DNA from: Candidatus Saccharimonadota bacterium
GTDB taxonomy: Bacteria > Patescibacteriota > Patescibacteriia > 2-12-FULL-60-25
Length of the DNA: 32,000 bases
Assembly: GCA_023898425.1 (NCBI GenBank)
Contig: CP060222.1
Span: 960,001-992,000 of the forward strand
Reading direction: 5' to 3'
The translations under genes and the position numbers were made by a program. Below, piece by piece: positions 1 to 32,000 of this stretch. The number at the start of each line of letters is the position of its first letter. Within the stretch, counting starts at the first letter, position 1. The notes under the pieces were generated by a model that saw only the letters and a list, made by a program, of their open reading frames with translations, was not told where the DNA came from and made no database searches.

Positions 1-1
1 T

Positions 2-670
2 ACTGAGGGGACATTCCCGGTTGCCTTAGCGGGCCGCGTGCCAACCAAGGTGTCTACAATGAATGGCGCTATTGCTTCAGGTGATGCAATTATGGTGTCT
101 TCTATACCTGGTGTTGGAGTAAAAGCTACTAATGAAGGGATGATTGTAGGGTATGCGTTAGAATCATTCGAAAAAGGTGATATTGGGATGATTGAAGTCT
201 TTGTCCAACCAGGTTATTGGATGCCTGCGCAAAACAACGCGAAGAATCTTACTGCTGACGTAGCTACCCAATCAGGCGCGCAGCATCAAGGATTCGCTTT
301 TATTGAGATGGAAGGCACTTCGGTACATGTCTCATATCCGAGTATTCTTGCTTACCCTGTACCTCAGGTGACGGCCCTAACTCATGTAAAGGGAGATTGG
401 TGGTTAGATAAAATTACCGACGAAGGGTTTGATATTGTTCTTGAAACAAAGCAAGACGTAGATATTCGATTTGCCTGGCAGGTAAATCCAGCTCAAGTTG
501 GTACGCTTCAGTATCATTCTGATGGCACCTACGGTGAAATTGATCCGCTAACAGGTAAATTAATTGTGATTGAAGAGGATCCTATCGAAGAACCTGTAGA
601 TGATCCTGCAATAGACCAAATCGAAGAACCTATTGTACCAGAAGTCGTAGTTGAAGAGGTTGTTGAATAG
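2..670 (+). CDS. hypothetical protein, C-terminal part (5' end off-window) with an acidic E/P/V-rich tail
   Basis: The frame is open from nt 2 with no stop upstream of the Met at 38, so the ORF probably continues off the left edge. The sequence reads ...GDAIMVSSIPGVGVKATNEGMIVGYALESF... and ends in IEEDPIEEPVDDPAIDQIEEPIVPEVVVEEVVE. A terminator hairpin follows. No family recognised. Confidence 0.6.
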   Translation, partial: TEGTFPVALAGRVPTKVSTMNGAIASGDAIMVSSIPGVGVKATNEGMIVGYALESFEKGDIGMIEVFVQPGYWMPAQNNAKNLTADVATQSGAQHQGFAFIEMEGTSVHVSYPSILAYPVPQVTALTHVKGDWWLDKITDEGFDIVLETKQDVDIRFAWQVNPAQVGTLQYHSDGTYGEIDPLTGKLIVIEEDPIEEPVDDPAIDQIEEPIVPEVVVEEVVE

Positions 671-687
671 CGATATTGATCTTAATT

Positions 688-716
688 TAAAAAGCGCACA
701 ATATGCGCTTTTTAAA
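688..716 (+). terminator. rho-independent terminator
   Basis: Hairpin aaagcgc-acaatat-gcgcttt flanked by an A-run and a T-run, 20 nt after the stop at 670. Confidence 0.6.
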
Positions 717-833
717 TTGGCCTACGTATATGCTATACTCCACGCATTACTATAAACGCCCTTTTGGTATGTCCAATATTTTTTCTACTATCCAACCCTC
801 TCCTTCGGTCCAAACGCCTGAACCGGCAAAAAA

Positions 834-1175
834 ATGCCAGGTCTCGCGAAGTTTTTAAGTCGCTTTATTGACGGATGTTTGTACCTTTTGGTATTTGCGC
901 TTCCGCTTATTGCTTGCCAAAGATTTACGGACGCCATTGATTTTAGCAAACAAAGCGTTTTAATCCCGGTTGTTGCTTTTATGCTAGTCGCTTGGATCGC
1001 AAAGGTTGTTGCGGAGCGCAAACTCGTCTTAACACGTCATTGGATGCATGTTGTTGTTGGGTTGTATGGTATCGGGTATTTATTGTCCGCGGCGTTTTCA
1101 CAGGATAGAGCCCTCTCTCGTTTTTTGGAGCTCCGGGGCAGGTTGTTTGGTCGTTTGCAACCGTTATTTCGTTGA
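834..1175 (+). CDS. O-antigen ligase-like (Wzy_C-type) membrane protein with C-terminal TPR domain, fragment 1 of 3 (frameshifted)
   Basis: Hydrophobic N-terminal TM segments. The reading frame loses sense near nt 1116-1126, and the sensible continuation ...SLSFFGAPGQVVWSFATVISLIALYFVV is open in the next frame from nt 1109. Confidence 0.6.
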   Translation: MPGLAKFLSRFIDGCLYLLVFALPLIACQRFTDAIDFSKQSVLIPVVAFMLVAWIAKVVAERKLVLTRHWMHVVVGLYGIGYLLSAAFSQDRALSRFLELRGRLFGRLQPLFR

Positions 1176-2245
1176 TTGCTCTCTACTTTGTCGTTACACA
1201 TCAAGTACGTTCAACGCAAAAGCTTTATGATCTTCTCTTAGCTTATCTAGGAGGCTCTTTGTTTGTTGCTCTATTTGGGTTATTGCAGATTTTTGGCGTA
1301 CATCTCGTTGGTGGTGTTTTTCAAAACAATGGCATAAATACGGTCGGTACAGCATATTCGCTCGCCGCATATCTTGTTGTTCCGTTATTATTGTCCGCTG
1401 GACTCGCTTTTCATGGTTGCCGTAATAAAGTTTGTTTACTTGGTTCAAGTGGCACCGCAGGCAAAGTAGCAAGATTGATTGTATGGACGACGGGCATCGT
1501 ATCACTTGCATACATTCTATTGGTTGATTATTGGCTTACTTGGGCGATTATTTTGGTGGGTGCCATTACGATGGTCGTTATTGCTTTTGCACGTACCAGA
1601 AAAGTAACAAGCCCTGTTAAGCTCGTGATCCCAGGATTGCTTATCCTTCTCTCTGTTGTACTCCTTGCCTTTAAAGTACCTGTTTCATTAAATGTCGCTA
1701 GCGAAGTATCACCTTCGGCAACAGCATCTTATGCCATTGCAAAACAGGCTTTACGTGACAATGTTATCTTTGGCACAGGTCCTGGCACATGGATTTACGA
1801 TTATGCGAAATACCGTAATCAATTGGTAAACCTCTCGCCATTCTGGAATGTACGATTTGATCGTGGGTATTCTGCATTCATGACCTTGCTTGCTACAACA
1901 GGTATTGCTGGCATCTCGTTATGGCTTATTGTTATCTTGTCACTTGCAGTAAAAGCAGTCAGTAGGCTCTTTAAAAGAAAAAAAGATGATGATACGTGGT
2001 ATGCCTACCTTGTTACCTTTACCGGTATCGTCGCAATTGTCTTTACATCATTTTTTGCACACGTAGGCGTTTCTCATCTCTTTGTCTTCTGGTTATTGCT
2101 TGCGCTCCTTGTTTCTCTTGCTGCAAAAACACCATTACCTGGGAGAAAGAATCATCGGTACTATTCGGATTATTATCCGTTAAGCTTGTTATCATGGCTG
2201 TTATCGCTATTTCTGTCACATGGCTTATTGGTCAACGTGCATTAG
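1172..2245 (+). CDS. O-antigen ligase-like membrane protein, fragment 2 of 3 (polytopic core)
   Basis: Multiple TM helices plus the segment NVIFGTGPGTWIYDYAKYRNQ...FDRGYSAFMTLLATTGIAGISLWL, typical of Wzy_C/RfaL-type ligase loops. Sense is lost after ...LVSLAAK at about nt 2125. Confidence 0.7.
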   Translation: MIALYFVVTHQVRSTQKLYDLLLAYLGGSLFVALFGLLQIFGVHLVGGVFQNNGINTVGTAYSLAAYLVVPLLLSAGLAFHGCRNKVCLLGSSGTAGKVARLIVWTTGIVSLAYILLVDYWLTWAIILVGAITMVVIAFARTRKVTSPVKLVIPGLLILLSVVLLAFKVPVSLNVASEVSPSATASYAIAKQALRDNVIFGTGPGTWIYDYAKYRNQLVNLSPFWNVRFDRGYSAFMTLLATTGIAGISLWLIVILSLAVKAVSRLFKRKKDDDTWYAYLVTFTGIVAIVFTSFFAHVGVSHLFVFWLLLALLVSLAAKTPLPGRKNHRYYSDYYPLSLLSWLLSLFLSHGLLVNVH

Positions 2246-3237
2246 CAGAAATGCGTTTTACTAATGCTGTAAGTCAGTTTAGAACAAACGGCAATCTCGA
2301 TGAGGTGATGAACAAGATACAGTCAGCGAATGAGCTCAACCCACTTTCTGATGTGTATACACGTAATCTTGCACAGGCAAATCTTGTAAAAGCAGCAAGA
2401 CTTATCCAAACAAAGGCAACAGACGAAGATGCAAATAAGATCAACGCGGCTATCAAAGAAGCCGTTGACCAAGGCATCGAGGCGACAAAAGTAAATCCAC
2501 GCAATGTAGATAATTGGTCCAACCTTGGTTTGATGTATCAATCGGTCGCGAGCTTTGTCCGTGGAGCCGATGAGTATGCTATTAAATACTATAGCGAAGC
2601 CTCAAAACTCGAGCCTCAAAACCCAGTATTCCTCACAGAAATCGGTAAGCTCTATCTTTTGCGCGCGGATGCCTATCGTTCCGCTATCGGCACAGCTGAT
2701 GCAGCAAAAAAGGCAGAAGCGGAAAAAGGCGTCCAAGAAAACCTTGCTCTTTCAGAAGATTTCTTAAAGAAAGCGATAACAGCAAAGCCAGACTATCTTG
2801 CAGCTCGTTATCAGCTCGGTGTTGTTTATGAACGTCAAAATCGCGTAAAAGATGCCGTTGGCGAATTAGAAAAGGTCCTTGTCCTTAATAACAAAGACGT
2901 AGGTGTCGCCTTCGAATTATCCATTCTCTACTACCGTGATGGACGTAAGGATCAGAGTCGCGATCTTTTAGAAAAGATAGTCCAGTTTGCACCTGATAAT
3001 GCAAATGCACGATGGTATCTTGCAGCTCTTCAAGAAGAGCAGGGTCTCTACGAAAAAGCTCTTGCAACCCTTAAGCCAGTACAAGATCTTTATCCAGATA
3101 GCGATGCGGTAAAACAACGCGTCAATAGCATCTCAGCTGCAAAAGCAGCGCAAGAAGCTCCAAAGCCACAAGCGCTTCCTGAGCCAATTCAAGAATCTAT
3201 TCAAACACAAAGCCCTTCTACACCCGTGCAACCATAA
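2125..3237 (+). CDS. O-antigen ligase-like protein, fragment 3 of 3 (last TM helix plus TPR repeats)
   Basis: TM helix VLFGLLSVKLVIMAVIAISVTWLIG is followed by several TPR-like repeats (e.g. AARYQLGVVYERQNRVKDAVGELEKVLVLNNKD, ARWYLAALQEEQGLYEKALATL). The first in-frame ATG is at 2194. Confidence 0.7.
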   Translation, partial: KNTITWEKESSVLFGLLSVKLVIMAVIAISVTWLIGQRALAEMRFTNAVSQFRTNGNLDEVMNKIQSANELNPLSDVYTRNLAQANLVKAARLIQTKATDEDANKINAAIKEAVDQGIEATKVNPRNVDNWSNLGLMYQSVASFVRGADEYAIKYYSEASKLEPQNPVFLTEIGKLYLLRADAYRSAIGTADAAKKAEAEKGVQENLALSEDFLKKAITAKPDYLAARYQLGVVYERQNRVKDAVGELEKVLVLNNKDVGVAFELSILYYRDGRKDQSRDLLEKIVQFAPDNANARWYLAALQEEQGLYEKALATLKPVQDLYPDSDAVKQRVNSISAAKAAQEAPKPQALPEPIQESIQTQSPSTPVQP

Positions 3238-3241
3238 TCTT

Positions 3242-4027
3242 ATGCCTAGCTTACGACGTATCTTTTCTCAACTCTTTGAGAAAATTGGAGACTATCTCTC
3301 TGATGATACGTCGTATGGTTTAGGCATGTCAGAAGAATATGCTGCTACAGCAAAAGATGCGCGCGCAAGGCTTCTCGCAGAAACGAAAGCCTTACGTGCG
3401 CATTTTCGTGAAACGTTAAAAGCATATGACCAGTCTTTGGCAGAAGTTCAAAAGTCACTCGAATCCGATAAAGATCAGGCATTATTGTCAAAAGCTTCTT
3501 CTATTACCCAAGATCTAAGGTCTACAAGAAAGGCGTTGTACCGCGCATTACTCGCAAGACAGGATAAACAGGCTCTCGTAACCGAGTTAAATGAATGGAA
3601 GCAGCATCAAGCGATGTCTCATGGCGCAAAAAGTGAAATCCGTCATGAGCGTATGGAGATGCTTGAAAGCGAATTACGAACACGTCAGGTGTATAAAGAC
3701 GCAGAGACTCTCCCAGAGCGTAACGTAAATCAATCTGAGGATGATGATGTGAACACTCCAGCCCCTATAGAGATAGCGGTCACTGAGACAGAGGTTGTGC
3801 AAAGACTCCCGGTTATTGAACTATGGAGATCACTACAACCAACAACACAAGATATCGAGAAATCTTGGTTAATAGTATTAAAAAAAGCAATGCATCCTGC
3901 ACTAGATCCAAAAGCATCACTTGCATTAATGAAATCATTCAAGCAAGCACAGGGCGCGATGAAGCAATCAGATAAAAGAAACAATGTTAAAAGAGATAGA
4001 ATCGCGCTTTTTGAAGAAGTACGTTAA
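3242..4027 (+). CDS. hypothetical coiled-coil protein with a possible C-terminal J-like motif
   Basis: 261-aa ORF starting 5 nt after the previous stop, charged and helical in composition. The C-terminus DIEKSWLIVLKKAMHPALDPKASLALMKSFKQ loosely resembles J-domain helices II-III, with HPA in place of HPD. Confidence 0.55.
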   Translation: MPSLRRIFSQLFEKIGDYLSDDTSYGLGMSEEYAATAKDARARLLAETKALRAHFRETLKAYDQSLAEVQKSLESDKDQALLSKASSITQDLRSTRKALYRALLARQDKQALVTELNEWKQHQAMSHGAKSEIRHERMEMLESELRTRQVYKDAETLPERNVNQSEDDDVNTPAPIEIAVTETEVVQRLPVIELWRSLQPTTQDIEKSWLIVLKKAMHPALDPKASLALMKSFKQAQGAMKQSDKRNNVKRDRIALFEEVR

Positions 4028-4030
4028 ACA

Positions 4031-4055
4031 AAAAACCACCAAATGGTGGTTTTTT
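4031..4055. terminator. bidirectional rho-independent terminator
   Basis: aaaaaccacc-aaa-tggtggttttt lies between the convergent 3242..4027 CDS and the tRNA. Confidence 0.7.
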
Positions 4056-4058
4056 GTA

Positions 4059-4134
4059 TGGTGGACCCTAGCGGGTTCGAACCGCTGACCTCTTCCATGC
4101 CATGGAAGCGCTCTACCAGCTGAGCTAAGGGCCC
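4059..4134 (-). tRNA. tRNA-Ala (anticodon GGC), CCA encoded
   Basis: The reverse complement folds as a 76-nt cloverleaf. Acceptor stem is GGGCCCT/AGGGTCC with the G3:U70 alanine identity pair. D arm is GCTC/GAGC. Anticodon arm is CTTCC-ATGGCAT-GGAAG. T arm is AGCGG-TTCGAAC-CCGCT. The 3' end is ACCA. Confidence 0.95.
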
Positions 4135-4190
4135 GAGATTGTGCCGAAAGAATGCCATAGCACGATAAACGGGTCAATGAAGCAAAAGAA

Positions 4191-4218
4191 ATCCCCCTGG
4201 CTTTTTAGCGAGGGGGAT
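4191..4218 (-). terminator. rho-independent terminator of the 4241..5254 gene
   Basis: atccccct...agggggat hairpin followed on the minus strand by ttcttttgc. Confidence 0.55.
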
Positions 4219-4240
4219 ACTGATCATCTGATCGAGTAGA

Positions 4241-5254
4241 TCAGAAGCTGCGAAAGAGTGCTATACCGTTCGCGGGAGACCCGTCTTTTCGGATGAGCTC
4301 TTCAGACATGTAGCGAATCTTGCGATTGTCCTTTTTGAGGGTGCCAGCATGCTGAAGACTGAGTAGATCATAGAATGGCTTCATGATCAGGTCTGGTTTG
4401 TAGATCGGCGCTTCGAGCACGCGCAAGAAGAACGCGGCTATCTCTTGCGAAGTGCTGATCAGGTCGGCAAGCGCCTTTGCGCTTCTATCGTGATCGTCTT
4501 CGACGAGATAGGCGTTGATCGCGCGCTCCAGGGACAGTAAGGCCTCAAAGGCTATATGCGAGGAGGTTGAACCATCGTTGAAGAAAGCAAATGCCGTCTG
4601 TTGGCCCCGCATGATGTCACGTTGCCAACGAGCGCAACATGCATCACCGTCCACCAAGGGCAGTGGCTCGGTGTAACGAGCGATGAGCTCGTCAAAAGAT
4701 GAGGTTAAACCAGCTTTTTGCAAACGCGTAAAGCGTTGATGCTTTGACCAGTAGAAGGGGTGCCACGGTTCAGTCCGAGCGGTGTGAACCTTTTTGTAGG
4801 TATATCCACCGTAGATGTAGCCATCTAGGACATCTGACATTCCACGTAGCTCAGGTGGAGCATTTCGCTTGAGTTGTTGGTGCGAGAAGTTGCCAATCAA
4901 TTGGCGTTTGCCATCCTGTATACGATAGCGAAAGATGCCTCCTGTTGGCTGATGGCCACCGAGACCTTCATCTAATTGAGGCTTGTTCGTTAGCGCTTGC
5001 GACTGATAAACAAGTAACTCGCCATTGTCGTAGTAAGCCGCTGTCTCGAGGAGACGCTGCTTTTGTACATACTTTGGCAGCTTATTAAGCTTGTCGAGTA
5101 CGTATTGGTTTCTTGCTAGAACGTCATTGAGGTATGCGTTATAGAGCCCACATACCGCTTCTATGAGTTGCAATAAGATAAACCGTGTATCAGCAGGGTA
5201 CTGCGTTGGGCGTATCTCGACCTGCGTGTCTAGCGTTTTTGTTGCTGTTTGCAT
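4241..5254 (-). CDS. hypothetical protein (no recognisable family)
   Basis: 337-aa ORF with ATG at 5254 and a GGAG Shine-Dalgarno 8 nt upstream. It has its own terminator. A hand-counted stretch is more GC-rich than the neighbours. Confidence 0.7.
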   Translation of the reverse strand: MQTATKTLDTQVEIRPTQYPADTRFILLQLIEAVCGLYNAYLNDVLARNQYVLDKLNKLPKYVQKQRLLETAAYYDNGELLVYQSQALTNKPQLDEGLGGHQPTGGIFRYRIQDGKRQLIGNFSHQQLKRNAPPELRGMSDVLDGYIYGGYTYKKVHTARTEPWHPFYWSKHQRFTRLQKAGLTSSFDELIARYTEPLPLVDGDACCARWQRDIMRGQQTAFAFFNDGSTSSHIAFEALLSLERAINAYLVEDDHDRSAKALADLISTSQEIAAFFLRVLEAPIYKPDLIMKPFYDLLSLQHAGTLKKDNRKIRYMSEELIRKDGSPANGIALFRSF

Positions 5255-5352
5255 CTGACTTCTCCAGCTTTTGTTAAAGAACGAGCCTATGTATTAGCGC
5301 GGTTTTCTTTGGTTTGTCAAGAATCTGCTTTCTATGTTATTGATGAAACGCT

Positions 5353-6186
5353 ATGTACATCAATCACCCAGATAAGCTTGCTCGATTCCAGGCAATTATC
5401 CGACACGGAGACTGGAGCACCGTTCATGTTTTAGCAGATTTTGACGGCACGCTCACCAAGACACAAAAAGATGGAAAAAAACTACCATCCGCCATCTCAG
5501 TTCTACGCCAAGATGGTGATTATCTTGGAGAAGCCTATGCGTTAAGCGCTCAAGCGCTTTATGACAAGTACGCTCCTTTTGAATCTGACAAAACACGAAC
5601 GCTTGTTGAACGTAAAGCAAAGATGTTTGAGTGGTGGATGGCGCACTATGCGCTATTAGTAGAAAGCGGCATGAATCTCAAGCATCTTAACCAGATTTTA
5701 GATGCTGAGCTTCTCGAATTAAAGGAGTCATGCGGTGACCTTTTTGCGCTCTTTTCGCATCATAACGTCCCGATAATTATCCTTTCTGCCTCAGGTATTG
5801 GTGAGATCATTCCTTTGTTCTTGAAGCGAAAGAATGTCTACATGGATAATATTCATGTTATCTCGAATCGTATGGAGTTTGATAAAGAGGGAAACTTTAC
5901 AAAGATTATCCCACCAGTTGTTCACTCATTAAATAAAGATGAAGTGACGGTAACTCTCATTCCAGAGGTGGATAGAGCGATAACGAAGCGTAAAAACGTT
6001 TTGTTATTGGGTGATAGTCTCGGTGATCTCGGAATGATTACTGGTTTTGAAGCCGATTCTGTTCTCACCGTTGGTTTTACTAATGAAAGTGAACCCATCT
6101 CAGAGAGGTATGGTGCAATGAAAGAAAAATACGATGTCATTATCGAAGGAGATAGTGTCGCTCCATTGCTAACGCTCCTTGTTTAA
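5353..6186 (+). CDS. HAD-superfamily pyrimidine 5'-nucleotidase-like protein (UMPH-1/cN-III type)
   Basis: HAD motif I is LADFDGTLTK. The motif ILSASGIG and the C-terminal LLLGDSLGDLGM are typical of the UMPH-1 family. Confidence 0.6.
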   Translation: MYINHPDKLARFQAIIRHGDWSTVHVLADFDGTLTKTQKDGKKLPSAISVLRQDGDYLGEAYALSAQALYDKYAPFESDKTRTLVERKAKMFEWWMAHYALLVESGMNLKHLNQILDAELLELKESCGDLFALFSHHNVPIIILSASGIGEIIPLFLKRKNVYMDNIHVISNRMEFDKEGNFTKIIPPVVHSLNKDEVTVTLIPEVDRAITKRKNVLLLGDSLGDLGMITGFEADSVLTVGFTNESEPISERYGAMKEKYDVIIEGDSVAPLLTLLV

Positions 6187-6196
6187 CTCTTCTATA

Positions 6197-6219
6197 AAAC
6201 CTCCCTATTGGGAGGTTTT
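6197..6219 (+). terminator. rho-independent terminator
   Basis: aaacctccc-tatt-gggaggtttt, 11 nt after the stop at 6186. Confidence 0.7.
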
Positions 6220-6340
6220 ATTGCTTAATAAGCGCCAACTGTGTGTCAAAAAAGAAGCACTGCCATTAAGCCATAAGCTAGATTCGAAAAGCGTATTTTC
6301 TTGGAAATAGTGAGTTGTTATTCATAGCTATTTGATAGCA

Positions 6341-6369
6341 AAATCCTCTCTGAAAAGAGAGGATTTTTT
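6341..6369. terminator. hairpin terminator downstream of the M23 peptidase gene
   Basis: aaatcctctc-tgaaaa-gagaggattt with T/A runs on both sides, immediately after the minus-strand stop at 6371. Confidence 0.55.
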
Positions 6370-6370
6370 G

Positions 6371-7834
6371 TTACTTGGTGTATTTGAGTGGGTTTAAACG
6401 AATGCCGTTGAGGTATACCTCGTAGTGAAGGTGAGTACCTGTTGAGCGACCTGTTGTACCAACCATCGCGATCACCTCACCGCGCTTCACCTTTTGACCA
6501 ACCTTTACGAAGATCTTGGAGGCGTGAGCATAGCGGGTCTTAAAACCATTTGGATGCTCAATGATTATTTGCATACCGTAACCACCCGAGTTCCAGCCCG
6601 ATGTTGTCACAACACCGTCTTCGGAGGCATAAATTGGATCCGTATAGTCACCTTCGATATCAAGACCGGTATGATTCCAGCCATAGTATTGGTTGATTTG
6701 TCTTAAGCGTGTTGGCCAAAGGAGTTTGGTGGTTGGTGCATCTTCAACGATGTCTGCTGGTTTTGGACGAGAGTCATCCTTACCGGAGATCTCTTGGTAA
6801 ACGTCTACTGCTTTACCAGCAATACGTGAGATTGGAACATCTGCTTTGATGGATGTACCAGGTTGCTTAACAGCAACAGGTGTTGCAGAAGAAACCGGGG
6901 ATCCGCCTGGGATAATAAGCTCAGCGCCCACACTAAGTTGGTTGAGCTCAAGATTATTTGCTTTCGTGATCGCTTCTTCGTCCACTCCGTAAAGTTTCGC
7001 TACCTTAGAAAGCGTCTCGTTTTTCGCTACCTTGTGTAAGACACCAGACACTGGTGGGATGCGTAGCGTCATGCCCGGTTTAATAAGTGAGCGAACTGTA
7101 AGGTTGTTTGCCCAGAGAATGGTTCCGACATTTACGCCGTAGTCACGAGCAATAGAGCCGATAACATCGCCTTCTTTTACGACATAGTCTTCTGTTTTCG
7201 TGCGAGTGAGAGTAATAGCTTCGTGTCCTTCAAGTACTTCGTGCTCAGGCAAGACAGCAATCGAGCCCGGAACCGATGTGTCGGCAATTTCGCTATCACC
7301 ATAATCAAAATCAATAGCAGGCACGGCTTCAATAACACCAGCGTCGGCAAGATATTGGGTATTATTAACGGTATTGTCTGTATAGACACGTTCTTCAACG
7401 ATGGTGTCGCGACCATCCGTAACAAGGGTGTAGAGAAGGCTGCGTTGACCAGCATCTAAAGCGATAGCGCCTTTTGCTTGTAACTGACTATAAACAGAGA
7501 CCGCTGTAATTACGAGTAAAACAGCATGAAAAGCGTAACGATTGGTAAATACTGAAAAGAGAAAGCCTCTCGTTGTTACGCTGACTTTATTAATACGGAG
7601 ACGGATCGTCATGATAAGACGATAAAGCGGGCGAATCAGCCATTTACCCAAAAAACCGCCAATCTTAGCAAAAAATGGTCCTGTAGGGCGGATGATAGAT
7701 AAAAAAGCGCGGCGCACGGCATTAAGGCCACGGAGGGTGGCTAGGATGGCGCGCGTCGCGAGACGTATGAGTGGATTGGGGGTAGTAGACATACCGAGGT
7801 CTTGATACAGACGCGTTGAGATTGTTTTGAGCAA
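6371..7834 (-). CDS. LysM-domain M23 family metallopeptidase (membrane-anchored peptidoglycan hydrolase)
   Basis: N-terminal TM helix. Two LysM-like repeats (YVVKEGDVIGSIARDYGVNVGTILWANNL and HKVAKNETLSKVAKLYGVDEEAITKANNL). M23 signature HTGLDI...GYGMQIIIEHPNGFKTRYAHAS...GTTGRSTGTHLHYEV. The maximal ORF starts at TTG 7834; an alternative ATG is at 7792. Confidence 0.9.
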   Translation of the reverse strand: MLKTISTRLYQDLGMSTTPNPLIRLATRAILATLRGLNAVRRAFLSIIRPTGPFFAKIGGFLGKWLIRPLYRLIMTIRLRINKVSVTTRGFLFSVFTNRYAFHAVLLVITAVSVYSQLQAKGAIALDAGQRSLLYTLVTDGRDTIVEERVYTDNTVNNTQYLADAGVIEAVPAIDFDYGDSEIADTSVPGSIAVLPEHEVLEGHEAITLTRTKTEDYVVKEGDVIGSIARDYGVNVGTILWANNLTVRSLIKPGMTLRIPPVSGVLHKVAKNETLSKVAKLYGVDEEAITKANNLELNQLSVGAELIIPGGSPVSSATPVAVKQPGTSIKADVPISRIAGKAVDVYQEISGKDDSRPKPADIVEDAPTTKLLWPTRLRQINQYYGWNHTGLDIEGDYTDPIYASEDGVVTTSGWNSGGYGMQIIIEHPNGFKTRYAHASKIFVKVGQKVKRGEVIAMVGTTGRSTGTHLHYEVYLNGIRLNPLKYTK

Positions 7835-8170
7835 TCATCGGGCGCCTCTACTTCAGACAATCAAAGCGGTAAAAACACCAACTTTGAATTTAGGTCACAA
7901 GACGTTAGCAGATTTGGCATGCTAGGTCAATGAATATGTGTAATTTAATATTAGCATAAAAGAACGAAGAAAGACAGATGATTGAAAAAACAGATATAGA
8001 AAGAGCCCGCCGTTGAAATGATCTCAGGCGGGCTCAGGAAAGGGTTGTTAGTTTTGCTGGCCACTCCGCTTCACAGCGGTATTTTGTTGCCGTCTTGGTT
8101 CAAACAAAGTATCATAAATACTAAATAATGTCAAGAGGGTGGGTGACAATTACTCCTGCCCGACCACGTC

Positions 8171-8205
8171 CCTAATCATCCTTGTCCTTCTTTAGGAAAG
8201 AAGGA
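8171..8205 (+). repeat. hairpin repeat unit A (cctaatcatccttgtCCTTCTTTaggAAAGAAGGa)
   Basis: Contains the palindrome tccttcttt-agg-aaagaagga. It is the inverted counterpart of units B and C that flank the DUF559 gene. Confidence 0.7.
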
Positions 8206-8229
8206 ATTCTGATGGCCAGACCTCTGAAG

Positions 8230-8637
8230 TCAGTTGCCCTTCTTTCCTAAAGAAGGGGCAGGGGATGATTCGGGGTGAAGGTATGTCAGTAAATCTGCTC
8301 TCACCTTTTCAATGCAATGGAGGACTTGATCATTTGTATATCGTAGTACGGTTAATCCTAATTCGTTGAGATATCTTGTTCGGGCATTATCATAATCCGT
8401 GCTGTATTTGTGGATTTCCCCATCAATTTCAATCACAATCTTTTGCTTCGAACAATAAAAATCGGCGATGAATTGATGAATCGGCTTCTGCCTATTCCAA
8501 GTGTATTGATTAAAAGGGTGAGTTTTTAAAACAGACCTCCAAAAGACCCGTTCTGCAATCGTTTGTTCTTTTCTTAGCTCTTTAGATTTGTTGTACAAGT
8601 CTTTTCGATATTCAAATCGTGCTCCAAAGGTATTCAT
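8230..8637 (-). CDS. DUF559 domain protein (Vsr-like PD-(D/E)xK endonuclease fold), copy 1
   Basis: FIADFYCSKQKIVIEIDGEIHKYSTDYDNARTRYLNELGLTVLRYTNDQVL matches the DUF559 core seen in the other two copies (IVDFY...IEIDG..H......D..R...L...G..VLRFTN..V). Confidence 0.85.
   Translation of the reverse strand: MNTFGARFEYRKDLYNKSKELRKEQTIAERVFWRSVLKTHPFNQYTWNRQKPIHQFIADFYCSKQKIVIEIDGEIHKYSTDYDNARTRYLNELGLTVLRYTNDQVLHCIEKVRADLLTYLHPESSPAPSLGKKGN
8237..8274 (-). repeat. hairpin repeat unit B (CCCTTCTTTcctAAAGAAGGGgcaggggatgattcggg)
   Basis: 9-bp stem with a 3-nt loop. The reverse complement aligns with unit A with a few indels. It overlaps the last 11 codons of the DUF559 ORF. Confidence 0.7.
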
Positions 8638-8657
8638 ATGCTATTCAGATTCATTCA

Positions 8658-8690
8658 CCCTTCTTTCCCAAAGAAGGGCAGGGATAATTT
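8658..8690 (-). repeat. hairpin repeat unit C (CCCTTCTTTcccAAAGAAGGGcagggataattt)
   Basis: Same hairpin plus the gcaggg-at-a-tt tail as unit B, in the same orientation, located just upstream of the DUF559 start. Confidence 0.7.
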
Positions 8691-8700
8691 AGTACGAAGG

Positions 8701-10203
8701 CTACCCCTGCCTATAGCTCAGCGCCTCTGCAATATGTTCGGCCTGCACTTCTTGAGAATTTGCGAGGTCGGCGATGGTTTGCCCAACTTTAAGTAGACGA
8801 AAATATGACCGGCCTGACAATTGATAGCGGTCTATGGCGTGCTTCAGGAGTAGTTGAGCTTCTTTTGTAAGAGTAATGCGTTTGCGTACTTGTTCGCTCG
8901 TCATCTCGGCATTGGTTTGAAGGTTTGTTTCTAGAAGACGCTGCCGTTGAATGTGTCGTGCTTGTTCTACGCGATTACGAATAGACTCACTTGTCTCTGC
9001 TTCTAGCTGATCGGTTAAGTCATGTGTTGGAAGCTTGGGTACTTCTAAAAAGAGATCAATGCGATCGAGTAGTGGGCCAGAAAGTTTTTTCTGATAGCGT
9101 AATAACGAAAGCGGTGGACAAACACATGAACGATCAGGGTCCGTGGCAAATCCACATGGGCAAGGATTCATAGCACCGATTAACGAAAAGCGTGCCGGAA
9201 AGGTCATGGCACCCGCAGCGCGTGAGATAGTAACGGTTCCGTCTTCGAGCGGTTGTCGTAATGTTTCTAATACATCGCGAGGAAACTCTAGAAATTCATC
9301 CAAAAACAAAACGCCACGATGCGCTAATGAGATTTCTCCAGGACGTGGGACGGTTCCGCCACCAATAAGCGAGATATCACTCGCGCTATGATGAGGTGCG
9401 CGAAAAGGACGTTCTCTCACCATCGAGTGTTTTGGTAATAGGCCGGCAACAGAATGAATGCGTGTGACTTCTAAAATCTCCTCTAATGATAAACGAGGCA
9501 AGATACTTGGATAACTTCTCGCTAAAAGCGTTTTACCTGACCCAGGTGGTCCTTGGAGCAAAATATTGTGACCGCCAGCGGCTGCAATCTCAAGAGCGCG
9601 TTTTGCCTGTGATTGTCCACGAATGGCTGCAAAGTCAGGATGAATGATAGGCGAAGCGGTAAGAGTATCGCTTTGAGCGATAGGTAATGTGTATTTGCCC
9701 TTTAATGATTTGATGATTTCGCTCAGATGATTTGCAGTACGAATTTCTATATCTGTAACTAAAGCAGCCTCAGGTCCATTTTCTGTAGGGAGGATGAGCT
9801 GTTTGATGCCGAGCTCTTTTGCGAGCAAGGCAAAAGAGAGTGCGCCATGGACAGGTCGCAAGCAACCATCTAAAGAGAGCTCTCCTGCAACGAGTAGTCC
9901 CTCTAGTGATTCTGATTTTATACTGCCATGCTCTGCAAGTATCACGAGGGCAATTGGGAGATCAAAAGGAGTGCCAACCTTTTTTACATCTGCTGGAGCG
10001 AGGTTGACGGTGATACGTGTTTTAGGAAAATCATTAATAGCGTGTTTGATAGCGGACTTTACCCGTTCGCGTGCTTCTTGCACGGCGGTATCAGGTAATC
10101 CAACGAGTGTGAGTGCTGGGAGTCCGTTAGAAATGTCTGCTTCTACGGTTATGGAACGCGCATCTAACCCAATGATAGAGGCGGTAAGAATTGATGAGGC
10201 CAT
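8701..10203 (-). CDS. comM: YifB/ComM family Mg-chelatase-like AAA+ ATPase
   Basis: N-terminal Lon-protease-like domain (LVGLPDTAVQEARERVKSAI), Walker A LLQGPPGSGKT, Walker B GVLFLDEF, and a C-terminal helical domain. Confidence 0.9.
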   Translation of the reverse strand: MASSILTASIIGLDARSITVEADISNGLPALTLVGLPDTAVQEARERVKSAIKHAINDFPKTRITVNLAPADVKKVGTPFDLPIALVILAEHGSIKSESLEGLLVAGELSLDGCLRPVHGALSFALLAKELGIKQLILPTENGPEAALVTDIEIRTANHLSEIIKSLKGKYTLPIAQSDTLTASPIIHPDFAAIRGQSQAKRALEIAAAGGHNILLQGPPGSGKTLLARSYPSILPRLSLEEILEVTRIHSVAGLLPKHSMVRERPFRAPHHSASDISLIGGGTVPRPGEISLAHRGVLFLDEFLEFPRDVLETLRQPLEDGTVTISRAAGAMTFPARFSLIGAMNPCPCGFATDPDRSCVCPPLSLLRYQKKLSGPLLDRIDLFLEVPKLPTHDLTDQLEAETSESIRNRVEQARHIQRQRLLETNLQTNAEMTSEQVRKRITLTKEAQLLLKHAIDRYQLSGRSYFRLLKVGQTIADLANSQEVQAEHIAEALSYRQG

Positions 10204-10259
10204 ACATACCCCGTTCCATAGGATGAGACTTTACGTCAAGACCTGTGTATACTGCCGTC

Positions 10260-11450
10260 ATGTCTTATATAGTTACGCTAAACCAAGAGAGCCAGTTGAT
10301 TCTGGGTTCTGGAGAGACGATTCCTTGGTACAAAACGTGGCGTATTGTGTTTGTTGTTATTGCTCTACTTCTTATAGTGTTTTCTGGGTTTATGTCATGG
10401 TGGTTATCGCAAACCATCAAGTTACCAGCAGAACCATTGATCACTCTTGTTGCATCACCGAGACAAGCAAAGCAATTTATCGCAGAAGAATGGCTAGAGC
10501 GTTTACCTGATACCTGGCAAACGGCAATTTCAGAAGATACACGCCAACCTTGTCTCTTTGGATTAGCGCGTGGCGAACAAAAGCTCATGCCTTTTGTTAT
10601 TTGTCATAATAAGACAATAGGCGAGGGGCTTGATTGGGAGAGGGGAGATTCAATATCACGCTACCAATTGATAAAAGATAGTTGGCGATATGGTTATGTT
10701 GATGTGCAATTGAGGCTTTTGTCAGAGATCGTCCAGATCAATATGCCTATGATGGATATTGATACGGTACGTTTTACTATTCAGCATGATCATCTCGTTT
10801 CGGATGCAACGCTAAGCTCTTTGCCTAATGCACAAGCAGGCTCAGAGCGTACGGGGGTTGTCTTACCAGTATCAGACGCTGATGTGATGCTCGCTTTCTC
10901 AAAAGAAACTTGGGATTCTATCCCTTCGGTACCAATCACGCTTTTTCCTGGATTGCCAAATCTCCAGCGTTTAAAGGAGTTGCCAGCGATTGTTCAGTAC
11001 GAAACGTGGTTATCCGCATCTGGTACACCCGACCTTAGACGTATACGATTTGCAGAAAACCTCACCGAGGATCAAGCAGCTAAGGTATTGATGTATTTTG
11101 GAGTCACTCAACGCAAACAAATTGTATTACCGGATGGTTCATTGTCGTATGAAAGGGTCTTACCACAAGCGGCAACTGGTACAACCATGTTTGATACATG
11201 GCAAAATGATCGTGGTGAGTGGCTTGCTCTTGATCCTCGTATGATGCGGTTATCACCAACATCAACCTTTAGAGAAGACAAATCACAGGTTGCAACCTGT
11301 AAAAACCAAGTACCTTGGCTGAGGCTCTCAAAACCCGTTGTCTATCAATTATTACGGACATTAGATTGGACAAATGCACCAGCGGTGGATTCGCTTCCGA
11401 AAATCTCCTTTGGATCTGAAAAAGAACGTCTTACGATCTGTGCAGAATGA
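10260..11450 (+). CDS. hypothetical single-pass membrane protein
   Basis: ORF with a TM helix WRIVFVVIALLLIVFSGFMSWWL near the N-terminus. ATG at 10260 lies 6 nt after a TATACT box. The maximal ORF begins at GTG 10245, which lies inside that box region. No family recognised. Confidence 0.65.
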   Translation: MSYIVTLNQESQLILGSGETIPWYKTWRIVFVVIALLLIVFSGFMSWWLSQTIKLPAEPLITLVASPRQAKQFIAEEWLERLPDTWQTAISEDTRQPCLFGLARGEQKLMPFVICHNKTIGEGLDWERGDSISRYQLIKDSWRYGYVDVQLRLLSEIVQINMPMMDIDTVRFTIQHDHLVSDATLSSLPNAQAGSERTGVVLPVSDADVMLAFSKETWDSIPSVPITLFPGLPNLQRLKELPAIVQYETWLSASGTPDLRRIRFAENLTEDQAAKVLMYFGVTQRKQIVLPDGSLSYERVLPQAATGTTMFDTWQNDRGEWLALDPRMMRLSPTSTFREDKSQVATCKNQVPWLRLSKPVVYQLLRTLDWTNAPAVDSLPKISFGSEKERLTICAE

Positions 11451-11502
11451 TATCCATAGTTTATCCACAAGCTGAAAGCAGGAGTGGATAACGTTATCCA
11501 CA
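11450..11502. promoter_or_regulatory. cluster of DnaA boxes
   Basis: TTATCCACA at 11461-11469 (perfect). agTGGATAA at 11483-11491 is TTATCCACT on the opposite strand (8/9). TTATCCACA at 11494-11502 (perfect). ATATCCATA at 11450-11458 (7/9). Confidence 0.7.
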
Positions 11503-11528
11503 AAGCGCCGTTATAAAACGGCGCTTTG
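11501..11528. terminator. bidirectional hairpin terminator
   Basis: caaagcgccgtt-ataa-aacggcgctttg, a perfect 12-bp stem, about 50 nt after the stop at 11450. Confidence 0.65.
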
Positions 11529-11560
11529 TTAAGCCAAAAAATTTTCTTATCGCCTATTCT

Positions 11561-11589
11561 TTGTAGGGGTATATGAAATATGTTATAGT
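11561..11589 (+). promoter_or_regulatory. candidate sigma70-type promoter
   Basis: TTGTAG, 17-nt spacer, TATAGT in an AT-rich stretch. No ORF follows. Confidence 0.3.
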
Positions 11590-11595
11590 AGAGAT

Positions 11596-12270
11596 GTCCA
11601 GCGAGAGTCTCAATCACTCCAGGGACATTTGAACCTTCGAGGCGCGTTCTTTTTTGCCTCACCCCCGTATCGAGAGAGGACAAGCCTCTCCGTACACGTC
11701 CTACGCTTTTGCGGGACACGATTCGAACCTTCCGCGTTAACCTGTCCAATGGTGGCGCACAAACTAAACATAGTCGCTAATGGCGATTGACTACCTACAA
11801 GGAGTATCCTTGTCGCACTTTGGTGAGATCATGTGTCTTGTTTCGTTCTTTTCTTGCTTATGAGTGGCCGCTGTCACCATAAGAGCACCTTGTCACGTGT
11901 CGTGATATTCGCACCTTTTGCTACCGAAGATACATCGGACTACATCTCGTATGTCGTTCGACCCAATCTTCTCACTAGGTTCTCGGTGTTTGCTTCGGCA
12001 ATACACCACAGAGACCAAAAAACAAAACTCAATACACCGCTTAAGTTCGTCACTTTGTGACTCGTAGCTTAAACGTTTCAGGCATTCCTTAAAGTTGAGC
12101 GACTTCATGTTGCTCCTAGGACACTGCCGGAACCACGGTGAGAAGAGTAGCCTTAGAGGCCCTCTCATTTGCGTGACTTTGAGTTGACATGATGTCGATT
12201 CGGTCCCCAGAGGAACACCTCGTCGAGACCCCAGCCAGAAATTTATTTCAAGGGCTTCGGGGTCTCTTTT
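11596..12270 (+). ncRNA. candidate structured non-coding transcript(s), class unknown
   Basis: About 0.7 kb without a credible ORF in an otherwise tightly packed window. It contains many hairpins, e.g. GGTGTTTGC-TTCG-GCAA(T)ACACC with a UUCG loop on the + strand, GAGAGG-ACAAG-CCTCTC, and GCGGGA-(13 nt)-TTCCGC with a G-T pair only on the + strand. It is bounded by a candidate promoter and a +-strand terminator. Confidence 0.3.
12225..12270 (+). terminator. rho-independent terminator (+ strand)
   Basis: GAGACCCCAGCC-(16 nt)-GGCT(TC)GGGGTCTC followed by TTTT. There is no T-run on the opposite strand. Confidence 0.5.
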
Positions 12271-12297
12271 CATTCTGTATTATTTTATCAAGGCACT

Positions 12298-12326
12298 TTG
12301 CTATTACCATCGATTTTGGATATACT
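12298..12326 (+). promoter_or_regulatory. promoter of the DksA/TraR-like gene, probably leaderless
   Basis: TTGCTA, 17-nt spacer, TATACT. The ATG at 12336 is only 9 nt downstream and no Shine-Dalgarno is present. Confidence 0.5.
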
Positions 12327-12335
12327 GGTGTCCAT

Positions 12336-12704
12336 ATGACTGCCACATTTTTGGAAGAAATCAAATCAAAGCTTGTCGAAGAACAGGCGCGTTTAGAGCA
12401 AGATCTTCATGACATGGGTTATCACAAGGATGATGAAGGCAATGTGTCCGTCGAAGTTGAGTCAGGGAGCAATTCTGACGATGACAATGCGAGCGAAGTA
12501 ACAGCGATGGCTGATGGCTTGTCTGTTGCCGAACGTCTTACCTCAGAACTAAAAGATGTAAAAAAAGCGCTCGTCTCAATAGAAGCAGGTTCATACGGTA
12601 TTTGTAAGTACTGCAAAAAACCTATTGATGAAAAACGTCTTTTAGCAAGACCGGCTTCTTCTTCTTGTATTGAGTGTAAGAAAACGTTGACGCAAGAACT
12701 CTAA
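12336..12704 (+). CDS. DksA/TraR family C4-type zinc-finger protein
   Basis: N-terminal coiled coil followed by CKYCKKPIDEKRLLARPASSSCIECK (CxxC-x17-CxxC). The start is taken at the Met after the promoter; the 49 upstream codons of the maximal ORF overlap the terminator and promoter. Confidence 0.8.
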   Translation: MTATFLEEIKSKLVEEQARLEQDLHDMGYHKDDEGNVSVEVESGSNSDDDNASEVTAMADGLSVAERLTSELKDVKKALVSIEAGSYGICKYCKKPIDEKRLLARPASSSCIECKKTLTQEL

Positions 12705-12708
12705 GAAC

Positions 12709-13170
12709 ATGTCGGCCCCTTCATTCTATCGATGGTTATCGTTAGGTGCTGGGGCTTTTTTGTTTTTTCTTGTTGATTTGATAACCAAGCTATGGTTTTT
12801 TGGTTATGAAGCACCTCTTCTTGGATTATTGATTCGTTTTGAGCGTCATGAGAATCATGGTCTAAGCTTTAATATTCCTGTGCCCGGATTTATTCCGTTG
12901 TTTGTAGCTATGATAGCTATAACGACATGTGTAGTTTATTTTTATAAAAGCCATACATCGCTCAGCTTAGGTCAAAAAGTCGCGCTCGCATTGTTTATTG
13001 GTGGAACATTAGGAAATGCTTATGATCGTTTTATCTTTGGCTATGTTCGTGATTGGATAGCGATATATCGATCTATTTTTAACCTTGCAGATGTCTTTAT
13101 TTTGATTGGGTTAGGGTTGCTTTTGACAAAGTACTCGGTAGCAGCCCCTACCCCCGATAAACTTCGCTAG
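12709..13170 (+). CDS. lspA: lipoprotein signal peptidase II
   Basis: Four TM segments with NHGLSFN, GGTLGNAYDRFIFGYVRDWI and FNLADVFILIG motifs. The last approximately 10 codons are encoded by the border of the adjacent DUF559 cassette. Confidence 0.9.
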   Translation: MSAPSFYRWLSLGAGAFLFFLVDLITKLWFFGYEAPLLGLLIRFERHENHGLSFNIPVPGFIPLFVAMIAITTCVVYFYKSHTSLSLGQKVALALFIGGTLGNAYDRFIFGYVRDWIAIYRSIFNLADVFILIGLGLLLTKYSVAAPTPDKLR

Positions 13171-13677
13171 CGCTTATTTATCGACCCCTTCCCAAGCTTG
13201 GGAAGGGTTTTGTATTTGACAAAGTTTTCTAAAAATGAACGGAGTAGTTGCTATGCAAACAAGAATCTATAATCTGCCACAATATAAAGAAAGACGCAGA
13301 GAGCTAAGAAGAGAGATGACGGCTCCAGAAATTATTTTGTGGGAGAATTTAAGAGGGTCGCAAATGGGCTGTCGAATTCGACGACAACACGGTATTGGGC
13401 AATATATTGTCGATTTTACTGTGCATCCGCACGGCTCATTATTGAAATTGATGGTTCGGTACATGATTCGATCGCCAGAGTAGAGTATGATGATATTAGA
13501 GATGCTTATCTAGAGAGTTTTGGTCATAGGATTCTACGATTTACAAATCAGCAGGTCCTGAATGATCTTTCGACTGTTCTATTTCAGATAAGGGCTGCCA
13601 TCCAAAAAACCCTTCTCAAACTTGAGAAGGGGTCGCCTCGACAGAGCAAAGCGTCGTCGAGCGGGGGTAGAGCCTGC
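13143..13677 (+). mobile_element. DUF559 hairpin-IR cassette, copy 2
   Basis: Outer inverted-repeat pair is CCCCTACCCCCG (13145-13156) and CGGGGGTAG (13662-13670). Inner hairpin TIRs are cgaccccttcccaagcttgggaagggttttg (13182-13212) and its inverted partner at 13605-13635, 27/31 identical. Internal TTGACA, the GAACGGAGTAG RBS block and the DUF559 ORF are homologous to copy 3. Confidence 0.6.
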
Positions 13678-13698
13678 AAGGGGTTAGCTCTTTCTTAA
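13253..13698 (+). pseudogene. DUF559 domain protein, copy 2, interrupted by a 1-nt frameshift
   Basis: MQTRIYNLPQYKERRRELRREMTAPEIILWENLRGSQMGCRIRRQHGIGQYIVDF is in one frame. YCASARLIIEIDGSVHDS...GHRILRFTNQQVL is in the next. The switch is at the T4 run 13414-13417, where the paralogue implies T5. There is no stop before the right TIR, so the ORF reads through to 13698. Confidence 0.8.
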
Positions 13699-14301
13699 AG
13701 GTTTGCTATCTTTTTCGCTAGGTTTGTATTCAGGATCAAGTCTCTTCATTGAGAGGTTGATGCGACCTTTGTCGTCAATCTCGTAAGCAACGACGCGAAC
13801 TTTATCACCAATGTTTACGACATCGGTTGGTTTCTCGACACGTGTTAGCTTCATTTCTGATACGTGAACAAGGCCGTCTACTTTAGGAGCGATATTTACA
13901 AAGGCACCAAAGTCCATCATGCGAACAACGGTTCCTTCGAAGATTTCACCAACTTCGATTTCGCGTGTCATTGATTTGATAAAGTTTACAGCGCCCGCCA
14001 TGTTTTCGGCATTATTTGATGTGACGGATACGGTGCCATCGTCAGCGATATCAATTTCTACATTGTAGGTCGCGATAATCTCGTTGATCATTTTGCCACC
14101 TGGACCAATGACTTCGCGGATTTTGTCAGGGTTGATCTTAAAGCTCTCGATACGAGGAGCAAAAGGAGAGAGCTCTGAACGTACTTCTGGGATCGTCTCA
14201 AGCATGGACTTTAAGATATGGAGACGAGCATCGCGGGCACGAGCAATGGTTTCTTCGACAACATGCCAAGGAATGCCATGAGTTTTTGTGTCCATTTGCA
14301 C
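13684..14301 (-). CDS. pnp: polyribonucleotide nucleotidyltransferase (PNPase), C-terminal fragment (end of second PH domain, KH and S1 domains)
   Basis: QMDTKTHGIPWHVVEETIARARDARLHIL, KH motif IREVIGPGGKMINEI, and S1 motif GEIFEGTVVRMMDFGAFVNI...GLVHVSE. Confidence 0.9.
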   Translation of the reverse strand: MQMDTKTHGIPWHVVEETIARARDARLHILKSMLETIPEVRSELSPFAPRIESFKINPDKIREVIGPGGKMINEIIATYNVEIDIADDGTVSVTSNNAENMAGAVNFIKSMTREIEVGEIFEGTVVRMMDFGAFVNIAPKVDGLVHVSEMKLTRVEKPTDVVNIGDKVRVVAYEIDDKGRINLSMKRLDPEYKPSEKDSKPLRKS

Positions 14302-15863
14302 GGCGGTAATGCCATTTTTGTTCCTGCGATTTTAAAGTCCATACCACCGGTTCCATCTTCGAGATCCTGAAGATCAGTAATCACTTGAAATCGGCCAGTT
14401 GCTTCGTCTGAGGCAACACCCATCGCGATACCAGCGACAGGCTCTTTGATCGGTACGCCTGCATCCATCAGAGCGAGGGTTGATCCACAGGTAGCTCCCA
14501 TAGAGCTTGAGCCATTTGAGCCTAGCACTTCTGATACAACGCGAATTGTGTAAGGAAACTCGTCTTTACTAGGTAATACGTCTAGGAGTGCACGTTCTGC
14601 GAGAGCACCGTGACCAATTTCGCGACGTCCTGGTCCACGATTAGATTTTGCTTCACCAACCGAGTAACCCGGAAAGTTGTAGTGATGAAAGTAGCGCTTG
14701 GTTGTTTGGAATTCCATCGTATCAAGCGTTTGTTCCATGCCTGGAGAGCCAAGCGTGACCGCGGTAAGCACTTGCGTTGAACCACGTTCAAATAAACCAG
14801 AGCCATGAGTACGTGGGATAAGCCCAACCATAGAACCGAGTGAACGAACTTCATGAAGCTCACGACCATCAGCACGACGCTTCTCGTCTAAAATAAGTTT
14901 GGTGACTTCTGAGTCTACAAAACCATCGAGAACGCTTTCTGCTTTTTTAAGATCATCTTTGCCAATGCCGATAGCTGCAAGGTTTTCTGCCAAGGCTTTT
15001 TTCAAGCGGCCAACAGCTGCTTTACGGTCTGCTTTTGATTTAAGCGGTTCTGCAAACAAGACACCTCGCTGCGTAGATAAGAACGCGAGAGCTTTGTCGG
15101 CGATTTCTTTGCGTTTCGCCTTTTTCTCTGCATCTTCGGCGTCTTTTGGTGCTGTTGGATCAAGTTTTGTTTTACCTACGGCTTCACGTACTTGATGAAT
15201 GAGATCGATAACAGGGGAGAGATGGGCATGAGCGAGCTTCATTGCTTCGAGCATGTCAGCGTCACTTAGTTGTGCAGCGCCCGCCTCGACCATAAGCGTT
15301 TTTTCTGCGGTACCTGCAACAACAAGATCAAGATCACCAACAAGCGTCTCTTCGTAAGTAGGCATGACGATAAATTTGCCATCACGGCGACCAATACGAA
15401 TAGCGGCAATTGGGCCAGCCCATGGAATATCTGAGATGGCGAGCGCACAAGAAGCGCCGATCAATCCAGGAATATCAGCGTCATTTACTTGATCATGTGA
15501 GAATACGGTGGCAATGACGGCAACTTCGTTGCGTAATGTGTCCGAAAAGAGGGGGCGAATGGCACGATCGATAAGACGTCCTGAGAGAATAGCTTCATCC
15601 GTAGGGCGGCCTTCGCGTTTAATAAAGCGAGAGCCTTTGATACGACCGGCGGCATACATACGCTCTTCAAAATCCACCATAAGTGGAAAGTATTCAGCGT
15701 CTTCTTTGGCGTTTCCAAGAGTAGCGGTAGCAAGGATTACGGTGTCACCGTAACGAACGGTACAAGAACCGTTTGCTTGTTGAGCGAGCTGACCGACGGA
15801 GATCGTCAAATCACGCCCAGCCCAATTGATAGAAAAGGATTTGGAGGGGTTTAATGAGGGCAT
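14211..15863 (-). CDS. pnp: PNPase, N-terminal fragment (two RNase PH-like domains), frameshifted at its 3' end
   Basis: RPLFSDTLRNEV, FPGYSVGE and GGMDFKIAGT are present. After AGTK the frame becomes nonsense. Restoring one A in the A5 run (T5 at 14315-14319 on the + strand) gives AGTKNGITAVQMDTK. Confidence 0.9.
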   Translation of the reverse strand: MPSLNPSKSFSINWAGRDLTISVGQLAQQANGSCTVRYGDTVILATATLGNAKEDAEYFPLMVDFEERMYAAGRIKGSRFIKREGRPTDEAILSGRLIDRAIRPLFSDTLRNEVAVIATVFSHDQVNDADIPGLIGASCALAISDIPWAGPIAAIRIGRRDGKFIVMPTYEETLVGDLDLVVAGTAEKTLMVEAGAAQLSDADMLEAMKLAHAHLSPVIDLIHQVREAVGKTKLDPTAPKDAEDAEKKAKRKEIADKALAFLSTQRGVLFAEPLKSKADRKAAVGRLKKALAENLAAIGIGKDDLKKAESVLDGFVDSEVTKLILDEKRRADGRELHEVRSLGSMVGLIPRTHGSGLFERGSTQVLTAVTLGSPGMEQTLDTMEFQTTKRYFHHYNFPGYSVGEAKSNRGPGRREIGHGALAERALLDVLPSKDEFPYTIRVVSEVLGSNGSSSMGATCGSTLALMDAGVPIKEPVAGIAMGVASDEATGRFQVITDLQDLEDGTGGMDFKIAGTKMALPPCKWTQKLMAFLGMLSKKPLLVPAMLVSIS

Positions 15864-16054
15864 AAAAGGTTAACTATTCTGATAAGAACTCATCCCAAGA
15901 CGGAAGCGGCAAGTGGCCGGTCGGCGTCTAAGGACGAGTAGGGTGATGATAGCCTTCATTGAGTTTATTGGCAATTGTACAGAATATACTTGACAATAAT
16001 ACTAAAATATGATGATGTCTGTGGGCAATTTCGCATCCAACAAATAGAGGTAGC

Positions 16055-16624
16055 ATGAAGGATAAGGACGCGCTCGTAGAGGCATCAATCGCTCGTGTGA
16101 CGAAACACATGAGCTTGTTCAACGAAGCACTACAAAGCGACATTAAGTTGATCATTCAGCATGCACGAAAGGTTGCTGATGAGCCCGATTTGATCGCGCT
16201 TAGGGCGTTGGCTTTTGATGAGGTGATCGAGCAGATCCATAAGCTCAAGGCTTCGGACAGCGACAACGATAAGTCGAATAGTCCCAAAAAGACTGGGCGA
16301 CGCCGTCGATCCATCGGTGACATTGATGTCACCGAGGAGGCGAAAGACGATATGCGTCTTCGATTGCTCGAAGCACGTCTCGAAAGCGATGAGGCTTACG
16401 AACGTGAATCCAAGAAGGTGATTAAGGAGCTCGGCATGCAAAATTGCCGTAACCGCAATCGCACCCTTGGTGGGCTAGCTGCACATTCGCAGGGCAAGTA
16501 CCGCGATCAATTTATTCGTCGGTATTTGGCGCGTATCGACGATGATTCTCGCGAGCAGGCGATTATCCGCCTCGCACGCGCCTGCAGTCTCCAAGATGGG
16601 GAGATTCTGAACATCATTGGGTAG
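16055..16624 (+). CDS. hypothetical protein
   Basis: 189-aa charged ORF with a basic patch KKTGRRRRS. It has its own terminator. No family recognised. Confidence 0.6.
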   Translation: MKDKDALVEASIARVTKHMSLFNEALQSDIKLIIQHARKVADEPDLIALRALAFDEVIEQIHKLKASDSDNDKSNSPKKTGRRRRSIGDIDVTEEAKDDMRLRLLEARLESDEAYERESKKVIKELGMQNCRNRNRTLGGLAAHSQGKYRDQFIRRYLARIDDDSREQAIIRLARACSLQDGEILNIIG

Positions 16625-16658
16625 CGTTTAAGGCGCACTCAAACAACATTACTGAATG

Positions 16659-16682
16659 AACCAGGCATCTGTCTGGTTTTTT
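16659..16682 (+). terminator. rho-independent terminator
   Basis: aaccag-gcatctgt-ctggtttttt. Confidence 0.65.
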
Positions 16683-16773
16683 CGTATCTGACAATATGAG
16701 GGTTGACATTTGTAATAAAATGTGGTGTTCTGTGCACCTGTCAACACTCTCGTTGATAGAAAGGATCTTTACG

Positions 16774-18120
16774 ATGGCTGAAATTGTTCATACTCACGAA
16801 TATCGTCATATCCGTGACAACTATTTTGTTCATCCTAAGTTTATTGTAGCCGTACAAAAGCTACAAAAAGCTTTGGTGAGAGATGCCTGGATCGAAGGTA
16901 ACCTAAGGGTCCTCGCAGGAATCCTTAGTAGTAAGGATAAGTTCTTTGACAAGATTGCCCGTTGTGCAGACTTCGAAAGACTGTTTTTTGCTACTGGAAT
17001 TCTAGTACATTGCAAGGAAGAAAAGCGATATTACTTTGATCAGCAAATCGCTGACGAATTGGTAGAGCTTGCAAGGAACGATGAGCGACTTCCGGTATAC
17101 ACTGGGGATCATGAGACGCATCTCGCTTCTCTAAAAGCTCAAGCCGAAGAGAGAGCTGCGACATCCAATGTTCGAGAGTCCATTCTCCGGCTTGTAGAAA
17201 ACTCAAGTGACGACGACCTTCTTGTCGAGGAGGATGATCGTACTGACGTTTATCGGGTAGGTGATCACTCAGCGACTAAACAGAAAGATGAACGAAGCAT
17301 GCATCAATCTACTCTAGAGGATGCTATTGGTGCTATCGAACTCATTGAGAACGAAGGCTCGCACAAGAATCTCTACATGGTGGATGAAGATCTCTTTATT
17401 GTTATCAAGCATGCGCTCATCCAAATGCGTGATGATGAACATTCGCTTGAGACAATCGCTCAAGAAAATGAGCTGAGATTGCAAGGGGCTGTTCGAGAGA
17501 ATGGTGAACTGCAGCAAGAGCTGCTGGCGGTTCGAGCGTTGCTCGAGTCTGCTAGCGCGAAAGAGGCCTCTCTCGTAAAAGCCCATGAAGCAGCTCTCCT
17601 GGAGCTAGGTAAACGAAAAGCCGAAGAGACAAAGTCAGCTGAGGCTATCATTAAAGAGCTTCAATCTTTACCGGCTATCATTCAGCGCGCGATTGAATCG
17701 ATCACACCGGCACTAGCTCAGCAGGAACAGGTAGTCCATGCTCCTATGGTAGCTTTGCCTGAATCGTCGTCTACTCGCGATCTTCTGAAGAAGAAGTTGA
17801 GCGAAGTACAAGCAGAGCATAGCGTGCTCGAAGCGCAGTTTTCGCAAGGATCTGAGCTCGTTCAGCAACTAGCGGATGAGGTCGAAGATTACAGTATGAG
17901 CATGCAAAGAGATTTTTCACTCGCTCCCGAGCAAGTAACAGAAAAGCACCTTAAAGAAAACGCAACGCTACGTAACCTTTATACGGAGTGGAAGCGTAGT
18001 TATGAGAAAATCGACCTCCAAAGGTCGACTCTCAAACTTTCGACACTTGAAGAAAAGATCTCCGAATCCAATCTTCTTATCAGGTCATTACAAACTTTGC
18101 TGAAGAGCAATATCTTGTAG
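16774..18120 (+). CDS. hypothetical coiled-coil protein
   Basis: ATG at 16774 is preceded by AAAGGA 8 nt upstream. The C-terminal ~250 aa has long heptad-like E/L/Q/A-rich stretches. No family recognised. Confidence 0.65.
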   Translation: MAEIVHTHEYRHIRDNYFVHPKFIVAVQKLQKALVRDAWIEGNLRVLAGILSSKDKFFDKIARCADFERLFFATGILVHCKEEKRYYFDQQIADELVELARNDERLPVYTGDHETHLASLKAQAEERAATSNVRESILRLVENSSDDDLLVEEDDRTDVYRVGDHSATKQKDERSMHQSTLEDAIGAIELIENEGSHKNLYMVDEDLFIVIKHALIQMRDDEHSLETIAQENELRLQGAVRENGELQQELLAVRALLESASAKEASLVKAHEAALLELGKRKAEETKSAEAIIKELQSLPAIIQRAIESITPALAQQEQVVHAPMVALPESSSTRDLLKKKLSEVQAEHSVLEAQFSQGSELVQQLADEVEDYSMSMQRDFSLAPEQVTEKHLKENATLRNLYTEWKRSYEKIDLQRSTLKLSTLEEKISESNLLIRSLQTLLKSNIL

Positions 18121-18145
18121 CCTAAAAGGCTATTGAAAACGAAAA

Positions 18146-18180
18146 CCCCCGAGAGCAGACTGCTTTCGGGGGATTTTTTT
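18146..18180. terminator. bidirectional rho-independent terminator
   Basis: aaaaCCCCCGAgagcagactgctTTCGGGGGattttttt lies between convergent genes. Confidence 0.7.
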
Positions 18181-18339
18181 GTATAGTGAGGGTTAGTGGT
18201 TTCCTACCCTCGCGCGCAATTGAGAGGCGTGCTTTTGACGCTTCAATGCATGATCAGGATATTCGTGCTCAGCAATGAGCTCGATAAAGCGCAAGAACAT
18301 ATGTTCGCGCTGCGAAGGGCCCTTGAGCTTTTTTAGAGC

Positions 18340-19773
18340 TCATAATCGGGGATTAAATTGCAGACGACGAACATCTTCGCCTACAGAGAGGACTCCAAAG
18401 ACATCTTTGTCAGATGGTCTTGGCGTCATCACGATGAGATAATCATGATCACCAATGTGCACAGCATAGCCTCTTCGCTTAGGCTTTTCTGTGGTTGGGG
18501 ATCTCGGGCCACTTGGCTTATCGCCCCTTGGAGGGCGAGGCGTTGGGTTATTATTGGTCGAACCCGTCGGTTGGTTATTGGTCGCTCCAAAGGGTTCGTC
18601 ACCTTCACCAAACTGGTAGATCGGCGCCCCAAAAGCATTGGTAAATGCTTGGACCATCTCTTGGATGCACTTATTGATGGGATCGCGTGACTTGAATTCA
18701 TCCGCGTCTCCAAGAATCTTTGATGCATAGGACACCAGATGGAGTCGAAGTTGATCGACGATCTTTGTCCAAGCCTTACTGCGCAGATAGGACGAGTTTA
18801 GATTACCTCGACTCGTATCTTGTTGTTGCAGGATGCCTGGAATCATGATGTCGCCCTTAAGTAGCGGGCTATTGAGCGGATACGGGAGAAAAGCCGGATT
18901 GAGCTTCGTTGCAAGCGAACATCTCAGGCCAGTCTCAGCATCGCAGAGCCAAATTCCAGACTCAATGCTGCCTGCATCGAGGTTTCTGTCGAGATAAGCG
19001 GTAATACCATTACCGGCATTAAACGCATGTTTCGCGAGAGCAGGTGGCGTGACCTTTTGGTTGTTCACCGTCAGGTTTACGGACTTGCTAGCATCACGAG
19101 GGACACGCCATTTTAGCGCGTCGTAAAGCTCTTCGTTGCTTTCAACAACGGTATTCGGGATGACGAACATGCTGAATGTTCCCTTGATCCCAACAAAGGG
19201 TCCAAGCTCTGAAGCATTCGGCTTGATGGTTTTTTCCTCTACTTTGCCTTCGCATAGACTTGCTGCGGAGAGCGTAACCATGGTTACGTTGCCCGTTGGC
19301 GTCGTCCGTGTGAAGAGAAAGATGGGTGCATCAAATACGTCATCACGATAGGAAGCGCTCAGCGGAAAAAGTGCCAAGCGACCAAGTCGCTTTTGGCTTG
19401 CTCCAGCGTTGTTGCCAGCGTTATTGCTTCCGCTGCCGAGTTCGTAGAAACGTTGGATATTGTTCTTGGTAAACCCACAGCCATAGTCGAGCACAATGAG
19501 CGCTCGTTCAGCACGGCAAAGTGGGTGACCAGTCATAACCCGTGTTTCGACATTGGTGGACTTTGGTGCCCACTTGTGAGGATCAGGCATACAGGCAACA
19601 AGCCCATTGCGGACAATCTCCCATACAAGGAGCGAAGTGTCCTCATAAAGACTTCTCCCTAGGTGCTCGGTAAGTAATCTAGGATTAGTCTTTAGAGTCA
19701 TTCCACCCCAGAGACCACTCACTTGGCTTTTACTCTTCATCGAGGTACTCCTAGTTGTTTGTTGTTTTGCCAT
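18340..19773 (-). CDS. divergent GHKL (MORC/HATPase_c_3-like) ATPase-fold protein with an N/P/G-rich linker and a small C-terminal module
   Basis: Motifs occur in Bergerat-fold order: WEIVRNGLVA (ExxxN), LIVLDYGCGF (DxGxG), and ELGSGSN...QKRLGRLALFPLS (like GxSxK...IGxFGxGxxS, with the glycines degraded). The ATG overlaps the upstream stop (TGATG). Confidence 0.5.
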   Translation of the reverse strand: MAKQQTTRSTSMKSKSQVSGLWGGMTLKTNPRLLTEHLGRSLYEDTSLLVWEIVRNGLVACMPDPHKWAPKSTNVETRVMTGHPLCRAERALIVLDYGCGFTKNNIQRFYELGSGSNNAGNNAGASQKRLGRLALFPLSASYRDDVFDAPIFLFTRTTPTGNVTMVTLSAASLCEGKVEEKTIKPNASELGPFVGIKGTFSMFVIPNTVVESNEELYDALKWRVPRDASKSVNLTVNNQKVTPPALAKHAFNAGNGITAYLDRNLDAGSIESGIWLCDAETGLRCSLATKLNPAFLPYPLNSPLLKGDIMIPGILQQQDTSRGNLNSSYLRSKAWTKIVDQLRLHLVSYASKILGDADEFKSRDPINKCIQEMVQAFTNAFGAPIYQFGEGDEPFGATNNQPTGSTNNNPTPRPPRGDKPSGPRSPTTEKPKRRGYAVHIGDHDYLIVMTPRPSDKDVFGVLSVGEDVRRLQFNPRL

Positions 19774-20816
19774 CAGTTACGACCCGAAAGACTGTGCATC
19801 GCTTCTGTCGTCAGAGGACGACCTTCGATGATCTCGTCTTCTCGCTTTCCTTGGAGTGCTATACGCTTTAGGAGTTGTGCCGCATTGAGCGCCTTGATTT
19901 GAAGTTCGTGTGGAAAAACGAATCCTTTGCCTGCGGCTTCAAACATACGTGCGCCACTTTGCACGATAGAAATCGCGGTATAAGCAATGTCTTCAGCATT
20001 GATCGATTGTAAGAGCACTTCTGTTGCTTCTGTGTGCGAGGGCTCGTCACAAGTTCCAACAGGTAGAGACACCGGTTGTCCAAGCGCCTCGATTTTATTG
20101 AGAATCTCTTGGCAATTCTCTATCGACATTCTCGTTTTGTAGGGATTGGTTACAGCATTTTGTAATGCTGAGCGTGAAACTCCAATCCTTTCGGCGAGAC
20201 TCGTCATTGTGCCATCGTGATTTTTTTTGATGGCAGACAAGATGTTATCACTCAGGATTTTGAACAACCCGATCTTTGCTTTTCTTTGAGCGTCGATTTC
20301 CTCCTTGAGGGTGAGCTCATTGCAAAGGATGTTCAGAATGCTTTCAGAGAAAGAGGCTTCATCAAGCTTCAAGATGTCTTCTTTATGGCTATTCAGAATG
20401 CCGTTGATGACGGCTTCGTGTTCGCCGAAAGCTTTTGCAAATAGCTCAGCGGTGTCATCAGGAGCTAGTCGAAGCTTGTAGTCATGTAGATCAAAGTAAA
20501 GCGTTGCCGCATCCTTTGAAATGATGACAATAAAGATCTGACGATCAGAAAGTGTCTGTGCAAGACGGACATAGTTCTGAAAAAACGGATCTTCTGTTGT
20601 GTAGCCAAGATAGCTAAAGACCGCTGTGAGTGTGCTGACTGCACGAGGCACACGCCGATCTTGAATAATTGTTCGCAAGACAGACCGCAGTGTGTCATTA
20701 CTGGTTCTTGCTGGCAGGCCTTCTTGTTCGACCTTTTTGGAGATCTCGCTATGTAGCCGTTTGTAGAGTGGCTGCAGCTCAAAAACCGTTTGCTTGAGTT
20801 CGGATTGTTGACCCAT
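19773..20816 (-). CDS. hypothetical HTH-containing protein, translationally coupled to the GHKL-like gene
   Basis: XRE-like helix-turn-helix MTSLAERIGVSRSALQNAVTN in the middle of a 347-aa ORF. GAGG Shine-Dalgarno before the ATG at 20816. The stop shares nt 19773 with the next start. Confidence 0.55.
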   Translation of the reverse strand: MGQQSELKQTVFELQPLYKRLHSEISKKVEQEGLPARTSNDTLRSVLRTIIQDRRVPRAVSTLTAVFSYLGYTTEDPFFQNYVRLAQTLSDRQIFIVIISKDAATLYFDLHDYKLRLAPDDTAELFAKAFGEHEAVINGILNSHKEDILKLDEASFSESILNILCNELTLKEEIDAQRKAKIGLFKILSDNILSAIKKNHDGTMTSLAERIGVSRSALQNAVTNPYKTRMSIENCQEILNKIEALGQPVSLPVGTCDEPSHTEATEVLLQSINAEDIAYTAISIVQSGARMFEAAGKGFVFPHELQIKALNAAQLLKRIALQGKREDEIIEGRPLTTEAMHSLSGRN

Positions 20817-20890
20817 GATTACCTCATAGATTGTGAAGGAGCATTCATCTCCTTAGCGACGTGCTTCGGAGCGCAAAACATACATATTTT

Positions 20891-20935
20891 AATACCTTTT
20901 GTCAACAGTTGTAAGGTATTTGATTGACATATAAT
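20891..20935. promoter_or_regulatory. palindromic operator candidate overlapping divergent promoters
   Basis: AATACCTTttgtCAACaGTTGtAAGGTATT at 20891-20920 (8+4 bp arms). TATAAT at 20930-20935 for the + gene. On the minus strand, TTGACA (rc of 20899-20904), 17-nt spacer, TATGTT. Confidence 0.45.
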
Positions 20936-20980
20936 TCATTATGTGCGAAGAATCGTCTAGGACCTTACAGGAGCTAGAAA

Positions 20981-22021
20981 ATGACACAAAGTCTTAAAAA
21001 GCACTTCCTTGAGCTGCTGTTGACCGAGCTAACCAAGATGGTATCTCTAAAAGAGGCAAAAATTGCTAGTTTGGCTGGATCAGGGATAGAGGCTCGTTTG
21101 TGGCGAGAAAAAGGTGTGCCAGCGCAAAATGCTTGGCTCATCGATAGCAACCCAGCTGTTATACGGACGATGCTAAAAAAGCAAAACCAACACCCCTACC
21201 ATCTCTATCGTGGTATGGCATATACCTTTCCGGCAGTTTTGTATGCGCATGAAGGTGAGGCTGCGTCTTTAGACCTTTTTCATCTGGATTTGTACGGAGG
21301 GGTTGAGAAATCGCTTCGTGATGTAGCAAGTCTCGTGCCGCTTGTAGCAAGAAGTCGTGCAAAGCTCTTTGCTTTGACGGTTTCGGATCAACGATCGCAT
21401 CATGCTACGCTTAATGCTGGAGGGCTTTGGCGTTTTATTAATGAAGTGTATGGTAAGCGCTCGTTAGAAATTCTCCAGTCTATTACGCAAAGCCATTTTG
21501 AATCTGTTGCTGCTCAACATGCAATGATCGATCCTTTTTCTTCGGTAAGACGAGAAGGAGCGACGCTTCTTGCCTGGTTTTGTTCGCAGCTTGGCGTTGA
21601 GCAGGGGTTTGAGAAAGAAACGAAGGATATCTATTCTTTGTTGGCAAAGTATATTCGAAAGGCAAGGCAAGATAAACGACTTCTCTATCCTGTCACTTCT
21701 ATTGAGCGTGTAAGTTATGCAGACGGGCAGAGAATGAAGTCGTATATCATTAGACTCGACTCGACTCCTGTTTTGCTTGATCAAGCGCTTGAACAGTTTA
21801 CCCAGGCTTGGGTACAATCCCCATTAACGTTTTTAGATCGTGATGGGATAGCGGTTCGTAGTAATCGCACCTTGCAAAAAACGGCTCAATCTTCTCCTGT
21901 GTTACAAGACATTGTTGAGATTCAAGGTGAGTTAGATCGTCTAGATGAATTGTCAAAAATGTTGGCTCCAGGACTACAGAAAGATTTGCGAAAAATCCTC
22001 TCGCTTATTCGTCAAAAATAA
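20981..22021 (+). CDS. class-I SAM-methyltransferase-fold protein (Trm1/TcmP-like motif IV variant), function unknown
   Basis: Motif I-like IASLAGSGIEA, acidic beta2 end AWLIDSNPAV, and motif IV-like LDLFHLDLYGG (compare D-x-D-P-F/Y-G). AGGAG Shine-Dalgarno 8 nt upstream of the ATG. Confidence 0.4.
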   Translation: MTQSLKKHFLELLLTELTKMVSLKEAKIASLAGSGIEARLWREKGVPAQNAWLIDSNPAVIRTMLKKQNQHPYHLYRGMAYTFPAVLYAHEGEAASLDLFHLDLYGGVEKSLRDVASLVPLVARSRAKLFALTVSDQRSHHATLNAGGLWRFINEVYGKRSLEILQSITQSHFESVAAQHAMIDPFSSVRREGATLLAWFCSQLGVEQGFEKETKDIYSLLAKYIRKARQDKRLLYPVTSIERVSYADGQRMKSYIIRLDSTPVLLDQALEQFTQAWVQSPLTFLDRDGIAVRSNRTLQKTAQSSPVLQDIVEIQGELDRLDELSKMLAPGLQKDLRKILSLIRQK

Positions 22022-22045
22022 AACCCTCGGAATATTCCGAGGGTT
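22022..22045. terminator. bidirectional hairpin terminator
   Basis: aaccctcgg-aatatt-ccgagggtt lies between the convergent stops at 22021 and 22049. Confidence 0.65.
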
Positions 22046-22048
22046 CAT

Positions 22049-22888
22049 TTATTTCTTTTTTGCTTTTGGTTTTTGTGGAGGTGTCGAAGGTTTTTTATTT
22101 TCTTCTGCTTTTGGCGTTGCTTTTGCAGCCGGAGCTTGTTTATTGCTTACAAAATGTGGGCTTTGATTTGCGGGGGTAATAGCATGCAAGATCGCGTTTG
22201 AACGATTGAGATCTTTGTCTTTTACAGGTTGTAATGGAAGAGGGCGAAAATCTTGTTTTGGTTCAGCGATGACTTGAATGACAGGTTTTGTTTCAAGTGT
22301 GACAACGGGCTTTGCTTCTGGAGCTTTTACTTCTTGCTTCGTCTCAGGTTTTTGTTCTTGTTTTGCTGGTTCATTTTTTGCCTTACCACGATAGCCGATA
22401 AGAACCGCGCCTGGATCTTCTGAAAGATTGGTAAATTCGTTTACGCGTTCTTTGAGTGTGGCATTGGTAGATTCACCAAAAGCGACACACTCACAAGCAA
22501 CGCCATGTGTCTGTAGATATTCTACGAGTGGCACAAAATCACCATCACCTGTAACGAGAACGATCGCATCAACGCGTGGAGCGAGGGCGACGGCATCAAT
22601 AGCCATACCAACATCCCAGTCGGCTTTTTTAGCGCCGCTCGAGAATTCTTGAACGTCTTTGATCTTTAATTCGATACCGATATTTTGAAGGGCTTCAAAA
22701 AAACTCGTTTCTTCGCCGCCTTTTGATTTGGCAACATAAGCAATAGAGCGAACCATTTGGCGTGGGCCAACAGCGGCATCAATGAGAGCGCCAAAGTTTA
22801 CCTTGGCATTATAAATATTTTTCGCACTGTGATACATATTTTGTGTATCAATCAAAACAGCGACACGTTGGTCGGGGCGTTTAAGCAT
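22049..22888 (-). CDS. NYN-domain (LabA-like) protein with a K/P/A/E-rich C-terminal tail
   Basis: RVAVLIDTQNMYHSAK...DWDVGMAIDAV...DAIVLVTGDGDFVPLVEYLQ is typical of NYN/LabA ribonuclease-like domains. The tail ends PPQKPKAKKK. Confidence 0.8.
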   Translation of the reverse strand: MLKRPDQRVAVLIDTQNMYHSAKNIYNAKVNFGALIDAAVGPRQMVRSIAYVAKSKGGEETSFFEALQNIGIELKIKDVQEFSSGAKKADWDVGMAIDAVALAPRVDAIVLVTGDGDFVPLVEYLQTHGVACECVAFGESTNATLKERVNEFTNLSEDPGAVLIGYRGKAKNEPAKQEQKPETKQEVKAPEAKPVVTLETKPVIQVIAEPKQDFRPLPLQPVKDKDLNRSNAILHAITPANQSPHFVSNKQAPAAKATPKAEENKKPSTPPQKPKAKKK

Positions 22889-23036
22889 ATTTTTGGGTAT
22901 TCTTCAAAATGAAGAATAAGAGGTTAAAAAAAGTGTTTCGTTTATTAAAAAAGACACGATAACATAAATAATTATAGACTATAATACTAGAAAAGTCAAT
23001 GCCTGGATCGTGTTAGCATCTTGTATCTATGGATAC

Positions 23037-23060
23037 AAAAACCCCGCCAAAAGGCGGGGA
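23037..23060 (-). terminator. rho-independent terminator of rpsO
   Basis: On the minus strand, ccccgcc-tttt-ggcgggg followed by tttttg, 9 nt after the stop. Confidence 0.75.
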
Positions 23061-23068
23061 AAATGTTT

Positions 23069-23329
23069 TTAAACCTTGAGCTTAGCCATGAGTTCGTCGT
23101 AGCCAGCACTGTCTTCGCGCTTCAAGTATTTCATGAGGCGGCGACGTTCAGAAACCATTTTGATGAGACCACGGCGGGAGGAAAAATCTTTTTTGTGAGT
23201 CTTAAGATGGCCTGTAAGTTCTTTGACTTCTTCAGTGAGAATAGCGATCTGAACCTGTGGCGAACCGGTATCGGTTGCATGGGTTTTGAATTTTTCAATG
23301 ACCTTCTTCTTGTGATCTGCTGATAACAT
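23069..23329 (-). CDS. rpsO: 30S ribosomal protein S15
   Basis: MLSADHKKKVIEKFKTHATDTGSPQVQIAILTEEVKELTGHLKTHKKDFSSRRGLIKMVSERRRLMKYLKREDSAGYDELMAKL. The start is taken at the second Met (23329) by length comparison with S15; the maximal ORF extends to 23350. Confidence 0.9.
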   Translation of the reverse strand: MLSADHKKKVIEKFKTHATDTGSPQVQIAILTEEVKELTGHLKTHKKDFSSRRGLIKMVSERRRLMKYLKREDSAGYDELMAKLKV

Positions 23330-23550
23330 AGTCCCGTCGAAGCTCGTCACCTAGCCAGGATCCGTGAGAATCCATGGATATGTGGGAGATTCGGATGCGC
23401 GCGTCTAACAGATTTCTCCGGTAGAGCGTAATGAGTAAGTGGCCACAGGCTAACGCAAATCAATAAAATAAGCAAGTAGAGGACTGCCTTCGCTCCTACG
23501 AGCCCCCTACCCCCGGTAAACATATCTATTGGACATTTGGTATATGTTTG

Positions 23551-23581
23551 CCGACCCCTTCCCACCTTTGTGGAAGGGGTT
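23551..23581 (+). repeat. left 31-bp terminal inverted repeat (self-complementary hairpin)
   Basis: ccgaccccttcccacctttgtggaaggggtt is identical (31/31) to the reverse complement of 23986-24016. It folds as CCCCTTCC(C)AC-cttt-GTGGAAGGGG. Confidence 0.9.
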
Positions 23582-23627
23582 TTTGGTTATTGACAACAAC
23601 TACAAAAAAAGTGAACGGAGTAGGTAT

Positions 23628-23987
23628 ATGACTTTTACACGTATTTATAACAGCCCTGAATATAAGGACCGTAGGAGAGAGCTTAGAGCTACCATGACCG
23701 CTGCTGAACGCATGGTTTGGGAGCGTATTCGAGGATCTCAACTTGGTTGCCGCTTTCGACGTCAACATAGTATCGGTGATTATATCGTTGATTTTTATAG
23801 CCCCACTGCATGCTTGGTCATTGAAATTGATGGCTCTATTCATGAAAGCGAGCAACAGCAGAATCACGACACACTTAGAACCCTTTACCTTAAAAGCGTT
23901 GGGCATCATGTTCTAAGATTTACCAATAAAGAAGTCCAAGAGAACGTTGATCGCATTATTTCAGTTATCCGTAATTTCTGCCCATAA
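23628..23987 (+). CDS. DUF559 domain protein (Vsr-like endonuclease fold), copy 3
   Basis: MTFTRIYNSPEYKDRRRELRATMTAAERMVWERIRGSQLGCRFRRQHSIGDYIVDFYSPTACLVIEIDGSIHESEQQQNHDTLRTLYLKSVGHHVLRFTNKEV. GGAG RBS 8 nt upstream. The stop codon overlaps the first 2 nt of the right TIR. Confidence 0.9.
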   Translation: MTFTRIYNSPEYKDRRRELRATMTAAERMVWERIRGSQLGCRFRRQHSIGDYIVDFYSPTACLVIEIDGSIHESEQQQNHDTLRTLYLKSVGHHVLRFTNKEVQENVDRIISVIRNFCP

Positions 23988-24016
23988 CCCCTTCCACAAA
24001 GGTGGGAAGGGGTCGG
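23986..24016 (-). repeat. right 31-bp terminal inverted repeat
   Basis: aaccccttccacaaaggtgggaaggggtcgg is the exact reverse complement of 23551-23581. Confidence 0.9.
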
Positions 24017-24118
24017 TTGATAAAAATCTAATGTTTAATCTATTTAGCAACCGGGGGTAGGGGGTTTTAGGGGGCGAGTTGTATCATTATCCTTCCTATA
24101 TTAAGGTAGGCGATATCT

Positions 24119-27091
24119 ATGCCGAATCCACGCCCTATTCATGAGATGGAGTCTAAATGGCAGGCCAAATGGGCTGCTGAAAAGACCTATAAAGCCGAGA
24201 CTGGCGCCAAGAACGAGAAGTTTTTTGGTCTTGTTGAGTTTCCGTTTCCTTCAGGTGAGGGCTTGCACGTTGGTCATACCCGTTCGTATTTTGCGCTTGA
24301 TGCCTATACCCGACGTCAACGCATGTTGGGCAAGAATGTGATGTTTCCGATGGGCTGGGATGCTTTTGGTTTGCCGACTGAGAATTTTGCGATCAAACAC
24401 AAAGTCCGACCCCAAGACGCGACAAATAAAAATGTTGCGAACTTTAAGCGTCAGATGCAGTCCATGGGTTTTGGTTTTGATTGGGATCGTGAAATCAATA
24501 CAACAGATCCAAAATACTATAAATGGACGCAATGGCAATTCAAGCAATTTTTTGAAAGCTTTTATGATCGCGAACAAAAGCGTGCGCGACCAATCGATCA
24601 ATTGCCAGAGTACCTCGTTTCGATTGGCAAAGATCCTATGCAAGAAAAGGTGGATGACTATCGCATGGCCTTTAAGGGATCATCAACAATTAACTGGTGC
24701 GACAAATGTAAAATTGGTTTAGCAAACGAAGAGGCGGTTGGTGGAGTTTGTGAACGTTGTGGTTCGCCGGTTGTCGAAAAAGAAAAATCCCAATGGATGA
24801 TTCGCATCACCGAATATGCCGACCGTCTTTTAGAAGATTTAGATAAAGTAGATTATCTTGATCGTGTAAAATCACAACAACGTAATTGGATCGGAAAGAG
24901 CGAAGGTGCTCGTATCAAATTTAGAACAAATACGGATGATGTGATTACGGTGTTCACGACGCGTCCTGATACGATTTTTGGCGTGACTTATGTGACGCTT
25001 GCTCCTGAACACGAATTGGTTTCATCGTGGTTGAAGGGCGGATTCATTAAGAATTCTGATGAAGCAAAGGCCTATATTTCTGCAGCATCCGCGAAGACTG
25101 AAGAAGAGCGTCAAGCTGAACAACAAACGAAGTCAGGTGTAAAACTCGAAGGTATTACCGTGACGAATCCCGTGAATAGCGAAGTCGTGCCGGTCTTTAT
25201 TTCTGATTATGTTTTAGCTGGTTATGGAACGGGTGCCGTGATGGCGGTACCAGCGCACGATGATCGTGATTTTGCTTTTGCAAAAGCGTTTGACTTGCCA
25301 ATCAAGCAAGTTGTTGCTGAACATCATATCGATGTAAAAAATCCTCCTGTAGAAGGCAAGCCAACCGTTGCAAGAAAAACGGTGCAAGCTCTCATTCGCG
25401 ATCCAAAAAATGGAAAGATTCTTTGCTTAAATTGGAAGAAGCATCCATGGACGACCTTTGTTATTGGTGGTGTCGAAGGAGATGAGGATCCTGTTGATGC
25501 TATCTTACGCGAAATCAAAGAAGAGACGGGTTATACAAATCTCTCTCTCGTGCGACAGCTCGGGCCTTCGCTTGTTGCTGAATATTTTGCTGCGCATAAA
25601 AACGAAAACAGATACGCTGATGTTACCGGCTATTTATTTGAGTTAATCAGTGACGAGCATGAAATTATTTCTGCTGAAGAGCAAGAAAAGCATGAACTCG
25701 TTTGGCTCGATCGTTCTGAGATTACTCCTGAACGAATGACTTGTTCTGAATTGGGAGCTTGGATGTGGAATTTGGATCACCCAGAAGGTCGTGCTTTTAC
25801 TGATAATGGTATTGCGGTGAACTCAGACTTTATCAACGGATTACCAACCTGGAAGGCAAAGATGGATATGACAAGTTGGCTTACTGAATATGGAAAGGGC
25901 GAGTACGCAGCAACGTTTAGATTGCGTGATTGGGTATTTTCTCGTCAGCGTTATTGGGGAGAGCCGATGCCAATTGTTCATTGTGATCAATGTGGCTTTG
26001 TTGCAGTGCCTGATGATCAGTTGCCCGTTGTGCTTCCGGAGGTTGAAGCCTATGAACCAGGCGAAGATGGCTCGTCGCCGCTCGCAAAGATTGATGAATG
26101 GGTAAATACCAGCTGTCCCTCTTGTGGCGGCAAAGCCAAACGCGAAACGGATGTGATGCCAAACTGGGCTGGTTCGAGTTGGTACTTTTTACGTTATTGC
26201 GATCCGCACAATGATGAAGCGTTTGCTTCTCAAGAAGCGATGAACTATTGGATGCCAGTCAATCTTTATAATGGCGGCATGGAGCATACAACGCTTCACC
26301 TTCTCTACTCACGATTCTGGCATAAGTTTTTGTGGGATCTTGGACATATTCCAAAAGAGGTTGGTCCTGAGCCATACGCAAAACGTCGTTCGCATGGACT
26401 TGTGATGGCCGAAGGTGGAGAAAAAATGTCAAAATCAAAAGGTAATGTTGTAAATCCAGATGATGTGATTGCTGCTCATGGTGCGGACGTCTTCAAGGTC
26501 TATGAATTGTTCATGGGGCCTTTTGATCAAGCCGTCCCTTGGGATACGAATGGTATCGAAGGCGTAAAACGATTCTTGGATAAAATTTGGCAACTCTTTG
26601 ATCGTGAGAATGAAGTACCAGAAGCATCAGCAGCTCTTGAGACGCTTTATCATCAAACCGTTAAAAAAGTTGGTGAAGGCATTGATGAATTGCAGTTTAA
26701 TACCTGTGTCTCATCGCTCATGATTTTGGTAAATGCCTTTCAAGATCATGGCGGTATCCCAGCTTCGATGAAAAAAGGTTTTGTTGGAATAGTTGCTCCA
26801 TTTATCCCACATCTTTCCGAAGAGCTTTGGATGAAGCTAGGCGAAAAGGGGAGCGTGCATTTAAGCGCATGGCCTAAGTACAATGAATCAAAGCTAGTTG
26901 CAGATACATTCGAGCTCGTTGTGCAGGTTAATGGAAAAGTTCGCGCGAAGTTGCAAGCCTCTACTTCTATCACAGAAGAAGAAGCAAAAGCACTCGCTCT
27001 AAATGCCGAAGGAATTGCGACATGGCTTGATGGTAAAGAACCTAAAAAGGTAATTTATATTAAGGGTAAACTCGTAAGTATCGTGATGTAA
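24119..27091 (+). CDS. leuS: leucine--tRNA ligase with an inserted Nudix hydrolase domain
   Basis: HIGH motif (GLHVGH), KMSKS motif (GEKMSKSKGN), CP1 editing-domain motifs (TTRPDTIFGVTYV, AVPAHDDRDFAFA) and RLRDWVFSRQRYWGEP. At 990 aa it is longer than usual because of a ~155-aa insert carrying a perfect Nudix box. Confidence 0.95.
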   Translation: MPNPRPIHEMESKWQAKWAAEKTYKAETGAKNEKFFGLVEFPFPSGEGLHVGHTRSYFALDAYTRRQRMLGKNVMFPMGWDAFGLPTENFAIKHKVRPQDATNKNVANFKRQMQSMGFGFDWDREINTTDPKYYKWTQWQFKQFFESFYDREQKRARPIDQLPEYLVSIGKDPMQEKVDDYRMAFKGSSTINWCDKCKIGLANEEAVGGVCERCGSPVVEKEKSQWMIRITEYADRLLEDLDKVDYLDRVKSQQRNWIGKSEGARIKFRTNTDDVITVFTTRPDTIFGVTYVTLAPEHELVSSWLKGGFIKNSDEAKAYISAASAKTEEERQAEQQTKSGVKLEGITVTNPVNSEVVPVFISDYVLAGYGTGAVMAVPAHDDRDFAFAKAFDLPIKQVVAEHHIDVKNPPVEGKPTVARKTVQALIRDPKNGKILCLNWKKHPWTTFVIGGVEGDEDPVDAILREIKEETGYTNLSLVRQLGPSLVAEYFAAHKNENRYADVTGYLFELISDEHEIISAEEQEKHELVWLDRSEITPERMTCSELGAWMWNLDHPEGRAFTDNGIAVNSDFINGLPTWKAKMDMTSWLTEYGKGEYAATFRLRDWVFSRQRYWGEPMPIVHCDQCGFVAVPDDQLPVVLPEVEAYEPGEDGSSPLAKIDEWVNTSCPSCGGKAKRETDVMPNWAGSSWYFLRYCDPHNDEAFASQEAMNYWMPVNLYNGGMEHTTLHLLYSRFWHKFLWDLGHIPKEVGPEPYAKRRSHGLVMAEGGEKMSKSKGNVVNPDDVIAAHGADVFKVYELFMGPFDQAVPWDTNGIEGVKRFLDKIWQLFDRENEVPEASAALETLYHQTVKKVGEGIDELQFNTCVSSLMILVNAFQDHGGIPASMKKGFVGIVAPFIPHLSEELWMKLGEKGSVHLSAWPKYNESKLVADTFELVVQVNGKVRAKLQASTSITEEEAKALALNAEGIATWLDGKEPKKVIYIKGKLVSIVM

Positions 27092-27112
27092 GAAAAACGC
27101 CATAGAGAAAAC

Positions 27113-27140
27113 AGCGACCATCGAGTAGATGGTCGCTTTG
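27113..27140. terminator. bidirectional rho-independent terminator
   Basis: agcgaccatc-gagta-gatggtcgct plus ttg, between the convergent leuS and Rieske genes. Confidence 0.7.
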
Positions 27141-27148
27141 TATAACGA

Positions 27149-28111
27149 TTAACACGTTTGAGGATAGAATTGTTGGACCCATTTTCGGTATTGGATGATA
27201 GGTCCATCACCTTCTGCGAGAAGAGGTTTTTCAATATAGATCTTGGACTTCCACATAGGGATATCCTGACTGACATCATGCGCATAAGAGCGCAGAGCAA
27301 TCTTATGCACTAGCCGAGTCAGTCCTGGGATGGGGTGATCTTTGACGCTGCAGGCGATGCGCAAATGCAGCCTGTCTACTTCAATAGGTGTCGATAAGAC
27401 GAGGAGTCGAACATGAAGTCCAACCGCCGCCACTCCTGCTCGTACGAGTGAGTAGCCAAGTCCATGAACATCAGCTTCAAAACGTAGTTCAGCGTTAAGT
27501 CCAGGGAGGTATATCCAATCGAGACTGCGCTTTACGGCATAACCACTTTTGAGGGTTTGACCTTGTATTGCTAGAGGCTTTACCGCGATGGCAGAGGCAT
27601 AGCTATGCACGGCTCCAAAGTGGCCAAGATCAACGCTATTCTCACCCGTTTCTTGAGGATGACCACGAAAGACCCAATCATGAAATGTGAATGGCCGCCA
27701 TTTGTTCATGTCGAGCGCAGGAACATTCCAGTGCGGATCCGCGCCTATTGCATCGTAGTAGGCAAGAATCAAACCATTTTGCTCACGAATGGGATAGGTA
27801 GTGAGCTTTGCTCGTTGCGGTGGGCGCTTTGTTGGATAAGGTGTTCTTGTGCACCTACCCGTGCCATCAAAAGCGAAGCCATGAAATGGGCAGACGAGCT
27901 CGTTCTTGATGATCTTTCCATCGCCAAAATGGGCGCCCATATGCGGACAGTAAGCATCCACGAGGCGAGCTTGGTTGTTGTTATCGCGATAGAGAACAAG
28001 GTCTCGTCCAAAGTATCGGAGGCTTTTGATCTCTCGCTTTTTTAGCTCATCACTTGTTGAGACGACATACCATCCGTTAGGGATCGTCTTATAAGGAACA
28101 TTCTGCGACAT
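27149..28111 (-). CDS. Rieske [2Fe-2S] non-heme iron oxygenase, alpha-subunit type (KshA/PaO-like)
   Basis: Rieske motif CPHMGAHF...CPFHGFAF (CxH-x17-CxxH). Mononuclear iron motif DLGHFGAVH (DxxHxxxxH). C-terminal QDIPMWKSKIY...IIQYRKWVQQFY. The start is taken at MSQNVPYK (28111) after a GGAG; the maximal ORF extends to 28174. Confidence 0.8.
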   Translation of the reverse strand: MSQNVPYKTIPNGWYVVSTSDELKKREIKSLRYFGRDLVLYRDNNNQARLVDAYCPHMGAHFGDGKIIKNELVCPFHGFAFDGTGRCTRTPYPTKRPPQRAKLTTYPIREQNGLILAYYDAIGADPHWNVPALDMNKWRPFTFHDWVFRGHPQETGENSVDLGHFGAVHSYASAIAVKPLAIQGQTLKSGYAVKRSLDWIYLPGLNAELRFEADVHGLGYSLVRAGVAAVGLHVRLLVLSTPIEVDRLHLRIACSVKDHPIPGLTRLVHKIALRSYAHDVSQDIPMWKSKIYIEKPLLAEGDGPIIQYRKWVQQFYPQTC

Positions 28112-28136
28112 GACTAGCACTCCTGTACAGATCAAC

Positions 28137-28158
28137 GCATTACATTGCGTTGTAATGC
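28137..28158. promoter_or_regulatory. palindrome in the Rieske gene leader (operator or 5'-UTR hairpin candidate)
   Basis: GCATTACA-ttgcgt-TGTAATGC lies between a minus-strand TTGACG-17-GAAAAT promoter candidate and the RBS. Confidence 0.35.
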
Positions 28159-28219
28159 GGCAAGATTTTCTCATGTAGAATCTTGAACGTCAAAAAATAA
28201 TGCTAATGATAAAAAAGAA

Positions 28220-28248
28220 CGACCCGCCGAGTAGGTGGGTCGTTTTTT
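28220..28248. terminator. hairpin terminator after the FAD-oxidase gene
   Basis: cgacccgcc-gagta-ggtgggtcg flanked by an A-run and a T-run. Confidence 0.65.
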
Positions 28249-28269
28249 CTAGAGGCTCAGATCAGATGA

Positions 28270-30711
28270 TCAGAGCGAGGAAACGGGCGTCATCAGGTGA
28301 CGCTCGAATTCGCGATTTGGCGTACACGTGCCGCCGGGCGATGCCTGACACCAACGTGGATGAGCAGCGAAGCTGTTGCCGTTCAGGAAGCCCTGAAACC
28401 GGTGAACAAAGTCGATGCGGTGATTGCCAGCGCTAAGGGTCTGACAGCTAACCGGCGTACGCGGGTTGGCGTTGTAGCCAACTTCGGTACGAAGGTTCTT
28501 GTCGACCCATGTTTGTGAACAGGAGTTCCAGCCGGTGTCTTGCGCCGTGCCAGGGGACTCGTTCTCGTTGCTGAAGCAGTAGGTTCCTGCCGCAAAGTTC
28601 ATGTTCGCGGAGAACATGAGGCCGAAGGACTCCGTACCACCACTTGTGAGTGAGGGCAAAAAGTTCCAGTTCGAGTTGCGGTAGTTGTGGGATGTACTGT
28701 CGACATCAAACTCCCAGCCGTCTTGCAGGTAGCGCTGTTCGCGCGTCTGGTTGCCAAAGAGCCAATGGGATCCAAACTGTCCCCAGCTCTTGATCTCGTT
28801 CCAGTTGTCGTAGTTGTGACAACCGCCAGAGATATCGGAACCATCCCAGACCGAGAGATTGATGATGCGAGCATACATGCCGTTTTGAACGGTAGAGCTC
28901 GAACCAATAAGATTCTCGGTGCACGCCTTCAGGCCATCGTTGTCGCTATCTGCTGCTCCGGCCGGCGTTGCGCAGGACGGAAAGTAGTAGTTGGCGAAGT
29001 TCTGACCATAGAGCGGAGAGGTAAATCCAGAGCGGCGCGCCCACTCATTCGAGAAGACGCCGTAGGGATCCATCACGTCGATGACCGCTTGAAAGCGGGC
29101 ACGTTGTGCGGCGTTGTTCGCTAGGTAGGTCGGATTCGAGAAGATGTCCTCTCGGTTCTTGCCCCAGTGAAAGCGCGCCTCAGGGATGGTGAGAATGATC
29201 TCATGGAGAGCATTCAGTACGTGGTAGTTGTAGTTGTCCTTCTCCGCTTGTGTCGCCATGTAGCCGACATAAGTGGGAATCTCAACATGCATGATGCGTT
29301 CACCGTCGTTTACGCCTGCACGAACCGCATTGGCACCAAGGATGGTGTCGTCGGTTGCGTAGTCGTAACGGATGACCATACCAATGAGGGGGAGAGCCAT
29401 CTGGCTCAGCTCATCACGGAGGATCTCGAGGGTTTGTACCTCACGAGATTGCGGCACGGCGACTTCCCAGTCCTGAGAAGAGAAGCGAGGCTGCCCTTCA
29501 CGAAAATCGGGAAGTGTTGTGATGCGATGCGAAAGACCGATGAGATGATCGGTTGTCACCTCGGTGCCGTTGACCGTTTGGTATAGCCAAGGCTGTGTCT
29601 GTTGATAGCGCGCAAGCTCGACAAGCGCGTTGACCGCCGGACTGCAGAACGCCGCCTGGAACCCAGGAACCGCAGCATCGGTTGATGCCTGGTCCAGATC
29701 AGGGGTAAACAGACCATTCCATGCCGTTGGGTCGGCGAGATTGGCGGCGACGCGCATACCGCAGGTGTTCTTGACGCGATTCACGAAAGGAAACCAATGC
29801 GTGAAGGCGTAATCACAGTCTTCTACGAAGGCACCGACATCTGCGAACAGATCGTCTGCCGGCGAATCGGAGATGACGGTATCAAGACCGAACTGAGGTA
29901 CGAGCTCCACGCGTACGGCGGCGATGAATCCCAGAAGACCAAGATGAGAGAGCAGAGCTCGCCACTGGTCTTGCTGAAAGGCATTGCCGTTGCCGGTGGT
30001 GCCACGTGTGTAGGTTGTGAGCGCGCCACTGGGGTCGATGACCTCAACAGAAACGATCTTGTGCGAGATGGAAGAGACGCTTGTTGGCGAACCTCCATGC
30101 AAACCGGTAGCGAGACCACCGATGACGGTGATGCCGCCATAGCCCGGAGCATTCATCTCGGTCGAGTAGCCGACAGCATTCGCCGCCACTTGAAGGGCGG
30201 AGAAACCGACGCCTGGCTCAACACGCATGGTGGGCACACCTTCAAAGACGGCGAGAGAGCCGATGCCCTGAAGGTATTCTGTCGTGATGACCACTTGTCC
30301 GCTATCTGCGCAGAGGATGTCGGTATTGCTGTGTCCGTGACCAACAACCTTGATCCGAAGCCCTTGGCTGACAGACTGACGAACCATGCGTTGCGCTTCT
30401 GCGATCGACGTCGGTGCCAGAATGTTGCCACGAGGGCAACGAACCGCCTCCGCGTAGTAGGCTGTGTGAACCGTGCTGTGGTCCACGCAGTCGTTCGTGC
30501 TCGTTGCAGCCGTCTCGCCAAGCAAGGGGTTGCAGTAGCCATCTTCGGCTTCACCAGCGACGGTGAGTGCTTGAAGGCTACATGCTCCCTGAGCAGAGGC
30601 GATCGGGGTTGAGGTTGCGGCGCTGAGCGTAGTCATCATGACCACGAGCACCGCAAACGTTGGGGGCGTGAGCATCCAAGGATGCCCGGCTTGAAAAGAC
30701 CGTTCTCTCAC
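28270..30711 (-). CDS. secreted FAD-linked oxidase (VAO/GULO-ALO family) with a C-terminal PA14-like beta-sandwich region
   Basis: N-terminal signal/TM sequence FAVLVVMMTTLSAATSTPIASAQG. FAD_binding_4 motifs KVVGHGHSNTD and GGITVIGGLATGLHGG. ALO-type HWGKN motif. The C-terminal ~220 aa is Cys/Asn/Trp-rich and includes GTYCFSNE...WVDKNL. GTG start with GGAG 7 nt upstream. Sampled stretches are 60-65% GC. Confidence 0.75.
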   Translation of the reverse strand: MRERSFQAGHPWMLTPPTFAVLVVMMTTLSAATSTPIASAQGACSLQALTVAGEAEDGYCNPLLGETAATSTNDCVDHSTVHTAYYAEAVRCPRGNILAPTSIAEAQRMVRQSVSQGLRIKVVGHGHSNTDILCADSGQVVITTEYLQGIGSLAVFEGVPTMRVEPGVGFSALQVAANAVGYSTEMNAPGYGGITVIGGLATGLHGGSPTSVSSISHKIVSVEVIDPSGALTTYTRGTTGNGNAFQQDQWRALLSHLGLLGFIAAVRVELVPQFGLDTVISDSPADDLFADVGAFVEDCDYAFTHWFPFVNRVKNTCGMRVAANLADPTAWNGLFTPDLDQASTDAAVPGFQAAFCSPAVNALVELARYQQTQPWLYQTVNGTEVTTDHLIGLSHRITTLPDFREGQPRFSSQDWEVAVPQSREVQTLEILRDELSQMALPLIGMVIRYDYATDDTILGANAVRAGVNDGERIMHVEIPTYVGYMATQAEKDNYNYHVLNALHEIILTIPEARFHWGKNREDIFSNPTYLANNAAQRARFQAVIDVMDPYGVFSNEWARRSGFTSPLYGQNFANYYFPSCATPAGAADSDNDGLKACTENLIGSSSTVQNGMYARIINLSVWDGSDISGGCHNYDNWNEIKSWGQFGSHWLFGNQTREQRYLQDGWEFDVDSTSHNYRNSNWNFLPSLTSGGTESFGLMFSANMNFAAGTYCFSNENESPGTAQDTGWNSCSQTWVDKNLRTEVGYNANPRTPVSCQTLSAGNHRIDFVHRFQGFLNGNSFAAHPRWCQASPGGTCTPNREFERHLMTPVSSL

Positions 30712-30870
30712 ATCTCACTCCTACGTAACAGGTTTTACTTTTTGCTTTGTTCAAAGAAAAAGAAAAAGCTCGGGTATACTATCATGAAAAACATCATGTT
30801 GATATATATCGTCTCTCTCTTTTGATGAACGCTTCACAGTTTGAATACGCTGAATTATTCTGTATAAACT

Positions 30871-31752
30871 ATGACACCAAAAAAAGTTCGCAAAGTCATT
30901 ATTCCGGTAGCTGGATTTGGTACGCGATTTTTACCTGCAACAAAGGCAACGCCAAAAGAGATGTTGCCAATTATCGATAAGCCCGTTATTCAATATATTG
31001 TTGAAGAGGCGGTAGCAGCAGGTATTGAGGATGTCATTTTGGTAACGAGCCACATGAAACGCCCCGTTGAAGATCATTTTGATGATAATGAAGAGCTCGA
31101 ACGATGGCTTGAGAAGCAAGGCAAAAAATCACTTCTAGAAGAAATAAAAGGGATTTCTCAACTCGCGAACTTTATTTATGTTCGCCAAAAAGGCCCTTAT
31201 GGCAATGCGACACCGGTAAAAAACGTTGAGCATATTATTGGCGACGAGCCCTTTGCGGTGCTTTTTGGTGACGATGTCTTTGATTGCAAAACACCCCGCT
31301 TAAAGCAGATGTTAGATGTGTATGAACAATACGGCGGTCCTGTGCTTGCATCTATAAAGACGGATAAAGAGGGGACGAAGAAATTTGGCATCATCGAACC
31401 CGGAAAAAAACTCGGTAAACGTGTTTTTGAAGTAAAAGGGATGATTGAAAAGCCTGGCCCAGAAAAGGCGCCATCATTGTTAGCGACCGTTGGTGGCTAT
31501 ATCTTAACGCCAGATATTTTTAAACACCTGGCTAAGCTTAAAAAGAATAAAGTGAATGGCGAATATATTTTGGTGGATGCTATTACTGAGCTTATGAAAG
31601 AGCGGCCTATGTATGCTGTAGAGCTAGACGGTCGTTATCATGACACAGGTTCTAAGCTTGGTTGGCTTGAAGCGAATATTGCTTTTGCCCTCAAGCGGCC
31701 AGATCTAAAAGAAGGTGTAAAGAAAATGCTCAAAAAAGAATTGGGTAAGTAA
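30871..31752 (+). CDS. galU: UTP--glucose-1-phosphate uridylyltransferase
   Basis: KVIIPVAGFGTRFLPATKATPKEMLPIIDKPVIQYIVEEAVAAGIEDVILVT and VLFGDD are present. Length 293 aa. Confidence 0.9.
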   Translation: MTPKKVRKVIIPVAGFGTRFLPATKATPKEMLPIIDKPVIQYIVEEAVAAGIEDVILVTSHMKRPVEDHFDDNEELERWLEKQGKKSLLEEIKGISQLANFIYVRQKGPYGNATPVKNVEHIIGDEPFAVLFGDDVFDCKTPRLKQMLDVYEQYGGPVLASIKTDKEGTKKFGIIEPGKKLGKRVFEVKGMIEKPGPEKAPSLLATVGGYILTPDIFKHLAKLKKNKVNGEYILVDAITELMKERPMYAVELDGRYHDTGSKLGWLEANIAFALKRPDLKEGVKKMLKKELGK

Positions 31753-31754
31753 GC

Positions 31755-31779
31755 AAAAAGCGTGTAAACGCTTTTTTTG
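31755..31779 (+). terminator. rho-independent terminator
   Basis: aaaaagcgt-gtaa-acgcttttttt directly after the galU stop. Confidence 0.75.
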
Positions 31780-31794
31780 TTATACTGTTGTCAT

Positions 31795-32000
31795 ATGTCT
31801 TTTTCTTTAAAGAAAGCGGTCGCTCTTTTGGGTGTTCTTGCGATTACTGGTCAAGGTTGTACAAAGGCTTTACCACAAGCAACCGTTAATGCATCAAAAC
31901 CTGTAACCCTCAGAATCTGGGGAGTTGTTGATGACTATAATGTCTATCAGCCGGCGATAGAGTCATGGCGCAAATTGCATCCAAACGTCACGATTGAGTA
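31795..32000 (+). CDS. putative lipoprotein, ABC-transporter solute-binding-protein-like N-terminus (3' end off-window)
   Basis: MSFSLKKAVALLGVLAITGQGC is a signal peptide ending in Cys. The following ...VTLRIWGVVDD... resembles sugar-type solute-binding proteins. ATG lies 8 nt after a TATACT box. The ORF is open to the window end. Confidence 0.6.
   Translation, partial: MSFSLKKAVALLGVLAITGQGCTKALPQATVNASKPVTLRIWGVVDDYNVYQPAIESWRKLHPNVTIE

What the first reader, a model, noticed from the sequence alone, without database searches (positions are those of the whole stretch)
23503..24064. Intact DUF559 endonuclease-like gene inside nested perfect inverted repeats: a miniature mobile cassette?
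The 119-aa DUF559 ORF (23628-23987) is bracketed by 31-bp terminal inverted repeats that are 31/31 identical (23551-23581 and 23986-24016). Identity ends abruptly on both sides. Each TIR is itself a strong hairpin (CCCCTTCC..GGAAGGGG).

Exactly 34 nt further out on each side lies a second, perfect 14-bp inverted pair: CCCCCTACCCCCGG (23503-23516) and CCGGGGGTAGGGGG (24051-24064).

Inside, the element carries its own TTGACA box and RBS block (GAACGGAGTAG), shared with copy 2 at 13.2 kb. The stop codon abuts the right TIR.

The element sits between rpsO and leuS. The architecture recalls RAYT transposases flanked by REP hairpins, or IS/MITE ends. However, the encoded protein is a Vsr-like PD-(D/E)xK domain protein of unknown function, not a known transposase. 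I am not aware of DUF559 genes being described as TIR-bounded units.
Basis: seen in the sequence. Interest (0 to 1): 0.7.

Follow-up and report, generated by a model that had tools for sequence, protein, structure and literature searches.

The report
Nuclease gene cassette between triplex-motif repeats
A small DUF559 nuclease gene sits between two mirror-image copies of a structured G/C-rich repeat, and this roughly 600-bp unit is present or absent between near-identical strains; that makes DUF559 a candidate partner protein for the unexplained BoxC/PIT "triplex" repeats of bacteria, including E. coli.

Summary
In detail: the 31/31 and 14/14 inverted repeats exist and form part of 97-nt arms.

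It is not a one-off. The window holds three DUF559 genes, and each is bracketed this way.

A near-identical strain has an empty rpsO-leuS site. Flanks are 100% identical, and 608 nt replace 24 nt with no target-site duplication. The lspA/pnp copy also has empty, intact and decayed alleles. A related MAG carries the same unit at another locus, plus at least five ORF-less arm doublets.

In 66-76 diverse metagenomic DUF559 loci:
- flanking inverted repeats exceed controls in about 78% of loci;
- the arm motif is 29-fold enriched in the flanks.

Each arm consists of a pyrimidine/purine hairpin plus a mirror G-block. This is the architecture of BoxC/PIT/TM intrastrand-triplex repeats, for which no mobility gene was known. 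E. coli ycjD (DUF559) lies next to TM_ECO #9.

The protein is Vsr-like and closest to a homing endonuclease. It is under strong purifying selection.

Best reading: a selfish nuclease-plus-repeat cassette, analogous to RAYT/REPIN or a homing endonuclease gene. The mobilisation chemistry is inferred, not shown.

The "own promoter" claim is not supported.

The parts
23481..24088 (.). Segment present in the window but absent from the empty allele of a near-identical strain. These 608 nt replace 24 nt (GGCTCGGGGCAATAGAGAGAGCTA).
   Evidence: blastn of L136 (empty) against L133 (the window, reverse-complemented): flanks 100% identical over 1912 nt and 741 nt. Occupied-specific stretch is L133 742-1349, and window coordinate = 24830 - L133 position.
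23490..23586 (+). Left arm. It is 97 nt long and 74% complementary to the right arm.
   Evidence: the repeat finder I1. As ssDNA it folds into two adjacent hairpins, z = -5.4.
23503..23516 (-). Left outer block CCCCCTACCCCCGG. On the G-rich (-) strand, GGGTAGG is the mirror ("third strand") block of the inner hairpin's GGAAGGG.
   Evidence: Exact 14/14 inverted pair. The triplex-motif finder hits 23506-23578 on the - strand.
23514..23553 (.). Left middle hairpin: CGGTAAACATAT, a 16-nt loop containing TATTGG, then ATATGTTTGCCG.
   Evidence: (I7). Stems covary among 17 arms, permutation p < 5e-5, and the loop TATTGG is conserved.
23551..23581 (.). Left inner pyrimidine/purine hairpin CCCCTTCC-CACCTTTGT-GGAAGGGG, followed by TTTTT.
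23582..23627 (+). Conserved leader containing TTGACA (23590-23595) and the GAACGGAG ribosome-binding block (GGAG at 23617-23620).
   Evidence: Conserved in copy 2 and in L039/L010/L018. 85% identical to L039, against 52% at third codon positions. No sigma-70 promoter called.
23628..23987 (+). Intact DUF559 gene (119 aa), a Vsr-like PD-(D/E)xK-fold nuclease.
   Evidence: Pfam PF04480, E = 4.5e-32. Invariant D55, E66, D68, H72. AF2 pLDDT 86.7. Foldseek hits 3HRL, then I-Bth0305I. pN 0.064 versus pS 0.73 against L039.
23981..24077 (+). Right arm: inner hairpin 23986-24016, middle hairpin 24014-24053, outer G-block 24051-24064 and outermost block to about 24077.
   Evidence: Triplex-motif finder hits 23989-24061 on the + strand: Y block CCCTTCC, R block GGAAGGG, third block GGGTAGG.
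13108..13701 (+). Copy 2 of the element, between lspA and pnp. Arms are 13141-13211 and 13606-13677. The DUF559 gene (from ATG 13253) carries a 1-nt frameshift near 13415 and has lost its stop codon. The left arm encodes the last residues of LspA.
   Evidence: The empty allele L143/L144 has a bidirectional terminator there instead (81 nt). L148 has an intact gene. The L018 ortholog has a nonsense codon.
8148..8696 (-). Copy 3: a divergent DUF559 gene (8230-8637, - strand, 135 aa) between arms of a second sequence family. The hairpin is CCCTTCTTT..AAAGAAGGG with a GGCAGGGGAT block. Arms lie at 8167-8204, 8235-8270 and 8658-8696.
   Evidence: Occupied in all 10 strains sampled. At the same site the related MAG has an ORF-less doublet of the first family (L036).

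Best explanation
The region is one copy of a small selfish cassette: a DUF559 (Vsr-like) nuclease gene placed between two inverted copies of a composite structured repeat.

Each arm has three parts:
- a pyrimidine-run/purine-run hairpin (CCCCTTCC..GGAAGGGG);
- a variable middle hairpin whose stem covaries;
- an outer G-block (GGGG-TA-GG) that mirrors the hairpin's purine run.

This Y-block / R-block / mirror-R-block layout is the layout of BoxC/PIT/TM "intrastrand triplex" repeats.

Shown here:
- the unit comes and goes as a block between near-identical strains;
- it occupies different loci in relatives;
- it decays independently in separate lineages;
- it coexists with ORF-less arm doublets;
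- the gene-plus-arms arrangement is general for this DUF559 clade.

Inferred:
- the nuclease recognises the folded arms (hairpin, cruciform or triplex in single-stranded or supercoiled DNA) and nicks or cuts there;
- host recombination or repair then copies the arms, with or without the gene, into other intergenic pyrimidine/purine hairpin sites such as terminators;
- in this view DUF559 is to these repeats what RAYT is to REP/REPIN.

The absence of target-site duplication, together with replacement of host bases, points to a break-and-repair route rather than DDE-type transposition.

Same architecture at all three DUF559 genes in the window:
- Only one other Y/R hairpin occurs in the whole 32 kb.

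Presence/absence polymorphism:
- L136 is an empty rpsO-leuS site with 100% identical flanks; 608 nt stand in place of 24 nt.
- L143 and L144 are empty at lspA/pnp, L148 is intact, the window copy is frameshifted, and L018 has a nonsense codon.
- A gene 87-90% identical, with the same arms, sits at an rpoB-side locus in relatives.

ORF-less doublets:
- L025, L029, L030, L036 and L040 carry ORF-less doublets, and L041 carries a solo arm, all in one MAG.
- The ORF-less copy folds as a closed multi-branch structure, z = -9.6.

Generality across the clade:
- In 76 metagenomic loci the median flank-IR score is 37 against 18 in controls.
- About 78% of loci exceed the control 95th percentile, p = 6e-23 and p = 2e-18 with two different controls.
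- Triplex-type motifs occur at 5.96/kb in flanks against 0.21/kb elsewhere.
- 59 of 66 loci have at least one such motif.

Constraint on the arms:
- Middle-hairpin stems covary, p < 5e-5.
- Copy 2's right arm shows a triple covariation: CCCTTCT/AGAAGGG/GGGTAGA.
- The non-coding arm is 85% conserved while third codon positions are 52% conserved.

Protein:
- It matches Pfam DUF559 and keeps the conserved D..ExD..H residues.
- The nearest solved folds are 3HRL and the homing endonuclease I-Bth0305I.
- pN is 0.064 against pS 0.73.

E. coli:
- ycjD (DUF559) lies 167 nt from TM_ECO #9.
- A TM-like hairpin overlaps the ycjD stop codon.
- A decayed second DUF559 3' remnant lies in between.
- ycjD is present in 62% of complete genomes.
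Against: - No biochemical or genetic evidence exists that DUF559 cuts these structures or moves anything.
- Both empty/occupied pairs show replacement of host sequence (24 nt and 81 nt) rather than a clean insertion. Ordinary recombination, or several successive events, could have produced these alleles.
- In E. coli, ycjD is single-copy and fixed at one locus. TM copies persist in ycjD-less strains.
- In family 1, loop 2 of the "triplex" motif is 32-43 nt, far beyond the 1-6 nt used to define such motifs. Triplex formation is not shown.
- ORF-less copies were seen in only one genome, because only 8-kb pieces of it were available.
- The arm next to a given gene type can differ: the right arm of copy 1 differs from that of L039. 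Gene and arms therefore do not always travel together.
Confidence: 0.55

Rival explanations
1. Homing-endonuclease reading. The structured doublets are a pre-existing dispersed repeat. DUF559 is a free-standing homing endonuclease gene that cuts the centre of an ORF-less doublet. It is then copied in by double-strand-break repair, with the roughly 100-nt arms serving as homology. ORF-less doublets are therefore its empty target sites, not its derivatives.
For: - The nearest characterised fold is the Vsr-like homing endonuclease I-Bth0305I. Free-standing Vsr-like homing endonuclease genes are known (PMC2677866, PMC3239194).
- The gene sits exactly between the two inner hairpins, where ORF-less copies have a roughly 40-nt linker with its own small palindrome.
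- ORF-less and ORF-bearing copies share identical right arms.
- The same gene type is found with different arm subtypes.
- The invasion, decay and loss pattern is seen at lspA/pnp.
- There are no target-site duplications.
Against: - At rpsO-leuS and lspA/pnp the empty alleles contain no doublet. Arms and gene arrived (or left) together at sites with no arm homology.
- No allele with arms only was seen at either site among 22 and 12 contigs.
- This reading leaves the spread of the doublets themselves unexplained.
Confidence: 0.25
2. Passive reading. DUF559 is an ordinary accessory gene, for example a repair or restriction-related nuclease. The hairpins are bidirectional terminators or insulators, or generic intergenic repeats that accumulate in the same gaps. 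The polymorphism reflects ordinary indels and homologous exchange between strains, not element-encoded mobility.
For: - The inner hairpins are followed by T-runs pointing inward in many copies.
- The empty lspA/pnp allele has a classic bidirectional terminator at the same place.
- Alleles differ by replacement rather than clean insertion.
- E. coli ycjD is single-copy at a fixed locus.
Against: - The two arms of one gene match each other (31/31, 14/14) far better than expected for independent terminators.
- Arms are absent from other genes' flanks in the same contigs (control median 18 versus 37). They are 29-fold enriched next to DUF559.
- The same arms and gene occur at unrelated loci.
- The terminator scan calls nothing here.
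- PIT/BoxC elements were reported to lack terminator or promoter activity in E. coli, as summarised in PMC4666352.
- The third block and middle hairpin are unnecessary for termination, yet they covary.
Confidence: 0.12
3. RNA reading. The arms act at the RNA level. 5' and 3' UTR pairing or hairpins stabilise or regulate the DUF559 mRNA, and the ORF-less copies are small structured RNAs.
For: - Long-range complementarity exists between the arms, and folds are strong.
- Covarying stems are present.
- The leader is conserved.
Against: - Rfam finds nothing in this region.
- No promoter is found upstream of the left arm on the + strand. rpsO is divergent, so the left arm would not be in the mRNA if transcription starts at the leader.
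- The mirror G-block relation fits a purine-motif DNA triplex, which does not form in RNA (PMC4666352).
- This reading does not explain presence/absence or multi-locus spread.
Confidence: 0.05

Closest known systems
BoxC / PIT / TM_ECO intrastrand-triplex repeats (E. coli, Synechocystis, H. influenzae; Holder et al. 2015, PMC4666352)
   Same: - Three-block layout: pyrimidine block, complementary purine block, mirror purine block.
- G/C-rich and intergenic.
- Multi-copy.
- Often found as inverted doublets made of two subtypes (A+B).
- Their loci are hyper-rearranged between strains.
- E. coli TM_ECO #9 lies beside the DUF559 gene ycjD.
   Different: - The sequence is not homologous to the E. 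coli consensus.
- In family 1, the second loop is 32-43 nt and holds an extra covarying hairpin, instead of 3 nt.
- The published work found no associated protein or mobility gene, whereas here a DUF559 gene sits inside the doublet.
REP/REPIN elements and their RAYT (TnpA_REP) transposases
   Same: - A gene flanked by inverted structured repeats.
- ORF-less inverted doublets dispersed in intergenic regions.
- No target-site duplication.
- Hairpin recognition is likely.
- A GTAG core is present within GGGGGTAGGGGG.
- Behaviour in E. coli is single-copy and vertical.
   Different: - The enzyme has a Vsr-like PD-(D/E)xK fold and is not an HUH/Y1 transposase.
- In these CPR-like genomes the gene itself is multi-copy, moves between loci and decays. 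RAYTs usually do not.
Vsr-like (EDxHD) homing endonucleases: I-Bth0305I and the "fractured gene" HEGs
   Same: - The catalytic-domain fold matches (TM-score 0.62-0.74).
- The gene is small and selfish.
- It shows presence/absence between close strains.
- It has a decay cycle.
   Different: - It is not in an intron or intein, and not between split genes.
- It is bracketed by long structured inverted repeats.
- Occupied and empty alleles differ by replacement of 24-81 nt, not by a precise insertion.
MITEs and IS elements with terminal inverted repeats (e.g. Correia/NEMIS, IS-derived MITEs)
   Same: - Inverted ends.
- Short ORF-less derivatives.
- Intergenic location.
   Different: - No target-site duplication.
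- No DDE, serine, tyrosine or HUH transposase.
- ORF-less copies carry their own conserved central palindrome rather than a random internal deletion.
Vsr very-short-patch-repair endonuclease
   Same: - Same superfamily and fold.
- Some sources name these proteins "very-short-patch-repair endonuclease".
   Different: - No adjacent cytosine methyltransferase.
- The Pfam family is DUF559, not Vsr.
- The context is a repeat-bounded cassette.

Membership tests
DUF559 (PF04480), Vsr-like PD-(D/E)xK-fold nucleases | Match to the Pfam model above its gathering score | tested here: met
   110.6 bits against a cutoff of 20.6, covering 104 of 109 profile positions. Copy 2 scores 61 bits for its C-terminal frame.
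DUF559 (PF04480), Vsr-like PD-(D/E)xK-fold nucleases | Vsr-like alpha/beta fold with conserved acidic and His residues | tested here: met
   D55, E66, D68 and H72 are invariant in 13 sequences. AF2 pLDDT is 86.7. Best PDB matches are 3HRL (E = 2e-6) and 3R3P; 3HRL is also found by sequence at E = 2e-29.
BoxC / PIT / TM intrastrand-triplex motif | Three consecutive blocks: pyrimidine block, Watson-Crick purine block, mirror purine block (G.G:C, A/T.A:T) | tested here: met
   A purpose-written finder hits all six arms of the three window copies. It reports CCCTTCC/GGAAGGG/GGGTAGG, and the covarying CCCTTCT/AGAAGGG/GGGTAGA in copy 2. The motif is 29-fold enriched beside 66 metagenomic DUF559 genes.
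BoxC / PIT / TM intrastrand-triplex motif | Short loops (1-6 nt in the ITxF definition) | tested here: not met
   Loop 1 is 8-9 nt. Loop 2 is 32-43 nt in copies 1 and 2, where it holds the middle hairpin. Copy 3 has a loop 2 of 2-4 nt. Definition taken.
BoxC / PIT / TM intrastrand-triplex motif | Multi-copy, intergenic, with inverted doublets of two subtypes | tested here: met
   At least 8 loci in MAG JAMIEW01. Doublets pair a long-hairpin arm with a short-hairpin arm. Compare the E. coli A+B doublets.
BoxC / PIT / TM intrastrand-triplex motif | Actual triplex formation by the isolated strand | not testable with these tools
   Needs CD, NMR or footprinting as in PMC4666352. The ViennaRNA folds model only Watson-Crick pairs.
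MITE / IS with terminal inverted repeats | Target-site duplication flanking the ends | tested here: not met
   Two empty/occupied comparisons show no duplication. Instead, 24 nt and 81 nt of host sequence are replaced.
MITE / IS with terminal inverted repeats | Autonomous partner encodes a known transposase family | tested here: not met
   The only ORF is DUF559, with sub-threshold MTES_1575 and DUF2726 matches. No transposase family is hit.
REP/REPIN-RAYT system | HUH/Y1 (IS200/IS605 TnpA-like) protein | tested here: not met
   Pfam and fold searches give a Vsr-like nuclease, not HUH.
REP/REPIN-RAYT system | Gene flanked by inverted copies of the repeat that is dispersed as ORF-less doublets | tested here: met
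   This is a working analogy only, not membership.
Free-standing homing endonuclease gene | Presence/absence at the same site in close relatives, with decay of resident copies | tested here: met
   L136 versus the window. L143, L148, the window and L018 at lspA/pnp.
Free-standing homing endonuclease gene | Precise insertion into a recognisable target sequence that the enzyme cleaves | tested here: inconclusive
   The alleles differ by replacement, not clean insertion. Cleavage cannot be tested here.
Intrinsic terminator | G+C-rich stem-loop followed by a U-run | tested here: inconclusive
   By eye, an 8-11 bp stem followed by TTTTT sits after the left hairpin. The scanner calls none in 23300-24200, and the right hairpin lacks a T-run in copy 1.

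The most novel reading that the evidence does not exclude
DUF559 proteins are the missing enzymatic partner of BoxC/PIT/TM intrastrand-triplex repeats across bacteria, from CPR-like lineages to E. coli. Together they would form a previously unrecognised class of mobile DNA. Its ends are triplex- and hairpin-forming motifs. Its enzyme is a Vsr-like PD-(D/E)xK-fold nuclease that acts on folded DNA, with insertion into pyrimidine/purine hairpins such as terminators and no target-site duplication. This would also explain why TM loci are rearrangement hot spots.
Probability: 0.35. Interest if true: 0.9.

Novelty: new variant of a known kind. Interest (0 to 1): 0.8.

Why it matters
DUF559 is one of the large, widespread "unknown function" families. 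BoxC/PIT/TM repeats have been known since 1992 with no origin, no partner protein and no accepted function. The most thorough study stated that no transposase or integrase remnants were ever found near them (PMC4666352).

A systematic physical link between the two would do for these repeats what the discovery of RAYTs did for REPs. The link seen here consists of the gene sitting inside inverted doublets, ORF-less doublets elsewhere, presence/absence between near-identical strains, and ycjD lying beside TM_ECO #9 in E. coli.

It also makes the question testable in a model organism, by deleting or over-expressing ycjD and by YcjD biochemistry on TM DNA.

Finally, it flags a source of small-scale genome plasticity in the reduced genomes of CPR-like bacteria, and a nuclease that may read non-B DNA structure.

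Tried and rejected
- **Rfam** at permissive E-value over 12.9-24.3 kb found nothing in any element.
- **The sigma-70 promoter and terminator scan** gave no support for the TTGACA box as a promoter and called no terminator.
- **The genome-collection pattern scan** returned 29 stretches. The 21 from GC-rich genomes (Streptomyces, Planctomycetes and others) fail the full-arm pattern and are treated as chance.
- **A search for target-site duplications** at two empty/occupied pairs found none.
- **Simple insertion or simple deletion** at rpsO-leuS was rejected, because the empty allele's 24 nt are absent from the occupied allele.
- **An assembly collapse** producing the empty allele was rejected for the same reason, and because a second contig shows the same allele.
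- **The RpsO-homolog route** first gave only distant empty-like sites (L042-L046) and rearranged contexts (L052, L138). These are useful but not clean.
- **The count of structure pairs** was not used. MAFFT mis-registers the variable-length middle hairpins, so an anchored pairing and permutation test was run instead.
- **The integron cassette/attC reading** was rejected because the arms are inverted, the neighbours are housekeeping genes and there is no integrase.
- **A G-quadruplex reading** of the G-blocks was considered, but the mirror-block (triplex) relation explains the covariation better.
- **Viral contigs:** distant Vsr-like relatives (24-45% identity) mostly lack the arms. The association is therefore specific to this clade and not a by-product of the method.
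- **Literature searches** for DUF559, ycjD, BoxC, intrastrand triplex, RAYT/REP and MITE in CPR found no paper linking DUF559 to these repeats. The library is incomplete, so this is not proof of novelty.
Full report
**1.

The 31-mer CCGACCCCTTCCCACCTTTGTGGAAGGGGTT occurs at 23551-23581 (+) and 23986-24016 (-) without mismatch. It occurs nowhere else in the window, even allowing 3 mismatches, and shuffles give none.

The 14-mer CCCCCTACCCCCGG occurs at 23503-23516 (+) and 24051-24064 (-). A 2-mismatch copy lies at 13144, next to the second DUF559 gene. Both outer repeats lie 34 nt outside the inner ones.

The ORF 23628-23987 encodes 119 aa and matches Pfam DUF559 at E = 4.5e-32. Its stop codon overlaps the right repeat.

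The two perfect repeats are the conserved cores of 97-nt arms, 23490-23586 and 23981-24077, which are 74% complementary. As single-stranded DNA, each arm folds into two adjacent hairpins, with z = -5.4 and -3.8.

The window is contig JAGQLA010000008.1 of MAG GCA_020429715.1. Best hits of its proteins come from Patescibacteria/CPR lineages.

**2. It is a family, not a single case**

Copy 2 (about 13108-13701, between lspA and pnp) has the same order of parts:
- outer block;
- middle hairpin;
- inner hairpin;
- conserved leader with TTGACA and GAACGGAGTAG;
- DUF559 gene;
- inner hairpin, middle hairpin and outer block on the other side.

Its gene carries a 1-nt frameshift and has lost its stop codon.

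A tblastn of window proteins against fetched loci revealed a third, divergent DUF559 gene at 8230-8637 on the - strand. It lies between arms of a different sequence family built the same way: the hairpin CCCTTCTTT..AAAGAAGGG next to a GGCAGGGGAT block. The 38-nt inverted repeat is 82% complementary.

Across the whole 32 kb, pyrimidine/purine hairpins of this type occur only at these three genes and at one other place, 6344-6383.

**3. Evidence that the unit comes and goes**

- **Different locus in relatives.** Proteins 87-90% identical to copy 1 (P0001, P0002, P0006) are encoded downstream of rpoB and hypothetical genes, with the same arms.
- **Empty rpsO-leuS site.**
  - Looking up the exact RpsO protein returned L136, in which leuS and rpsO are 204 nt apart with no DUF559 gene.
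  - Its flanks are 100% identical to the window over 1912 nt and 741 nt, apart from one 1-nt indel.
  - The window's 608 nt (about 23481-24088) stand in place of 24 nt, GGCTCGGGGCAATAGAGAGAGCTA.
- **Several states at lspA/pnp**:

| Locus | State at lspA/pnp |
|---|---|
| L143, L144 (95-96% identical strains) | Empty. A classic bidirectional terminator, AAAAAAAATCCCCCTAAGGGGATTTTTTT, sits there; the window's 594 nt replace 81 nt. |
| L148 (99.5% identical) | Occupied, with an intact 124-aa gene |
| Window | Occupied, gene frameshifted |
| L018 (orthologous copy in MAG JAMIEW01) | Occupied, with a nonsense codon (MKTRIYS*) |

- **No target-site duplication** is seen at either site.
- **Copy 3's site** is occupied in all 10 strains sampled.

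**4. ORF-less copies exist**

A pattern scan of one genome per species with CCCTACCCCCGN{20,45}CGACCCCTTC returned 29 stretches. Eight of them come from a single MAG (JAMIEW01), and only these carry complete arms.

In that MAG:
- Two loci carry a DUF559 gene (L018 and L039).
- Five are complete doublets of 180-290 bp without a gene (L025, L029, L030, L036, L040).
- One is a solo arm (L041).

The doublets pair a long-middle-hairpin arm with a short-middle-hairpin arm. They have a short linker containing its own small palindrome.

The L040 copy folds as ssDNA into a closed multi-branch structure of -65 kcal/mol, z = -9.6.

L036 lies at the site occupied in the window by copy 3. Its outermost blocks (ATCCATCCCCTGCCCCT..GGGCAGGGAGGAT) match the outer part of copy-3-type arms. 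The first-family doublet therefore appears to sit in the centre of a second-family palindrome.

Together with the terminator at the empty lspA/pnp site, this suggests that these units land in pyrimidine/purine hairpins. That is an inference.

**5. The arrangement is general for this DUF559 clade**

A profile scan of metagenome contigs gave 80 DUF559 loci, 39-53% identical to copy 1 in all but one case. Upstream flanks were aligned against reverse-complemented downstream flanks.

Flank inverted-repeat scores:
- Median score was 37, against 18 for shifted windows.
- 78% of the 76 loci exceeded the control 95th percentile, p = 6e-23.
- The same result held when the flanks of other genes in the same contigs served as controls, p = 2e-18.

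The arms differ in sequence but share one design: a C/T-run hairpin such as CCCCTCC..GGAGGGG or CCCCCTTT..AAAGGGGG, an adjacent G-block, and sometimes a middle hairpin.

More distant Vsr-like relatives in viral contigs (24-45% identity) mostly lack these features. This serves as a specificity control.

**6. What the arms are**

E. coli K-12 ycjD, a DUF559 gene, shows the same picture. The repeat beside it is listed as TM_ECO #9 (1,351,204-1,351,239) in Holder et al. 2015 (PMC4666352). That paper treats BoxC/PIT elements as "intrastrand triplex motifs" with the form CCCTCGCCCC-loop-GGGGAGAGGG-TTA-GGGTGAGGGG. The motif is a pyrimidine block, its purine complement, and a mirror purine block.

The paper reports:
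- 23 copies in MG1655;
- five inverted A+B doublets;
- hyper-rearranged loci;
- explicitly, no transposase or integrase remnants nearby.

A purpose-written finder for this three-block rule hits all six arms of the window's three copies. In copy 1 the blocks are CCCTTCC / GGAAGGG / GGGTAGG.

Copy 2's right arm shows a triple covariation, CCCTTCT / AGAAGGG / GGGTAGA.

Beside 66 metagenomic DUF559 genes, such motifs occur at 5.96/kb against 0.21/kb elsewhere. That is 29-fold, with 59 of 66 loci having at least one and 44 of 66 having one on both sides.

Middle-hairpin stems covary across 17 arms: self-pairing exceeds non-self pairing, permutation p < 5e-5. The loop TATTGG is conserved.

Whether a triplex actually forms across a 32-43-nt loop is untested.

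**7. E. coli details**

- TM_ECO #9 lies 167 nt from the ycjD stop codon.
- A TM-like hairpin (CCCTCGCTCTTTCAGGGAGAGGG) overlaps that stop codon.
- Between them is a decayed remnant of a second DUF559 3' end, ENMETVLENIRQGLNRPS, compared with YcjD's NEETVLENILQELNRRS.
- The chance of one of 23 TMs lying within 300 nt of a given gene is about 0.005.
- ycjD is present in 3378 of 5426 complete genomes. It is single-copy, always lies between fabI and sapF, and alternates with the eefRABCD operon (PMC12817139).

This is one locus, so it is supportive rather than conclusive.

**8. The protein**

- The invariant residues D55, E66, D68 and H72 are kept in copies 1 and 3.
- The AF2 model has pLDDT 86.7.
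- It matches 3HRL (a DUF559 protein of N. gonorrhoeae), then the catalytic domain of the homing endonuclease I-Bth0305I, then PvuRts1I/AbaSI.
- Against the L039 homolog, pN is 0.064 and pS is 0.73, indicating strong purifying selection.
- The non-coding left arm and leader are 85% identical, while third codon positions are 52% identical. The arms are therefore constrained too.

**9. Mechanism**

Shown: a block of arms plus gene is gained or lost between near-identical genomes without target-site duplication. It occupies several loci, decays, and coexists with ORF-less doublets.

Inferred, in order of preference:
- **(A) Nuclease-repeat partnership, confidence 0.55.** DUF559 cuts the folded arms, and repair copies them into other hairpin-like intergenic sites. 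This is analogous to RAYT/REPIN.
- **(B) Homing into doublets, confidence 0.25.** DUF559 is a homing endonuclease that invades the centre of pre-existing doublets.
- **(C) Passive accessory gene with terminator or insulator repeats, confidence 0.12.**
- **(D) RNA-level structure, confidence 0.05.**

Three points weigh on B. The empty alleles lack doublets, which argues against pure B. The mixing of arm subtypes with one gene type argues for some B-like exchange. The replacement of 24 nt and 81 nt of host DNA remains unexplained by any simple model.

**10. Novelty and limits**

DUF559 and BoxC/PIT/TM repeats are each known. I found no paper in the searchable library linking them, but the library is incomplete.

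The unit fails the defining tests for DDE-type MITE/IS elements (no TSD, no known transposase) and for RAYT (no HUH protein). It shares working logic with both, and with homing endonuclease genes.

Main limits:
- there is no experiment;
- ORF-less copies were documented in only one genome;
- only fragments of genomes were available;
- triplex formation is unproven.

Noticed in passing
window 8148-8696: A third DUF559 gene (8230-8637, - strand, 135 aa; 35-38% identical to the copy-1 group). It lies between arms of a second sequence family, with an extra arm copy abutting its stop codon and a 19/19 complementary mini-doublet at 8186-8204 / 8238-8256.
   Followed up: yes
window 13684-15863: The pnp gene (PNPase) appears split into two overlapping ORFs, 13684-14301 and 14211-15863, whereas related strains have one 726-aa gene (L143). 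Together with the frameshift in DUF559 copy 2 a few hundred bases away, this may point to sequencing or assembly errors in this part of the MAG rather than real pseudogenes.
   Followed up: no
window 24119-27091: The leucyl-tRNA synthetase (990 aa) carries a NUDIX domain inserted between its catalytic-domain halves, according to precomputed Pfam hits. This is an unusual architecture. A relative's LeuS in L048 is 851 aa with no NUDIX hit listed.
   Followed up: no
window 6344-6383: The only other pyrimidine/purine hairpin in the window, TCCTCTC..GAGAGGA, with a weak mirror block. It lies between the convergent ORFs 5353-6186 and 6371-7834. It may be a plain terminator or a solitary decayed arm.
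   Followed up: no
L052, L138, L141, L142 (upstream of rpsO): Strains with the same or nearly the same RpsO have a different same-strand gene upstream of rpsO, ending in hairpins such as GCCCTCC..GGAGGGC or ATCCCTCC..GGAGGGAT. In L051 versus L052, homology starts exactly at the element boundary. The rpsO upstream region is a rearrangement hot spot.
   Followed up: partly
P0007, P0013, P0040, P0051 and E. coli YcjD (L162 2408-2420): Many annotated DUF559 proteins end in odd tails (..SPLRRGRR, ..PSLTKEGVGGG, ..PPPYQGGG, YcjD ..RSPSP). These tails are translations of the downstream hairpin and G-block. ORF calls therefore routinely run into the repeat.
   Followed up: partly
L162 (E. coli K-12 NC_000913.3 1351164-1351815): The roughly 650-bp ycjD segment comprises TM_ECO #9, a decayed DUF559 remnant, ycjD and a perfect 17-bp hairpin. 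It is the part of the fabI-sapF interval missing from strains that carry eefRABCD there instead. A recent paper notes the alternation but not the repeats.
   Followed up: partly
PMC9881135, table of predicted programmed-inversion targets: "DUF559 domain-containing protein" is listed as 14-fold enriched, and "endonuclease domain-containing protein" as 9.6-fold enriched, among genes with nearby inverted repeats predicted to be invertible. This is probably an independent, unrecognised trace of the same arm architecture.
   Followed up: no
type-A middle hairpins (e.g. window 23514-23553; L025, L029, L036, L040): Stem position 5 is a conserved mismatch (C.T or T.C) in 11 of 12 long middle hairpins; copy 1's left arm is fully paired there and has a T:G wobble elsewhere in the stem. 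Conserved unpaired bases are typical of protein-recognised DNA hairpins. A Vsr relative might be expected to read mismatches.
   Followed up: no
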